Origin: a virus
Virus genome (UHGV): UHGV-0255412
Reading direction: 5' to 3' (one strand)
Length of the DNA: 20,521 nucleotides
In this document: in pieces, positions 1 to 20,521 of the stretch
Position numbering within the stretch: position 1 is the stretch's first letter
How the letters are laid out: the number at the start of each line of letters is the position of its first letter
Notes under the pieces: generated by a model
Seen by the model: the letters and a program-made list of their open reading frames with translations, nothing else
What the model was told of the DNA's origin: nothing
Databases searched by the model: none
Program-made: the position numbers and the translations under genes

Positions 1-2144
1 TACATCTGCACACCATGCCGCCGCATTATGACGCACTGACAACAGACAAGGACCGGAGGAACGCACCGGATACGGAACTGCTGCCGGGCGCAATCCTTCG
101 CCTGACCTGTGCGGAATGGTGGAAACGCAAACTGTGGCTGTTACGTTGCGAGTGGAGAGAGGAACAACTCCGCGCCGCCTGTCTGGTTTCCAGAAAAACA
201 TCGCCCTATCTGAGCCAGGACGCGTTAAGCGAGTTTCGCGCACAGCGCGAGAAAACTCGCGATTTTCTGAAAAGTTTCATGCTGGAAAACGAAGACGGCT
301 TCACGATTGATCTCGAGACAGTGTATTACGCGGGAGTCAGTAACCCGGTTCACCGTAAGGCAGAAATGATGGCCACCATGAAGGGACTGGAACTTCTGGC
401 CGAAGCCCGTGGCGACAAAGCGGTGTTTCTGACTGTCACATGCCCGTCAAAATACCACGCCACAACAGAGAACGGTCATCCGAACCCCAAATGGAACGGG
501 GCCACCATGCGCGACTCCAGCGATTACCTGGTTAACACGTTTTTTGCGGCGGTCCGCAAGAAACTGAACCGCGACGGCCTGCGCTGGTATGGCATCCGCA
601 CGGTGGAGCCTCACCATGACGGCACTGTGCACTGGCATATGATGGTCTTTGCTCATCCGGAAGAAATCGACAGCATCGTGGCCATCACCCGCGATATTGC
701 CATTCAGGAAGACCGCCACGAGCTGGGCAATGATATTACTCCGCGCTTTAAGGCGGAGTATGTCGACGGCTCAAAAGGCACGCCAACCAGCTACATCGCC
801 ACCTACATCGGAAAGAACCTGGACAGCCGCGCCGTGGATGACATCGACCCGAAAACGGGCAAGCCACGCGTTGACCACGAAACCGGAAAATCAATGGCCG
901 AGAGTGTGGAGCGCGCCATCGGCTGGGCGCGCCTTCATCGGGTCCGCCAGTTCCAGTTCTTTGGCATCCCCTCCCGTCAGGTGTGGCGTGAACTGCGCCG
1001 CCTTGCCAGCCAGATGGCACGCAACCCGGAAGGCCCGCAACGACTGAAAGATGACGCAATGGATGCGGTACTCGCTGCCGCCGATGCCGGGTGTTTTGCC
1101 ACCTACATTGAAAAACAGGGCGGCGTACTTGTTCCACGCAAAGACTACCTGATTCGCACCGCCTACGACCTCGCAGATGAGCTGAATGATTACGGCGAAC
1201 AGAGCGTACAGATTTACGGGATCTGGTCACCACTCATCGGGGAATCCTCCCGTGTGTGCACGCATCCGGATAACTGGAAACTGGTAAGACGTAAACCGGA
1301 AACGGAAGACAGCGCCCGCGAAAATGGTTTTGACCTTCAGGGCGGCCCTGCCGCCCCTTGGACTCGTGGCAATAACTGTCCCCGTGTACAGGAAACGGAC
1401 AACAACGGGACAGAACAGCCGGAAGAACGGCCAGCACCGTGGCCGCAGCTTCCTGACGGCGTTGACGTGAATGAATGGATGCGCTCACTGAAACGGCACG
1501 AACGCCGGGCGCTGATGCGTTCGCTGCGTGACAAACAGGCAAAAAACAGCAGTGATGAAATGCAGAACTGGACACAGAGCCGCAAACAGCCACGGCCTTT
1601 GCCTGATAACCACGAGTTACTCGCTAAAGAATGGCGGGAGTCTGCTGAATCTCTCGGCCTGCATATCGGTGAACAGCAGATGCAGCACCTGTTACGGGGC
1701 GGCAGTCTGTACGTTGACGGCAGCATCATTGCACCGCAGGGATTTGAAATTGTACGCAAACCGGATACCCGCCCGGACAGCCGAATCACGCAGCTCTGGC
1801 AGCGCCTGAGCCGTAATCATGGCGTAAGCAGCACGGAGATCCGCCATAACCCGGTCGCCAGCTATCTGGCACAGCTGGGGGCATCAGACCCCGAAGCAGC
1901 CGCACGCCTGGCATCCACACTTCAGCAGGACCAGAACACCATGAAAACACCCGTTACTGTGCTTTCTGACATGCTGCGCGCCATCCGCGACGCAGAGCAC
2001 GCACAGAGAATCAGTGAAACCACTGAACGCGCCAGCCGCAAAGCAGACCTGCTGCGGGGTGGCCTGACCAGCGGAAACAAAAAACAGACAGAAACGGGAC
2101 TCACGAATCCCGTAAATGAGCAAAAAACGCGCAGTGATATATGA
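1..2144 (+). CDS. A: Replication initiation endonuclease gpA (rolling-circle HUH nickase), 5'-partial at window edge
   Basis: Reading frame is open from the window start (frame 3), with no in-frame stop before the first Met at 15. Contains an HUH-type motif (TVHWHMMVF) and a tyrosine pair (YIATYIGKN) typical of P2 gpA-family initiators. Aligns from memory to the central and C-terminal part of P2 A. Position upstream of the accessory locus matches P2 synteny. Confidence 0.85.
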   Translation, partial: HLHTMPPHYDALTTDKDRRNAPDTELLPGAILRLTCAEWWKRKLWLLRCEWREEQLRAACLVSRKTSPYLSQDALSEFRAQREKTRDFLKSFMLENEDGFTIDLETVYYAGVSNPVHRKAEMMATMKGLELLAEARGDKAVFLTVTCPSKYHATTENGHPNPKWNGATMRDSSDYLVNTFFAAVRKKLNRDGLRWYGIRTVEPHHDGTVHWHMMVFAHPEEIDSIVAITRDIAIQEDRHELGNDITPRFKAEYVDGSKGTPTSYIATYIGKNLDSRAVDDIDPKTGKPRVDHETGKSMAESVERAIGWARLHRVRQFQFFGIPSRQVWRELRRLASQMARNPEGPQRLKDDAMDAVLAAADAGCFATYIEKQGGVLVPRKDYLIRTAYDLADELNDYGEQSVQIYGIWSPLIGESSRVCTHPDNWKLVRRKPETEDSARENGFDLQGGPAAPWTRGNNCPRVQETDNNGTEQPEERPAPWPQLPDGVDVNEWMRSLKRHERRALMRSLRDKQAKNSSDEMQNWTQSRKQPRPLPDNHELLAKEWRESAESLGLHIGEQQMQHLLRGGSLYVDGSIIAPQGFEIVRKPDTRPDSRITQLWQRLSRNHGVSSTEIRHNPVASYLAQLGASDPEAAARLASTLQQDQNTMKTPVTVLSDMLRAIRDAEHAQRISETTERASRKADLLRGGLTSGNKKQTETGLTNPVNEQKTRSDI

Positions 2145-2191
2145 AGCGCGCACAAAGCAGGCAAAAACGGGATTTCAGAATCCCGTAAACG
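2094..2191. repeat. Two copies of a ~26-bp palindrome-containing element (gaaACGGGAcTcacgAaTCCCGTaaa at 2092-2116; aaaACGGGATTtcagAATCCCGTaaa at 2168-2193)
   Basis: Read directly from the sequence. The second copy is a perfect 8-bp inverted repeat with a 4-nt spacer; the first is an imperfect version inside the last codons of gene A. The copies are ~76 bp apart and lie just upstream of the parM-like gene. Confidence 0.6.
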
Positions 2192-2220
2192 ATTAATTAA
2201 TCAACATAAGGAAAAGCGAC

Positions 2221-3180
2221 ATGAAAATTTGTATCGACGACGGCTCCACCAACATCAAGCTGGCATGGACTGAGAACGGCGAACGCCGCAACGCCATCAG
2301 CCCGAACAGCTTCAAGTCGGAATGGTCTGCGCCGTTCGGTGGCACGCAGCCCGCGAACTACATGCTTGATGGCGTGCGCTATGGTTTTGATCCGGTCAGC
2401 GATCGCTTTGTCCAGACGACCGACACGCAATACCAATACAGCGATGTGAATGTCATTGCCATTCATCACGCGCTGGTCAAATCAGGCATCACGCCACAGG
2501 AGGTGGATGTGGTTGTCACCCTGCCACTGAGCGAGTATTTCGACACAAACGCACAGCCGGACATGGCCAACATCAACCGCAAAAAAGCGAACGTTATGCG
2601 CCCGGTGGAGTACCAGAACGGTGAGGCATTCACTATCCGTAACGTGCGGGTTATGCCTGAATCCATTCCGGCAGGCTTTAAGGCACTGGCTGACATGAGT
2701 CCGTTTGAATCCCTGCTGATTGTGGATTTGGGCGGAACCACGCTGGATGTGGCAAAGGTTCAGGGACAACTGGCAGGTATCAGCCAGGTGTTTTGCGATC
2801 CACACGTAGGCGTTTCCCTGATGGCCGATGCCGTACTGTCGGTGATGGCCACTAACGGTATGCGTACCAGTCACCACATCGCCAATACCATTATCGAACA
2901 TCGCCATGATGAAGCCTGGCTGCGCCAGCACATCCACAATGACGCGCATTACGTCAGCCTGATGGCGGTTATTCGTGAAAAGGAAGAAACACTGAAACAA
3001 CGCGTGATCCGCGCGCTGGCGGGTTTTTCGGGTTACGGGCGGGTGATGGTTGTCGGTGGCGGGGCGGAGATTGTGGCACCCGCTATCCGCGAAGCCTGCG
3101 GAGTTAATGCGACTTTCATCGCGGACGAGGTGCCACAGTTTGCTCTGGTTAATGGGCTGTACGCAATGGACAAGGAGTAA
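2221..3180 (+). CDS. parM: ParM/StbA-family actin-like partition ATPase
   Basis: N-terminus MKICIDDGSTNIKLAW...ISPNSFKSEW...YSDVNVIAIHHAL...EVDVVVTLPL...DLGGTTLDV closely matches my recollection of plasmid R1 ParM (MLVFIDDGSTNIKLQW...). RBS AAGGAA 7 nt upstream of the ATG. 319 aa, typical ParM length. Confidence 0.85.
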   Translation: MKICIDDGSTNIKLAWTENGERRNAISPNSFKSEWSAPFGGTQPANYMLDGVRYGFDPVSDRFVQTTDTQYQYSDVNVIAIHHALVKSGITPQEVDVVVTLPLSEYFDTNAQPDMANINRKKANVMRPVEYQNGEAFTIRNVRVMPESIPAGFKALADMSPFESLLIVDLGGTTLDVAKVQGQLAGISQVFCDPHVGVSLMADAVLSVMATNGMRTSHHIANTIIEHRHDEAWLRQHIHNDAHYVSLMAVIREKEETLKQRVIRALAGFSGYGRVMVVGGGAEIVAPAIREACGVNATFIADEVPQFALVNGLYAMDKE

Positions 3181-3184
3181 ACCA

Positions 3185-3496
3185 ATGACGACACCAACCA
3201 GACGGATAAGTTTCTATCTGAAGCCCGCCGCCGTCAAGAATGAAGGCGAAGCATGCGCATGGCTGGACAGCCTTACACCAGAAGCCCGCAAAAGCGGCCA
3301 ACGCGTGGCTTTTCTGGCCGGGCTGGCACTTCTGAAAATGAATCCGGCAGAGGCTTACCGACTGGCTGCATGGGCTGACGATGAGGCGTTATCAGTGACA
3401 CAAACCAGGACAGAGTGCCCCTTGTCACAGCCAGTACCAACCGCACAGATAACCAGTCAGATGGCTGGGAATATCCGGGCGTTGTTTCCTGAATAA
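3185..3496 (+). CDS. parR: ParR/StbB-like partition adaptor (DNA-binding)
   Basis: 104-aa ORF immediately after parM, with AGGAG 7 nt upstream of the ATG at 3185. The N-terminal pattern RRISFYLKP...LDSLTPEARKSGQRVAFLAGLALLK resembles R1 ParR (RRTIAFKLNP...LDSIPQGERSRLNRAALTAGLALYR). The longer track ORF starting at 3050 overlaps parM and was trimmed. Confidence 0.7.
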   Translation: MTTPTRRISFYLKPAAVKNEGEACAWLDSLTPEARKSGQRVAFLAGLALLKMNPAEAYRLAAWADDEALSVTQTRTECPLSQPVPTAQITSQMAGNIRALFPE

Positions 3497-3503
3497 CACA
3501 ACA

Positions 3504-3523
3504 TCAGGGCGAGTTCGCCCTGA
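3504..3523. terminator. Perfect hairpin (TCAGGGCGA-gt-TCGCCCTGA) between convergent genes; possible bidirectional terminator
   Basis: 9-bp perfect inverted repeat between the parR stop (3496) and the stop of the minus-strand 198-aa gene (3542). No strong T-tract on either side, so terminator function is uncertain. Confidence 0.4.
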
Positions 3524-3541
3524 TGCACAAAGCATGCTAAA

Positions 3542-4138
3542 TCAGAATTTAGTATGCAATTTATCTACCAATCGCTTAGCCTCATTAAGTAGTTTTTGGT
3601 ATTCCCTGCTATCGTTTTCCTGATCTTCATACGCTCGCCGAACACGCCATCGAAGAGCAAGGCATTTTAAATTCCGGTAAAACCTCGGATTACGCTTGCG
3701 GCACTCTTCCATATAAGGTTCAAAATGGACATCAAGAAAGATTAAGGTAGAACCATAAACACGATATAGATACCGCTCATCATACAAACCGTTATTCACG
3801 GCATTAGCACAACGCTCCCACTCATTAAAAATGAGTTTTAATGCTTTTGCTCCATCCGTTTGAGAATATTCCTCTTTTCCCCAATCAGCGATCGGAAAGT
3901 TATGGCGATCCTTATGAATACGTAGCACTTCTGACCACGCATCAACTATGTCCTTGTTACGTTTATATGCAGCCTCGAAATCCAACGAATTTTTTTCGCG
4001 CGACGTTTTTCTTTGATTTCGTATGCTAATCACTGCAATAAGCGCACCCGCAGCTCCTGGATAAAACGTAGGGCTGGATTCCCAAATACTGGAAAAAATT
4101 TTTCCTATATAACTAAGGGCAGAAAGAACTAGATCCAT
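3542..4138 (-). CDS. Hypothetical protein (198 aa) with a hydrophobic N-terminus; candidate accessory or defence cargo
   Basis: Long ORF on the minus strand within a visibly AT-rich segment that contrasts with the GC-rich phage backbone. N-terminal hydrophobic stretches (LVLSALSYIGKIF..., GAAGALIAVISI) suggest a membrane anchor. I recognise no family from the sequence. Confidence 0.6.
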   Translation of the reverse strand: MDLVLSALSYIGKIFSSIWESSPTFYPGAAGALIAVISIRNQRKTSREKNSLDFEAAYKRNKDIVDAWSEVLRIHKDRHNFPIADWGKEEYSQTDGAKALKLIFNEWERCANAVNNGLYDERYLYRVYGSTLIFLDVHFEPYMEECRKRNPRFYRNLKCLALRWRVRRAYEDQENDSREYQKLLNEAKRLVDKLHTKF

Positions 4139-4149
4139 TGTATTTAACC

Positions 4150-4174
4150 ATAAAAAATGGGAGCCAAAGCCCCC
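4150..4174 (-). terminator. Intrinsic-terminator-like hairpin plus U-tract on the minus strand, 12 nt upstream of the 198-aa gene start
   Basis: Minus-strand RNA would read GGGGGC-uuug-GCUCCC (6-bp stem with one G-U pair) followed by AUUUUUUAU. On the plus strand the same stem has an A-C mismatch, so the structure is better on the minus strand. Confidence 0.45.
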
Positions 4175-4206
4175 ATTCTACTGAAACTACTCTAAAAAAA
4201 CAGGAG

Positions 4207-4251
4207 TTAAACGTCCCAGTTTTCTTCGCTATAGATGCGGCGTACGGTCAT
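4207..4251 (-). CDS. Candidate 14-codon leader peptide (MTVRRIYSEENWDV) with a strong Shine-Dalgarno sequence
   Basis: Minus-strand AGGAGA 7 nt upstream of an ATG, then 14 codons and TAA, followed by the terminator-like hairpin and the 198-aa gene. Too short to call from composition alone. Confidence 0.2.
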   Translation of the reverse strand: MTVRRIYSEENWDV

Positions 4252-4491
4252 AGTTAGTCTCCTCTTTTCAATCATTTAAACATCACTAATTTACTTTTAA
4301 CATGGAGATGGTTTTACAGTTGTCAACCACCTCCCCCAAATCTGTTGGGGTAAGCTATCACGCCTACCATACACATACAATGATGAGGCTATATCGTGCA
4401 GCCACACCGACAAGGATAAGTACATCTTCTTCGCTGTCTTTATGTGACCAAATATAGCACATTTGAAGCGATATACATCCTGTAATGATAC

Positions 4492-4518
4492 TGCACAATA
4501 GTGCACAAATTTGCACAA
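4492..4518. repeat. Three direct TGCACAA repeats phased at exactly 10 bp (cTGCACAAta gTGCACAAat tTGCACAAtt)
   Basis: Read directly from the sequence at 4492-4498, 4502-4508 and 4512-4518. Additional copies of the heptamer occur at 4584-4590 and 3524-3530. Confidence 0.6.
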
Positions 4519-4891
4519 TTTTTTTGAACGACTTTTTGCCCTTCCGGCCCGCGTGGCGGCTGGATCCGTCAAGGATCCGTGCGTGCACAAAAAAACACGC
4601 TTTTTCTGCGCGCAGGTGACGGGGGAACAGCCCGCGTTTCAGGGGGTAAATAGCATTCCCTGAACGATGTCGCAGCGACACAACAGAATGGCTGTATCGC
4701 TCACGCTGAGCGTGAAAAAGACGTAAGGTGTTCTGATTTGATGGTATGAAAGGTAAGGCCGTCAAAATCGCACTGAGGCGGCGAGAACATGCAGTCAGCG
4801 CGGCGGGATTGTGTAAGAGTCTGGCCGTCGATGATAGCGATAAGTCGGAAGACGTCGTGAAATTATCTGATTGATACAGGAGCTGGAGAGT

Positions 4892-4916
4892 CGGGGCATA
4901 AATTTTTTATGCCCCG
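4892..4916. repeat. Near-perfect 25-bp palindrome / hairpin (CGGGGCATAAA-ttt-TTTATGCCCCG)
   Basis: 11-bp stem with a 3-nt loop, read directly. No trailing T-tract on either strand, so not a canonical intrinsic terminator. Lies ~100 bp upstream of the 175-aa gene. Confidence 0.5.
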
Positions 4917-5017
4917 GCGAAGCAGCAGACAAGCGAAGCGCGTCAGTGATGCGGCACCTTGCCGACCACACTTCATAAGTGCAAAATACGAGCAAAGAAA
5001 TCAATGGAGGCTGTTCT

Positions 5018-5542
5018 ATGGTCATTAATTACAAGCAGTTACGAGAAAAACGAGATCAGGTAAAGGAGAGTTTTCGCCGCAATGAAGACCTGACCCCGCT
5101 TGTACGCATTGCCCAGGGAATTGTTGATGCTTATGAAATCTCTCTGGAGCTGCCATCACAGACATGGACGGATAGCGACGGTAATCGCCAGCATTACGTT
5201 TCATGCGGACTGGAAACGGCTGAAGGGTTTCGCAGAATGCCTTTATCTCAGATTCCTGCCGCTACCCCCAAAGCAAGGGGCGGCAATGATGAGCGAAAAC
5301 TGATTTTCAGCATTGAGACAGTGGTTGACGACACACCTGGCGAAGTCGCCTTCGTGCATACTCCTCTTTCGATCGCAATGTATAACGATGAAATACAGGT
5401 TCGCGTTAATAATAATATCGTGCCACTTAAAGAAGGTAATTCACCATACACCACCGTTTGTGAAGCCATTCAATATTACGTTCTCTCTGAAATTGATAAT
5501 CTCAAGCCTGACGGCACCCAGAAAATGGTTCAACTCTGGTAA
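5018..5542 (+). CDS. Hypothetical protein (175 aa); orphan accessory gene
   Basis: GGAGG 7 nt upstream of the ATG at 5018. The track ORF from 4979 has no RBS and was trimmed. Followed by a strong terminator. No recognisable motifs. Confidence 0.6.
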   Translation: MVINYKQLREKRDQVKESFRRNEDLTPLVRIAQGIVDAYEISLELPSQTWTDSDGNRQHYVSCGLETAEGFRRMPLSQIPAATPKARGGNDERKLIFSIETVVDDTPGEVAFVHTPLSIAMYNDEIQVRVNNNIVPLKEGNSPYTTVCEAIQYYVLSEIDNLKPDGTQKMVQLW

Positions 5543-5547
5543 AAAGG

Positions 5548-5574
5548 ACAGCCCCATCACGGGGCTGTTTTTTC
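5548..5574. terminator. Rho-independent terminator (CAGCCCC-atcac-GGGGCTG followed by TTTTTT), shared by convergent genes
   Basis: 7-bp GC-rich stem and T6 run directly after the stop of the 175-aa gene. The stop codon of minus-strand gene Q (5557-5559) lies inside the loop, and an A-run on the other side would give a U-tract for the minus-strand transcript. Confidence 0.65.
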
Positions 5575-6603
5575 ATCAAGAAGAGCATAAGAATTAAAAC
5601 GGATCACCTCTTCGCCAAGCCAGTCATTGATGTGCTTCATGGCCTCCATAACGGGCATCAGCTCGTTAATTGCGTAAACCCGCGCGGCCTTTTCCACATC
5701 ACCAAACGCACTTTTTTCACCCGGCATCGCCCCCATCAGTTGCGGCGGAACGCGGTGCGCAGCCAGCACATCATCACGGGATGCCGCCTTAACATTCATG
5801 AACTCATCCTTTGCGGTGATCTGCTGGAACGGCAAAATTTGCACACCTTCTTTGCCCCCGTTGGGCGCATGAATGAGCACGTTTTTAAACGCACCACCAC
5901 CACGTGCACCCTGTAGCGTTTCTTTCAGGGAGTCCATGCTTTCGCGGTTTACCTGCGCTGCACCGATGTAGATGATACACCCGGCGTGGGATCCGTTGTC
6001 GTAATACAGTTTTCTGAACATGTCCGCCGAATGAGACAGGCTGGCCGAGAGTAATGCGCCGAGATATTCCGGCATGCCGTAGATTTCCTGGTTAATGTCA
6101 GGATTCATCAGGTGGCACACTTTGCCAGGGCGAAACTGAAACGCGTCCTTGCCATCCTGCACATACCACCATGATTCAAGATCGCTTCCGCGTCGCATGT
6201 ATTTCGCCAGTGCGTGCCGTAATTTAAGCGGTTCGCCGAGCATATTGTTTCGAAGCTCAAGGAATGCGTTACCGAACACAAACCAGTCCAGCGCCAGCGC
6301 CGAGAAATCCTGCCGGGAAAGCAGCGGGTGCGGGATGTAGCAACCGAGTAATACATTGCGCTTAAAGTAAAGCGCAGACTGATGCCAGGACGTTTGCCGG
6401 GCAGCTCTTGCCAGACCGTACCAGTCCACCGGGGTTTCATACCACCGCCCGTTATCAGCACAGTACATATTGTCCAGCAGGTCATGCCCGGTCAGGCGAT
6501 AAGGACCATCAAATGTGAATGCACTGAGCGATGATTCTTTCCTGAGCGCATCAGCGAGATCAATGCGTGAACTCATGCGCACTTTTTTATTTTTTCTGCT
6601 CAT
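5557..6603 (-). CDS. Q: Portal protein gpQ
   Basis: 348 aa (P2 Q is ~344 aa). Sits directly downstream of, and 1 nt overlapped with, the terminase gene on the minus strand, as in the P2 P-Q operon. Confidence 0.85.
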   Translation of the reverse strand: MSRKNKKVRMSSRIDLADALRKESSLSAFTFDGPYRLTGHDLLDNMYCADNGRWYETPVDWYGLARAARQTSWHQSALYFKRNVLLGCYIPHPLLSRQDFSALALDWFVFGNAFLELRNNMLGEPLKLRHALAKYMRRGSDLESWWYVQDGKDAFQFRPGKVCHLMNPDINQEIYGMPEYLGALLSASLSHSADMFRKLYYDNGSHAGCIIYIGAAQVNRESMDSLKETLQGARGGGAFKNVLIHAPNGGKEGVQILPFQQITAKDEFMNVKAASRDDVLAAHRVPPQLMGAMPGEKSAFGDVEKAARVYAINELMPVMEAMKHINDWLGEEVIRFNSYALLDEKTAP

Positions 6604-8354
6604 CAGAACTCCATAACCGTGAAACGCTCGTTTTCTCCTTCGCCGCCAATCGGTTCGTTAATGACAGCAAGCATGGTTGCCCACGCAAGGTCGCCGTGGC
6701 TGATCCCCCTCGCGCGGTCCGTTTCGTAAGTGATAAAGCCGCCCGGTGTTTTCACCTTACGCACGGCGTTAAAGGCCGCAACCAGCTCGCGTTCGGCGCG
6801 ATCGTATTCCCACCGCCCGGCACGCATTATTTGCAGCATTTTCAGTACCAGCGACCGTTTTGATGACAGCGTGAAGGTGTACGGAATAGCAGCAGGGAAA
6901 AACCGTTTCACTATCTGATAAACAGCCTCCCCGTTCCCGCCCGTCACATCAATGCCGATGTGTTCCACGTTGTAGCGATACGTGAACTCTTCAATGACTC
7001 TGGCCTGTTCTTCAAACTCCAGCCCCTGAACGCGTCGCGTCTCCACCGTTCGAAAACGGCCACCAGGAACAGCCGGAGGAACCACCACGGACACAGCGCC
7101 GCTGTCGCCGTTGCCACTGCTGCCGTTTGCGTCATACCCAATCCATACCGGACGATTCCCCATCGGGCGGGGAGCAAAAGGTTTCCAGTCTTTCCAGTCG
7201 TCGTATCCGTCAACACCACAGCCAATCAGGATATTCAGGTTAAATGCCGATTCCCCTTCGCGGACAAACTCACACATATAGAGATTGAGGAACTCGTCTT
7301 CGGTGTTTTCATCACGAATTTCATCAATATCGGTGTGTTTCCAGCCGTGATTAACCACATCTTCCAGCGTGACAATTTGCCGCCACGTCCGGTCAGGGCA
7401 GATAAGCCCGTTATGCAGCGTTTTCCAGTCCACAGAAAAACGCTGGCGTTTATGCGAGGCCTTTTTCTCGTTCCAGCGGTCGCCGTTCCAGTAGGCGTAT
7501 GCCTCGTGCGTTTCGGTGGATGGCGTGGAGAAGTAGGTGCGCCGCAGTCCGCTGAGGGTTGCCATAGCGCCAGCCACCTTGCGCAGTTCAGCAAAGCGAC
7601 TGACCCAGAAAAATTCATCAAAATAAAAATTGCCCGTATAGGACTGTGCCGACGCAGCAGAAGTACCGAGAAAATGCAGCTCTGCGCCGTTGGAGAGGAT
7701 GATTTTATCGCCCCCTTTCAGCTCCACATCAACTTCAGCCGCGGCTTTCTGAATAATGCTTTTAAACTGGAACGCCTGACGACGCGACGCAGACAAAAAA
7801 ATCTGGTTACGCTGGTAAGGTTGCGCCACATCGTCACGCAGCGCCATCAGCAGAGCTTCCTGTGCAAAATACCAGGTCGCCCCAATCTGTCGGGATTTCA
7901 GGATCATCCTGTTACGTATCCCGGCTTCCCTGCAAAGGGTCAGGGAGTCAAACCAGCCCCGCTGATGCCACTCCAGCCTGCTGATGATTTTTTCCCGCAG
8001 TGCGGCAATCTGCTCCGGCGTGAAATGATTTTTGAGTTTTTTCGCCCGGCCTTTCTTTCCTGTGGCCGTCGCATCCGGCTGGCCATCATGCAATTTTTTA
8101 AGCTGCCGGGTCAGCAGGTCTATTTCCTTGAAGTCACCACCTGTTTTATTCTGTTTTTCAGTGAGCTGGATGAGGCGCGCATCGATGGACTGCGTGACAC
8201 GCTGCACGGGTGGCGTTTCATCCCACTGGTCGCGTTTTTTCCACGCATAAATCGTGTTCGGGTTTATTCCCATCAGACGTGATATTTCTGCGGGCGGATA
8301 ACCCTGCCAGTAAAGTTGCCGCGCACGCTGGCGCACAAAAGCGTCCTGAATCAT
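6603..8354 (-). CDS. P: Terminase large (ATPase) subunit gpP
   Basis: 583 aa (P2 P is ~590 aa). N-terminal helix-turn-helix-like region (YPPAEISRLMGINPNTIYAWKKR) and length/position are typical of P2-family terminase ATPase. Divergent from gene O. Confidence 0.9.
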   Translation of the reverse strand: MIQDAFVRQRARQLYWQGYPPAEISRLMGINPNTIYAWKKRDQWDETPPVQRVTQSIDARLIQLTEKQNKTGGDFKEIDLLTRQLKKLHDGQPDATATGKKGRAKKLKNHFTPEQIAALREKIISRLEWHQRGWFDSLTLCREAGIRNRMILKSRQIGATWYFAQEALLMALRDDVAQPYQRNQIFLSASRRQAFQFKSIIQKAAAEVDVELKGGDKIILSNGAELHFLGTSAASAQSYTGNFYFDEFFWVSRFAELRKVAGAMATLSGLRRTYFSTPSTETHEAYAYWNGDRWNEKKASHKRQRFSVDWKTLHNGLICPDRTWRQIVTLEDVVNHGWKHTDIDEIRDENTEDEFLNLYMCEFVREGESAFNLNILIGCGVDGYDDWKDWKPFAPRPMGNRPVWIGYDANGSSGNGDSGAVSVVVPPAVPGGRFRTVETRRVQGLEFEEQARVIEEFTYRYNVEHIGIDVTGGNGEAVYQIVKRFFPAAIPYTFTLSSKRSLVLKMLQIMRAGRWEYDRAERELVAAFNAVRKVKTPGGFITYETDRARGISHGDLAWATMLAVINEPIGGEGENERFTVMEF

Positions 8355-8508
8355 TGCTCCCCCTGAGTAATTACAGGAAGATTACCCGCGCGCGAAACCG
8401 TTCTCCTTATCCCCCTGTTCTGACCGTTTTCTTACAACAAAAGCCCTTTGTATCAGCCTGTTACGCTTTGCCATCATGACTGAAGAACCAGTCAGAGGGG
8501 CAAAAACT
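8355..8508. promoter_or_regulatory. Divergent late-promoter region between P (minus) and O (plus)
   Basis: 154-bp intergenic region between divergently transcribed late operons; in P2 this interval carries the Ogr-activated promoters PP and PO. A TGT...ACA element is present (TGTTCTGACCGTTTTCTTACA, 8416-8436), but its spacing does not match the TGT-N12-ACA I recall, so individual sites are not called. Confidence 0.4.
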
Positions 8509-9345
8509 ATGGCTAATGAAAAAAAGACATCCCGCAAAAAGTTTCGCGTGGCTGTCTCCGGATCAACTGTTGATGGACGTGAAATCAGCCCGGTACATCT
8601 GCGTGAAGCCGCCGAGAACTTCAACCCGGATGTTTACGCTGCCCGCGTGAACGTTGAGCACTATCTCTCGCCATGCCCGTCAAGCGAATTTTCCGCAATG
8701 GGTGATGTCACCGCGCTGAGTACGGAAGATATTACGGAAGGCCCGCTGGCCGGACGTACTGCGCTGTATGCAGAAATCGAACCGACCGAGCGCATGAAGC
8801 AGCTTGTCGCGGACGGCAAGAAAATCTATTCCAGTATCGAACTGCACCCGCAGTTCTCCGTTAACGGGCGCGCCTATCTGGTCGGGCTGGCGATGACCGA
8901 CACCCCGGCAAGCCTGGGCACTGAGCGCCTGAAATTCACGGCACAGCAACGTCAGGCGGTGATGACGTTCAACAGTATCCAGGGTGAAGCACCGCTTATC
9001 TCCGAAGCCATCGAGTCTGAAATCATCGAAATGGCAGAACAACGCCAGGAAGAAGGCACCCAGTGGTTTAACCGCGTAATGGGGATTATTGGTCGTGGCC
9101 GCAAAGCGGATGACGCCAGTTTCTCCCGTATTCAGGAAGCGGTGGAAGGCGTCGCAACGTCACAGGCCGACATTATCGACCGTTTTAATGTGCTGGAAAC
9201 CCGCCATCAGCAGGACCGCCAGAAAATCACGTCACTGACCACAGAGCTGACAGCACTGAAGGAAAAACTGCGCACGCAGGACGGCGATCCGCAGAACCGC
9301 TTCACCGCAACGGGCGCAGCCTCCGACCAGCTGGCCGACTTCTGA
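8509..9345 (+). CDS. O: Capsid scaffolding protein gpO
   Basis: Start chosen at the ATG at 8509 (GAGGGG RBS 8 nt upstream) rather than the track start at 8476. Resembles the P2 gpO N-terminus (FRVAVSGSTVDGREISPVHLRE...). First gene of the rightward late operon. Confidence 0.85.
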   Translation: MANEKKTSRKKFRVAVSGSTVDGREISPVHLREAAENFNPDVYAARVNVEHYLSPCPSSEFSAMGDVTALSTEDITEGPLAGRTALYAEIEPTERMKQLVADGKKIYSSIELHPQFSVNGRAYLVGLAMTDTPASLGTERLKFTAQQRQAVMTFNSIQGEAPLISEAIESEIIEMAEQRQEEGTQWFNRVMGIIGRGRKADDASFSRIQEAVEGVATSQADIIDRFNVLETRHQQDRQKITSLTTELTALKEKLRTQDGDPQNRFTATGAASDQLADF

Positions 9346-9368
9346 TAAGACAAAGGAGCAAATTTTTT

Positions 9369-10421
9369 ATGAATCTGGTGATGTCAGATATTACCCGCAA
9401 CAAGCTGGGTTGCTATATGGCGCAGCAGGCGTCGCTTAACAATATCACGGTATCTGCACTGGTATCGCGATTTACCGTGGAACCCGCGGTGCAGCAGCGT
9501 TTTGAAAACGCCTCAAAGGAAAGTACCGAATTTACGAAAAGAATTAACGTGATCGGCGTGACCGACCAGAAAGGCGAAAAAATCCTCCTGGATACCACAG
9601 GACCGATTGCGCGCACGAATACCAGTTATGACGGCACAAAACGCCGTAACCCGAATAACGTGGTTGATCTGAAAAACCGCAAATATCAGTGTGAACAGGT
9701 GAACTACGACACGTTTATTTCGTATCCGCAGCTTGATGCCTGGTCGGCACACCCTGATTTTCAGTCCCGCATCAGCGCACAGATTGCCCGACAGGTGGCG
9801 CTTGACCGCATCATGATCGGTTTCAACGGCACGTCTCACGCGGATGAGTCCAACTTCAGCACCAACAAGCTGCTTCAGGACGTTAACGTGGGCTGGCTGG
9901 AGCACATCAGAACCGACGCCAGCGAACGCGTTATGAATGACGTGACGCTGACCTCCCGCAACATGGACAACACCGTGGCGCACGCGGGTAAGTATGCGAA
10001 TGCCGATGCTCTGGTACAGGACGCGCGCTCATCCCTGCTGGATGAATGGCACAAGGAAGCTGACGACCTCGTGGTGATTATGGGGCGCAACCTGTTTAAC
10101 TCGCTGCGTCTGCCCGTGCTGAACAGCATCAGCGGCCAGAATCCCAATGCGGAATTACTCGCCGGGCAGCTCATCCTGTCATCGCGCACCATTGGCGGGC
10201 TGGGCGTGTTCCTTGCGCCGTTCTTCCCGGATGCAACGATGCTGATCACCTCGTTCAACAACCTGTCGATTTACTGGCAGAAAGGTTCAATGCGTCGCCT
10301 GATGAAAGACGAGCCGGAATACAACCGCATCGCCACCTACCAGTCCATCAATGACGCTTATGTCGTTGAAGACTATGGCAAGTGCGCGATGGTCACTGGC
10401 CTGAAGTTCGCCGACAGCTAA
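9369..10421 (+). CDS. N: Major capsid protein gpN
   Basis: 350 aa (P2 N is ~357 aa). Multiple blocks match my recollection of P2 N (FTVEP, GEKI, KYQCEQVNYDTFISY, MIGFNG, VGWL, DDLVVIMGRNL, YVVEDY). Confidence 0.9.
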   Translation: MNLVMSDITRNKLGCYMAQQASLNNITVSALVSRFTVEPAVQQRFENASKESTEFTKRINVIGVTDQKGEKILLDTTGPIARTNTSYDGTKRRNPNNVVDLKNRKYQCEQVNYDTFISYPQLDAWSAHPDFQSRISAQIARQVALDRIMIGFNGTSHADESNFSTNKLLQDVNVGWLEHIRTDASERVMNDVTLTSRNMDNTVAHAGKYANADALVQDARSSLLDEWHKEADDLVVIMGRNLFNSLRLPVLNSISGQNPNAELLAGQLILSSRTIGGLGVFLAPFFPDATMLITSFNNLSIYWQKGSMRRLMKDEPEYNRIATYQSINDAYVVEDYGKCAMVTGLKFADS

Positions 10422-10431
10422 TCAACTCACG

Positions 10432-10450
10432 GCGGGCATCATGCCCGCCT
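10432..10450 (+). other. Perfect hairpin GGCGGGCAT-c-ATGCCCGCC downstream of the major capsid gene
   Basis: 9-bp perfect stem read directly. No T-tract follows, so this is probably an RNA stability or partial termination element rather than a full terminator. Confidence 0.35.
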
Positions 10451-10466
10451 GTAACGGAGAGAAAAA

Positions 10467-11267
10467 ATGATTACTCCTGCACAGCAACACTGGCAGAACG
10501 TGATGGCACAGCGCGCAGGCCGGGCGAATGAAGGCGTGGACCATGCCGCGCGTACCGCGCATGAAGAGGTGCTGTATCGTCTGCGTCTGGCACAGGCCCG
10601 TCTTAAGGGCGTACAGGCCAGAAGCGCGAAAGCCGCCATCAAAAAAGAGTTGTTGCCGGACTTTTCCGGCTGGATTGAGGGAACGCTGGAGGCTGACGGC
10701 GGGCAGCAGGACGAAGTGATTGCCACGCTGATGGTGTGGGCGATTGACTGCGGCGATCTTCCGCTGGCGTTGCGTATTGGTGCGTATGTGGTCCGTCATA
10801 ACCTCATTATGCCGGATAACTTTGGCCGTACGGCTGCCACAGTGCTGACCGAAGAAATCTGCAACCCGGTACTGACGCAGGCCGGGACGGATGCCGACGC
10901 GGATTTGTCCGCCTTTATCGAACCACTGGATACCCTCCGGGAGATTGTCACCGACCAGGACATGCCGGACGAAGTGCGCGCCAAATTATGCAAGGCGTGC
11001 GCCTTTGCCCGTCGTGGTCTGACCGATGCGGACAGCATGGCCTTATCACTGAAGCTGCTGCGCGAAGCGATGCACCTGAACCCGAACGCAGGTGTGAAAC
11101 GCGAGATTGCAACCCTTTCCCGCGCCCTGAAAAAAGCCGACTCCGCAGCCGAACCAGAAGACGCCAGCGCACAGCAGGCGCAGGACGAAAGCAGCAAAAG
11201 TAAAAAGACAACGCGGAAGCCTGCAACACGAAAAACCACCGCGACGCAGAAGGCGAAGCGCGGTTAA
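10467..11267 (+). CDS. M: Terminase small (endonuclease) subunit gpM
   Basis: 266 aa. Matches recalled P2 M blocks (KKELLP, DMPDEVRAKL, AGVKKEI) and has the lysine/arginine-rich C-terminal tail. GGAGAG RBS. Confidence 0.85.
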   Translation: MITPAQQHWQNVMAQRAGRANEGVDHAARTAHEEVLYRLRLAQARLKGVQARSAKAAIKKELLPDFSGWIEGTLEADGGQQDEVIATLMVWAIDCGDLPLALRIGAYVVRHNLIMPDNFGRTAATVLTEEICNPVLTQAGTDADADLSAFIEPLDTLREIVTDQDMPDEVRAKLCKACAFARRGLTDADSMALSLKLLREAMHLNPNAGVKREIATLSRALKKADSAAEPEDASAQQAQDESSKSKKTTRKPATRKTTATQKAKRG

Positions 11268-11284
11268 CGACTGACCCCGTCAGC

Positions 11285-11355
11285 GGGCGGCGTGCGCGGT
11301 GTTCCGGTTTGACTCCGTGACCGCTTACACCGCGCACCCACCGCCCGATTTTTTT
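11285..11355 (+). terminator. Large imperfect stem-loop followed by a T7 run between M and L (terminator-like)
   Basis: GGCGGCGTGCGCGGTG ... CACCGCGCACCCACCGCC followed by GATTTTTTT; long loop, GC-rich stem. Confidence 0.35.
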
Positions 11356-11369
11356 CAGGAGTGAACCCC

Positions 11370-11864
11370 ATGAGTATGGTTGCCAGAACTGAACCCAGAC
11401 CCGCAGAGGACGACATCACCGATACCGATGATGGCGATACCCGCATTTCAGCGGGTGCATTCTGGCCGGATATTGTGTTGCGCGAGCTGCGTCTGGCGGT
11501 ACGACTGCCGGGGCGCGTGACCACCTCCCGCCTGCTGCATACCGCCACCGGAGCTGTGGCACACGTTACCCGCGAGCTGGAAGCGTGGCAGCAGGAACAG
11601 CAGGCGGCTGGCCATCAGACGCTGGCCGATGTTCCGGCACCCGTAATTAACGGAGAAAGCGTCAATCTCTGGCACTGGCGCAATGCTGTTTATACCGCCA
11701 CACGCGCCCTGATTCTGGAGCGTTATCGTGATGCAGACACAACGGACAAGGGCGACCGCCGGGCGGACGCTCTGGATATACAGACATCGGATTTGTGGCG
11801 TGATGTGAGCTGGGCCATCTCTGACATTCTGCGCCGCCCGCGAATCTTTGCGGAGCTGTGCTGA
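11370..11864 (+). CDS. L: Head completion / capsid stabilisation protein gpL
   Basis: ATG at 11370 with AGGAG 8 nt upstream (track ORF begins at a GTG at 11361). C-terminal blocks (LADVPA...GES...RYRD...KGDRRADALD...LWRDVSWA) match recalled P2 L. Confidence 0.85.
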   Translation: MSMVARTEPRPAEDDITDTDDGDTRISAGAFWPDIVLRELRLAVRLPGRVTTSRLLHTATGAVAHVTRELEAWQQEQQAAGHQTLADVPAPVINGESVNLWHWRNAVYTATRALILERYRDADTTDKGDRRADALDIQTSDLWRDVSWAISDILRRPRIFAELC

Positions 11865-12064
11865 TGAAAGTGAAGGCACTGGAAGGCGACACCGTGGATT
11901 CGCTCTGTTTCCGGTACTACGGCACGACGCAGGGCGTCACCGAAAAGGTGCTGGATGCCAACCCCGGACTCTGTCAGCAGGTATTTCTGGACGCCGGGCA
12001 GGAAGTGGAGATGCCGGAGCCGGAGAAGAAGAAACGAGAAATGATTCAGTTGTGGGGGGAGTAG
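11864..12064 (+). CDS. X: Tail protein gpX (LysM-like)
   Basis: 66-aa ORF whose ATG overlaps the L stop (TGATG). The pattern KALEGDTVDSLCFRYYG...VLDANPGL resembles P2 X. Confidence 0.8.
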   Translation: MKVKALEGDTVDSLCFRYYGTTQGVTEKVLDANPGLCQQVFLDAGQEVEMPEPEKKKREMIQLWGE

Positions 12065-12066
12065 CA

Positions 12067-12390
12067 GTGAGCACCATTCAAACAGGGATCACAGAGCAGG
12101 TTATTGCGTGGCTCTTTGACCACCTGCCAACGGTGTATGCAGTAGGCGCGGCAGTCAGCATTTCCGCGCTGATGAGTCTTTATGACGGACGAACACTGGT
12201 TCAGACCGTAACGGGATCGCTGGCGTGCGGCGTTCTTGCCATGGCCGTGGCCGGGTCGTTGCGCTTCTTCGGGTTTCCTGAAGATGCCGTGACGTTTATC
12301 GGCGCATCAATCGGTTTTATGGGTGCAGAGAAAGCACGCGACAAGGTTATTGCGGCCTTTAATCGCAGGGTGAAGGAGAAGGACGAATGA
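12067..12390 (+). CDS. Y: Holin (gpY-like)
   Basis: GTG start 6 nt after a GGGGGAG RBS; ~107 aa with hydrophobic transmembrane segments and a charged C-terminus. Sits immediately upstream of the endolysin. Start codon uncertain. Confidence 0.6.
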   Translation: MSTIQTGITEQVIAWLFDHLPTVYAVGAAVSISALMSLYDGRTLVQTVTGSLACGVLAMAVAGSLRFFGFPEDAVTFIGASIGFMGAEKARDKVIAAFNRRVKEKDE

Positions 12391-12779
12391 GCAACACATT
12401 TAAATTCAGCAGCCGGAGCGAAAAGAATTTGCAGGGCGTAAATCCTGATCTGGTGAAAGTGACCCGACGGGCACTGGAAATCTCGGAAGTGGATTTTGGT
12501 ATCACCGAAGGGTTGCGCAGCCGTTACCGCCAGAAGCAACTGGTGGCCACGGGTAAGAGCCAGACCATGAACAGCCGCCACCTTACGGGGCATGCCGTGG
12601 ATGTTGTGGCTTATGTCGGCAGCCAGGTGTCATGGGAATGGCCGCTGTACGAAAAAATCGCAGCAGCATTCAGACAGGCCAGCCGGGAACTGAATATTCC
12701 GGTGGAATGGGGCGGCGACTGGAAGACCCTGAAAGACGGACCGCATTTTCAGTTACCGCACGGAGTTTATCCGGCATGA
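12387..12779 (+). CDS. Endolysin, peptidase M15 family (zinc L-alanyl-D-glutamate peptidase type)
   Basis: 130 aa with the SRHL...HAVDV...DGPHFQL pattern typical of M15 / VanY-like phage endolysins. Occupies the position of P2 K but is not a lysozyme. Confidence 0.85.
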   Translation: MSNTFKFSSRSEKNLQGVNPDLVKVTRRALEISEVDFGITEGLRSRYRQKQLVATGKSQTMNSRHLTGHAVDVVAYVGSQVSWEWPLYEKIAAAFRQASRELNIPVEWGGDWKTLKDGPHFQLPHGVYPA

Positions 12780-13183
12780 AGCTCTGGCCCACGCTGGGCG
12801 TCGCTTTTCTTCTGATTGCCGCCTGGGGAGCATCCATGCGTCTGTCGTGGTCACTGGGCCGGGAGAACGCCAGAAACGAAGCGCAGGCCAGCACTCTGAA
12901 AAGTACCGCCGACACCCTGAATATCATCAGCGCCGGGGTACAGGATATGCAGCAGGTGCTGGCGCAACTCCGCGCGGAAAATCAGCAACGCAATCAGGAC
13001 GGAGAGGCCAGACGTGAACAGCTACGCAACGATATTGCAAAAGATGAATGCGCCCACGCTTTGCCTGACGCTCGTTTTACTGACAGGCTGCGCAGGCACG
13101 CAGAACGCGCCACGGCCAGCGCCGTCAGTCCGGCTTATACCGCAGACGCTGACCATACCGGTAACGCCTCCCCCCTTCCCTGA
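12776..13183 (+). CDS. lysB: i-spanin (Rz / LysB-like)
   Basis: ATG at 12776 overlaps the endolysin stop. N-terminal transmembrane segment (LWPTLGVAFLLIAAWGA) then a charged, probably coiled-coil periplasmic region. 135 aa, similar to P2 LysB length. Confidence 0.7.
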   Translation: MKLWPTLGVAFLLIAAWGASMRLSWSLGRENARNEAQASTLKSTADTLNIISAGVQDMQQVLAQLRAENQQRNQDGEARREQLRNDIAKDECAHALPDARFTDRLRRHAERATASAVSPAYTADADHTGNASPLP

Positions 13184-13334
13184 TACTCCCACATGGGGAA
13201 ATCTCGGTATATGGGGCGACCGCCTTCTGGATGCACTGGAAACCTGTAACGCGGATAAACGGGCCATTGAATTACTGGAACAGCGCAGGCTGCAACGACT
13301 GAACAACGAGGATAACAACCATGCTGAAAACTGA
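13044..13334 (+). CDS. lysC: o-spanin lipoprotein (Rz1 / LysC-like), overlapping the i-spanin in another frame
   Basis: Lipobox LLTGC after a signal peptide (MNAPTLCLTLVLLTGC), proline-rich mature part, 96 aa. Starts inside lysB and extends past it, the classic overlapped spanin arrangement. Confidence 0.7.
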   Translation: MNAPTLCLTLVLLTGCAGTQNAPRPAPSVRLIPQTLTIPVTPPPFPDTPTWGNLGIWGDRLLDALETCNADKRAIELLEQRRLQRLNNEDNNHAEN

Positions 13335-13788
13335 TTCCCTGCGTGAAGCCATGACCCGTTCATGCCGATGGTGTCAGGCTAACCCGGAAAAATTCACCAT
13401 TTTCGTGGAGAGCGGCAACATTGAAACGACCGGAGAAACGCCCTCGTTTGTTTACCGCTATCAGATGGTGATGTTTGTCATGGATTACGCCGGGGAACTG
13501 GACGACCTCACGCTGCCGCTGCTGGCGTGGTTATCCGAAAATCAGCCGCAGTTGTTGCTCAATCCGGAGCGTAATCAGGACATCAAATTCTCCGCCGTTA
13601 TCAATGACGATGACAGCGCCGATCTCCTGTTTACGCTCCCCCTGCGGGAACGCGTTCGCATCACGCGCAGCAGTCAGGGGACACCGCAGGCAGAGCACCT
13701 GCCGGAGCCAAAACCCCGTCTGCCATCTTCCGAAGGCGACTGGTCGCATATATTCCAGGATGTGACGTGGGGTGAAAGCGATGGATAA
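13321..13788 (+). CDS. R: Tail completion protein gpR
   Basis: 155 aa, the same length as P2 R. N-terminus MLKTDSLREAM matches recalled P2 R (MLKPDSLRRAL), plus the LPLLAWLSENQP block. Confidence 0.85.
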   Translation: MLKTDSLREAMTRSCRWCQANPEKFTIFVESGNIETTGETPSFVYRYQMVMFVMDYAGELDDLTLPLLAWLSENQPQLLLNPERNQDIKFSAVINDDDSADLLFTLPLRERVRITRSSQGTPQAEHLPEPKPRLPSSEGDWSHIFQDVTWGESDG

Positions 13789-14416
13789 GGCATTCACCCG
13801 CGTGGATGAAACCTTTGAGGCTATCCGCGACAGCCTGAATCAGCAGGCCATCAATAACATCGCCAGAAAGCTGGCACACGATTTACGTCGCGCCCAGCAG
13901 GCACGTATCCGGTCACAGAAAGCGCCGGACGGGACCGCATGGACACCACGCAGACGCCGCGTAACCCGGATACAGGAGCGCATTCGCTTTATCTGGAATA
14001 ACGAAGCACGCACGCTGAAAAACTGGCATCACGACATGGGGAAATACGGGCGAACCATCACCGGGTGGGATGAGGATAAAAACAGCATCCGCACGTTTTA
14101 CCGGGATGACATCGACCGCTTTCTGGAAATACGCACCCGGCGCATCAACCAGGACAGCACAAAGCGCGTCCCCATGTTCGTAAAACTGCGCACCGCCCGC
14201 TACCTGAAAGCCCGTGCAGATGCTTCCGGTGTGACGGTGGGTTACAGCGGCGTGGCCGCACGTATTGCACGCGTTCATCAGTTCGGTGAGCGCGATCAGG
14301 TTGCGCCGGGCATTTTCACCGATTACCCGGTACGTGAGCTGTTGGGCATCAGTCAGGCAGATGAACGCCTGATTTATAACACGGTGCTGGGCCGGATTGC
14401 GGAGGCTGTACGGTGA
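13781..14416 (+). CDS. S: Tail completion / virion morphogenesis protein gpS
   Basis: Overlaps the R stop. Blocks ARIRSQKAPDGTAWTPRRRR, RFIWNNEARTLKNWH, ITGWDEDKNSIRTF and ARIARVHQFG match the P2 S family. Start at ATG 13781 versus GTG 13772 is uncertain. Confidence 0.8.
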   Translation: MDKAFTRVDETFEAIRDSLNQQAINNIARKLAHDLRRAQQARIRSQKAPDGTAWTPRRRRVTRIQERIRFIWNNEARTLKNWHHDMGKYGRTITGWDEDKNSIRTFYRDDIDRFLEIRTRRINQDSTKRVPMFVKLRTARYLKARADASGVTVGYSGVAARIARVHQFGERDQVAPGIFTDYPVRELLGISQADERLIYNTVLGRIAEAVR

Positions 14417-14994
14417 GCGCAGAACTCATGCGACTGCTGAGCAATATCATCCGCACCGGGATCATCTCTGAAGTTGATGAGAAGTCCTGGCGCGTGCGCG
14501 TTCGCAGCGGCGAACTGGAAACAGGCTGGTTGCGCTGGAGCACCACGCGCGCGGGAGCCTTCAATGTGTGGCTGCCGCCATCACCAGGCGAACAGGTGGT
14601 AATTGCCTGCATTGGCGGCAACCCGGAAACCGCCATGATAATTGGCAGCCTGTGGAGTGATGCCAGTCCGGCCCCCGGCAAAAGCCTGAAAGAAATCGTG
14701 ATCAGCGCGCCGGATGGCGCGGTGTTCCGCTACGACGCGGACGCAGGCGCACTGAGCGCCAGCGGCATGAAAACGGCCACTTTACAGGCATCCGTCAGCG
14801 TGACACTGGACACGCCCGTCGTGGAATGCACAGACCTTCTGAGAACGGCGACGCTTGACGTCACAAAAGGGGGAAAGATGAGCGGCAATATCACGCACAG
14901 CGGCGGCAATTTCACCTCAAACGGCATTACCGTGCATACGCATAAACACGGTGGCGTGAAAGGTGGCAGCGATTCGACAGGAGGCCCGCAGTGA
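14413..14994 (+). CDS. V: Baseplate spike / assembly protein gpV
   Basis: GTG start overlapping the S stop, with GGAGG RBS. Blocks IRTGII, GEQV, TLDTPVVECTD, VTKGGKMSGNITHSGG and HTHKHGG match recalled P2 V. Confidence 0.9.
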   Translation: MSAELMRLLSNIIRTGIISEVDEKSWRVRVRSGELETGWLRWSTTRAGAFNVWLPPSPGEQVVIACIGGNPETAMIIGSLWSDASPAPGKSLKEIVISAPDGAVFRYDADAGALSASGMKTATLQASVSVTLDTPVVECTDLLRTATLDVTKGGKMSGNITHSGGNFTSNGITVHTHKHGGVKGGSDSTGGPQ

Positions 14995-15341
14995 CAACCC
15001 GCTACACAGGAATGAACCCGGACGGAACGGGAAACCTGAACGATATGGAGCACCTGAAACAGTCAGTCAGGGACATCCTGACCACCCCGCTGGCAAGCCG
15101 GGTTATGCGACGGGAATATGGCAGCCTTGTGCCTGATTTGATTGACGAACCCATGAATAACACCACGCGTCTGCAATGCATGAGTGCTGCCGTGATTGCA
15201 CTGACACGATGGGAACCCCGCATTGCCCTGGACGCCATCGACGTTGTCTGGAAAGCGGGAGGCCGCGCAGGGGTGACGCTGTCGGGCACTGTCATGCAGA
15301 CCATGCAGAATGTTGAATTAACCATCACGCTGAGGGAGTAA
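14991..15341 (+). CDS. W: Baseplate wedge protein gpW (GPW/gp25 family)
   Basis: 116 aa (P2 W is 115 aa), overlapped start, typical GPW-like sequence. Confidence 0.9.
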   Translation: MTTRYTGMNPDGTGNLNDMEHLKQSVRDILTTPLASRVMRREYGSLVPDLIDEPMNNTTRLQCMSAAVIALTRWEPRIALDAIDVVWKAGGRAGVTLSGTVMQTMQNVELTITLRE

Positions 15342-15344
15342 ATC

Positions 15345-16241
15345 ATGCCTGCTGTTGACCTTTCCCAGTTACCGGAACCCGCCATCATCGCGGAGCCTGA
15401 TTTTGAGGCAATTCTGGCTGACACAAAGGCCATGATGATTGCGTCCTATCCTGCCGAACAGCGTGAAGCCGTCTCCGCCGCGCTGGAGCTGGAATCGGAA
15501 CCCCTGAACGTTATCGCTCAAACCATGTCGTTTCGTGAAATGCTGTTACGCCAGCGGGTTAACGAGGGCGCACGCGCCTGCATGTTAAGCCACGGTTCAG
15601 GGACAAACCTGGACAACCTCGCGGGCAATATGAACACAAAGCGCCTGGTTATCACTCCGGCAACGGATACCACCGACGCGGTGATGGAGAGCGACACCTC
15701 GCTGAGACTGCGGGCGCAGCGGGCGTACGACGGCCTGAGTGTTGCTGGCCCGTCAGGTGCATACGAGTATTTTGCACGCAGCGCCAGCGGTCTGGTGCGT
15801 GATGCGCGGGCCATCAGCCCGTCTCCGGCCTGTGTGACGGTTTCCATCCTGTCCACTGAAGGCGACGGCACAGCAACGGAGGCGTTACTTAATACCGTTC
15901 GCGCCGTTCTGAATGCAGAGGATACCCGCCCGGTGGCCGACCGCCTGACCGTACAGAGCGCCAGAATCGTGACATGGCGGCTGAATGCAAAACTGTACTT
16001 TTACCCCGGCCCGGAATCCGAACCTATTCTGGCCGCGGCTGAATCGTCGTTCAGGAAGTGGCTGGCTGAGCAGGGGCTTATCGGTCAGGACGTGGCGTTG
16101 TCCGCCATTGCTGCCGCACTGCATGTGCACGGTGTGCAACGCGTGGAGATAATCGAACCCACACAGAATATGGCCATCAGCGACATACAGGCGGCGCGCT
16201 GTGAGTCATTCACCATCAGCGAAGGTGGGCGCAATGAGTAA
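15345..16241 (+). CDS. J: Baseplate protein gpJ
   Basis: 298 aa. N-terminus MPAVDLSQLPEPAIIAEPDFEAILADTKA and blocks RPVADRLTVQSA and LHVHGVQRVE match recalled P2 J. Confidence 0.9.
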   Translation: MPAVDLSQLPEPAIIAEPDFEAILADTKAMMIASYPAEQREAVSAALELESEPLNVIAQTMSFREMLLRQRVNEGARACMLSHGSGTNLDNLAGNMNTKRLVITPATDTTDAVMESDTSLRLRAQRAYDGLSVAGPSGAYEYFARSASGLVRDARAISPSPACVTVSILSTEGDGTATEALLNTVRAVLNAEDTRPVADRLTVQSARIVTWRLNAKLYFYPGPESEPILAAAESSFRKWLAEQGLIGQDVALSAIAAALHVHGVQRVEIIEPTQNMAISDIQAARCESFTISEGGRNE

Positions 16242-16842
16242 TTCACTGTTACCACCATCAGCCAGCAATTTCATGCGTTGTGCCGAAGCCGTCGGAACAC
16301 GCATTACAGACATTCCGGTAGACCTCAACACGCTGTGGTCGCCGGACACCTGCCCGGTGCATCTGCTGCCTTATCTCGCCTGGGCGTTTTCCGTTGACCG
16401 CTGGGATCGCAACTGGCCGGAAGAGACAAAGCGACAGGTAATTCGTGATGCATGGCTGATACACCGACACAAAGGGACCATCAGCGCACTGCGAAGAGCC
16501 GTGGAGCCTCTCGGCTACCTGATTGAAGTAAAGGAGTGGTGGCAACTCAACGAGGAGCCGGGAACATTTCGCATTGTTGTCGGAGTACTTGATCAGGGCA
16601 TCACCGATGAAATGTATCAGGAACTTGAGCGCCTTATTGCGGATGCAAAACCAGTAAGTCGCCATCTGACGGGGCTGGCGATCAGCCTGAGTGTGAACGG
16701 AAAGATTTTCGTTGGTACGGGATGCTATCACGGCGATGCCCTGACGGTTTATCCCTACACCCCGGAGTCCATTATTGTCGAAGGGGATTATTTCCCTGCC
16801 CCGGCCATTCATTTAATTGATAATCTGAGAGTAAACGCATGA
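16234..16842 (+). CDS. I: Baseplate / tail-fibre attachment protein gpI
   Basis: ATG at 16234 overlapping the J stop (track ORF begins at an upstream GTG). Blocks NPDTCP, LLPYLAWAFSVDRWD and ELERLIADAKPVSRHL match recalled P2 I. Confidence 0.85.
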   Translation: MSNSLLPPSASNFMRCAEAVGTRITDIPVDLNTLWSPDTCPVHLLPYLAWAFSVDRWDRNWPEETKRQVIRDAWLIHRHKGTISALRRAVEPLGYLIEVKEWWQLNEEPGTFRIVVGVLDQGITDEMYQELERLIADAKPVSRHLTGLAISLSVNGKIFVGTGCYHGDALTVYPYTPESIIVEGDYFPAPAIHLIDNLRVNA

Positions 16843-18443
16843 CAGTGAAATACTACGCCATTCTGACTAATCAGGGCGCGGCACGACTGGCTAACGCGAC
16901 GATGCTCGGCAGTAAGCTGAATCTGACGCAAATGGCCGTTGGTGATGCAAATGGTGTGTTACCAACACCAGACCCTGCACAAACAAAACTGATTAACCAG
17001 AAACGCATTGCACCGCTGAATCTTCTGAGTGTTGACCCTAACAATCAGAGCCAGATTATTGCGGAACAAATCATCCCTGAAAACGAGGGAGGATTCTGGA
17101 TCCGTGAGATTGGTCTTTATGATGATGAAGGCGTACTTATTGCAGTGGCAAACTGCCCGGAAACGTACAAACCGCAGTTGCAGGAAGGCAGTGGACGCAC
17201 CCAGACTATCCGCATGATTCTGGTTGTCACGAACACCGAAGCCATCACGCTGAAAATCGACCCGTCTGTGGTTCTGGCAACCCGCAAATATGTGGATGAT
17301 AAAATCTCAGAGCACGAACAGTCACGACGTCACCCGGACGCCTCGCTGACCGCAAAAGGCTTTGTTCAACTTAGCAGCGCCACTAAAAGCACGTCTGAAA
17401 CGCTTGCGGCAACGCCAAAGGCTGTTAAGGAGGCATATGACCTGGCTAATGGCAAATACACCGCACAGGACGCTACCACTGCGCGAAAAGGTCTTGTCCA
17501 GCTCAGTAGCGCCACGAACAGCACGTCTGAAACGCTGGCAGCGACACCAAAAGCTGTTAAGGCGGTAATGGATGAAACGAACAAGAAAGCACCATTAAAC
17601 AGCCCGGCACTGACCGGAACGCCAACAACACCAACGGCGGCACAGGGGACTAATAGTACCCAGATCGCAAGCACAGCTTTCGTTATGGCCGCGATTGCCG
17701 CACTTGTAGATTCGTCACCTGATGCACTGAACACGCTGAACGAACTGGCTGCGGCGCTGGGCAATGACCCGAATTTTGCGACCACCATGACTAACGCGCT
17801 TGCGGGTAAGCAACCGAAGGATGCCACCCTGACGGCGCTGGCGGAGCTTGCTACATCAGCAGATAAACTCCCATATTTTACAGGGGCAGATCGTGCCGCG
17901 TTAACCGCGTTGACAAGTGTTGGACGTGCCATTCTTGGTAAAACCAGCACTCAGGGAGTTCTTGATTACCTTGGTTTAGGGGAAGGTTCGGCGCTGCCTG
18001 TTGGTGTGGCCGTTCCATGGCCCTCAGCCACGCTGCCAGCGGGGTGGTTGAAATGTAACGGCGCAGCATTTTCTTCTGAAATGTACCCCAATCTGGCAAA
18101 GGCCTACCCCACCAATAAATTACCGGATTTACGGGGTGAATTTATTCGCGGCTGGGATGACGGACGGGGCGTTGATAATGGGCGCAACCTACTGTCTGCA
18201 CAGTCTGACGCTATTCAGAATATAGTTGGCACTTTTGGGCGTACTCAGCTTTTTAAAGATGTGTTTAATTCAGGACCATTTAGTCAAACTGACTCTATAT
18301 TATCAGTAGGCTTACAACCAACTGAGATCATTGAAGGATATGGTGCTTCTGTATGGACATTCGACGCCTCTCGCTCAGTTCGCACAGCATCTGAAACACG
18401 CCCCCATAACATTGCGTTTAATTACATCGTAAGGGCAGCATGA
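16839..18443 (+). CDS. H: Tail-fibre protein gpH: constant N-terminal part fused in-frame to variable C-terminal cassette 1 (tail-collar-like tip)
   Basis: N-terminus and the duplicated QLSSAT(K/N)STSETLAATPKAVK motif match P2 H. The C-terminal ~150 aa (from GLGEGSALPVGV to NIAFNYIVRAA) belong to a cassette family repeated four more times downstream. Confidence 0.9.
   Translation: MTVKYYAILTNQGAARLANATMLGSKLNLTQMAVGDANGVLPTPDPAQTKLINQKRIAPLNLLSVDPNNQSQIIAEQIIPENEGGFWIREIGLYDDEGVLIAVANCPETYKPQLQEGSGRTQTIRMILVVTNTEAITLKIDPSVVLATRKYVDDKISEHEQSRRHPDASLTAKGFVQLSSATKSTSETLAATPKAVKEAYDLANGKYTAQDATTARKGLVQLSSATNSTSETLAATPKAVKAVMDETNKKAPLNSPALTGTPTTPTAAQGTNSTQIASTAFVMAAIAALVDSSPDALNTLNELAAALGNDPNFATTMTNALAGKQPKDATLTALAELATSADKLPYFTGADRAALTALTSVGRAILGKTSTQGVLDYLGLGEGSALPVGVAVPWPSATLPAGWLKCNGAAFSSEMYPNLAKAYPTNKLPDLRGEFIRGWDDGRGVDNGRNLLSAQSDAIQNIVGTFGRTQLFKDVFNSGPFSQTDSILSVGLQPTEIIEGYGASVWTFDASRSVRTASETRPHNIAFNYIVRAA
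17355..17562 (+). repeat. Internal tandem duplication in gpH (132-bp / 44-aa period; QLSSAT(K/N)STSETLAATPKAVK)
   Basis: Two near-identical units read directly, starting at ~17355 and ~17487; also present in P2 H as I recall. Confidence 0.7.
17959..17984 (+). other. Candidate Hin/Gin/Cin-family crossover site at the constant/variable junction of gpH (TTCTTGATTACCTTGGTTTAGGGGAA)
   Basis: 26 bp with 18/26 identity to hixL as I recall it (TTCTTGAAAACCAAGGTTTTTGATAA), including the TTCTTGA left end, the ACC-NN-GGTTT core and the terminal AA. Sits exactly where cassette homology begins. Confidence 0.5.
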
Positions 18444-18462
18444 AAACGTTGGTTTGGGGGGA
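18437..18462 (+). other. Candidate crossover site at the cassette 1 / cassette 2 junction (AGCATGAAAACGTTGGTTTGGGGGGA)
   Basis: hix-like AAAAC-GTT-GGTTT core spanning the gpH stop codon and the start of the next cassette; the same junction sequence recurs at every cassette boundary. Confidence 0.45.
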
Positions 18463-18930
18463 GGCTCTGCGCTGCCCGTTGGTGTACCTGTTCCATGGCC
18501 CTCAGCCACACCGCCAACGGGGTGGCTAAAATGTAACGGAGCAGCATTTTCTTCTGAAAAGTACCCCAAGCTGGCAAAAGCCTACCCCACCAATAAATTA
18601 CCGGATTTACGGGGTGAATTTATTCGTGGCTGGGATGATGGGCGAGGAATTGATGCAGCACGCGCTTTATTGAGCATTCAAACCGGGATGTTGGAAAAAC
18701 ACCGCCATATTGTTGTAGCTAACGATGGATATGACACAAAGGATGAATGGGAGTTGGCCACGATTTTCAAAAAAACATATACACAAGGCAGGGGGCTTGA
18801 TGCCACAAATACAGGAGGGAGTTTGATTCCATCACCAACGCTTCATTCACGAGGAAGTATTGGTAACACAGGTGGTAGTGAAACCCGCCCCCGCAATATT
18901 GCATTTAACTATATCGTGAGGGCGGCTTAG
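18454..18930 (+). CDS. Silent (promoterless, start-less) alternative tail-fibre C-terminal cassette 2
   Basis: Frame is open from 18433 with no RBS or ATG. First ~68 aa are near-identical to the C-terminal cassette of gpH, the middle is divergent, and the end is the conserved ETRPRNIAFNYIVRAA. Confidence 0.7.
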   Translation: MGGGSALPVGVPVPWPSATPPTGWLKCNGAAFSSEKYPKLAKAYPTNKLPDLRGEFIRGWDDGRGIDAARALLSIQTGMLEKHRHIVVANDGYDTKDEWELATIFKKTYTQGRGLDATNTGGSLIPSPTLHSRGSIGNTGGSETRPRNIAFNYIVRAA

Positions 18931-18936
18931 TTATAT

Positions 18937-19548
18937 TCAACTGGCTGCTGCCAGTGGTATTTCCGGCCAGTTGATATCTGATGCCATGTTTATATCCATT
19001 GCGTTCAGTGCGTCTATATAATCCAGCACGGCGTTAAGCCGGGTGGTTTCTGCCTGCGTCAACTTCCGCCCGGCCTGCAACTTCAACTGAATCAGACTAA
19101 TGGAAGCCATTGCAGTATCAATCAGCGACTGGCGCTGTGTTTCTGCCGCTTCTACTGCGGCGCTATGCTGTGCCTCGGTATCCGTCACCCATTTTTCACC
19201 ATCCCATTTATCGTATGGTGTTAACGGGGCGATAGTGGTTGTATTTTTCGGGTAGTCACCCAGCGTCGTGATTTCTTCGGTGTTTCCCGTATCAGTGCTA
19301 TAGACGGTTTCACCACGATGATCTGGCGTATACTCCCATGAATTTAAATTCTCCGAACGGCGGATAGCATAGCCCGCTTTATGTGCGCCCGGGGCATCTA
19401 AACAGGAATTTGCCGGAATACCGACACCCGCAGCAAGATATTCAGTTGATTCGGAAATATATTCCCGTGTCTCACCATCGTAGTTATAAACGACGATGTT
19501 TCCTGCCTGTACGGCAATAAGGTCATCATTTAATATCGCGTTATTCAT
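18937..19548 (-). CDS. Tail-fibre assembly chaperone (gpG / Tfa / Mu U-like)
   Basis: 203 aa on the minus strand, start overlapping the stop of cassette 3 (TAATG). C-terminal ...DALNAMDINMASDINWPEIP resembles the conserved Tfa C-terminus. Confidence 0.8.
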   Translation of the reverse strand: MNNAILNDDLIAVQAGNIVVYNYDGETREYISESTEYLAAGVGIPANSCLDAPGAHKAGYAIRRSENLNSWEYTPDHRGETVYSTDTGNTEEITTLGDYPKNTTTIAPLTPYDKWDGEKWVTDTEAQHSAAVEAAETQRQSLIDTAMASISLIQLKLQAGRKLTQAETTRLNAVLDYIDALNAMDINMASDINWPEIPLAAAS

Positions 19549-20006
19549 TATGCGGTTCTCACAATATAATTGAAGGCAATATTGCGTGGGCGGGTTTCAT
19601 TCCCCTCTGAGGATTCCGTTCTGTATTGACTGGTAAATCTACCGTTAATTGCACCTTGCCGGACGGCGTTATCTGTCGACAACAGACTATCCCCTCCTTT
19701 GTCATTTGGCACCAGTACCGTGTTATCCCACGCATCCCATGACCGAATATTATGATAATGACTTCCTGTTAACCACCCCTGCATGCTTAAGATGCCCCTT
19801 CCGGCATCCACCCCTCGCCCATCATCCCAGCCACGAATAAATTCACCCCGTAAATCCGGTAATTTATTGGTGGGGTAGGCCTTTGCCAGTCTGGGATACA
19901 TTTCAGAAGAAAATGCTGCGCCGTTACATTTCAGCCACCCCGTTGGCGGCGTGGCTGAGGGCCATGGAACGGGCACACCAACGGGCAGCGCAGAGCCTTC
20001 CCCCAA
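19548..20006 (-). CDS. Alternative tail-fibre C-terminal cassette 3 (inverted orientation), translationally coupled to the assembly chaperone
   Basis: Same conserved 5' (GEGSALPVGVPVPWPSATPPTGWLKCNGAAFSSE...LPDLRGEFIRGWDDGRG) and 3' (ETRPRNIAFNYIVRTA) ends with a distinct middle. No ATG; the frame is open back to the previous cassette's stop. Confidence 0.75.
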   Translation of the reverse strand: MGEGSALPVGVPVPWPSATPPTGWLKCNGAAFSSEMYPRLAKAYPTNKLPDLRGEFIRGWDDGRGVDAGRGILSMQGWLTGSHYHNIRSWDAWDNTVLVPNDKGGDSLLSTDNAVRQGAINGRFTSQYRTESSEGNETRPRNIAFNYIVRTA

Positions 20007-20023
20007 ACCAACGTTTTTATGCT
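19998..20023 (-). other. Candidate crossover site at the cassette 4 / cassette 3 junction (inverted orientation)
   Basis: Reverse complement reads AGCATAAAAACGTTGGTTTGGGGGAA, the same hix-like junction as at 18437-18462. Confidence 0.45.
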
Positions 20024-20445
20024 GCCCTCACGATGTAATTAAACGCAATATTACGAGGACGAATGGTTACATAATTAACCCCATCACCTCGTGAAGGCCC
20101 CGCAAATGAAAAACGGGAAAAGCCTGGTTGGTTAGAAACAATTTGGTCATAGTTATTGATTGAATGACCAGACCCAATGTCGAAATTACCTCCGTAATGA
20201 GAAAAACTTGTACCATCCTGCCCAGAAAGCAGGGTACGTCCCGCATCAATCCCGCGCCCATCATCCCAGCCACGGATAAACTCACCCCGTAAATCCGGTA
20301 ATTTTAACGTTGGGTAAGCCTTTGCCAGTTTGGGGTATTTTTCAGAAGAAAATGCTGCTCCGTTACATTTTAGCCACCCCGTTGGCGGTGTGGCTGAGGG
20401 CCATGGAACAGGTACACCAACGGGCAGCGCAGAGCCTTCCCCCAA
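20017..20445 (-). CDS. Alternative tail-fibre C-terminal cassette 4 (inverted orientation)
   Basis: Conserved 5' and 3' ends as in the other cassettes, with a different central region (…GQDGTSFSHYGGNFDIGSGHSINNYDQ…). Confidence 0.75.
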   Translation of the reverse strand: MGEGSALPVGVPVPWPSATPPTGWLKCNGAAFSSEKYPKLAKAYPTLKLPDLRGEFIRGWDDGRGIDAGRTLLSGQDGTSFSHYGGNFDIGSGHSINNYDQIVSNQPGFSRFSFAGPSRGDGVNYVTIRPRNIAFNYIVRAA

Positions 20446-20462
20446 ACCAACGTTTTCATGCT
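20437..20462 (-). other. Candidate crossover site at the cassette 5 / cassette 4 junction (inverted orientation)
   Basis: Reverse complement reads ...GCATGAAAACGTTGGTTTGGGGGAAGG, a hix-like core. Confidence 0.45.
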
Positions 20463-20521
20463 GCCCTTACGATGTAATTAAACGCAATGTTATGGGGGCG
20501 TGTTTCAGATGCTGTGCGAAC
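20457..20521 (-). CDS. 3' end of a fifth tail-fibre C-terminal cassette (inverted), truncated by the window edge
   Basis: Reverse complement of 20457-20521 translates to VRTASETRPHNIAFNYIVRAA*, identical to the C-terminus of gpH cassette 1. Confidence 0.6.

Follow-up and report, generated by a model that had tools for sequence, protein, structure and literature searches.

The window, a 20,521-nucleotide stretch of the virus genome UHGV-0255412, carries, in a P2-like phage of E. coli, a type II partition cassette (ParMRC-type), identified by sequence comparison and intact. The module is conserved and phage-adapted, and it occurs in P88-like (Xuanwuvirus) phages and in related, chromosomally integrating temperate phages of the P2-like group. 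The reading that we favour is ParMR positioning of the phage genome, and we assign a probability of roughly 55% to a phage-adapted type II cassette that acts on the extrachromosomal circular phage genome and not in long-term plasmid carriage. As a sequence finding the cassette is ordinary, being already annotated, catalogued and mentioned in print: P88 and Xuanwuvirus relatives are annotated with ParM and a partition protein, the PHROGs families are phrog_691 and phrog_2515, and both PMC9122126 and PMC6456863 refer to the cassette. Our literature searches found no functional study of the phage cassette. The present analysis adds a phage-context ParM clade, the observation that ParM outconserves portal and terminase across genera, and a two-site GGG-N10-CCC candidate centromere. 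The cassette and its surroundings comprise the following features.

15 to 2144, plus strand: gpA, replication initiator (Pfam Phage_GPA, 1e-116; 35% identity with P2 gpA)
1342 to 1379, plus strand: stretch within gpA with homology to the nick region of the P2 origin (DNA alignment with the P2 ori core)
2094 to 2113, no strand: site 1, ACGGGACTCACGAATCCCGT, core GGG-N10-CCC at 2096-2111, in the last gpA codons, at -125 from the parM ATG
2167 to 2186, no strand: site 2, ACGGGATTTCAGAATCCCGT, core GGG-N10-CCC at 2169-2184, intergenic, at -52 from the parM ATG
2196 to 2212, plus strand: conserved ATTAATCAA element (2196-2204) and ribosome-binding site AAGGA (2208-2212), read from the sequences
2221 to 3180, plus strand: parM, actin-like partition ATPase of 319 residues (Pfam and R1 ParM structure matches)
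3185 to 3496, plus strand: parR, adaptor of 103 residues (PF10784 match), laid out as a ribbon-helix-helix-type domain (1-65), a variable linker (66-95) and a conserved C-terminal tail, NIRALFPE
3501 to 3526, no strand: hairpin with an 11-bp stem, where parR and the DUF4760 gene converge

The assignment of both genes in the original prediction is borne out by strong profile matches in HMM searches. ParM, a close homologue of R1 ParM, is matched end to end by two Pfam domains, StbA_N (PF06406) at 1.8e-82 and the C-terminal domain of ParM (PF21523) at 3e-68, and its residues 2-316 match the R1 ParM structures 1mwk/4a62 (E=8e-93). In the alignment the nucleotide-binding and catalytic motifs IDDGST (D6/D7), PES and DLGGTT are retained, and E147 and D169 correspond to E148 and D170 of R1 ParM. 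ParR, whose start codon is in fact the ATG at 3185, matches Pfam Plasmid_stab_B (PF10784) at 1.6e-24; all matches in an NCBIfam search were below threshold. Since the AlphaFold2 monomer model of ParR is poor (pLDDT 56), the PDB was searched with sequence profiles, and it is from sequence that the ribbon-helix-helix fold draws its support. A phage-only ParR profile gave pB171 ParR (2jd3) as best match with E=0.0024, a value that reached 3.7e-14 when plasmid ParRs were added to the profile; phmmer with the single ParR sequence found no match in the PDB. These profile comparisons show that ParR carries an N-terminal domain of the StbB/ParR DNA-binding family, and DNA binding is predicted. At the other end of the protein, the R1 StbB tail KKNAMKLIN aligns with the ParR tail (N-I/A-x-x-L-F-P / N-I-(R/Q)-x-x-F-P-E), which is predicted to be helical in the model of pLDDT 56 and is putatively the part that binds ParM.

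The plasmid ParMRC systems (StbA/StbB; R1/NR1, pB171) have the same order of cis site, parM and parR. Phage ParM is 47-52% identical to plasmid ParMs, and phage ParR shares its Pfam family with the ParRs of R1/NR1/pB171 and has a related C-terminal tail, although it is shorter than R1 ParR (103 against 117 residues) and only 25% identical to it. Unlike the cassettes of R1/NR1/pB171, the phage cassette is found on an integrating tailed phage, beside the rolling-circle initiator gpA and its origin, and phage-context ParMs form one clade, separate from the plasmid ParMs.

The cassette had been thought to sit where P2 carries old/tin; parMR in fact ends the rightward early operon at the position of P2 orf91, and the P2 old/tin slot corresponds to variable cargo further downstream (3542-5540). 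The gpA gene, the early operon's last essential gene, is truncated at its 5' end by the window edge. From the 3' end of gpA through parM and parR, nucleotide identity with P88, PhiSM, P884B11 and other Xuanwuvirus/P2-like prophages is 94-98%; the cassette of P88, PhiSM and P884B11 is the same in substance, and what sets the window apart is only the cargo that follows parR. The order gpA, parM, parR, cargo, portal is common to five genera, with parM always downstream of gpA in the P2-like prophages of Hafnia, Plesiomonas, Serratia and Enterobacter, and across genera ParM keeps 54-63% identity versus 30-47% for the portal and 36-43% for TerL. The nucleotide diversity of parM is 0.003-0.03 versus 0.5 for the cargo immediately downstream, PADLOC gave no match for ParM, ParR or the adjoining cargo, and synteny extends across genera, none of which is what would be expected of gpA-Q hotspot cargo.

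The genes are also largely intact in related genomes, where disrupted pseudogenes would have counted against the original prediction: open reading frames are complete for ParM in 80 of 80 and for ParR in 75 of 80 IMG/VR relatives, loci that were picked by ParM similarity, so that ParM conservation within E. coli is overstated. The IMG/VR scan with ParM returned only relatives at 98-99%, and a scan of genome contigs gave 18 loci, mostly plasmid-type. In the protein database a sizeable minority of entries, about one fifth of the ParM sequences, are truncated alleles, and resident prophages therefore tolerate loss. Likewise, as about three quarters of P2-like phages, P2 included, are without the cassette, it must be dispensable for the basic life cycle. 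Truncation and absence might together suggest a passenger, that is, a plasmid par locus recently acquired by recombination and devoid of any phage role, but we consider this extremely unlikely: besides the intact reading frames, the phage ParM clade is distinct from plasmid ParMs, synteny is kept across genera in which the portal is so divergent, and the architecture of the upstream sites is conserved.

A phage-plasmid lifestyle, in which the prophage, rather than integrating, would be maintained over the long term by ParMRC as a low-copy plasmid, was put forward in the original prediction and is raised in a passing remark by Rousset et al. 2022 (PMC9122126), and the clustering of origin, gpA and parMRC does resemble a replicon with its partition module. 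The genomes speak against it. Among complete E. coli genomes, about 24% carry the cassette (ST131 and O157:H7 strains among them), with up to three copies per genome, and 1454 of the 1456 copies are chromosomal, which is not the pattern of the extrachromosomal lysogens of P1, N15 or SSU5. Related elements (P88 and relatives in E. coli and Plesiomonas) carry an integrase, the C repressor and Cox and lie between host genes, and the P88 annotation lists no plasmid-type replicon, gpA being its only replication protein, as it is in the E. coli and Plesiomonas relatives. PLSDB holds one phage-sized circle, a 34.5-kb record in which an entire P88-like phage was entered as a plasmid, but all 311 places with its type of integrase are on chromosomes, and the circle could be an excised form caught by assembly. 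The remaining 'plasmid' matches are either fragments or prophages that sit within large plasmids. Long-term plasmid maintenance is, in our view, very unlikely.

Upstream of parM lie two 20-nt palindromes spaced by 73 nt, and their proposed role as a cis site is strengthened by the conservation of position and spacing across genera. Exactly two GGG-N10-CCC sequences precede parM in E. coli (-125/-52), Hafnia (-128/-55) and Plesiomonas (-131/-59), with a spacing of 72-73 bp in all three; shuffled sequences gave such a pair at a frequency of 5e-5 or less. The site motif recurs neither in the rest of the window nor anywhere else in the P88 genome; chance would yield 0.08-0.22 matches. The Hafnia and Plesiomonas sites keep only the GGG/CCC triplets and the spacing. 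Their folding is weak (-3.3 to -4.9 kcal/mol, with z-scores of -0.7 and -0.9 in Hafnia), as opposed to -8.7 and -10.7 kcal/mol for the two E. coli sites, and this cross-genus comparison led us to reject conserved hairpins or terminators. We therefore regard the GGG-N10-CCC pair as a candidate centromere in which the hairpin is not conserved. That the palindromes are hairpins and not ParR sites, working as minus-strand terminators or as structures in the gpA-parM mRNA, would suit their folding in E. coli and a scan in which both resemble terminators of the minus strand; nevertheless, no minus-strand genes read into them, and they are placed upstream of parM, the position of type II centromeres such as R1 parC, so that, with folding strength not conserved in the other genera, such a role seems quite improbable. 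A replication origin was likewise rejected for the palindromes, as the P2 ori core, in which the P2 record places the nick at 29892, aligns with window positions 1342-1379, about 0.75 kb upstream of them. The phage cis element differs from R1 parC, which consists of two sets of five tandem 11-bp iterons (ten in all), in having two sites of 16-20 bp placed 73 bp apart. Type II centromeres also overlap the promoter, and no consensus promoter was found at the phage sites. The two-site element could serve as an operator alone; if it is a centromere, it would offer a very small and tractable model for ParR-DNA assembly.

With regard to timing, the cassette lies on the same strand after gpA with no terminator or consensus promoter in between, and because of this its expression with the early/replication operon is probable. 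A sigma-70 promoter scan of 1900-4400 found no consensus site, and from gene order together with this negative scan we infer that the cassette is probably made with that operon, after infection or induction. No P2 late-promoter dyad (TGT-N12-ACA) was found near parM, in a search that missed the known late-operon starts too and is therefore uninformative. The ATTAATCAA element, between site 2 and the ribosome-binding site, is a possible weak -10, and it could be the cassette's own weak promoter, allowing expression in the lysogen.

Such a promoter is part of a different reading, namely competition expressed from the lysogen, in which a ParR-controlled promoter of its own would let the cassette interfere with related incoming phages or plasmids through incompatibility or mis-positioning. 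The conserved AT-rich element after site 2, the neighbouring P2 gpA-Q defence hotspot, the presence of as many as three copies in a genome and a ParR far more polymorphic than ParM in E. coli would all be in keeping with this. However, the variation in ParR is mainly in the linker, and in an allele at 56% identity the N-terminal 18 residues and the sites are unchanged; ParR specificity thus appears undiversified, since divergent alleles share both the DNA-reading N-terminus and the sites. For the same reason, covariation between ParR alleles and sites within E. coli, which we also considered, is uninformative on specificity. Cross-talk with plasmid systems is unlikely as well, because identity does not exceed 52% for plasmid ParMs and is 25-29% for plasmid ParRs. 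Considering in addition that PADLOC returned no match and that the cassette is fixed in its lineage, unlike the variable cargo of the hotspot, we hold competition to be rather unlikely.

By analogy with SrpMRC in ICEs or AlpAC in CGP3, the most probable target of the cassette is the circular phage genome in its extrachromosomal state. We hypothesize that ParR dimers would bind both sites and form a small partition complex some 0.75 kb from the phage origin, that the ParR tails would catch the ends of ParM filaments, and that the growing filaments would move or separate phage DNA circles. Expressed early, the cassette would act while the genome is an extrachromosomal circle. It might prevent circles from being lost when cells divide, ahead of integration or packaging, which is the role of SrpMRC in SXT/R391 ICEs; alternatively, it might position them so that they replicate efficiently, the role of AlpAC in prophage CGP3. 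SrpMRC is a type II partition system on a normally integrated element, is expressed only upon activation and lends stability to the circle that exists transiently after excision (PMC4489591). The relationship of SrpM to R1 ParM is only a distant one, SrpR is without a recognisable ParR domain, and the SXT/R391 element is conjugative and not a phage; function has been shown for SrpMRC and is deduced for the phage cassette. AlpA/AlpC of the Corynebacterium glutamicum prophage CGP3 are induced early and needed for efficient phage DNA replication (PMC4446434), but differ in actin-like family, gene order and host phylum, and they serve here as a functional analogy. If it does organise or segregate phage circles, the cassette would clearly exemplify a type II segrosome in the service of a tailed phage that integrates, and would do so in the most thoroughly studied host. 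A more speculative extension, to which we give a low probability, is that P88-like phages have a facultative and transient plasmid-like carrier stage, in which gpA/ori and the two-site parMRC would keep the circle inherited before integration or lysis; if true, these phages would bridge integrative phages and phage-plasmids.

Downstream of parR, the hairpin at 3501-3526 is the likely end of the cassette transcription unit, and the cargo that follows in the window is the DUF4760 gene, an arrangement present in 15 of 5426 genomes.

The partition cassette of this P2-like prophage segment lies immediately downstream of the gene encoding the replication initiator, and the large terminase gene is followed by those for head, lysis and tail functions.

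Features of the window
15-2144, plus strand: gpA, replication initiator, 3' two thirds only (Pfam Phage_GPA, 1e-116)
2221-3180, plus strand: parM, 319 aa
3185-3496, plus strand: parR, 103 aa, starting at the ATG at 3185 and not at the upstream TTG of the ORF list
3542-4138, minus strand: DUF4760 gene (PF15956, 1.2e-24; phrog_2284)
4979-5542, plus strand: ORF beside the portal gene (phrog_5091, 8e-66)
5557-6603, minus strand: portal
6603-8354, minus strand: large terminase

The original prediction read the two genes after gpA as a ParM homologue and a ParR-like adaptor, and this reading of the sequence was correct. ParM displays end-to-end Pfam matches (StbA_N, 1.8e-82; ParM C-terminal domain, 3e-68), its residues 2-316 align to the crystal structures of R1 ParM (E=8e-93), and the motifs IDDGST, PES and DLGGTT are all intact. 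ParR matches Plasmid_stab_B (StbB/ParR family, 1.6e-24), and a phage-only ParR profile found the pB171 ParR structure 2jd3 as its best match in the PDB (E=0.0024; 3.7e-14 with two plasmid ParRs added to the profile). Residues 1-65 of the protein form a conserved N-terminal domain that contains the strand RRISFYLKP. A variable linker (66-95) connects it to an invariant tail, N-I-(R/Q)-x-x-F-P-E, which aligns with the C-terminal tail KKNAMKLIN of R1 StbB; in R1 ParR the C-terminal tail is the ParM-binding peptide. The AlphaFold monomer model of ParR is poor (pLDDT 56), with helices and a disordered linker placed as the sequence layout predicts. Every protein part of a type II system is present and intact. 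A check for pseudogenes among IMG/VR relatives found ParM intact in 80/80 and ParR in 75/80, a count biased by the picking of these loci through their ParM match. Judged by its proteins and layout the cassette is of the ParMRC kind, with an atypical two-site cis element as candidate centromere.

The two palindromes predicted upstream of parM are real and lie at 2094-2113 (site 1) and 2167-2186 (site 2), 73 nt apart, and the motif has no other copy across the window or the complete P88 genome. Within the 300 nt 5' of parM, exactly two GGG-N10-CCC sites occur in each of the three lineages of one subclade.

GGG-N10-CCC pairs, positions from the parM ATG
E. coli: -125 and -52, spacing 73
Hafnia: -128 and -55, spacing 73
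Plesiomonas: -131 and -59, spacing 72

Among these lineages neither the flanks nor the ten inner bases are conserved, and a pair with such spacing arose in <=5e-5 of shuffles. The conserved two-site element stands where parC is expected. In R1 parC, for which the sequence of a related IncF plasmid was used, ten A/C-rich iterons flank the promoter, whereas the phage element has two sites only and could serve as a minimal centromere, as an operator, or in both roles. A scan gave a terminator-like call for the sites, and those of E. coli can form hairpins (-8.7 and -10.7 kcal/mol); however, folding is weak at the sites of Hafnia and Plesiomonas (-3.3 to -4.9 kcal/mol, Hafnia no better than shuffles), which argues against the call, and a role as hairpin or terminator is quite improbable. 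By sequence comparison across genera, conservation falls on a double-stranded recognition pattern and not on the ability to form a hairpin. The motif is absent from the Serratia/Enterobacter subclade, which carries in its place inverted arms of 14-20 nt, 26-28 nt apart, and whose ParR strand reads NRKISFYLKP instead of TRRISFYLKP; thus, site type appears to change along with the DNA-reading strand of ParR in this small sample of related lineages.

In P2 the origin nick is found 427 nt ahead of the gene A end, and the core of this origin aligns to 1342-1379, about 0.75 kb upstream of the palindromes, which were therefore rejected as a replication origin. The C-terminal ~190 residues of gpA (~520-709; 1575-2144) are without counterpart in P2 gpA, the alignment stopping near residue 513, and site 1 falls within the final codons of this extension.

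Identity of 94-98% links the region to Escherichia phage P88, PhiR44_2, Xuanwuvirus P884B11, Citrobacter phage PhiSM and others, whose records already name the two gene products ParM and partition protein; PHROGs holds both families under the name 'partition protein'. A survey by Rousset et al. 2022 covered the gpA-Q region in P2-like prophages of E. coli (PMC9122126), and the PhiSM paper lists the gene merely as a 'fitness' factor (PMC6456863). Literature searches for a functional study of the P88-type parMR cassette found none. Both the cassette and its phage-plasmid interpretation are already published, at the level of remarks. As a discovery the cassette is known, and its biology is a readily testable question.

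The cassette is found in 1308/5426 (24%) complete E. coli genomes, at 1456 places. A phage-plasmid lifestyle, as originally proposed, does not agree with its location: 1454 of these places are chromosomal, and full relatives carry an integrase, the C repressor and Cox, with host genes on the flanks. Seven PLSDB 'plasmid' records hold this ParR, one being a 34.5-kb circle, a complete phage with an integrase of a type that is chromosomal at 311/311 places in the E. coli collection, and the others prophages in large plasmids or fragments. Long-term plasmid carriage is accordingly very unlikely, and of the options considered the plasmid-lifestyle idea, although published, has the least support. 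The circle (NZ_CP148288.1) comes from a complete E. coli assembly and contains a whole P88-like genome; it may represent a rare episomal state, or else an excised or replicating form that the assembly captured. The IncC KPC plasmid pC-Ec2-KPC (NZ_MK439959.1, 38014-54325) carries a partial P88-like prophage with gpA, parMR, portal, terminase and capsid genes, directly adjoining IS26 and a Tn3-family transposase.

Beyond a near-identical E. coli group, ParM homologues resume after a gap with Hafnia (62%), Plesiomonas (63%), Serratia (58%) and Enterobacter (54%). In 4/4 of these the surrounding element is a P2-like prophage whose genes run gpA, parM, parR, some cargo genes, and after them ogr or portal and terminase; this context recurs in one metagenomic contig and at a Serratia quinivorans locus. 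The next ParM, from Pantoea (53%), is plasmid-borne beside Rep3 and ParA. A neighbour-joining tree built from 109 ParMs (midpoint-rooted, without bootstrap support) places all those with verified phage context in one clade, separate from IncI, R1-like and Pantoea plasmid ParMs. Across lineages ParM retains 54-63% identity, against 30-47% for the portal and 36-43% for the large terminase, and exceeds gpA (32-66%) in 2/4 lineages. Taken together, synteny, clade and conservation point to a long-held, phage-adapted module and not a recent passenger; the separate clade and shared synteny make a functionless passenger extremely improbable. Of the ParM entries in the database, roughly a fifth represent truncated alleles, one true frameshift allele included, a sign that the gene is decaying in some resident prophages and that such decay is tolerated there. 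The common truncated alleles comprise a frameshift near residue 224 (649 sequences) and truncations at residues 188 (555) and 261 (414), against about 5600 sequences in intact clusters.

Among E. coli prophages nucleotide diversity is 0.003-0.03 in parM, climbs from 0.05 to 0.27 along parR and reaches 0.5 in the cargo, and ParR clusters share 52-95% identity versus 92-99% for ParM. The parR alleles part at about codon 19-20, with the first 18 residues, tail and sites kept and the variation mostly within the linker. From ~3244 (codon ~20) parR is mosaic, several 52-56% alleles swapping everything past codon 18 while their parM remains 98-99% identical, and a recombination hotspot boundary appears to lie inside parR. 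We read this variation as probably reflecting a position at the hotspot edge and a weakly constrained linker, not diversified specificity. A competition role in lysogens, for which the promoter question leaves room, is rather unlikely, as ParR DNA specificity is not diversified and PADLOC gave no defence-family match.

In every lineage parMR lies 3' of gpA on the same strand; scans of the interval found no plus-strand terminator and no consensus promoter, and a strong hairpin follows parR. Therefore, parMR is probably the tail end of the early/replication operon. The ATTAATCAA between site 2 and the ribosome-binding site, common to the E. coli, Hafnia and Plesiomonas lineages, could be a weak -10 element. 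We hypothesize, with a probability of roughly 0.55 and by analogy with known systems, that parMR acts on the free circular phage genome after infection or induction. The proteins would be made at that stage, ParR would bind both sites, its tails would capture the ends of ParM filaments, and the growing filaments would move phage DNA. One fitting precedent is SrpMRC, a type II system of the integrating SXT/R391 ICEs that is expressed on activation only and lowers loss of the excised circle (PMC4489591); another is AlpAC of prophage CGP3, an early-induced actin-like protein with adaptor required for efficient phage DNA replication (PMC4446434). The benefit may be circle retention or replication, and we do not choose between them.

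Strong hairpins with 11-bp stems stand side by side at 3501-3526 and 3532-3557, where parR and the DUF4760 gene converge, and are probably the terminators of these two transcription units. The DUF4760 protein occupies the variable gpA-Q cargo slot, the position of tin/old in P2, an arrangement found in 15/5426 complete E. coli genomes; it belongs to a family of unknown function (phrog_2284), gave no match in a PADLOC search, and is possibly the product of an uncharacterised anti-phage gene. The ORF at 4979-5542 is hypothetical in related prophages too, including that of NZ_MK439959.1. A 'Vagococcus sp.' contig whose ParM shares 97% identity with the E. coli phage protein and a 'Lachnospiraceae' MAG contig with an enterobacterial-type ParM (51%) are probably contamination or misbinning.

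Follow-up and report, generated by a model that had tools for sequence, protein, structure and literature searches.

Two palindromes upstream of parMR in a P88-like phage: a probable parC centromere that overlaps the end of gene A

For DNA segregation by an actin-based machine, the textbook example is ParMRC. In plasmid R1, its cis-acting site parC is composed of ten tandem 11-bp direct iterons that flank a strong promoter (seen in L014), and is followed by parM and parR. The centromeres characterised so far are direct-repeat arrays, all characterised ParR proteins are stated to bind direct repeats, and in the par1 locus of pB171 only two ParR repeats have been reported upstream of parM (PMC9426499). 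Related functions are also found on elements that normally reside in the chromosome. The srpMRC genes of the SXT/R391 ICEs constitute a type II partition locus that is used in the excised, circular form of the element, while the AlpAC system of the Corynebacterium glutamicum prophage CGP3 consists of an actin-like protein and an adaptor whose target repeats precede the operon that encodes it; the system is required for efficient phage DNA replication upon induction (PMC4446434).

Here we describe a locus of this type in a 20,521-nt stretch of viral DNA (UHGV-0255412), referred to as the window. The phage is P88-like (Xuanwuvirus, P2-like), and its gene A is followed by parM and then by parR. 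About one fifth of the complete E. coli genomes (1208 of 5426), O157:H7 strains among them, carry the element in their chromosome, and it is nearly always found in the integrated state. No homologue of gene A that lacks parMR was present in the phage collection searched, and a search of the literature retrieved no publication that deals with the par locus of the P88 type. The features of the region are as follows.

15..2144, plus strand: replication gene A (Phage_GPA), 3' part only, its start lying upstream of the window
2078..2119, plus strand: repeat unit 1, 42 nt, with an A-rich asymmetric 5' flank CAAAAAACAGACAGAAAC, the palindrome and then GTAAATGA
2094..2113, no strand: site 1 palindrome ACGGGACT-CACG-AATCCCGT, within the last codons of gene A
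2128..2150, no strand: inverted repeat CGCGC-N13-GCGCG between the two sites, across the stop codon of gene A
2151..2192, plus strand: repeat unit 2, 42 nt, starting 73 bp after unit 1 and sharing 79% identity with it
2167..2186, no strand: site 2 palindrome ACGGGATT-TCAG-AATCCCGT, in the intergenic region between A and parM
2174..2201, plus strand: weak sigma-70-like match TTCAGA-16-ATTAAT (8/12) from a looser scan, below the threshold of the scan tool
2221..3180, plus strand: parM, actin-like segregation ATPase of 319 aa, with StbA_N and ParM C-terminal domains
3185..3496, plus strand: parR, adaptor and predicted DNA-binding protein of 103 aa (PF10784 Plasmid_stab_B, 1.6e-24)
3501..3526, no strand: perfect inverted repeat of 11 bp, directly 3' of the parR stop codon

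The original prediction held that two paired elements lie 76 bp apart at the end of gene A and in front of parM, one of them being a perfect 8-bp inverted repeat. Both elements are present as described, but their spacing is 73 bp from start to start, which leaves 53 bp between the two 20-bp palindromes. The perfect repeat is site 2, with 8-bp arms on each side of a 4-nt spacer. Site 1 has the core GGGAYT-N4-AATCCC and pairs at 7 of 8 positions, and in the family consensus it is a perfect palindrome, ACGGGATT-CACA-AATCCCGT. As had been predicted, site 1 falls among the last codons of gene A, namely 10-17 codons before the stop codon (TGA, 2142-2144). Relative to the ATG of parM at 2221, the palindromes start at positions -127 and -54. 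Site 2 ends 34 nt before this ATG and 21 nt before the ribosome-binding site AAGGA at 2208, and not about 30 bp before the latter as first thought.

Similarity between the two sites extends beyond the palindromes into two 42-nt direct repeat units. Unit 1 and the par module share their left boundary, and module DNA (unit 1 and the spacer) encodes the last ~22 codons of gene A. The inverted repeat between the sites is centred at 2139, compared to an inter-site midpoint of 2140; it may belong to the same protein-DNA complex as the sites. In the alignment of relatives, 97.8% of the cells in this helix (helix 2) were paired, with one double change and several G-U changes, which was not above the shuffle control. 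Tandem Repeats Finder detected no tandem array, the repeats being internally inverted and dispersed by 73 bp. The phasing of A-tracts was not significant (AA, p=0.11; AAAC, p=0.02 uncorrected), and a hidden R1-like iteron array or bent DNA is a speculative sub-reading only.

Both downstream genes encode genuine homologues of the R1 and pB171 proteins. ParM matched the Pfam families StbA_N (1.8e-82) and ParM C-terminal domain (3e-68) as well as the structure of R1 ParM (1mwk, E 8e-93), and is 47-52% identical to plasmid ParM proteins. Downstream of it, the matches of the parR product to PF10784 and to the profile of pB171 ParR (2JD3, E 0.011, its best match among solved structures) identify a small adaptor with an N-terminal ribbon-helix-helix domain. 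Its N-terminal strand TRRISFYLKP is followed by two helices, then by a variable linker, and at the C-terminus by the conserved helix NIRALFPE. In the low-confidence AF2 model of the monomer (pLDDT 57), the N-terminal strand region is unstructured, and two helices and one further helix at the C-terminus are seen. No ParR allele of the clade differs in RRISFYLKP, the putative DNA-reading strand, even where the overall identity is about 52%. In the divergent allele, the identity of the first 20 codons can be attributed to a recombination breakpoint at about window position 3244, so that selection is not necessarily involved.

To describe the conservation of the sites, we used 101 distinct leader sequences out of 244 related loci. 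Exactly two sites were found in 100 of these, each with at most one mismatch to GGGATT-N4-AATCCC, and their spacing was 73 bp in 95 leaders, 72 bp in four and 74 bp in one. The expectation that the motif is conserved in position among relatives was thereby borne out. The distance from the end of the site 2 core to the ATG of parM was 36 nt in 98 of the 100 leaders (range 35-36). Variability was lowest (pi 0.005-0.02) in the unit 1 outer flanks and in three of the four hexamer arms, whereas the spacers within the palindromes were variable (pi 0.13-0.24). For the two arms with a common polymorphism, pi reached 0.06-0.08, near the values of third-codon positions (0.08-0.11). All relatives form one tight, isolated clade, in which ParM is at least 94% identical while the next relative is at 52%, and a search of genome contigs yielded only three loci. 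Much of the conservation of the sites could stem from shared ancestry.

Comparisons with mosaic relatives separate the sites from gene A. Homology of the window to the loci L093, L020 and L043 begins at 2077-2080, and the three types of junction (the canonical A tail, L093 and L020/L043) converge there, which indicates that both sites travel with parMR and not with gene A. L093 has a different allele of A with its own nick-type peptide, yet has kept the palindromes together with parMR. Moreover, the reading frame through site 1 differs in L043, and in a Hafnia relative the stop codon of A cuts the site, which argues that site 1 is conserved as DNA.

Taken together, we consider it probable that the two palindromes and their shared flanks are the parC centromere of a type II ParMRC locus, bound by ParR and possibly serving as its operator as well. 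Of the three roles originally proposed, a ParR operator or centromere agrees best with the sequence data, given the genes downstream, the confinement of the sites to this place in the phage genome, their conserved sequence and spacing, and their persistence with parMR when the upstream gene is exchanged; for a generic repressor operator there is only the overlap with a weak promoter-like element, and the proposed P2-type origin found no support. The order of cis site, parM and parR is that of R1, the ParM proteins are homologous (47% identity) and both ParR proteins belong to PF10784. As in R1, the cis region of ~125-160 bp lies directly upstream of parM, the canonical position of parC, and its top strand is A/C-rich with AAAC-type motifs. 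Unlike in R1 parC, tandem direct iterons of ~10-20 bp, of the type known from R1, pSK41 and pCW3, are replaced here by two dispersed palindromes, one of which is located within the upstream gene, and there is no clear promoter. The two ParR proteins are only 24% identical. Palindromes would be unusual for a family whose characterised members bind direct repeats. A centromere of two sites has a precedent in pB171, but the repeats of that plasmid are by description 10-bp direct repeats.

In the mechanism that we propose, ParR would act as a ribbon-helix-helix dimer, and each palindrome would accommodate two such dimers, one per GGGATT hexamer; from centre to centre, the hexamers are 10 bp or one helical turn apart. 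A spacing of about seven turns would place both palindromes on the same face of the DNA, and contacts between ParR molecules would bridge or fill the DNA between them, to give a segrosome of ~125 bp that extends from 2078 to about 2205. The conserved C-terminal helix of ParR would capture the growing end of a ParM filament, and the filaments would push copies of the phage DNA apart. Because the element is almost always integrated, the expected target of the system would be the phage DNA circle that exists outside the chromosome following infection or induction.

No promoter was detected upstream of parM at the threshold of the scan tool, and the first hexamer of TTCAGA-16-ATTAAT, the sole promoter-like match, is within site 2, where it occupies spacer and right-arm positions. 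This match might serve parM as a weak promoter open to repression by ParR, and by virtue of the overlap ParR may also damp expression of parMR through site 2. As no convincing promoter was detected, the case for an operator is weak.

A more specific version of the centromere reading is tentative. It states that a ParR of the R1 family reads paired palindromes instead of tandem iterons, that the prophage thereby possesses a compact two-site centromere, half of which is inside the 3' end of the upstream open reading frame, and that the actin-like motor moves or separates the excised, replicating genome and does not serve plasmid upkeep. The CGP3 AlpAC system provides the best functional analogy for a partition system on an integrating phage, although its alpS site contains 24 short TTAAnnG repeats, its host is Gram-positive and its proteins are distant from R1-type ParM and ParR. 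SrpMRC is similar in acting on the excised form of an integrated element, but this element is an ICE and not a phage, no homology between SrpR and the ParR proteins is detectable, and the sequence and spacing of the repeats differ.

Both palindromes also fold as 8-bp hairpins, and the region folds better than shuffled sequences on both strands (z -4.0 and -4.6), which raises the alternative that they act as nucleic-acid hairpins: stem-loops in the A-parM RNA with effects on processing, stability or translational coupling, terminators on the minus strand, or an ssDNA priming signal in rolling-circle replication. Two frequent variants of site 2, A to G at arm position 1 and C to T at right-arm position 6, retain G-U pairing in plus-strand RNA. 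However, compensatory double changes were absent from the pairs of both palindromes, as judged by alifold and by pair counts, and all measures of structure on the alignment were equal to those of the shuffle controls. In site 1, a C-A combination is unpaired in about one third of the loci, this window included, and several further changes in single arms disrupt pairs. On the minus strand each hairpin precedes a T-run and scored as terminator-like, but no gene on that strand enters the sites or ends there, and the common site 2 variants become A-C mismatches in the minus-strand RNA; minus-strand terminators were therefore rejected. Nor does the pattern of an intrinsic terminator occur on the plus strand, the transcribed one, where both hairpins are followed by AAA and not by a T-run. 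Rfam yielded no match at E up to 1 within 1900-3700. Hairpins would also leave the asymmetric conserved flanks and the fixed 73-bp spacing unexplained, and we regard this alternative as unlikely.

It is likewise improbable that the palindromes serve as operators for some regulator besides ParR, whether encoded by the host or by the phage, that governs the expression of parMR or of the end of the early operon. The 10-bp spacing of the half-sites would suit many dimeric regulators, and site 2 overlaps the promoter-like match. We scanned the window for ACGGGA-N8-TCCCGTAAA, allowing up to two mismatches, and obtained matches at 2094-2116 and 2167-2189 only; the chance expectation was 0.03, and two matches occurred in 0 of 100 shuffles. 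The complete P88 genome (35.8 kb) contained only the two sites even with one mismatch allowed. This confinement argues against a global regulator of the phage, the control region of C/Cox being among those that lack the motif. Furthermore, the sites accompany parMR over the mosaic junctions as the upstream genes change, and parR is the only candidate regulator gene that is consistently adjacent.

Could the palindromes have lost any function, as remnants of a local duplication or as conserved junction sequences that mark the recombination of modules? The 42-nt direct repeat and the location of the junctions at the edge of unit 1 are in line with such an origin, and in a clade this young conservation by descent is expected. 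Yet the spacers and the DNA between the sites vary at the rate of third-codon positions, in contrast to the spacing, the flanks of unit 1 and all but one of the hexamer arms. The Hafnia relative has retained the palindrome cores and the 73-bp spacing in a leader that is only 78% identical. At L020, L054 and L075 the same change is present in both sites, which suggests that the two copies are kept alike. We hold this alternative to be quite improbable.

Finally, it is highly improbable that the palindromes belong to a replication origin of the P2 type that the A protein recognises, and this reading was rejected: the P2 origin is inside gene A, as is site 1, but the annotated P2 nick region GCGCCTCGGAGTCCTGTCAATAACT aligns at both protein and DNA level to the homologous AAPxxxxNNC peptide at window ~1345-1380 (GCCGCCCCTTGGACTCGTGGCAATAACT), some 730 bp upstream of the palindromes, which differ from it in sequence and which persist in L093 beside another A allele.

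If the centromere reading is correct, a minimal site of two palindromes would show how few ParR sites are enough for a complex that captures filaments and how they can be arranged, and would offer a compact tool for synthetic replicons. The integration of the element in so many E. coli chromosomes also raises the questions of what use a plasmid partition system is to an integrating P2-like phage, and how a centromere carried in the chromosome stays harmless. For annotators, the 125-bp stretch could be labelled putative parC. Engineering of the end of gene A should take into account that its last codons overlap what is, judging from the sequence, probably a cis-acting site. At the other end of the locus, the inverted repeat at 3501-3526 is terminator-like and is likely to mark the right end of the par transcription unit.

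Between positions 1500 and 3700 the window is 95-99% identical to Escherichia phage P88 and to 13 other phage records, and it represents a P88-like phage (genus Xuanwuvirus, family Peduoviridae, P2-like). The features around parM are the following:

Starts before the window, ends with TGA at 2142-2144: replication gene A, with a Phage_GPA domain
2094-2116: site 1 element, ACGGGACTCACGAATCCCGTAAA
2167-2189: site 2 element, ACGGGATTTCAGAATCCCGTAAA
2221-3180: parM, the next gene after A
3185-3496: gene of 103 codons annotated as a partition protein, after parM
3502-3525: perfect inverted repeat of 11 bp, directly after parR
3532-3557: second strong hairpin with an 11-pair stem, after parR

The parM product matches Pfam StbA_N (1.8e-82), the ParM C-terminal domain (3e-68) and the crystal structures of R1 ParM (E 8e-93), and is a true R1-type actin-like ATPase. 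The product of 3185-3496, which matches PF10784 Plasmid_stab_B (1.6e-24), is a ParR; the best solved structure for the profile of this small-protein family was the ParR of pB171 (2JD3, E 0.011). An AF2 monomer model of ParR was of too low quality for use. The two hairpins at 3501-3557, located between parR and a convergent minus-strand ORF (3542-4138), are probably terminators. Gene A has 940 codons in P88 versus 761 in P2. In the A ORF of the window (15-2144) the Phage_GPA domain extends to about residue 272. Within the remainder (residues ~273-709), Pfam gives no match for the final ~250 residues, which are matched in the phage collection only by these parM-carrying phages.

The original prediction placed two palindromic elements upstream of parM, 76 bp apart and with the second about 30 bp before the parM RBS. 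The pair was recovered as the sole two motif matches in the 20.5-kb window with up to 2 mismatches allowed (0.03 expected), but the spacing is 73 bp and about 21 nt separate the end of site 2 from the RBS. The two 8-nt arms of the site 2 palindrome pair perfectly around a 4-nt spacer, while 7 of the 8 arm positions are paired in site 1. The palindromes, separated by 53 bp, lie in 42-nt units (2078-2119 and 2151-2192) that are 79% identical and 73 bp apart from start to start. Since both units have an asymmetric A-rich 5' flank and GTAAA as 3' flank, they represent direct repeats that each enclose an inverted repeat. Midway between the palindromes, another inverted repeat, CGCGC-N13-GCGCG (2128-2150), encloses the gene A stop codon. 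It contains a double change with pairing kept in phage 520873 (CGTGC/GCACG) and G-U-compatible changes in several relatives; the signal was no higher than in shuffle controls.

To compare the sites among relatives, we used 244 related loci that included the start of parM together with 170 nt or more of upstream DNA. Drawn from phage and plasmid records, species-representative genomes and viral contigs, they yielded 101 distinct leader sequences. The motif was conserved in position: 100 of the 101 leaders contained exactly two sites, neither of which had more than 1 mismatch to GGGATT-N4-AATCCC. The sites were spaced by 73 bp in 95 leaders, 72 bp in 4 and 74 bp in 1, and the core of site 2 was located 35-36 nt from the parM ATG. 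In the sole exception, L048, site 1 has been lost to an IS66-type insertion, and the par module is decaying since parM is frameshifted. The insertion (1-1500 of this locus, with a minus-strand TnpB-like ORF) abuts site 2 on its upstream side. The family consensus of site 1 is a perfect palindrome, ACGGGATT-CACA-AATCCCGT, from which the window differs by a common C variant in the left arm. A Hafnia relative, just 78% identical in this region, has retained both cores and the 73-bp spacing and lost the outermost AC/GT pairs.

Nucleotide diversity agreed only in part with the conservation of the sites. Three of the four hexamer arms, together with the outer flanks of unit 1, were the least diverse (0.005-0.02); the two arms with a common polymorphism reached 0.06-0.08, and the 4-nt spacers had the highest values (0.13-0.24), with ~0.09 for the inter-site DNA and 0.08-0.11 for nearby third-codon positions. 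The clade is tight and isolated: within it ParM identity is 94% or higher, and the next relatives are plasmid ParMs at 52%. Part of the site conservation is due to simple shared descent. A few loci have the same change in both sites (G to A in the left arms of L020; the right-arm T in L054 and in L075), which suggests gene conversion between the units or joint selection.

We also examined the genes upstream of the sites, which are of three kinds: the canonical A tail, a different A allele with other ORFs (L093), and a shorter A separated from parM by an extra 155-codon Cys-rich ORF (L020 and L043). In all of these contexts homology to the window starts at 2077-2080, the start of repeat unit 1, and the reading frame of whichever gene precedes the module continues into it. 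The upstream gene in L020 and L093 shares the gene A ending ...KQTxTGFTNPVNEQKTRxDI, whereas the 155-codon ORF of L043 crosses site 1 in another frame with a TAA stop just past the right arm, and the gene A stop of the Hafnia phage (TGA) is within the site 1 spacer. Because frame and stop differ among relatives, site 1 is conserved as DNA irrespective of coding, and these alignments place it in the par module rather than in gene A. The 155-codon ORF (993-1460 in L020, 388-831 in L043) contains many CxxC motifs (MIKYCRQCGRELHYKEKFYFSDHICCRCRG...), and its 3' end enters site 1 in a frame that differs between the two loci.

Among the functions originally proposed, a ParR centromere or operator is the best supported, and judged from sequence the paired palindromes rather likely serve parMR in this way: their position, uniqueness, duplication, in-phase spacing and co-inheritance with parMR fit a type II centromere. 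The 73-bp spacing corresponds to ~7.0 turns of DNA, and the hexamer centres within a palindrome are 10 bp apart. Such half-site geometry would accommodate a pair of ribbon-helix-helix dimers in successive major grooves, the arrangement at other operators of this class. RRISFYLKP, the putative DNA-reading strand, is the same in all ParR alleles of the clade, which diverge in the linker, with overall identities down to about 52%, and retain a C-terminal NIxxLFPE, presumed by analogy with R1 to be the ParM-binding helix. A recombination breakpoint near 3244 (parR codon 20) accounts for the identity of the divergent allele at its N-terminus; phages 705R2 and 569R5 and many prophages have the DNA of the window up to ~3244 followed by the ~52%-identical allele with NIxxLFPE. 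ParR would nucleate on both palindromes and bridge or fill the 53 bp between them. The resulting complex, extending over about 125 bp from 2078 to about 2205 and possibly including the central repeat, would capture ParM filaments. A-tract phasing, which would favour a wrapped complex, was not significant.

An operator role for the sites is possible but weak. The sole promoter-like match (TTCAGA-16-ATTAAT, 8/12) overlaps site 2, and without a promoter of its own parMR would be expressed via read-through from the early operon. A hairpin function of the palindromes is unsupported: compensatory double changes were found at no base pair of either palindrome, all covariation measures equalled shuffle controls, and pair-breaking single-arm changes were common, with a C-A mismatch in site 1 in about one third of loci. 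Both hairpins score as terminator-like on the minus strand only, where no gene ends and frequent site 2 variants would create A-C mismatches. A role as operators for a global regulator of the phage is contradicted by the motif search suggested at the outset, which gave no further copies in the 20.5-kb window or, with up to 1 mismatch, in the complete 35.8-kb P88 genome. The proposed role in a P2-type origin is not supported, since the homologue of the nick site maps ~730 bp upstream. There, at ~1345-1380, the window encodes AAPWTRGNNC, homologous to AAPRSPVNNC at the annotated P2 nick site (shared pattern AAPxxxxNNC), with similar DNA; GCCGCCCCTTGGACTCGTGGCAATAACT in this probable nick region of gene A aligns to GCCGCGCCTCGGAGTCCTGTCAATAACT of P2. 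A known structured RNA was dismissed for want of an Rfam match.

The P88-type locus is a member of ParMRC in its gene content and a variant in the architecture of its proposed centromere. In an IncF plasmid record, R1 parC consists of ten tandem 11-bp direct iterons around a strong promoter; unlike it, the P88-type locus has no tandem repeats detectable with Tandem Repeats Finder. According to a 2022 paper, all characterised ParRs bind direct repeats, namely at least two of 11 bp in R1, two of 10 bp in pB171 and 20-bp repeats in pSK41 (PMC9426499). In architecture the closest precedent is srpC of SXT/R391 ICEs, although SrpR lacks homology to ParR (PMC4489591); the closest biological one is AlpAC/alpS of the CGP3 prophage, which serves phage DNA replication following induction (PMC4446434). 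Our literature search found no description of the P88-type par locus or its centromere.

P88 encodes an integrase, a C repressor and Cox. As the element is an integrating prophage, its partition system presumably works on the circular phage DNA once this has been excised or has just been injected. The 156-bp A-parM junction was present in 1208 of 5426 complete E. coli genomes (22%), at 1320 places of which 1318 were chromosomal and 2 on plasmids. Up to 3 copies per genome were observed, and the strains included O157:H7, O145, O121 and O111. A complete P88-like genome with integrase, C, Cox, A, parM, parR and structural genes has been deposited as a plasmid of an E. coli isolate (NZ_CP148288.1, 34,461 bp, circular). 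P88 itself (NC_026014.1) contains a hok/gef-family (MokW-like) toxin gene at 34928-35068, so that the two stability functions of R1, parMRC and hok/sok-type killing, both have homologues in this phage.

Follow-up and report, generated by a model that had tools for sequence, protein, structure and literature searches.

In the classical attenuators trpL, hisL and pheL and in the drug-sensing leaders ermCL and msrDL, a short ORF led by a Shine-Dalgarno (SD) sequence is followed by an intrinsic terminator and then by the regulated gene. Leaders of both types require terminator and antiterminator structures that exclude each other, and in addition regulatory codons, or a site at which the drug stalls the ribosome, in a position where the stalled ribosome frees the antiterminator. 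Arrest peptides are likewise encoded by very short upstream ORFs ahead of another gene and possess conserved C-proximal residues including a Trp near the stop codon. TnaC is a short ribosome arrest peptide of this kind. Another one, PepNL, is a documented arrest peptide of 14 aa (PMC11890864). In the microcin C operon, an intrinsic terminator between mccA and mccB gives rise to a short, abundant mccA transcript (Zukher et al., 2014; PMC4231749); this terminator is attenuated by the upstream RNA and restored by ribosome binding (PMC4231749). The adenylating enzyme MccB uses the peptide MccA as its substrate, and the operon also provides export and immunity. Type III toxin-antitoxin (TA) loci (ToxIN, CptIN, TenpIN) are carried by mobile elements and act against phages (Blower et al., 2012; PMC3401426). 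They are composed of a promoter, a small antitoxic element, a ratio-setting terminator and an effector, the terminator directly before the toxin gene being one of their defining criteria (PMC3401426). The antitoxin of these loci consists of tandem RNA repeats that are processed by the endoribonuclease toxin.

The window analyzed here, a DNA stretch of 20,521 nucleotides, is a P2-like prophage, in which a cassette flanked by parMR and cos constitutes variable cargo. On the minus strand, this cassette contains in order an SD sequence, an ORF of 14 codons (micro-ORF), a spacer, a terminator and the gene of a 198-aa DUF4760 protein. DUF4760 is its only content; the neighbors are parR/parM and the cos/portal region, and genes for a modification enzyme, an exporter or immunity, as they accompany microcin C-like and RiPP precursors, do not adjoin the cassette. 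A terminator-like hairpin with 11 pairs, seven of which are GC (3501-3526, minus strand; terminator scan), closes it in front of a convergent parR-like gene. The cos-parMR flank was detected in 1118 of 5426 E. coli genomes, this particular cargo in 15. In Pseudomonas phage D14E the cassette adjoins cI, elsewhere an integrase gene or HicAB. The genomic setting is that of accessory or defense cargo.

A genome-contig scan yielded only three loci, and three scans of viral contigs queried with distant family members did not yield any. Altogether, 44 distinct DUF4760 loci were compared, originating from Enterobacteria, Vibrio, Colwellia, Pseudomonas phages and metagenomes. In 43 of them an SD-led ORF of 9-21 codons precedes a hairpin with U tract, behind which DUF4760 begins; the identity to the DUF4760 protein of the window drops to about 21% among the cassette-bearing loci. 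Since the trio recurs in such different bacteria and phages, it can be regarded as a real module and not as a product of chance. The peptide motif and this gene arrangement were absent from the literature searched and from Rfam, where even a permissive E-value gave only chance matches (L20_leader with 20.1 bits against a gathering threshold of 58.7 bits, SQ1002 with 17.8 against 128 bits). Judged from the sequences, micro-ORF, terminator and DUF4760 thus form a real and previously undescribed two-part module. In the distant member L066 the micro-ORF is missing, which means that the peptide is not indispensable for every member of the family.

A strong SD sequence driving a 14-codon ORF on the minus strand had already been reported in a preliminary description of this DNA, and both elements were found in place. 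The SD sequence AAGAGGAG (4266-4259) is separated by 7 nt from the ATG (4251-4249) of the micro-ORF MTVRRIYSEENWDV (4251-4207), which comprises 14 codons plus TAA and has homologous counterparts in relatives. An SD-like core lies at positions -16 to -4 before the micro-ORF in each of the 37 distinct loci analyzed. Near its end the ORF encodes the conserved motif EENWDV (4227-4210); its degenerate form GARGARRAYTGGGR occurs once in the window, where 0.01 occurrences were expected. The motif E-E-[NDL]-W-[DG]-hydrophobic is present in all 32 distinct enterobacterial, Vibrio and marine loci. Its counterpart in the clade of Pseudomonas phages is [RN]EEYEG[IFL], and in distant family members we read SEEDLGV, LEEDWEF, SEEEFLR, REQDFGS and NEQDYGFFV. 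Over the 37 loci, E-E is invariant, W occurs in 32, and the next residue is G or D in 35. The codons of these residues vary synonymously: the second E is encoded by GAA in 13 and by GAG in 19 loci, D by GAT or GAC, G by GGC or GGT and V by GTT, GTA, GTG or GTC. The W codon is TGG in 32/32 loci. Mean entropy amounts to 0.81 bits at third codon positions versus 0.50 bits at first and second positions. Because of the synonymous codon changes we conclude that the peptide sequence is under selection; the micro-ORF thus appears to be a genuine, translated-looking element selected at the amino acid level. It was annotated in none of the records inspected, and genome annotation pipelines overlook it altogether.

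The pattern E-E-x-[W/Y]-[GD]-hydrophobic, conserved close to the C-terminus and with synonymous variation, corresponds to the amino-acid-specific conservation of arrest peptides. PepNL and its like, however, share no sequence similarity with the micro-ORF peptides, whose stop codons (TAA, TAG, TGA) and motif-to-stop distances vary among loci. Moreover, a rut site or hairpin that a stalled ribosome could unmask is not within its reach here. The placement of the motif is variable as well, with 2-14 residues ahead of it and 0-4 past the hydrophobic residue. Such variable distances are more in keeping with a free peptide that carries a short linear motif than with a stall site of rigid geometry. 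The peptides also do not contain a run of regulatory codons; there is a single W, and E-E is the only repeated residue. Thus, although a short, translated-looking leader ORF precedes a terminator as in the trp and his attenuators, the regulatory codons of those leaders and the stall geometry of the drug-sensing ones were not found.

Between the stop codon of the micro-ORF and the terminator there is a pyrimidine/U-rich spacer of 27 nt (4180-4206, minus strand), in agreement with the earlier estimate that a GC hairpin and U tract would follow within about 30 nt. Across the loci this spacer has 15-35 nt and an unconserved sequence, with a mean entropy of 1.74 bits per position. Together with the end of the ORF it can form a weak local hairpin (-8.4 kcal/mol, z = -1.26), which is not significant. 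The terminator scan and folding identified an intrinsic terminator on the minus strand with the stem AGAAUGGGGGC / GCUCCCAUUUU of 11 pairs, the loop UUUG and a tract of six U (hairpin 4179-4154, U6 4157-4152). Folding of the minus strand gave -17.0 kcal/mol (z = -3.85 versus shuffles), whereas the plus-strand hairpin reached only -9.4 kcal/mol, harbors an internal mismatch and is devoid of a U tract; the earlier view that the hairpin is better on the minus strand was therefore correct. The gap between U tract and ATG of the DUF4760 gene, formerly given as 12 nt, was re-derived as 13 nt, the arrangement itself being as described. No locus with a micro-ORF lacks the hairpin and U tract. Among the 34 distinct hairpins, each stem position shows several types of Watson-Crick pair, i.e., the stem has been maintained by compensatory changes. 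From this covariation and the folding, the hairpin is judged to be a genuine minus-strand intrinsic terminator between micro-ORF and DUF4760 gene. As it sits ahead of DUF4760, it must lower the expression of this downstream gene. The cassette shares with type III TA loci the terminator directly before the effector gene, and with microcin C-like and RiPP precursor systems the placement of an attenuating terminator behind a short precursor ORF.

Whether the terminator is a switch or a fixed attenuator was examined by partition function calculations in 32 loci under four ribosome masks (RNA free of ribosomes, or occupied at the stop codon, the W codon or the first E codon). The probability of the terminator was 0.92-1.0 throughout. 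Folding of the nascent RNA prior to synthesis of the 3' arm did not disclose a consistent partner of the 5' arm, and duplex tests of leader with spacer (1:2), spacer with 5' arm (2:3) and leader with 3' arm (1:4) gave mean z values of -0.64, -0.28 and -1.28 versus shuffles. The fold of the full 181-nt leader is unexceptional too (z = -1.78). Only in a sub-clade with the motif EEDWGLS can the motif codons pair with the 3' arm of the terminator (-14 to -16 kcal/mol, z about -3). This pairing was rejected as an antiterminator, since kinetically it cannot compete with the local hairpin. Thus, a conserved antiterminator is absent from these loci, although antitermination that is kinetic or depends on factors may escape thermodynamic folding. 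The distance from stop codon to hairpin is always at least 15 nt (15-35 nt), so that a terminating ribosome cannot melt the hairpin, and the same geometry argues against direct control by an arrested ribosome. The preliminary description had proposed an attenuator that keeps the gene off until a signal arrives, and had named folding into terminator and antiterminator alternatives as its check. The short translated-looking ORF and a terminator that lowers expression were retained from this proposal; the signal-opened switch was not, as the folding did not reveal a conserved alternative structure, and the reading as a signal-responsive attenuator is only partly supported. The cassette also differs in this point from the classical and drug-sensing leaders with their exclusive structures, and from mccA-mccB, as here the terminator is predicted with or without a ribosome.

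The DUF4760 gene (3542-4138, minus strand) starts with an ATG at 4138 and matches Pfam PF15956 (E = 1.2e-24). This start agrees with the N-termini in an alignment of 29 homologues. An SD-like core does not occur in the 18 nt preceding the ATG, consistent with the initial impression that the 198-aa gene has no recognizable ribosome binding site, and was seen in only seven of 37 loci; the window and most enterobacterial relatives are devoid of it, while five other loci (L056, L071, L005, L048, L052) have an SD sequence of their own. Two alternatives for translation initiation were discarded. An AUG within the 5' arm of the hairpin, annotated as the DUF4760 start in one record, is in frame only in some loci (L011, L016, L017, L019), the window not being among them, and for the SD-like 5' arm as a ribosome binding site a start codon at usable distance is absent. 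At a clustering threshold of 50% identity, the family comprises 554 clusters or more. The protein belongs to phrog_2284, whose function is listed as unknown in PHROGs, and did not match NCBIfam or, at E <= 0.01, any defense HMM of PADLOC-DB 2.0. With DUF4760 as its sole Pfam match, it could not be identified as a ToxN/AbiQ-like endoribonuclease. The AF2 model is all-alpha (pLDDT 89) and gave nothing significant in Foldseek searches against PDB and BFVD, and a profile search of PDB sequences remained without match. In the literature searched we came across one incidental mention of DUF4760 and none of the peptide strings.

The explanation that we favor, giving it about an even chance, is a two-gene cassette whose terminator produces an abundant micropeptide transcript and rare read-through to DUF4760 and whose peptide works in trans, perhaps as an inhibitor of low stability. 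One promoter (extended -10 region at 4360-4352) would serve both the peptide gene and DUF4760. The 14-aa peptide would be well translated, its C-terminal EE-x-W-[DG]-hydrophobic being the part selected. The terminator would act as a fixed attenuator and not as a switch: most transcripts would stop at 4152, yielding an abundant, hairpin-protected mRNA of roughly 190 nt that encodes the peptide only, and a minority would read through into DUF4760. Directly behind the hairpin, the SD-less start of this gene would be poorly translated too, so that the peptide may be in large excess over the DUF4760 protein, on or with which it would act in trans. In the version that we prefer, the peptide is a labile, antitoxin-like inhibitor. 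Its level would track ongoing host gene expression, and the shutdown of the host by a phage would therefore free DUF4760. The strong SD sequence before all micro-ORFs, compared with the few SD-like cores before DUF4760, supports this reading, and so does terminator formation that is independent of the ribosome position and not accompanied by conserved alternative pairing. The outcome would resemble that of mccA-mccB, in which a very short, well-translated first ORF (seven codons there, 9-21 here) and an intergenic terminator are combined with a minor read-through transcript and a high ratio of peptide to protein. There is no sequence relationship to mcc, and in place of MccB there is a lone DUF4760 gene with no recognizable enzyme. 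The cassette would likewise resemble ToxIN in the order of its elements. In comparison with type III TA loci, however, the first element here is probably a translated peptide under amino acid selection, and DUF4760 is not ToxN-like. Tandem RNA repeats between promoter and terminator were not detected by TRF, whose sole hit was a 10-nt repeat with 3.2 copies (4488-4519) upstream of the promoter. On the other hand, a functional, stable cytoplasmic peptide of 9-17 aa would be an unusually small antitoxin or partner, PADLOC does not list DUF4760, whose toxicity is an assumption, and amino acid conservation near the stop codon is also typical of cis-acting arrest peptides.

The latter point leads to the main rival, a refined form of the idea of the preliminary description, which we consider possible but rather doubtful: the nascent EE-x-W-[GD] stalls or destabilizes the ribosome and alters terminator read-through or DUF4760 translation, so that a signal induces DUF4760 and the released peptide has no function. 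Stalling might be constitutive or triggered by a small molecule, or by ionic or translational stress. Leader ORF, SD sequence and terminator stand in the classical order for such a cis-acting leader, and the amino acid conservation is concentrated in the last 5-7 residues. The motif is acidic, and acidic nascent chains can destabilize ribosomes, as known for MgtL and intrinsic ribosome destabilization. The EEDWGLS sub-clade, moreover, has motif codons able to pair with the 3' arm. Yet the terminator is highly probable at all modeled ribosome positions and a conserved antiterminator is missing, the partners of the 5' arm are inconsistent, the mean z of the 2:3 pairing is only -0.28, and between a ribosome at the stop or W codon and the hairpin at least 5-40 nt remain free. 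In addition, the distance from motif to hairpin varies (about 25-59 nt) like that from motif to stop codon, the identity of the stop codon is not conserved, and regulatory codons are not repeated in a run. That we are dealing with a chance ORF beside an ordinary, functionally unlinked terminator is effectively refuted by the comparative data. A/T-rich intergenic DNA commonly holds short ORFs and hairpins, and the unexceptional leader fold would suit this notion, but ORF, SD sequence, peptide motif and terminator recur together over several bacterial orders, while the adjacent non-coding sequence is unalignable.

Two further explanations concern the way in which DUF4760 itself is expressed. The hairpin may simply end the transcript of an independent micro-gene, with DUF4760 being transcribed from its own promoter, for which the -10-like TAGAAT (4180-4175) at the base of the hairpin is a candidate. 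Transcripts from this box would begin inside the 5' arm and therefore escape termination. A box TA[GA][AG]AT (TAGAAT, TAAGAT, TAAAAT) abuts the GC stem in 12 of 12 clade-1 spacers read by eye (the window, L011-L013, L016-L019, L034, L035, L037 and L039), and TAGAAT was also observed in the distant locus L069, though the spacers are otherwise unalignable. Nevertheless, we judge this improbable. In the window the box has neither a recognizable -35 region nor a TG extension, the promoter scan was negative, and the box is missing from clade 2 and most other clades. Its A residues pair with the U tract, thus representing the usual A-tract of strong terminators, which accounts for much of the conservation, and A/T-rich spacers readily yield -10-like hexamers. 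Still less probable is translational coupling, which had been suggested earlier as well. According to it, ribosomes having completed the micro-ORF would initiate again at the SD-less AUG of DUF4760 on read-through RNA, making DUF4760 synthesis proportional to micro-ORF translation. It would agree with the constant SD sequence of the micro-ORF and its lack before DUF4760 in about 30 of 37 loci, and in some loci (e.g., L011, L012, L022, L024, L061) a mini-ORF with an AUG start follows the U tract immediately and runs up to or into the start of DUF4760. However, frame and length of this mini-ORF are not conserved, about 68 nt and the stable hairpin of -17 kcal/mol separate stop and start codon, and the five loci with an SD sequence of their own belong to several clades. 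As a general mechanism, coupling is therefore unlikely.

If the peptide acts in trans, as in the two-gene cassette that we favor, the logic of small first gene, terminator and effector known from RNA antitoxins and microcin precursors would extend to translated micropeptides; a cis action would make the loci a new family of sensory nascent peptides ranging from Enterobacteria to Pseudomonas phages. In either case, DUF4760 occupies classic prophage slots for accessory and defense genes, and the obligatory-looking micropeptide partner with the built-in terminator provides a concrete handle on the family, as a testable stoichiometry device and a mutable peptide motif come directly out of the cassette. 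A much more speculative proposal, which we regard as unlikely, is that DUF4760 cassettes form a so far undescribed module of two components that is widespread in prophages and defense islands. Its cytoplasmic micropeptide of 9-21 aa, produced in large excess because of the built-in terminator, would be a labile antitoxin for, or a ligand of, a helical effector with a fold resembling the EP domain of the plant immune receptors EDS1/PAD4. In this case the micropeptide would be the smallest known proteinaceous antitoxin or ligand, and DUF4760 might be a relative, in bacteria, of a domain of plant immunity; the EP domain is regarded as plant-specific.

Attempts were also made to identify the promoter of the cassette. 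A putative extended -10 region TGATAGCTT (TGnTAnnnT; 4352-4360, minus strand) was recognized by its conservation across clades, where TGnTAnnnT is kept about 50-110 nt upstream of the micro-ORF. A putative -35 hexamer TTGTAT (4375-4380, minus strand) lies 17 nt upstream of it, and TTGTAT, TTGTGT or TTGTGC occurs at the same spacing in nine other loci. In two loci (L060, L061) the -35 counterpart is TTGACT, while clade 2 has TTGTGG-17-TATAAA. A generic promoter scan missed the putative promoter because the hexamer fits the consensus poorly. The sequence TTGACA at 4326-4321 was dropped as a -35 region, as it is not conserved, and the extended -10 promoter (4380-4352) was preferred. Transcription is predicted to start near 4345. 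Read from the sequence, a small hairpin, CCCCAA-CAGA-UUUGGGGG (4333-4350, minus strand), lies where the 5' end of the transcript is predicted, and clade 2 loci contain the related string CGTCCAAACAGATTT just after the -10 region.

All elements of the arrangement named in the preliminary description could be located on the minus strand of the window. A Shine-Dalgarno (SD) sequence AAGAGGAG (4266-4259) precedes the micro-ORF MTVRRIYSEENWDV (ATG at 4251, TAA at 4209-4207), whose stop codon is followed by a spacer of 27 nt, a hairpin (4179-4154) with a U6 tract (4157-4152) and, 13 nt past U6, the ATG (4138) of the 198-aa gene, which has no SD. As had also been proposed, the better hairpin is formed on this strand (-17.0 kcal/mol, z = -3.85), whereas the plus-strand version (-9.4 kcal/mol) has a mismatch and lacks a U tract. 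Sequence conservation points to a putative promoter on the same strand, with a -35 region at 4380-4375 and TGnTAnnnT at 4360-4352. Across loci it reads TTGTAT (or TTGTGT, TTGTGC), 17 nt, TGnTAnnnT; the equivalent in clade 2 of the DUF4760 loci is TTGTGG-17-TATAAA. The conserved promoter predicts one transcription unit starting near 4345.

The 198-aa ORF (3542-4138, minus strand) encodes a DUF4760 protein (Pfam PF15956, E = 1.2e-24) of phrog_2284, a family of unknown function, and its N-terminus agreed with those of 28 aligned homologues. PADLOC and NCBIfam models did not match it. The AF2 model is all-alpha (pLDDT 89), and Foldseek searches of PDB and BFVD with this model gave no neighbour. 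A likeness to the EP domain of EDS1/PAD4 is regarded as a lead only, as helical bundles can give such scores; a profile search of PDB sequences gave no support for it at sequence level. Over roughly the first 40 residues hydrophobicity is only moderate (Kyte-Doolittle maximum 1.22), so membrane anchoring is a possibility only. In E. coli EC556 (locus L001, 2876-3735), and also in EC571 and EC581, IS1B interrupts the gene after about 7 codons, while promoter, micro-ORF and terminator are all intact.

DUF4760 loci were collected from E. coli genomes, one-per-species genomes, viral contigs, metagenomes and phage records, and seven distant family representatives obtained by profile search were added. 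Micro-ORF, terminator and DUF4760 gene occurred together in 43 of 44 distinct loci. The enterobacterial, Vibrio and marine set revealed one common layout (32/32 distinct loci): an SD-led 12-17-codon micro-ORF with the motif E-E-[N/D/L]-W-[D/G]-hydrophobic, a spacer of 16-35 nt, a U-tract hairpin (-9.5 to -20 kcal/mol), and the DUF4760 start 4-35 nt beyond. In the Pseudomonas-phage clade, whose protein is about 21% identical to that of the window and whose cassette adjoins cI in phage D14E, the micro-ORFs end in [R/N]EEYEG[I/F/L] ahead of a terminator of this type. Among the seven distant representatives, six possess both elements, with the peptides MMNVRMFSASEEDLGV, MYLEEDWEF, MYSEEEFLR, MTMTREQDFGS, MIFNEQDYGFFV and the degenerate MTMRDGDDGN; the seventh (L066) has no micro-ORF. 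This recurrence excludes a chance ORF beside a terminator. The micro-ORF was annotated in none of the inspected database records, and a literature search yielded one incidental mention of DUF4760 and none of the peptide motifs. The cassette family, in which the partner of an uncharacterised effector is a translated micropeptide, is new; the architecture of small first gene, attenuating terminator and partner gene is already known.

Both glutamates of the motif are invariant as amino acids (37/37 loci), while the second is encoded by GAA in 13 and by GAG in 19 loci of the 32-locus set. Synonymous codons are also used for Asp (GAT/GAC), Gly (GGC/GGT) and Val (four codons). Mean entropy amounts to 0.50 bits at codon positions 1-2, 0.81 bits at position 3 and 1.74 bits in the 18 nt 3' of the stop codon. 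The E. coli alleles differ by two changes only, R5C and I6T, both within the variable N-terminal half. Therefore, selection acts on the peptide and not merely on the RNA sequence. All 37 loci have an SD-like core ahead of the micro-ORF. Micropeptides such as HIFNEENWDV (L011) and RFNEENWDV (L013) are similar to (L/T)IFNEWERC, an invariant motif of DUF4760 (in the window, 4210-4233 of the micro-ORF against DUF4760 residues 102-110); the likeness may be fortuitous, or it may reflect mimicry of a partner helix by the peptide.

Among the 34 distinct terminator hairpins, every stem position accommodates several kinds of Watson-Crick pair; by this comparison the terminator is preserved as a structure. 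Its 5' arms are purine-rich (mean 79%, minimum 64%; L004-L073 and window 4154-4179) and often SD-like (GGAGG, GAGGU, AAGGA), its 3' arms anti-SD-like (CCUCC, CACCUC), and the arms also resemble the purine-rich EE-x-W-G codons. The window and the Pseudomonas-clade loci L060 and L061 share CCAUUUUUUAUGG(U/G)UAAAU after the hairpin (4139-4160) and the start AUGGAU, with proteins only about 21-25% identical. At several loci an AUG just past the U tract opens a mini-ORF of 2-12 codons ending at or overlapping the DUF4760 start. Comparison of the window with L002 (E. coli A36) gave 98-100% identity over the 350 nt that lead up to and include the U tract, whereas DUF4760 falls to 88% amino-acid identity immediately past its start. 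The sharp change (junction at 4136-4152) points either to a recombination breakpoint that separates the leader module from the gene or to far stronger constraint on the leader.

RNA of the 32 loci was folded either ribosome-free or under a ribosome footprint of 28 nt, centred in turn on the stop, W or first E codon. The terminator stem retained a pairing probability of 0.92-1.0 under every setting in 32/32 loci. When the RNA was folded up to the 5' arm only, the partner of this arm varied between loci: UTR, ORF, spacer or none. Scored against shuffled controls, mean duplex z values were weak (ORF end:spacer -0.64, spacer:5' arm -0.28, motif codons:3' arm -1.28), and no alternative structure was conserved. 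The last duplex was strong only in the EEDWGLS sub-clade, where it is kinetically implausible as an antiterminator: the 5' arm lies next to the 3' arm and would outcompete the motif codons for it. A gap of 15 nt or more always separates the stop codon from the hairpin, which puts the hairpin beyond the reach of a ribosome terminating at that codon. All three stop codons occur, no run of regulatory codons was found in the micro-ORFs, and Rfam contained no such leader. Since the terminator is stable at all modelled ribosome positions and no alternative pairing is consistent, these comparative data support a fixed attenuator, though folding calculations leave room for kinetic or factor-dependent read-through. 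Thus, of the attenuator initially suggested, the attenuating terminator was upheld, while its opening by a signal was not.

We propose, with about even confidence, a two-gene cassette setting a ratio of products. The strong SD on a micro-ORF with a selected product would yield much peptide; the strong terminator outside the ribosome's reach and the SD-less start right behind the hairpin would yield little DUF4760, on which we infer the peptide to act in trans. In the version we favour, itself rather tentative, the peptide would be an unstable inhibitor: once the host is shut off it would decay and so release the effector. Two experimentally studied systems have the same architecture. In one, the microcin C operon mccA-terminator-mccB, an abundant short mccA transcript stops at an intergenic intrinsic terminator (PMC4231749). 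In the other, the type III toxin-antitoxin loci, the ratio of antitoxin to toxin is set by a terminator ahead of the toxin gene (PMC3401426). Unlike that operon the cassette has no modification enzyme, and unlike type III toxin-antitoxin loci (ToxIN) it has neither tandem repeats nor a ToxN-like protein; it belongs to neither system.

A sensory or arrest peptide acting in cis is possible, if not likely: conservation lies near the C-terminus of the micropeptide and arrest peptides of 14 aa exist, e.g., PepNL (PMC11890864), but a conserved RNA element on which the stalled ribosome could act is missing. DUF4760 might instead be transcribed from an internal promoter at the hairpin base, where one clade harbors a TAGAAT/TAAAAT box. 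In the window the -10-like TAGAAT (4175-4180) abuts the GC stem, TA[GA][AG]AT was read by eye in 12/12 clade-1 spacers, and TAGAAT recurs in the distant L069 despite an unalignable surrounding spacer. As the box has no -35 region and doubles as the A-tract of the terminator, we consider this improbable. Translational coupling by re-initiation, also raised in the preliminary description, is likewise improbable given the distance between the two ORFs, the intervening hairpin and the independent SD of DUF4760 in some clades.

The window is a P2-like prophage encoding the gpA replication protein (15-2144), a ParM-like protein (2221-3180; StbA_N/ParM, E = 1.8e-82) and, after it, a ParR-like product ('plasmid partitioning/stability'; parM-parR region 2221-3496) on the plus strand, and portal (5557-6603) and large terminase (6603-8354) on the minus strand. 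The cos-side flank (about 4489-4800) was found in 1118 of 5426 complete E. coli genomes, whereas the stretch 4100-4490 plus the DUF4760 gene occurred in only 15. Elsewhere in E. coli, the same slot (about 3500-4490, beside the parR-like gene) contains an Ea22-like, DUF3800 or hypothetical gene. Hence, the cassette is variable cargo of a prophage hotspot. The ParM/ParR-like pair between gpA and this slot is unusual in an integrated P2-type phage. A direct repeat TTGTGCA (three copies, 10-11-nt spacing, 4488-4519; TRF period 10, 3.2 copies) lies exactly where the conserved flank meets the variable cargo. Terminator-like hairpins were also seen back to back between DUF4760 and the convergent parR-like gene (3526-3501, minus strand; 3532-3557, plus strand) and, with a U7 tract, downstream of the portal-side genes near cos (4613-4595, minus strand).

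Follow-up and report, generated by a model that had tools for sequence, protein, structure and literature searches.

Positions 4492-4633 of the DNA analysed here are probably the cos site of a P88-like prophage of the P2 family, in which four copies of the word TGCACAA would be read by the phage's own terminase, likeliest by its gpM-type small subunit. The DNA, called the window below, is the complete 20,521-nucleotide stretch of virus genome UHGV-0255412, and it is a P88-like (Xuanwuvirus, Peduoviridae) prophage of E. coli. The repeats have a defined layout, this layout is conserved, and it corresponds to that of experimentally defined cos sites. Terminase recognition is the most likely role of the repeats. 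The site is divided as follows:

4492-4518, plus strand: R1-R3, three copies of TGCACAA, predicted distal part of cos, on the arm towards the right end of the packaged genome
4519-4525, plus strand: run of seven Ts directly after R3
4526-4583: spacer of fixed length and variable sequence, containing GCGTGGCGG and both GGATCCG copies
4584-4595, plus strand: R4, TGCACAA (4584-4590) with an A-run to 4595
4596-4612: linker between R4 and the cohesive end, with TGCGCGC at its end (4607-4613)
4613-4633, plus strand: predicted cosN (terminase nicking region), with GGTGACGGGGGAACAGCCC at 4615-4633; register uncertain by about 2 nt
4634-4651, plus strand: right flank GCGTTTCAGGGGGTAAAT, kept along with cosN in some relatives

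The genes of the window are arranged in the order replication, parM/parR, variable cargo, cos, 174-aa gene, portal, large terminase, scaffold, capsid and small terminase. The genes and the hairpin that matter for the placement of cos are:

15-2144: replication gene, 3' part
2221-3180: parM
about 3188-3496: Plasmid_stab_B (ParR/StbB-like) gene
3542-4138, minus strand: DUF4760 cargo gene, 198 aa
4892-4916: perfect 11-bp hairpin, CGGGGCATAAA / TTTATGCCCCG
5018-5542: 174-aa gene of unassigned function, phrog_5091
5557-6603, minus strand: portal gene, homologue of P2 gpQ
6603-8354, minus strand: large terminase gene, homologue of P2 gpP
10467-11267, plus strand: small terminase gene of the P2 gpM family (Pfam PF05944, E = 5.6e-37; phrog_74)

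The gap between likely genes spans 4139-5017 (879 bp). In P2-like phages, cos shares the interval between the replication and portal genes with a defence-gene hotspot (PMC9122126). An earlier reading of this DNA, made from the sequence only, had argued that the cos site of a P2-like genome should lie in this interval of about 880 bp. This placement is supported by the gene order, which is that of P2 and P88, and by a layout homologous to that of the experimentally defined cos sites in P2, 186 and P4. The portal and large terminase were 66-100% identical to those of relatives carrying the same cos type. In P88, the counterpart of the hairpin at 4892-4916 lies just beyond the portal stop codon, like the tQ terminator of P2. 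Searches for RNA families at 4100-5100 returned nothing near threshold, defence-system models had no match in either of the two neighbouring accessory genes, and no solved structure related to the small terminase was found. Matches to all or part of 3400-5600 were found in 1153 of the 5426 complete E. coli genomes searched, with 98.2% identity in the closest.

The three TGCACAA copies at exact 10-bp spacing that had been read from the sequence were located at 4492-4498, 4502-4508 and 4512-4518. The GC-rich segment with a GGATCCG direct repeat, reported to follow them, is likewise present: the copies lie at 4562-4568 and 4573-4579, and the G+C content rises from 0.37 at 4450-4549 to 0.61 at 4550-4649. 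R4 is a further copy, absent from the earlier list, and it matches TGCATTAAAA, the first bases of the block common to P2 and P4 around the cohesive end. As a single word, TGCACAA was not enriched in the window (6 observed versus 5.15 expected). With up to two mismatches allowed, a search for the phased triple gave one hit in the window and no hit across 100 dinucleotide-preserving shuffles, so the signal is the arrangement and not the word.

For comparison with other P2-like phages, offsets were measured from the repeat core to the first base of the cohesive end. The ends of P2, 186 and P4 are annotated and experimentally defined. The zero point of PSP3, phiCTX and phiRSA1 was taken from the record annotation or the published end, and that of Smp131 follows P2 by analogy. 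The first overhang base of the window would be 4613 by repeat geometry and 4615 by sequence, and offsets are given from both:

P2, TGCAT: -123, -111, -101, -29
186 and P4, TGCAT: -124, -111, -101, -29
PSP3, TGCAT: -120, -111, -101, -29
phiRSA1 (Ralstonia), TGCAT: -129, -110, -100, -29
phiCTX (Pseudomonas), GCAG, six copies: -109, -99, -83, -69, -37, -28
Smp131 (Stenotrophomonas), GCAG, five copies: -140, -128, -111, -101, -28
Klebsiella 3LV2017 group, TGCACAA: -121, -111, -101, -29
Window from 4613, TGCACAA: -121, -111, -101, -29
Window from 4615, TGCACAA: -123, -113, -103, -31

Alignment against the P2 and 186 cos regions, which had been proposed as a check, placed R1-R3 on the TGCAT repeats of P2, 186 and P4. 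The common layout puts copies about 121, 111 and 101 bp ahead of the cohesive end and an A-tailed copy about 29 bp ahead of it, the sets of phiCTX and Smp131 being less regular. All P2-like phages checked share this repeat layout, and the word varies by lineage (TGCAT, TGCACAA or GCAG). From R3 to R4, start to start, the distance is 72 bp in the window, P2, 186, P4, PSP3, phiRSA1 and the Klebsiella group. The window shares with P2, 186 and P4 the position between accessory hotspot and portal, the presence of P2-type terminase genes in the vicinity, a G-rich segment as the candidate cohesive end, the A-tailed copy about 29 bp out, the phased copies at about 101, 111 and 121-124 bp and the 72-bp distance. 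It differs from them in its word (TGCACAA instead of TGCAT), in a cohesive-end homologue that is only 13/19 identical to P2, in an R4-to-GG distance 2 bp longer, in an unrelated spacer and in the 174-aa gene that lies between cos and portal. In phiCTX, annotated repeats also flank the cohesive end, with GCAG at -109, -99 and -28 among other positions, but the word is different and the copies are more numerous.

The cos sites of P2, 186 and P4 have 19-nt 5' cohesive ends and a "55-bp core" (Ziermann and Calendar 1990, as given in passages of PMC3931495, PMC5694545 and PMC5247547). R4 with its A-tail stands where the block shared by P2 and P4 opens, and by our own reading of the sequences this block would be the published core. 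The phased distal repeats are a criterion derived in the present analysis and stand outside the published definition of cos. They may already be known to specialists; the GenBank record of phiCTX annotates R repeats and an IHF site near cos. That a P88-type prophage should have a cos site is unremarkable, since such a site is expected in any P2-like genome.

The cosN was predicted from its position after R4 and from related sites. In IMG/VR contigs related to Klebsiella 3LV2017 that carry the triple iteron, GCGCGCA-GGCGAGGCGGGGGAGCAAG-CGCGCGC stands downstream of R4, and the window has GCGCGCA-GGTGACGGGGGAACAGCCC-GCG at the same place. The window and the 3LV2017-type sites agree exactly in the junction GCGCGCAGG, after which the latter continue with GGCGAGGCGGGGGAGCAAG. 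Counted by hand, GGCGAGGCGGGGGAGCAAG agrees with the P2 cohesive end GGCGAGGCGGGGAAAGCAC at 15/19 bases, and GGTGACGGGGGAACAGCCC agrees with it at 13/19 bases (ungapped). By sequence comparison, GGCGAGGCGGGGGAGCAAG qualifies as an intermediate cosN that bridges the P2 and window sequences. Other relatives have the variants GGTGCCGGGGGAACAGCCC and GGCGACGAGGGAAGGGCGC at the same place. The top-base frequency of cosN was 0.975 among relatives picked by their iterons. More distant P2-like phages have published cohesive ends of similar character (GGCGTGGCGGGGAGACGAG, GGTGAGGCGGGGTCCAAC and GGTGGGGCGGGGTCACAACT), some of them predicted by analogy with P2 only.

A scan of the window for the exact P2 or 186 cohesive end gave no match within three mismatches. 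A profile of seven cos cores (P2, 186, P4, PSP3, phiCTX, Smp131 and phiRSA1) had its top window match at 4584-4628, with a weak E value of 0.25; the match was on the expected strand and started at R4. The sequence argument for cosN is weak alone and becomes convincing only jointly with the repeat geometry. None of the phage records among the P88, phiT5282H and 3LV2017 type matches begins at the predicted cosN, the retrieved P88-like phage records carry no cos annotation under the matches, and the P88 paper does not mention cos. The right flank GCGTTTCAGGGGGTAAAT is kept in the satellite-like element L126, which diverges just past it, and is lost in phiT5282H. A second register was considered, in which the TGCGCGC at 4607-4613 would equal the TGCGCGC that follows cosN in P2, and cosN would fall on the AT-rich 4588-4606. 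It was rejected, as it would break the distance between R4 and cosN; it is also contradicted by the Klebsiella intermediates, where the P2-like cosN comes directly after GCGCGCA.

The sequence-only reading had drawn its comparison with P2/186-like cohesive ends from GCGTGGCGG (4551-4559). This did not hold, as GCGTGGCGG sits in the spacer, which varies among relatives. Its mean top-base frequency among relatives was 0.70, and its counterpart in P88 is GCGTGACAG. The P2-like G-rich homologue lies about 55 bp to the right of it, still inside the segment that the same reading had singled out. Between R3 and R4, the sequences of P2, P4, 186 and the window could not be aligned, and the entire spacer is swapped in phiT5282H, L126, L147 and others. 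The T-run after R3 is shared with phiT5282H and the Klebsiella 3LV2017 group, and the top-base frequency across 4519-4527 was 0.98 in 96 distinct relatives. One record, LR595891, is linearised within the spacer, at the equivalent of 4536|4537. This break is probably arbitrary, because the record lacks terminal redundancy.

Similarity to 16 P88-like phage records started at about 4489-4492, at R1, with unrelated cargo to the left of it. The Enterobacter phage phiT5282H, which belongs to a different genus, keeps 4492-4636 only, at 75% identity. These similarity edges indicate a conserved unit of about 145 bp that begins with the iterons. A first sample of relatives was chosen by the iterons themselves. 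Since such a sample is unable to show iteron conservation, a second sample was chosen by the cohesive-end sequence alone; it contained 121 distinct sites, one of which was an unrelated chance match, and the remaining 120 were used. Three copies exactly 10 bp apart, with at most one mismatch each, and the fourth copy were found in 117 of the 120. In all but two of those 117, R4 was exactly 72 bp from R3. R4 was present in 119/120 relatives, and the R3-R4 distance was within 1 bp of 72 in 120 relatives. R1 was the most degenerate copy (TGCACGA, CGCACAA), R3 was nearly invariant, and the spacer differed freely between sub-lineages. The sequence-only reading had named a lack of iteron conservation in related elements as grounds for giving up its proposal; the iterons are kept.

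The satellites of P2-like phages show the same geometry. P4, which reportedly shares only cos with its helper (PMC9122126), has three distal copies and a fourth, all placed as in P2. In six P4-like satellites, on contigs labelled as Enterobacter, Tatumella, Citrobacter, Kluyvera, Photorhabdus and an uncultured bacterium, the three distal copies lie at -124, -111 and -101. The fourth copy, at -29, is present in five of the six and is mutated to TGCAC in L189. The spacer differs among P4 and the P4-like satellites, despite the kept repeat offsets. The satellites copy the word of the helper. No P4-like satellite with a TGCACAA-type cos was found among the six Psu relatives from reference genomes or among the IMG/VR loci.

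In the mechanism that we propose, the four copies of the same word would be recognition sites of the phage's own terminase, likeliest of its gpM-type small subunit. With R1-R3 and R4 both bound, about seven helical turns apart, the spacer would be bent or looped, and this would put the large subunit on cosN, about 30 bp beyond R4. Staggered nicks in the GGTGACGGGGGAACAGCCC segment would then produce 5' cohesive ends of about 19 nt. We infer the nick positions, the repeat-reading protein and the looping. The fixed 72 bp would fit a single protein assembly that grips both R1-R3 and R4 while the spacer bends between them. Within a lineage all four copies have the same word, and they switch together between E. 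coli-infecting P2 and P88-like phages, which argues for one phage-encoded reader. The small terminase would be the obvious candidate. The small terminases of phiT5282H and 3LV2017 are 58% and 50% identical to that of the window, and P2 gpM is 34% identical. For the three TGCACAA-type phages the range is 50-58%, a match between word and terminase that is confounded by common descent.

A precedent exists in lambda, where the cosB sites R3, I1, R2 and R1 are bound by gpNu1 and IHF (see also PMC4669245). In both cases, copies of a short word lie by the nicking site over about 100 bp, where they would serve as anchors for the small terminase and so bring the large subunit into place. The two sites differ in sequence, their small terminases come from unrelated families, and no IHF site was identified in the window. 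The likeness to cosB, which in lambda lies on the first-packaged end, would be one of role. P2-type terminase reportedly prefers closed circular monomers as its substrate (PMC2231350).

Another reading, in our view rather unlikely, keeps the repeats in cos but gives them a different reader, be it the large terminase subunit, some other protein of the phage or a DNA-bending protein of the host, or has them act mainly as intrinsically bent DNA that shapes the substrate. Geometry and conservation show constraint without naming the reader, and the T run after R3 and the A run after R4 would suit such a reading, as would the IHF site and R repeats near cos in the phiCTX record. The element L115 carries TGCACAA repeats together with a small terminase that shares just 28% identity with the window's, and this pairing of one word with so different a protein also favours another reader. 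Against a host protein as the specific reader, the P2-type and P88-type words both occur in phages of E. coli, and a role in bending by itself gives no reason for four copies of an exact 7-mer to be kept. Recognition by the phage's own terminase is the preferred reading.

Regulatory functions were considered as well. The iterons could be operator or activator sites of the 174-aa gene or of the leftward cargo gene, or a minus-strand site of the lambda CII type (TTGY-N6-TTGY); we regard all of these as very improbable. The first version had been raised from the sequence for the "175-aa gene" (174 aa here), and it fails because P88, P88_4B11 and phiT5282H have the iterons but lack this gene, as do most iteron-bearing loci. 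The CII version can point to the minus strand, which reads TTGT-N6-TTGT-N6-TTGT, and to a weak blastn match of 4489-4549 (77% identity, E = 1e-3) to a region of phage 434 with an annotated CII-binding site. The TGCAT of P2, 186 and P4, however, misfits TTGY-N6-TTGY and yet holds the same positions. The phage 434 resemblance was discarded, being weak and accompanied by no promoter-like site. A promoter would agree with P2, whose equivalent TGCAT repeats adjoin annotated start sites of the old-tin transcript, but no sigma-70-like promoter was found on either strand at 4100-5100. In P88, P88_4B11 and phiT5282H, moreover, the neighbouring cargo is on the plus strand, with a terminator-like hairpin just before R1. 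The cargo has no fixed orientation, which leaves a leftward promoter without a gene that it would regularly drive. Neither an operator nor a promoter explains R4 and the fixed 72-bp distance.

The least probable reading, which we consider highly unlikely, is that the iterons are a centromere (parC) bound by the ParR of the parM/parR pair at 2221-3496, as the sequence-only reading had offered in the alternative. Type II centromeres such as parC of plasmid R1 typically consist of iterons phased at 10 bp, and a ParM gene and a ParR/StbB-like gene do lie about 1 kb to the left. The likeness to a type II (ParMRC) parC is in the short iterons, phased at about one helical turn, but the window iterons are neither linked to parM/parR nor found to co-occur with them. 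Variable cargo separates parR from the iterons. Of the iteron loci for which 4.5 kb or more of upstream sequence was available, 36/77 have no ParM, and they include phages with a replication protein 95-98% identical to that of the window; the first sample held 22 loci of this cos type, with upstream sequence of the same minimum length, that are without parM. Equivalent repeats are found in P2, 186 and P4, and no parM is annotated in the parts of their records that we examined; to our knowledge, these three phages have none. A better candidate for parC is a pair of ACGGGA-N8-TCCCGT palindromes directly upstream of parM (2094-2113 and 2167-2186), both inside a 42-nt direct repeat. These palindromes track ParM: they were present in 47/47 ParM loci tested, and in a comparison of loci in 40/41 with ParM versus 2/36 without it.

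More tentatively, the set of "three phased plus one" repeats could be a general specificity code of P2-family packaging, in which a lineage-specific small terminase reads its own word; we consider this possible, with somewhat more against it than for it. If true, phages and satellites would sort into packaging-compatibility groups. The P88-type group, with matching DNA in roughly a fifth of the complete E. coli genomes, would exclude classical P4-like satellites, because all seven of those examined carry TGCAT. It would be open to capsid-encoding satellite-like elements with TGCACAA, for example L115 and L126. The functional cos would then measure about 150 bp, rather than the 55-bp core that is usually cited. 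If terminase specificity does depend on the word, the satellites that a given helper can mobilise could be foretold from it, and it would offer a handle for P2/P4-type cosmids with a chosen helper specificity. With cos correctly placed, both the ends of the genome and the edge of the defence-gene hotspot are defined for this type of E. coli prophage. That lineages share the geometry but differ in the word is a by-product of modest interest.

Upstream of parM, the window carries repeats of two nested kinds:

2078-2192, a 42-nt direct repeat in two copies, each holding one ACGGGA-N8-TCCCGT palindrome
2094-2113 and 2167-2186, the ACGGGA-N8-TCCCGT palindromes, one per 42-nt repeat

The 42-nt repeats span the replication gene's end, immediately 5' of parM. 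Among the loci compared, ParM was accompanied by a palindrome repeat in 40 of 41. The palindrome-bearing repeats are likely the parC/ParR operator of the prophage partition genes.

Small genes were found on both sides of the predicted cohesive-end site (cos):

3542-4138, minus strand, DUF4760 cargo gene (phrog_2284), in the cos-proximal hotspot
4179-4154, minus strand, terminator-like hairpin, following the 14-codon reading frame and just upstream of the DUF4760 start (4138)
about 4250-4206, minus strand, 14-codon reading frame MTVRRIYSEENWDV with a GAGGAG ribosome-binding site
5018-5542, 174-aa gene (phrog_5091), bounded by the post-cos hairpin and the stop codon of the portal gene

The DUF4760 protein matched none of the known defence-system models. 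The short reading frame and hairpin ahead of its gene (4154-4250, minus strand) resemble an attenuator and its leader peptide. Across cos, the 174-aa product had no match in Pfam or PADLOC, and most relatives lack its gene, which is carried by phage 569R5 and the loci L040 and L120. On this side of cos, its position seems to mark a second small insertion site.

The record LR595891 (Xuanwuvirus P884B11; loci L001 and L007) is linearised within the spacer of cos, at a point corresponding to window 4536|4537. Terminal redundancy is absent from this record; its start point is probably arbitrary and is not to be taken as a genome end.

Sites with the TGCACAA repeat word were also observed in other genetic surroundings. 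In L122 (IMGVR_UViG_3300014970_000032), a P88-type cos is present at about 7143. Two paired genes to one side of it resemble, by eye, those for a DNA methylase and an ATPase; the genes to the other side resemble P2 tail genes. Homologues of the portal, terminase and replication genes were not found in L122, which is therefore probably a rearranged or decayed prophage.

Two further elements were examined in the orientations used here. In L115 (IMGVR_UViG_2515154021_000006), cos lies at about 2953 and is preceded by a P4-like integrase. It has three TGCACAA copies and a fourth 71 bp after the third. Beyond the repeats come genes for a gpO-like scaffold, a P2-family capsid and a gpM-family small terminase; this terminase shares 28% identity with the window's. 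Neither a portal nor a large terminase was present within 7 kb. Possibly, L115 is a satellite of P2-like phages that encodes its own capsid. L126 (IMGVR_UViG_2711768167_000011) is satellite-like: it carries genes for an integrase, a Toprim/DUF5906 primase and a major capsid protein of the P2 family. Its P88-type cos, at about 8642, lies between the integrase and capsid genes, and conservation with P88 is confined to the iterons, the fourth copy and the cohesive-end segment together with some 20 bp rightward of that segment.

Follow-up and report, generated by a model that had tools for sequence, protein, structure and literature searches.

P2-like phages carry, between the replication gene A (gpA) and the portal gene (gpQ), a documented hotspot rich in anti-phage systems (PMC9122126; PMC13586616). 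The window analysed here, a stretch of 20,521 nucleotides from the UHGV virus genome UHGV-0255412, includes this region, and next to its portal gene lies a small gene (5018-5542) that the initial annotation described as an orphan, possibly a second cargo gene serving defence, anti-defence or lysogenic conversion. Is this a real gene, is it an element separate from the known cargo, and what might its product do for the phage or for the lysogen? The hotspot was known beforehand, as was the protein, listed as "hypothetical" in Table S5A of Rousset et al. 2022 under accessions WP_000236495, WP_032152538, WP_001407222 and WP_000236489 (PMC9122126); the gene is a new, uncharacterised example of an element type already known. 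The systems tested by Rousset et al. do not include the protein, and its sequence was not found in the examined part of their Table S5B (PMC9122126). Neither the accessions nor the PHROG number turned up in a literature search, and the DefensePredictor supplements consulted do not list the accessions. New here are a probable second cargo slot, the replacement of the portal tail, the breadth of the protein family and its predicted fold.

The window is a P88-like (Xuanwuvirus, Peduoviridae, P2-like) prophage of Escherichia coli. Its nearest phage records are Escherichia phage P88 and other Xuanwuvirus (91-94% identity), and a prophage of E. coli O145 is 100% identical across the open reading frame (ORF) under study. 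The gene order is that of a P2-like phage (Table 1), with head, lysis and tail genes of P2 type beyond the large terminase. After gpA comes a partition module made of ParM and a ParR-like Plasmid_stab_B protein (2221-3496); such a module occurs in about a quarter of P2-like prophages and may allow them to persist as plasmids (Rousset et al., PMC9122126). It is followed by a DUF4760 cargo gene (198 aa, phrog_2284, GC 40.7%, GC3 34%), which has a terminator-like hairpin just downstream (3501-3526) and lies on the other side of the probable cos site. In the part of Table S5B covered here, DUF4760 appears as 'system 3' with 1102 occurrences, and is described as having one transmembrane segment and sometimes a four-transmembrane partner protein (PMC9122126). 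At the far end of the window, a tail-fibre gene (16839-18443) is followed by three separate tail-fibre C-terminal 'Collar' cassettes, and the whole segment 16839-20445 has the look of an invertible host-range region with several cassettes, of the kind known from P1 Cin or Mu Gin. A recombinase gene lies just past the equivalent tail-fibre region in a closely related prophage.

Table 1. Features of the window around the gene at 5018-5542, followed by the genomic contexts of its relatives.
Feature	Position or context	Strand	Remarks
P2-type replication gene A (gpA)	15-2144	+	Pfam and PHROG scans
ParM partition protein	2221-3180	+	Pfam and PHROG scans
Plasmid_stab_B (ParR-like) partition protein	3185-3496	+	Pfam and PHROG scans
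DUF4760 gene	3542-4138	-	Pfam and PHROG scans
Most conserved spacer block	4490-4640		Probable cos location; ends approximate
Conserved 67-bp segment	4880-4946		Contains hairpin 4890-4918; ends at left junction of the cassette
Accessory cassette (putative promoter, ribosome-binding site, coding sequence, terminator)	4948 to ~5580	+	~630 bp; insertion/deletion relative to P88
Putative sigma-70 promoter	4959-4987	+	TTGCCG-17 nt-CAAAAT; score 8/12
Ribosome-binding site GGAGG	5006-5010	+	7 nt before ATG; kept in E. coli alleles
Coding sequence	5018-5542	+	174 aa, 19.8 kDa, pI 5.0; soluble; phrog_5091 member
Two-way intrinsic terminator hairpin	5543-5573		Common to the gene and the portal operon
Portal 3' end travelling with the cassette	5557-5607	-	EKTAP, against TQPTS in P88
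Portal (gpQ homologue)	5557-6603	-	PF04860, phrog_68; neighbour outside the cargo
Large terminase	6603-8354	-	Pfam and PHROG scans
'Collar' cassette	18454-18930	+	
Tail-fibre assembly gene	18937-19548	-	
'Collar' cassette	19548-20006	-	
'Collar' cassette	20017-20445	-	
P2-like relatives	Adjoining the portal gene		
P2-like relative	Directly after gpA, followed by HicB and Phd-Fic genes		
Lambda-like relatives	Between a Q-like antiterminator and the holin		
Lambda-like relatives	Between lysis genes and terminase		
E217/Pam3-like relatives	Between spike and sheath initiator		Two diverged prophages

Reading from the ATG at 5018 to the TAA at 5540-5542, the ORF holds 174 codons and a stop; the 175 residues reported initially include the stop codon. 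The program-made ORF list proposes an earlier start at a GTG (4979), which would give 187 aa. We retain the ATG at 5018 as the real start, because it has the GGAGG sequence 7 nt upstream and because all members of the family begin at this point with M-x-I-T/N-Y. Two minus-strand ORFs overlapping the upstream spacer (4364-4765 and 4795-5025) were rejected as spurious since they have no family matches and lie within conserved non-coding sequence. One could object that the ORF itself arose by chance or is a decaying, functionless pseudogene, and the truncated or fused copies present in databases (fragments of 96-124 aa, one fusion of 256 aa) would fit that view. Yet pairwise dN/dS among E. coli alleles is 0.07-0.15; full-length homologues, with length and motifs kept, extend down to ~22% identity across genera of the Enterobacterales; the ribosome-binding site and the terminator are conserved; and the AlphaFold model, built with 49 relatives, is confident (pLDDT 81, pTM 0.70). 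The selection and conservation data effectively refute this objection, to which we attach next to no probability, and the ORF is a genuine gene under purifying selection. The initial annotation was also borne out in seeing neither transmembrane segments nor a signal peptide: no membrane or export signal was found, the Kyte-Doolittle maximum over 19 residues being 0.99 and the N-terminus highly charged. From its sequence, the protein is predicted to be cytoplasmic.

The limits of the element carrying this gene were set by DNA alignment with P88, 569R5 and the prophage of O145 RM8988, together with an analysis of the junctions, which are clean (4947/4948 and ~5580). In P88, P884B11 and the prophages of strains PEC148 and EC03 the slot is empty and the spacer runs straight into the portal gene, so that the TCA at 4944-4946 is the portal stop codon in these gene-less prophages. 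Likewise, the E. coli matches ending at query position 447 overlap a 'phage portal protein' annotation. No duplication or remnant was found at the left junction; the segment 4944-5017 was considered as a decayed duplicate of the portal 3' end and rejected, its alignment score being no better than that of shuffled sequence. The hairpin within the conserved 67-bp segment that stops at this junction is strong (dG -21.5 kcal/mol, z -5.1). The same segment recurs beside the portal gene in other P2-like lineages at 94-100% identity (locus L032 and hit H147), and in L032 an Ogr/Delta-like zinc-finger gene stands between it and the portal. It may represent a shared recombination joint or a portal-operon terminator.

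Base composition sets the cassette apart as well. Its coding sequence has a GC content of 46.1% and a GC3 of 44.6%, against 52-57% and 58-70%, respectively, in the core genes used for comparison (gpA, portal, terminase and capsid), and the cassette as a whole stands at 46% against 54% for the window; its composition is foreign to the phage backbone. The gene also has expression signals of its own. Besides the ribosome-binding site, already noticed in the initial annotation, we detected a single promoter candidate scoring at least 8/12 within 4880-5017, which falls under the 9/12 threshold of the consensus scan. A very similar arrangement, TTGTCT-17-CAAAAT, is kept upstream of a 62%-identical Salmonella orthologue, in a spacer whose remaining sequence has diverged. 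On the other side, the terminator hairpin is stable when read on either strand (dG -20.6 kcal/mol, z -6.6 on the plus strand; -16.9 kcal/mol, z -4.4 on the minus strand) and can terminate in both directions because an A-tract precedes it and a T-tract follows it, in agreement with the bidirectional terminator first proposed for the gene and the converging portal gene. This terminator is conserved in E. coli alleles, and a variant of it occurs in Salmonella.

The right end of the cassette reaches into the portal gene itself. The portal stop codon (5557-5559) sits in the loop of the terminator hairpin, and the last five portal codons, EKTAP, are encoded by the right arm of the hairpin and the T-tract. 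The ~30 portal nucleotides next to these codons are more diverged than the remainder of the gene, and portal matches in E. coli genomes begin, according to the variant, at query position 1, 26 or 38. At least three portal C-terminal tails exist in E. coli prophages: those with the cassette have EKTAP, those lacking it TQPTS or TQPTA. Whatever sequence adjoins the portal gene downstream therefore determines how this essential structural protein ends.

Upstream of the cassette, alignment with P88 and its relatives delineates a conserved non-coding spacer extending from ~4500 to 4947. Its most conserved block (4490-4640) is the only part shared, at ~75% identity, with a different P2-like lineage, where it also stands between cargo and portal. 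The linear record of a P88-like phage, LR595891, starts at the equivalent of window position 4537, and positions 4548-4557 read CGCGTGGCGG, similar to the beginning of the P2 cos overhang GGCGAGGCGG; a BLAST comparison with the P2 cos junction gave short scattered word matches only. The placement of cos is approximate, as it is based on conservation and on the start position of a linear record, but the site very probably lies to the left of the gene. Such a position would define two cargo slots, one between the partition genes and cos, occupied here by the DUF4760 gene, and one between cos and the portal, occupied by the gene at 5018-5542. Elsewhere in the spacer, ~90 nucleotides (~4628-4720) show a weak similarity to phage 434, phage 2B8 and mEp332 (73-75% identity, E 2e-4 to 3e-3).

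In the P2 record, cosL occupies 1-19 and gene Q starts at 187, which leaves cos 186 bp away from the end of that gene, and the one feature between them is the terminator tQ (160-181). The initial annotation is correct in saying that P2 has no equivalent gene at this position. The old/tin cargo of P2 resembles the gene studied here in lying between gpA and gpQ, in being variable and in having its own expression signals, but it lies across cos, where the P2 virion DNA has its right end, whereas the present gene is on the portal side of the probable cos site.

How widespread is the cassette? In a set of 5426 complete E. coli genomes, 397 have the gene, at 403 places that are all chromosomal, and the portal gene occurs at 1206 places in 1079 genomes. 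From these numbers of places, about one third of the P88-like E. coli prophages carry the gene, a lower bound since megablast misses alleles that have diverged further. The heavy sampling of ST131 biases this fraction and inflates the E. coli counts: the 90-95% identity band accounts for 279 of the 397 genomes, and all matches sampled from it are 94.7-94.9% identical, as in ST131 strains. Other carriers include O145, O111 and O103 strains. Among 16 related phage records, four have the gene and 12 do not. Moreover, the gene is found with at least four different cargo sets beyond the spacer, which are a 198-aa DUF4760 gene, a 166-aa DUF4760 gene with a 280-aa protein, a ClpX zinc-finger protein with a hypothetical protein, and an 89-aa hypothetical protein; further arrangements are listed in Table S5A of Rousset et al. 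(PMC9122126).

Taken with its own expression signals, this patchy occurrence upholds the proposal of a separate cargo gene, and its absence from P2, P88 and 12 of the 16 records shows that it is not a core gene of P2-like phages. The gene forms the coding portion of a moron, a self-contained cassette of accessory nature whose presence does not depend on the cargo across the spacer. Like the lambda morons bor and lom and the HK97 moron gp15, it is a single gene of foreign composition set between conserved phage genes, flanked by a promoter-like site and a terminator, and carried by some relatives only. The products of bor, lom and gp15 are envelope proteins, whereas the present protein is predicted to remain in the cytoplasm.

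The designation 'orphan' does not hold. The protein matches the phrog_5091 profile over its full length (E 6.4e-66, 222 bits, residues 1-168 against positions 1-164 of 164), as do all 49 aligned relatives, and the family comprises ~75 clusters in prophages of Enterobacterales. A search of 5.8 billion proteins returned only close relatives from E. coli and Salmonella, while a profile search of 1.8 billion cluster representatives returned 75 clusters (at 50% identity), mostly of ~155-185 aa with some fragments. Named sources are Escherichia, Salmonella, Xenorhabdus, Edwardsiella, Providencia, Morganella and an insect symbiont. The relatives are all named "hypothetical", except for one apparent mislabel as "site-specific integrase". 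The positions conserved in the family are Y39, S42, L43, L45, W50, D52, G55, Y60, V61, F97, T101, D104, D105 and C148, with D104 and D105 being part of a TVxDD motif. Since phrog_5091 has no functional annotation, membership in it says nothing of mechanism.

The insertion sites of the family (Table 1) are typical of accessory genes, and no partner gene is conserved across them. In a different P2-like prophage (L024, 5001-7053), a 46%-identical relative follows gpA and precedes a HicB-like antitoxin gene and a Phd-Fic pair; the main hotspot, with toxin-antitoxin cargo alongside, is therefore open to the family as well. A survey of 50,697 phage records located the family in four P88-like phages and nowhere else, apart from one partial match in a phage that carries a Q-like antiterminator gene. 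Judging from these records, the family appears restricted to temperate phages.

The genomic contexts bear on the possibility that the protein is an accessory helper of morphogenesis or packaging, dispensable in itself and working together with the portal, terminase or baseplate during assembly. Members are always located near structural or packaging genes (the portal in P2-like phages, the terminase in lambda-like ones), two diverged E217/Pam3-like prophages have the gene at the same spike/sheath-initiator position, and the cassette alters the C-terminus of the portal protein. However, the type of structural neighbour varies between phage types, one P2-like phage has the gene after gpA beside toxin-antitoxin genes, and the gene is missing from two thirds of otherwise near-identical prophages as well as from P88 and P2. 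Foreign GC content and a terminator of its own are likewise hard to reconcile with an assembly factor, and no similarity to structural families was found in Pfam or PHROGs. Clear homology to a known morphogenesis protein, which the initial annotation had named as a finding that would speak against its view, was not found in Pfam, NCBIfam or the structural PHROGs, and we consider a helper of this kind very improbable.

Searches for function gave few leads. Pfam and NCBIfam returned no meaningful match for the protein or its 49 relatives. PADLOC returned none for the protein and a single marginal one for the relatives (E 0.009). A profile search of PDB sequences yielded chance matches only (E >= 0.07), and Foldseek against viral structures (BFVD) found nothing at E <= 0.001. 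In the predicted model, two helices lie at the N-terminus, some eight strands make up an antiparallel sheet, and another helix lies at the C-terminus, an alpha+beta arrangement closest to small protein-binding modules such as the FP domain of PI31, type III secretion chaperones, immunity proteins and an anti-CRISPR. The likeness to the FP domains of PI31 and Fbxo7, to type III secretion chaperones, to Imm52, TriTu and AcrIIA11, and to the N-terminal domain of DarA/Hdf is one of shape only: sequence identities are 4-11%, Z never reaches 8, and there is no evidence of common descent.

The explanation that we prefer, tentatively and well short of calling it probable, is that the lysogen makes the product of this gene, a soluble protein that would work by binding and not as an enzyme, and would thereby exclude other phages. 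The gene would be transcribed from its own weak putative sigma-70 promoter (TTGCCG-17-CAAAAT), against the late P-Q operon, and would hence be made in the lysogen independently of late transcription. One-to-one binding of a target protein would be the most likely mode of action, because the predicted fold most resembles such binding modules and because there is no catalytic motif, membrane segment or partner gene. The target would most likely be a protein of an incoming, unrelated phage. In P2, Tin and Old benefit the lysogen from the neighbouring hotspot through exclusion or defence, and the present protein would likewise act as a single-gene exclusion or defence factor. We favour this reading because of the moron architecture, the orientation against the late operon, the apparently temperate-only range and the enrichment of the hotspot for anti-phage systems. 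Against it, no homology links the family to defence in PADLOC, Pfam or NCBIfam, the protein has no sequence or domain in common with Old, Tin or the PADLOC families, and the putative promoter scores just 8/12. To our knowledge, small soluble non-enzymatic defence factors made of a single protein are uncommon.

The orientation of the gene in other phage types allows another reading. In contrast to the P2-like copies, the lambda-like and E217-like copies are co-directional with late genes, and the gaps are in some cases short (48-72 nt in the E217/Pam3-like context L006). Late lytic expression is possible for these copies, which would fit a role serving the phage equally well. Consequently, a counter-defence function is nearly as plausible as exclusion: the protein would be made during the phage's own infection or induction to neutralise a host immune protein, and might be carried in the virion like DarA and Hdf of P1. 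Possible co-transcription with late genes would suit such a protein, as would a patchy distribution over unrelated phages, which is typical of anti-defence genes. Its mild acidity (pI 5.0) and the description of the DarA and Hdf N-terminal domains as helices with a small sheet (PMC12810830) could be read in the same sense. A relationship to DarA or Hdf was nevertheless rejected, as hhalign gave a probability of 0.3% for both and the profile search of the PDB found nothing; so was a DNA-mimic anti-restriction protein, since a pI of 5.0 and a net charge of ~-5 are too mildly acidic for a typical DNA mimic. Furthermore, the family was not found in virulent phages among the 50,697 records, and the gene of P2-like phages is oriented opposite to the late operon, downstream of a promoter-like site of its own. 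Anti-defence genes detected so far in P2-like prophages are very few (PMC13586616), a scarcity that reflects current knowledge. On balance we regard counter-defence as rather unlikely for this gene, if a serious contender.

The protein could also act outside phage conflict altogether, as a lysogenic conversion factor whose binding to a host protein would change host physiology or fitness, in areas such as stress response, colonisation or regulation. The moron architecture is the same as that of lambda bor and lom, carriers of the gene include the successful lineage ST131 as well as O145, O111 and O103 strains, and the hotspot is known to harbour non-defence cargo as well, including partition systems and cytolethal distending toxin (PMC9122126). 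However, the protein lacks a secretion signal, a membrane anchor and any virulence-associated domain, and on sequence alone nothing separates such a role from defence. We hold lysogenic conversion to be unlikely, and retain exclusion of other phages by the lysogen as our working explanation.

Considering defence and counter-defence together, phrog_5091 may represent a new family of single-gene, non-enzymatic conflict factors that act by binding a target and occupy, in P88-like prophages, a second slot between cos and portal; we give this broader proposal a chance not far below even. The gene is common: its carriers, 397 of the 5426 complete E. coli genomes, include ST131 and several serogroups associated with Shiga toxin. 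Should it prove an ordinary host-modulating accessory gene, the finding would be routine. If the proposal is true, such a family would be present in ~7% of complete E. coli genomes, among them those of pandemic ST131. A defence or counter-defence role would add a small binding, non-catalytic protein to the known repertoire and would bear on the host range of phages used for therapy against ST131. The cassette also provides the portal gene with its stop codon, its last five codons and its terminator, illustrating how tightly accessory cassettes can be spliced into essential operons.

Follow-up and report, generated by a model that had tools for sequence, protein, structure and literature searches.

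Tail-fibre switches of the two-state type (Mu G/Gin, P1 C/Cin, e14 P/Pin, P88, and EC958 Phi1, Phi2, and Phi4) use invertases of the same serine family as those encoded by relatives of the locus described here. Also in common are a 12-2-12 crossover site within the fibre gene, replacement of its 3′ portion in frame, and, in those relatives, an invertase gene adjoining the invertible DNA. Each such switch has two sites and two tips, with a separate tfa gene for each tip (U and U′). Multiple-inversion systems are more elaborate. The Min region of p15B (IncY, P1-like), attributed to work by Sandmeier, Iida, and Arber in 1990 and 1992, reportedly has six sites and 240 isomers. In the R64 shufflon, overlapping inversions likewise choose one C-terminal segment of a surface adhesin (pilV), with Rci, a tyrosine recombinase, acting on sfx repeats. 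The P2-like prophage of E2348/69 (L016) carries the cassettes T2, T1, and T3, tfa, and an invertase gene, and its three-site 'shufflon' occurs as four variants that coexist in clonal cultures, as revealed by sequencing and PCR (Goldberg et al., 2014; PMC4272514).

The window (the whole 20,521-nucleotide stretch of virus genome UHGV-0255412 that was analysed) contains a locus that very probably selects the receptor-binding tip of gpH, a P2-like tail fibre, by multiple DNA inversion of the Min type. It has more than two sites, overlapping invertible segments, and several start-less 3′ cassettes for one fibre gene, and it has the same multiple-inversion design as p15B Min, the homology having been measured on IncY plasmids of the p15B type. 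Unlike in the two-state switches, several invertible segments overlap one another, and all tips share a single tfa. The initial annotation considered the locus more complex than Mu G or P1 C; this complexity does not exceed that of known systems, as p15B Min is built in the same way. Its description as shufflon-like is apt only in a generic sense: relatives encode a serine recombinase rather than an Rci-type tyrosine recombinase and the sites are of the hix/cix type, and the likeness to R64 is thus one of analogy, not membership. No new principle is involved: published work already covers both mechanism and module, and reports that a homologous copy switches.

Five collar-domain tip cassettes are located 3′ of the constant part of gpH (Table 1). 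The plus strand encodes v1, which is fused to H, and v2, which is silent; the minus strand encodes the other three, of which v5 is cut by the window end. A repeat search of the window revealed direct repeats of 214 nt (17963–18176/18441–18654, 88% identity) and 262 nt (19800–20061/20239–20500, 90%), and inverted repeats of 209–285 nt with 82–94% identity between plus and minus cassettes. These repeats far exceed chance; one of them, inverted repeat I1 (18378–18662/20237–20521, 94%), is, along with the APEC37 alignment described below, the evidence for a T0-like v5. In an alignment of the four complete cassettes, the N block (columns 1–77) is conserved and nearly invariant up to residue 66, the middle is divergent, and the C block, (ET)RPxNIAFNYIVRAA, is again conserved. 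All cassettes match the Collar domain (PF07484, Pfam). The number and orientations of the cassettes that had been proposed, and their division into a 5′ block of about 68 aa, a divergent middle, and a 3′ block of about 16 aa, are therefore borne out. The cassettes were also said to lack a start codon of their own: they have no ATG, but an in-frame TTG lies within the crossover site of each, and this TTG is taken as a start by ORF callers and RefSeq. N-block haplotypes are mosaic across cassette types, which, together with the long inverted repeats, indicates that homologous recombination or gene conversion also acts here.

Table 1. Positions of the tip cassettes, crossover sites, and tfa gene in the window.
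Feature	Position	Strand	Description
H constant part, to crossover point	16839..17971	+	ORF 16839..18443; Phage_tail_fib N domain PF12571 (E=2e-62) and Phage_fiber_2 repeats PF03406 (E=9e-41) (Pfam)
J1, inside H	17959..17984	+	TTCTTGATTACC TT GGTTTAGGGGAA; both half-sites canonical
v1, type T0, 156 aa	17973..18443	+	In frame with H, expressed tip; Collar domain at H residues 389-436
J2	18437..18462	+	AGCATGAAAACG TT GGTTTGGGGGGA; left half formed by the v1 3′ end with its stop codon
v2, type T1, 159 aa, silent	18451..18930	+	Left arm of central convergent module
tfa, tail-fibre assembly (chaperone) gene, 203 aa	18937..19548	-	Caudo_TAP, E=1e-33 (Pfam)
v3, type T3, 153 aa, silent	19548..20009	-	Right arm of central module; stop codon overlaps tfa start (ATGA)
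J3	19998..20023	-	Reverse complement AGCATAAAAACG TT GGTTTGGGGGAA
v4, type T2, 143 aa, silent	20017..20448	-	
J4	20437..20462	-	Reverse complement AGCATGAAAACG TT GGTTTGGGGGAA
v5, fifth cassette, 3′ end only (window end)	20456..20521	-	T0-like; reads ...VRTASETRPHNIAFNYIVRAA*

Each of the four sites is built as 12-TT-12, the TT core being common to all; two are in the plus and two in the minus orientation, and the cut-off v5 would imply a fifth. The sites lie where the initial annotation had placed 26-bp head-to-tail joins between cassettes, but v2 and v3 are not joined by a site; they lie tail-to-tail around tfa, a gene that had been overlooked. J1 is identical to P1 cixR at 20 of 26 positions and to Mu gix at 18 of 26 (cix and gix being taken from GenBank records), and the previously claimed 18/26 match to hixL was reproduced. 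For cixR, gix, and hixL alike, J1 is the best 26-mer of the whole window, and its score on a position weight matrix (PWM) built from Cin/Gin-type half-sites is 24.6 bits, compared with a maximum of 15.0 bits in 100 shuffles. The suggested alignment of the junctions with hix, gix, and cix thus confirms a Hin/Gin/Cin-like site at J1, but not equally at J2–J4, which agree with these sites at only 14–16 of 26 positions and have chance-level scores on the same matrix (0.1–5.5 bits) because their left halves are poor; in each, one half-site is good (4.7–10.1 bits) and the other poor. The internal and terminal sites (ACG TT GGT) agree with the published consensus for Mu, P1, e14, p15B, and S. boydii, and closely resemble the EC958 Phi2 sites, at which inversion has been observed in PacBio reads (PMC4134206). 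Exchange at the central TT is frame-preserving for every cassette (...VLDYL/GLGEGSALPVG...), and site orientations and frames across the TT core are consistent with the earlier proposal that inversion between J1 and a minus-orientation site would fuse a different tip to H.

The constant part of H ends in the 26-bp site J1, followed by promoterless collar-domain cassettes, each of which starts with the right half of a site. A 'simple' cassette has the left half of the next site just after its own stop codon, whereas the central module comprises two cassettes tail-to-tail around the single tfa. In the proposed mechanism, a serine invertase of the Gin/Cin/Min family, predicted to be encoded just beyond the last site, would pair one plus and one minus site, and strand exchange at the central TT would be followed by inversion of all DNA between the paired sites, with the central module included in every inversion. 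The cassette brought next to J1 would then be fused in frame to H as the sole tip made. Five sites (four seen and a fifth deduced) would allow 48 isomers with 5 tips; as the window stands, H carries T0 and tfa is antisense. Enumeration of isomers yields 4 for three sites, 48 for five, and 240 for six, and the four-isomer prediction agrees with the variants reported by Goldberg et al. (2014; PMC4272514).

E2348/69 has a prophage of the same P2-like family with the same module, and the tfa of this copy is annotated with the same protein accession as those of L001 and L003. It has one simple cassette, three sites, three tips, and four isomers, whereas the window has three or more simple cassettes and five or more sites, for a predicted minimum of five tips and 48 isomers. 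The inversions listed for NC_011601.1 in Table S1 (1891695–1893703 and 1892127–1893703) coincide with the sites of this locus (PMC4272514), and the site homologous to J2 is one end of the experimentally observed 'small inversion'. The homologous locus therefore switches actively, as the literature demonstrates (PMC4272514). The window copy presumably has an intact invertase and switches too, and its tips may differ in host range. The reading of the locus as an invertible multi-cassette tip switch is supported by the frames and orientations in the window, the invertase and the isomers in relatives, and the E2348/69 experiment.

The order and orientation of the four cassette types vary among relatives, with at least five arrangements, each of which keeps the rule of plus sites, central module, and minus sites. 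L009, L012, and L013 have cassette proteins that are 100% identical in three different orders and orientations, and L011, in which an invertase is present, has the four complete cassette proteins of the window at 100% identity, but its central module is in the opposite orientation. A single in silico inversion suffices to align the window over its full length with APEC37 (L003). No H protein identical to that of the window is on record, and the arrangement of the window was absent among the many contigs that encode identical Tfa and gpJ proteins.

The window ends at 20521, 5′ of the positions expected for the recombinase, enhancer, and terminal site. In all 16 collar-cassette relatives analysed (L001–L016), a 199-aa Gin-family serine invertase (Resolvase+HTH_7) is encoded, starting approximately 15–80 bp past the terminal site. 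This protein matches the Gin structures 4m6f/3uj3 with E=3e-91, and is approximately 71–74% identical to Gin and Cin, 81% to the P88 enzyme, and 93% (177/190 residues) to the IncY plasmid enzyme. For the window copy, the position of the invertase gene is estimated from APEC37 at approximately 21.0–21.6 kb. A stretch that matches the annotated P1 cin enhancer is identical at 57 of 72 positions in relatives (P1 and Mu agree at 55 of 72 over the same stretch), but it is coding sequence, and its conservation alone is no proof of an enhancer. The cassettes could instead be static paralogues or a decaying remnant in which invertase or site function is lost, the arrangements in other genomes being old and fixed. 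The window stops short of any recombinase, prophages with the same backbone and no invertase exist (L023, L027, L028, L030), and there are frameshifted cassettes (L002, L004) and a frameshifted invertase (phage 673R5). Decay is nevertheless improbable for a locus in which all five cassettes seen have open reading frames and all four sites are intact, and in which the four complete cassette proteins are fully identical to those of the invertase-bearing L011. Moreover, the occurrence of identical cassette sets in three arrangements argues for recent switching, and invertases can act in trans, as described for EC958 Phi4 (PMC4134206).

In the arrangements compared, left halves of sites stay put, whereas the polymorphic base nearest the centre on its right side, at a distance of 6 nt (GGTTTA vs GGTTTG), moves with the cassette, which places the exchange within approximately 8 nt of the predicted crossover. 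This is a weak constraint, as the left halves have different sequences in any case and the N blocks are mosaics; from database isomers alone, homologous and site-specific exchange cannot be told apart. It is nonetheless highly improbable that the inversions depend mainly on RecA and occur between the inverted 5′ blocks of approximately 210–285 bp rather than at the 26-bp sites: the length and identity of the inverted repeats, the homologous exchange or gene conversion evident in the N-block haplotypes, and the weakness of J2–J4 relative to canonical sites would fit such a route, but all the collar-cassette relatives analysed have a Gin-family invertase gene next to the cassettes, the exchange is placed close to the predicted crossover, and the isomers are explained without deletions between directly repeated blocks. 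RecA-mediated exchange between repeats of 200 bp with approximately 90% identity is expected to yield minority arrangements at levels far below 10–50%. Minority arrangements in single-colony cultures do reach 10–50% (PMC4272514).

The window from 17959 to 20521 is matched by 239 plasmids at 86–92% nucleotide identity, mostly non-mobilizable E. coli plasmids of approximately 92–99 kb. One of the IncY plasmids, pMTY1586_IncY (L020), has six sites, compared with at least five countable for the window, together with collar cassettes, an invertase, and one tfa that lies in a convergent central module. The fusion partner of the module is P1-type S in the IncY plasmids but P2-type gpH in the window, which belongs to a chromosomal prophage of the P2-like (P88-like) kind; P88 itself shares the genome backbone, including the inverted FI–U tail operon. 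The left half of the S-gene site in L020, TTCTTGATTACC, is identical to that of J1. Homology to IncY plasmids and to inverted relatives begins at window positions 17968–17971, and the boundary of the module shared with P1-like plasmids coincides exactly with the crossover site, which hints that this site mediates module exchange between unrelated phage types.

The gene tfa has no second copy in the region and, as arranged here, runs antisense to H. The exact Tfa protein is encoded on 25 of the contigs read, where it invariably accompanies T3, in the same orientation, and converges with T1; the single tfa belongs to the invertible DNA. It points the same way as H in just half of the isomers, and is antisense whenever T1 is expressed. 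A scan of 16500–20521 for promoters and terminators revealed nothing above shuffle expectation, and hence gives no clue to tfa expression in the antisense state. Expression by read-through from the convergent FI–U operon was set aside in view of a putative bidirectional-terminator-like hairpin after the invertase gene in L001. Some collar tips may fold without a Tfa-type chaperone; alternatively, half of the isomers may give rise to fibre-defective particles. If true, either would constitute an unreported regulatory layer in Min-type systems. A tentative and rather speculative extension is that the switch controls tip choice and tfa together, with the crossover site serving in addition as a point of module exchange between unrelated phage types.

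The locus would provide a common E. coli prophage family with at least five receptor-binding tips from approximately 2.5 kb of DNA, which is relevant to phage and tailocin engineering. For host-range prediction, the tip that appears to be expressed depends on whichever isomer was assembled, and assemblies may be chimeric across the inverted repeats. In annotations, silent cassettes are listed as separate 'phage tail protein' genes. PADLOC gave no hits for the accessory genes in the left part of the window. Of 5426 complete E. coli genomes, over 1000 carry at least 80% of the window's backbone.

The tail-fibre gene H continues into one of five tip cassettes (v1–v5, of types T0–T3), which in a repeat search are linked by direct repeats of 214–262 nt and inverted repeats of 209–285 nt at 82–94% identity. 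This bears out the five-cassette layout of the initial annotation, which overlooked the tail-fibre assembly (chaperone) gene tfa between v2 and v3. In an alignment of the four complete cassettes, an N block of about 66–77 aa that hardly varies and a common C block, (ET)RPxNIAFNYIVRAA, enclose unrelated middles. Over its full length, the cassette profile matches phage short-tail-fibre structures: 9cuy (E=2e-22), the collar part of T4 gp37 (2xgf, E=8e-19) and T4 gp12 (1ocy, E=5e-6). Because the structure matches extend over the full profile length, each cassette is read from its profile as an entire receptor-binding domain of the collar type that includes a variable insert.

Features of the window (J1–J4, 26-bp crossover sites; v1–v5, tip cassettes)
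Feature	Position	Strand	Description
gpA	15-2144		
ParM/StbA	2221-3180	+	actin-like plasmid-segregation protein
DUF4760	3542-4138	-	DUF4760 protein
Q, P		-	portal, terminase
O, N, M, L ... V, W, J, I, H		+	
H	16839-18443	+	534 aa; Phage_tail_fib N domain, Phage_fiber_2 repeats, C-terminal Collar domain
J1	17959-17984		TTCTTGATTACC TT GGTTTAGGGGAA, read in cassette direction
v1	17973-18443	+	T0, fused to H
J2	18437-18462		AGCATGAAAACG TT GGTTTGGGGGGA, read in cassette direction
v2	18451-18930	+	T1, silent
tfa	18937-19548	-	203 aa; Caudo_TAP, E=1e-33
v3	19548-20009	-	T3, silent
J3	19998-20023		reverse complement AGCATAAAAACG TT GGTTTGGGGGAA
v4	20017-20448	-	T2, silent
J4	20437-20462		reverse complement AGCATGAAAACG TT GGTTTGGGGGAA
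v5	20456-20521	-	T0-like 3' end, cut by window end

The claim that the junctions resemble Hin/Gin/Cin crossover sites is robust for J1 and half true for the internal sites. Against references from annotated P1 (cixL, cixR) and Mu (gix) records, J1 matches cixR at 20/26 and gix at 18/26 positions; to hixL it matches at 18/26, the count given in the initial annotation. For each of cixR, gix and hixL, J1 is the top-scoring 26-mer of the window on either strand. With a position weight matrix built from nine independent half-sites (Cin/Gin/P88/EC958), J1 scores 24.6 bits, against a maximum of 15.0 in 100 shuffles, whereas J2–J4 score 0.1–5.5 bits. In these three, the right half-site scores well (4.7–10.1 bits), but the left one, formed by the 3' end of the cassette before it, scores poorly. 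A consensus published for the Mu, P1, e14, p15B and S. boydii sites covers the internal form ACG TT GGT, which is also near to the EC958 Phi2 sites, where inversion was observed directly in PacBio reads (PMC4134206). For every cassette, the reading frame is preserved when exchange takes place at the central TT (...VLDYL/GLGEGSALPVG...).

No recombinase is in view, as the window stops short of the expected invertase position. In 16/16 collar-cassette relatives (L001–L016), a 199-aa Resolvase+HTH_7 protein is encoded about 15–80 bp past the last site, on the H strand. This protein matches Gin crystal structures (E=3e-91) and is about 71–74% identical to Gin and Cin, 81% to the phage P88 invertase and 93% to the enzyme of an IncY P1-like plasmid. 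The equivalent of the annotated cin enhancer, a coding stretch, is identical to P1 at 57/72 positions, as near as P1 is to Mu, which is consistent with an enhancer function. Past position 20521, this copy would contain the rest of the T0-like cassette, followed by the invertase on the plus strand; a terminal site, the reverse complement of AAAACGAAAACG TT GGTTTGGGGG, is expected about 470 nt past that position.

When sites and cassette types were mapped across the window and L001–L016, a single layout rule held with zero exceptions. The left half-site at the J1 position comes from the constant part of H, and the terminal one (AAAACGAAAACG or AAGACGAAAACG) comes from DNA on the invertase side and is invariably minus-oriented. 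A simple cassette consists of right half, body, stop and left half; those that lie left of the central module (T1> <tfa <T3) are plus-oriented, and those that lie right of it are minus-oriented. At least five orders of the four types are seen: >T0 >T1 <T3 <T2 (L001), >T2 >T3 <T1 <T0 (L009), >T0 >T2 >T1 <T3 (L010), >T0 >T3 <T1 <T2 (L011, L013) and >T3 <T1 <T0 <T2 (L012). All four cassette proteins are 100% identical in L009, L012 and L013; each of the four complete cassettes of the window recurs in L011 with 100% identity, the central module there being flipped; and after one in-silico inversion the window aligns end to end with APEC37 (L003) at 96.2%. H is fused to each of the four tip types somewhere among these loci. 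Enumeration of all inversions that pair a plus site with a minus site gives 4 isomers for three sites, 12 for four, 48 for five and 240 for six. Because four sites are visible and a fifth is implied by v5, the locus should, on this model, offer 5 tips in at least 48 isomers.

Switching has been demonstrated in a somewhat smaller P2-like example. In the prophage of EPEC E2348/69, two overlapping inversions, named a shufflon, produce four variants that coexist in clonal cultures, as shown by PCR (Goldberg et al., 2014; PMC4272514). The published repeat begins ACCTTGGTTTGGGGGAAGG, and the Table S1 coordinates (NC_011601.1 1891695-1893703 and 1892127-1893703) are those of the three sites of the homologous locus L016, which contains T2, T1, T3, the invertase and a tfa whose protein accession recurs in L001 and L003. 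For three sites, the model predicts four variants, in exact agreement. The inversion switch proposed in the initial annotation is thus supported by the adjacent invertase and the isomers in relatives, together with the switching shown in E2348/69.

N blocks (first 72 aa, L001–L016) form mosaic haplotypes common to different cassette types; T0, for example, has an N block with AVPWPSATLPAG in some loci and PVPWPSATPPTG in others. This mosaicism points to gene conversion or homologous exchange between cassettes besides site-specific inversion, and RecA-mediated exchange surely contributes to the evolution of the region. RecA-mediated inversion between the long repeats is nevertheless unlikely as the main driver, because relatives always have the invertase next to the locus, the exchange is placed within about 8 nt, and minority forms reach 10–50% in single-colony cultures. 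That this copy is static or decayed is improbable: the invertase position lies past the window end and some relatives have no invertase or have frameshifts, but all frames and sites in the window are intact and its cassettes recur, identical, in relatives that have the invertase.

Site-specific inversion remains the preferred reading. The region 17959-20521 has 239 plasmid matches at 86–92%, mostly to non-mobilizable E. coli plasmids of about 92–99 kb. In one of these P1-like plasmids, pMTY1586_IncY (L020), the crossover site of a P1-type S gene shares its left half with J1. This plasmid has six sites in all (the S-gene site, four internal and one terminal), one tfa lying in a convergent central module as in the window, and the 93% identical invertase adjoining lyd genes, a position that the invertase gene also has in P1 and p15B. 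This organisation is that of the Min region of p15B, an IncY plasmid, with six mix sites and 240 isomers. As judged from its sequence, the locus is a Min-type module fused to a P2-type gpH; it adds a member to a known design, as p15B Min already has the same layout. P88, in contrast, has a simple two-state Mu-like segment at the same place. The description "shufflon-like" holds for multiple inversion, but the likeness to R64 is analogy only, because the recombinase in relatives is of the serine type. Homology between the IncY P1-like plasmids and the window starts at the crossover site (L020 7532, window 17959; left half TTCTTGATTACC identical), and it seems that unrelated phage types have exchanged the invertible module, this site being its boundary.

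A single tfa accompanies at least five tips. Its start overlaps the T3 stop codon (ATGA) and it is convergent with T1, both constantly, so that tfa is co-oriented with H in half of the isomers only, and in none of those that express T1; in the present H–T0 state it is antisense to H. The IncY P1-like plasmids have the same single-tfa arrangement (L020 5974-6585). In a promoter scan of 16500-20521, none stood out. Either several collar tips do not need Tfa, or tfa is expressed some other way.

Silent cassettes are annotated as separate "phage tail protein" genes by ORF callers and by RefSeq (L001, L003, L005). The annotated start is a TTG inside the crossover site (window 18454, 20006, 20445), and no ribosome-binding site is visible at these starts. 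In L011 (7796-9532), H has 578 aa with the same T0 tip as the window's, which suggests that its constant part differs in how many Phage_fiber_2 repeats it has.

The window as a whole covers the late region of a P2-like prophage. Prophages in >1000 complete E. coli genomes share its backbone at about 97% identity, and it is also the backbone of P88 (Xuanwuvirus), including a tail operon inverted relative to P2. This FI-FII-E-T-U operon (L001 10305-15619; P88 9618-15193) is convergent on the invertase gene, gene D being in the P2 orientation, and in L001 a hairpin, AAAACCGCTAAT...ATTAGCGGTTTT, lies 3' of the invertase stop codon. Among prophages with a gpJ (baseplate J) identical to the window's, the fibre modules are quite different: some are two-state with two tfa genes (L022, L029, L031), and others (L023, L027, L028, L030) have no invertase, a 190-aa minus-strand ORF without a Pfam match being present instead. 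The ParM/StbA gene (Pfam E=2e-82 and 3e-68) and the DUF4760 gene lie between replication gene A and portal Q, an accessory-gene hotspot of P2; PADLOC gave no match for either, and ParM is annotated at the same position in many E. coli prophages.

Follow-up and report, generated by a model that had tools for sequence, protein, structure and literature searches.

The tail-fibre locus of the virus genome UHGV-0255412 is probably a Min-type (p15B-like) multiple-inversion array carried by a P2-like prophage, and we extend this judgement to the explanation as a whole, in which a single gene for a tail-fibre assembly chaperone, tfa, would be transcribed by read-through and its product would act on collar tips generically. 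Recombination by a Gin/Pin-family serine invertase would take place between a site within the fibre gene H and the inverted 26-bp sites that open five collar-domain cassettes, so that the constant part of H could acquire alternative receptor-binding tips. Lying between two of these cassettes (c3 → tfa ← c2), tfa would ride in one invertible module, so that its orientation would vary with the state of the array. This kind of locus is already known, with inversion of the homologue in strain E2348/69 published from experiment, and there is nothing unusual in the state found in the window (the whole stretch of 20,521 nt analysed here). A single assembly captures one of many isomers, which matters for annotation and for the prediction of host range; because it shows only one, a chaperone gene that faces backward is not a defect of the phage.

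The fibre gene, its tip cassettes and the crossover sites

The tail-fibre gene H (16839–18443, plus strand) is an ORF of 534 aa that carries the tip cassette c1. Its constant part (16839..17972, plus), which lies outside the invertible DNA, comprises a tail-collar fibre N-terminal domain and fibre repeats (PF12571, E 1.7e-62; PF03406, E 8.7e-41; Pfam domain search) and is 97% identical to the constant part of H in E. coli prophages. Cassette c1 (17973..18443, plus), with a collar domain and a 74-aa variable insert, is at present fused to it in frame. Cassette c2 (18451..18930, plus; ORF 18454–18930) is silent, points in the same direction as H, and stands tail to tail with tfa (18937–19548, minus strand, 203 aa) across a gap of 6 nt. 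Beyond tfa, on the minus strand, come the inverted cassette c3 (19548..20009; ORF 19548–20006), whose stop overlaps the tfa start, the inverted and silent c4 (20017..20448; ORF 20017–20445), and the 3' end of c5 (20456..20521), which is cut by the end of the window. ORFs, domains and repeats thus bear out the layout given in the first-pass annotation, namely H-c1, then a silent c2, then tfa and c3 on the opposite strand. The c5 fragment was invisible to that annotation. It belongs to a second copy of c1, its end being a 100% match to c1 residues 136–156, and two c1 copies occupy the same places in strains PE15 and APEC37.

The Collar domain (PF07484) is present in H and in every cassette (E 1e-13 to 1e-15, Pfam search). 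Searched against the PDB, c1 matches a short tail fibre (9cuy, E 5.5e-25) and the tip of T4 gp37 (2xgf, E 6.1e-15), and the tips share with the latter the collar fold and a C-terminal NIAFNYIVR. Each is built as a collar tip, with a conserved N-terminal part, a variable insert, and a conserved last strand that ends in this motif; the inserts are mutually 18–27% identical. Plus- and minus-strand cassettes are linked by inverted repeats of 209–285 nt at 82–94% identity, which are not the product of chance. Neither tfa nor H falls in a named NCBIfam family, and PADLOC returned no matches for the low-GC genes.

The product of tfa matches Caudo_TAP (PF02413) over residues 78–198 with an E-value of 1.2e-33 (116.5 bits, cut-off 22.1), and a PDB sequence search with it gave no match. 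On the minus strand the c3 stop TAA (19550–19548) and the tfa ATG (19548–19546) overlap by one base as TAATG, and overlaps of this type between tip stop and tfa start recur in about 40 related loci; a weak Shine-Dalgarno-like GAGA lies 8 nt upstream of the start. The gene therefore stands directly after a tip, on the same strand, with respect to c3 and not to the expressed c1, and is antisense to the H operon here. The first-pass annotation had left room for a second tfa downstream of the window. An HMM built from 36 tfa homologues and run on six-frame translations found one copy in the window (E 6e-90) and one apiece in the related prophages, among them 45 kb of strain PE15; a second copy was found neither in the window nor in the full-length related prophages, where the next best match has E > 4.

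Alignment of the crossover sites places a 26-bp site of the Gin/Pin/Min type at the start of each cassette. The site within H, s0 (17959..17984, plus; ttcttgattacc-TT-ggtttaggggaa), is an imperfect 26-bp palindrome of the Din type, at which the constant/variable junction falls in all isomers. The same alignment yields the sites at the 5' ends of c2 (18437..18462, plus; agcatgaaaacg-TT-ggtttgggggga), c3 (19998..20023, minus) and c4 (20437..20462, minus), and all four window sites have the half-site GGTTTGGGGGAA in common around a central TT. We take them to be akin to the published gix, hix and pix consensus sequences. Inverted sites of this form at a constant/variable boundary are the mark of Din-family systems, and the Min type stands out among them for having three or more crossover sites, so that the invertible segments overlap and isomers are numerous; the window has at least four sites and its relatives five or six. 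The window ends inside c5, and in every full-length relative a gene for a 199-aa recombinase lies about 70 bp past the last cassette, its product carrying the Pfam domains Resolvase and HTH_7 and matching Gin (PDB 4m6f, E 3.3e-91).

Isomers and the orientation of tfa

The isomer in the window reads H-c1 / c2 tfa' c3' / c4' c5', where primes denote inverted elements. A model of inversion with five cassettes generates 48 isomers, and tfa is antisense to H, a state written here as tfa(−), in 24 of them; it is always co-oriented, tfa(+), when c3 is fused to H and always tfa(−) when c2 is. Flipping a single module converts the window isomer into that of PE15 (H-c1, c3, tfa(+)). The complete genome EC9 has the state of the window, PE15 and APEC37 have isomers with tfa(+), and three different isomers are seen for one cassette set. 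STEC1590, like JP538, has c2 fused to H and adds a further alternative orientation, and a minimal two-cassette form, H-c2 / tfa' c3', occurs in four genomes. Strain E2348/69 has been deposited in two states, H-c4, c2, tfa(−), c3(−) in NC_011601 and H-c3, tfa(+), c2(−), c4(−) in CP059840.2. Surveyed at 95% identity or more and full coverage, related complete E. coli genomes have tfa(+) in 16 records and tfa(−) in 18. Four coexisting variants of the E2348/69 array were detected and quantified by whole-genome sequencing and validated by PCR (Goldberg et al., 2014; PMC4272514).

Loci of this kind are mixed within a culture, and some assemblies of them are damaged or inflated, as in 14EC047 (frameshifts) and pMTY9975 (17 or more cassettes), so one might read the cassette order as an assembly artefact of mixed isomers rather than one real molecule. 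We find this scarcely credible: the independent complete genome EC9 is collinear with the window (H-c1, c2, tfa(−), c3(−), c4(−)), strain 2022E04-002 gave an equivalent full-length match, and the window order is a legal isomer of the model. The view of the first-pass annotation, that the expressed tip has no co-transcribed chaperone here, is correct as a description, in that the H-c1 transcript cannot carry sense tfa in the sequenced state; yet this state is just one of about 48 that are interconvertible.

Tips served by Tfa and its supply

Comparison of related sequences indicates that one chaperone is probably common to the tips. Tfa would then serve collar tips in general, through the conserved scaffold they have in common and not through the variable insert, and for its modular organization we follow the model of PMC9608196. 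In about 40 loci collar tips of many insert types each stand directly before a tfa, an order kept by nearly all related loci, and IncY P1-like plasmids have one tfa for six or more cassettes. Across partners the N-domain of tfa is 74–82% identical, and the tip insert just 23–28% identical in four of five. The species-representative genomes searched with tfa held distant relatives only (83% or less), which were used for the pairing of tips with tfa. In JP538, which has the same phage backbone, H is fused to a 96%-identical c2 with a co-oriented tfa directly after it; the same arrangement is found with an 86%-identical c2 on H in Escherichia sp. MOD1-EC7003, and Kluyvera has a 78%-identical tfa after a tip of the c1 class.

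These pairings also bear on a narrower role, in which tfa is specific to c3, and c1, c2 and c4 would fold without it. Translational coupling through TAATG is to c3 only, the model gives tfa(+) in every H-c3 isomer, and the sufficiency of a single copy would be neatly explained, but the role so defined is highly improbable in view of the co-oriented tfa after H-c2 in both JP538 and MOD1-EC7003, the c1-class tip before tfa in Kluyvera, and the variety of inserts among the tips of the 40 or so loci. Moreover, the N-domain remains 74–79% identical despite partner inserts that cannot be aligned, and the tips resemble T4 gp37, which needs chaperones (PMC9608196). The related proposal of the first-pass annotation, that c1 and c2 need no chaperone, is disfavoured by the JP538 and Kluyvera arrangements; it appears unlikely because close tfa homologues pair with unrelated inserts and because H-c2 is followed by tfa in JP538. 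The comparisons suggest instead that a single Tfa subfamily is able to assist collar-type tips of many sorts, which would be useful for tip swaps in P2, P1 and tailocin scaffolds.

With a generic Tfa, we infer that polymerase reading on through the array would transcribe tfa as part of the late V-W-J-I-H unit, only when tfa is co-oriented; this would cover 24 of the 48 modelled isomers, and terminator-like signals inside the array are not in excess. If Tfa came by this route only, tfa(−) states such as that of the window would be chaperone-poor, unless a weak minus-strand source exists. The counterpoint is that, with Tfa solely from co-oriented read-through, H-c2 could never assemble. Cassette c2 is intact and conserved: the window and STEC1590 differ in it by 21 synonymous changes and 4 non-synonymous ones, and dN/dS is about 0.07; selection on it is purifying overall, while the variable insert, in module context, has too few differences to decide. 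This conservation, taken with the four two-cassette genomes, hints at a supply of Tfa that is independent of inversion, or at a c2 that is independent of Tfa in this context.

Under the first of these, an opposite-strand promoter would yield sense tfa mRNA in tfa(−) states. Such mRNA could come from the convergent late F operon (FI-FII-E-E'-T-U), which points at the array in this lineage, if transcription reads through; another candidate source is a promoter in the array or the invertase region. In either case one chaperone would serve all 48 isomers. Every full-length relative has its F operon reversed with respect to P2 and running towards the array, but a bidirectional terminator lies between U and the invertase gene in relatives (12-bp stem, −15.6 and −16.9 kcal/mol, z −3.2 and −4.3). 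In the array, tfa has a weak Shine-Dalgarno-like sequence of its own and one sigma-70-like minus-strand match (20328–20301) lies upstream of c3 and tfa, but this match is missing from the EC9 scan, and promoter-like matches are not in excess over shuffles (7 vs 5.4 and 6 vs 6.0). Although c2 is conserved while always convergent with tfa, and the form H-c2 / tfa' c3' exists, a convergent F operon also accompanies ordinary two-tfa segments (Kluyvera, O157:H7, JP538), and the single-tfa array of pMTY1586 has, on the one flank examined, co-oriented holin genes past the invertase, with no late operon annotated as converging on it from that side, so that the comparison draws no link between the two features. 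We therefore consider a supply of this kind doubtful. Read-through from the F operon was at first attractive and was weakened by the strength of the bidirectional terminator and by the lack of association with single-tfa arrays.

A minus-strand promoter acting independently of inversion, which the first-pass annotation had contemplated, was not found, the sigma-70 consensus scans staying at chance level. The P2 late-promoter motif TGT-N12-ACA has three matches, where 4.9 would be expected, and all lie away from the array; as the exact motif is also missing from the P/O intergenic region of the same phage, the scan for Ogr-type promoters is unreliable. The suggestion that the chaperone is shared and transcribed from elsewhere accordingly survives in its first half, which the comparisons favour, and not in its second, given the promoter-like sites at background frequency and the terminator in relatives.

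The question that the array raises is how fibres come to be assembled when tfa, the sole chaperone gene, runs antisense to the late operon, as it always does for H-c2. Since tfa changes direction together with a single module, the chaperone may be switched off in half of the isomers and in all those with H-c2. We entertain, tentatively, that tfa is expressed independently of inversion by an undescribed route, or that inversion is an on/off phase switch for infectious particles; either, if true, would give Min-type arrays a property that is undiscussed in the literature examined.

Relation to known inversion systems

The Min multiple-inversion system of plasmid p15B was reportedly described by Sandmeier, Iida and Arber in 1990–92. 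In that system several inverted crossover sites delimit overlapping segments, one constant 5' part is joined to many 3' tips, and a Din-family serine invertase adjoins the array. The window differs from p15B in its replicon, a P2-like prophage, in its constant part, which is P2 gene H and not P1 gene S, and in having five cassettes, with c1 present twice. Homology is found through IncY P1-like phage-plasmids, which carry a Min-type array, and not through p15B itself: 239 plasmid records match the array, the best covering 83–92% of it at 86–90% nucleotide identity. In the IncY plasmid pMTY1586, c1 and c2 have 96% and c3 91% amino-acid identity to the window cassettes, and one tfa sits in the same coupled/convergent module. 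The first-pass annotation did not identify the locus as a known system of the Min type.

The E2348/69 shufflon has the same backbone as the window (I 100%, constant part of H 97%) and the same module of c2, tfa and c3 (PMC4272514); it has three cassettes (c4, c2, c3) and four isomers, in contrast to the five cassettes and 48 modelled isomers of the window, and the chaperone is not discussed by Goldberg et al. (2014). The two-state segments, Mu G, P1 C and those of P2-like phages (phage pro483, O157:H7 prophages), likewise combine a Gin-family invertase with a constant part and tips, with tfa after the tip. In these segments each of the two tips is followed by a co-oriented tfa of its own (tip tfa / tfa' tip'), and the chaperone is therefore co-transcribed in both states, whereas the window has one tfa for its whole array, antisense in half of the isomers.

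The FRphi tail-fibre shufflon of Enterobacter, compared with the window here by its description, has three C-terminal tips and a gin recombinase (PMC13418256, 2026). Its isoforms stand at 50, 25 and 25%, as a four-isomer topology predicts, loci with up to six paralogues occur, and just one locked isoform infects the test host; the chaperone is unmentioned (PMC13418256). The R64 shufflon, too, shuffles the C-terminal ends of one protein by multiple inversions, there the PilV adhesin, through the tyrosine recombinase Rci and sfx sites; the recombinase in relatives of the window is a serine invertase, and the resemblance to R64 is functional only.

Organization of the tail-fibre array

The window is late-region DNA from a P2-like prophage and carries genes for replication protein A, ParM, portal protein Q, terminase P, O, N, M, lysis genes, R, S, V, W, J, I, and H. 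The actin-like plasmid segregation gene parM (2221–3180; StbA_N E-value 1.8e-82) adjoins replication gene A, and at its position the related E. coli strain PE15 carries ParM together with a partition/stability gene. The stretch that separates portal gene Q from the partition genes (3500–5000) has a low GC content (0.41), encodes a DUF4760 protein (3542–4138, − strand) and small unknown ORFs, and gave no matches in PADLOC. In PE15 the same position is occupied by genes for an S8 peptidase and an AAA ATPase, which makes this stretch look like a variable cargo spot.

Gene H (16839–18443, + strand) encodes a 534-aa protein with fibre repeats, whose N-terminus is a tail-collar fibre domain and whose C-terminus is a Collar domain. 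In its constant part, two 80-nt direct repeats (17354–17565; 83% identical, 132 nt apart) match its two Phage_fiber_2 repeats. The tip now fused to H, cassette 1 (c1), is followed by a 158-aa Collar ORF in the same orientation (c2, 18454–18930, +), the assembly chaperone gene tfa (18937–19548, −; 203 aa, Caudo_TAP E-value 1.2e-33), two inverted Collar ORFs (c3, 19548–20006, −; c4, 20017–20445, −), and, in the final 66 bases (20456–20521, −), the 3′ end of another, fifth cassette, which is inverted and identical to the end of c1. The stops of c2 and tfa are separated by 6 nt. The first-pass annotation placed the chaperone gene on the opposite strand, coupled to inverted c3; given the ORFs, their domains, the TAATG overlap of the c3 stop with the tfa start, and the long inverted and direct repeats that join the 5′ parts of the cassettes (209–285 nt, 82–94% identity), this arrangement is real and not a product of chance.

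A site alignment shows that every cassette opens with the same sequence, ...AAAACG-TT-GGTTTGGGGGAAGG..., and that the boundary between the constant and variable parts of H is TTCTTGATTACC-TT-GGTTTAGGGGAA, an imperfect 26-bp palindrome. The sites are in + orientation before c1 and c2 and in − orientation before c3 and c4. The recombinase gene lies outside the window, which ends ahead of it. Every full-length relative encodes, after the last cassette and co-oriented with H, a 199-aa serine recombinase with Resolvase and HTH_7 domains that matches the Gin invertase structure 4m6f (E-value 3.3e-91).

Natural and modelled isomers

The same prophage is present in complete E. coli genomes at ~96% identity, and we derived isomer orders by mapping the window's parts onto these genomes (signs give orientation relative to H). 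EC9 has the window's state, H-c1, c2, tfa(−), c3(−), c4(−), in which, as the first-pass annotation proposed, no chaperone is co-transcribed, tfa being antisense to H-c1. Flipping the module [c2 tfa′ c3′] once converts the window's order into that of PE15 (H-c1, c3, tfa(+), c2(−), c4(−), c1(−)), and one inversion of c2 through c4 gives that of APEC37 (H-c1, c4, c3, tfa(+), c2(−), c1(−)). E2348/69 is represented by H-c4, c2, tfa(−), c3(−) in NC_011601 and by H-c3, tfa(+), c2(−), c4(−) in CP059840.2. At this locus, which they named a shufflon, Goldberg et al. (PMC4272514) described two inversions, one large (~2.2 kb) and one small (~1.8 kb), along with three inverted repeats; whole-genome sequencing detected four coexisting variants, which PCR validated.

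In each of the four intact genomes mapped that have four or five cassettes, c1 is the tip fused to H. A second c1 copy makes up the fifth cassette, which adjoins the invertase gene and is inverted relative to the H-fused copy (window 20456–20521; related loci L004 8621–9088 and L003 5010–5441), so inversion of the whole array restores H-c1. The array of STEC1590 (L056 3501–6190) is a minimal one, H-c2, tfa(−), c3(−), with just two cassettes and one tfa, and in one of its two states the chaperone can never be co-transcribed. In strain 14EC047 (L005 5001–8602) the locus and neighbouring genes are annotated as frameshifted fragments, a pattern suggestive less of decay than of sequencing error or a mixed-state consensus.

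To survey orientation, we built two artificial queries in which tfa is attached to the constant part of H in one direction or the other (at least 95% identity, full coverage). Among genomes with tfa within about 1.4 kb of the constant part, to which the survey is confined, tfa is co-oriented with it in 16 records and opposed in 18; by span, STEC1589, 266917_2, and GF66.2 also have the two-cassette form. When inverted sites are allowed to recombine freely, breadth-first enumeration lists 48 isomers, with tfa co-oriented with H in 24 of them (a modelled, not measured, fraction): in all H-c3 isomers, in no H-c2 isomer, and in half of those with H-c1, H-c4, or H-c5.

One chaperone gene, probably for several tips

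The first-pass annotation regarded a second, co-oriented tfa gene in the late operon as evidence against its reading. A profile built from 36 tfa homologues found no second copy in the window or in any related prophage, with one match in each (in PE15 the search covered 45 kb, which takes in its annotated prophage genes from ogr as far as the replication gene). Annotation of the relatives agrees with a single tfa, and the array is followed by the invertase gene, then a terminator and gene U.

A collar tip directly followed by tfa, with the start overlapping or nearly so, occurs in about 40 related loci from Escherichia, Kluyvera, Shigella, Photorhabdus, Pantoea, Erwinia and others. The tfa is close in five partners (N-domain 74–82%, C-domain 75–84% identical); in four of these, the tip's variable insert shares only 23–28% identity with that of c3, the level between unrelated inserts. 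JP538, which has the same backbone as the window's prophage (I 100%, constant part of H 97%, U 100%), carries a 96%-identical c2 fused to H with a co-oriented tfa directly after it; Escherichia sp. MOD1-EC7003 has the same arrangement with an 86%-identical c2, and in a Kluyvera prophage a c1-class tip precedes a 78%-identical tfa. All cassettes share the collar scaffold and a C-terminal strand, (E)TRPRNIAFNYIVRAA, with which the T4 gp37 tip (2xgf) likewise ends. T4 gp37 requires chaperones, and the N-domain of Tfa proteins binds the distal end of fibres (PMC9608196). These comparisons are most simply read as a single generic chaperone serving every collar tip, with the tfa product probably common to the tips of this array. 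Of the first-pass proposals, a shared chaperone is very probable, given the close tfa genes with unrelated inserts and the JP538, MOD1-EC7003, and Kluyvera loci; that c1 and c2 are chaperone-independent is unlikely, since JP538 has c2, and the Kluyvera prophage a c1-class tip, with tfa.

Cassette c2 presents a puzzle. Within the array it is always convergent with tfa, and therefore H-c2 would never meet the chaperone under pure read-through expression. Nevertheless, c2 is intact in all genomes, differs between the window and STEC1590 by 21 synonymous and 4 non-synonymous changes, has a dN/dS of about 0.07 overall, and is kept in the H-c2 / tfa′ c3′ form in four genomes. Exchange with other contexts (JP538, and P1-like arrays with c2 as a free cassette) could maintain c2 without a function here, so this selection test is not decisive.

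Chaperone expression and comparison with known arrays

We found no convincing terminator within the array (five weak matches against 5.2 expected), and the V-W-J-I-H late transcript should therefore cross the cassettes into the co-oriented invertase gene. Such a read-through transcript would include sense tfa only in isomers with tfa(+). The first-pass annotation also allowed for transcription of tfa from elsewhere. A separate promoter could make sense tfa RNA in the tfa(−) state, but no support for one was found: sigma-70-like matches are at chance level, and the P2 late-promoter motif is unusable for scanning here. Minus-strand tfa RNA could also come from read-through of the FI-FII-E-E′-T-U operon, as suggested by relatives in which that operon converges on the array; in this E. 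coli lineage (L001 10268–15619, L006 12928–20073) and in the Kluyvera prophage (L009) it converges on the H operon. Compared with the gene order of P2, this operon is inverted, whereas the orientation of D and ogr is unchanged in these relatives, and D and FI diverge across about 157 bp in the E. coli lineage and the Kluyvera prophage. This source is weakened, however, by a bidirectional terminator between U and the invertase gene, a hairpin with a 12-bp stem followed by T runs on both strands (−15.6 and −16.9 kcal/mol; no shuffle folded as well). Furthermore, the convergent operon also accompanies ordinary two-tfa segments, and the single-tfa P1-like array of pMTY1586 has, on the one flank examined, no convergent late operon annotated beyond the invertase, where co-oriented holin genes lie instead. 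With transcription from elsewhere unsupported, the interpretation offered by the first-pass annotation is partly supported.

In architecture the array matches the Min region of p15B. Arrays on IncY P1-like plasmids share 86–90% nucleotide identity with the window's (c1 and c2 at 96%, c3 at 91% amino-acid identity); they have at least six cassettes and a single tfa, in the same coupled/convergent module. The P1-like plasmid pMTY9975 (L052 1–10205) has 17 or more cassettes, several with identical proteins, and one tfa, a number that reflects either real amplification or an assembly inflated by mixed isomers. In contrast to the window's single-tfa array, the Mu G segment, the P1 C segment, and two-state P2-like segments provide each tip with its own tfa. 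The resemblance to R64-type shufflons is by analogy only, the recombinase in relatives being a serine invertase and not Rci. Phage FRphi has a three-tip array with isoforms at 50/25/25%, and its description, which does not mention a chaperone, includes loci with up to six paralogues (2026, PMC13418256).
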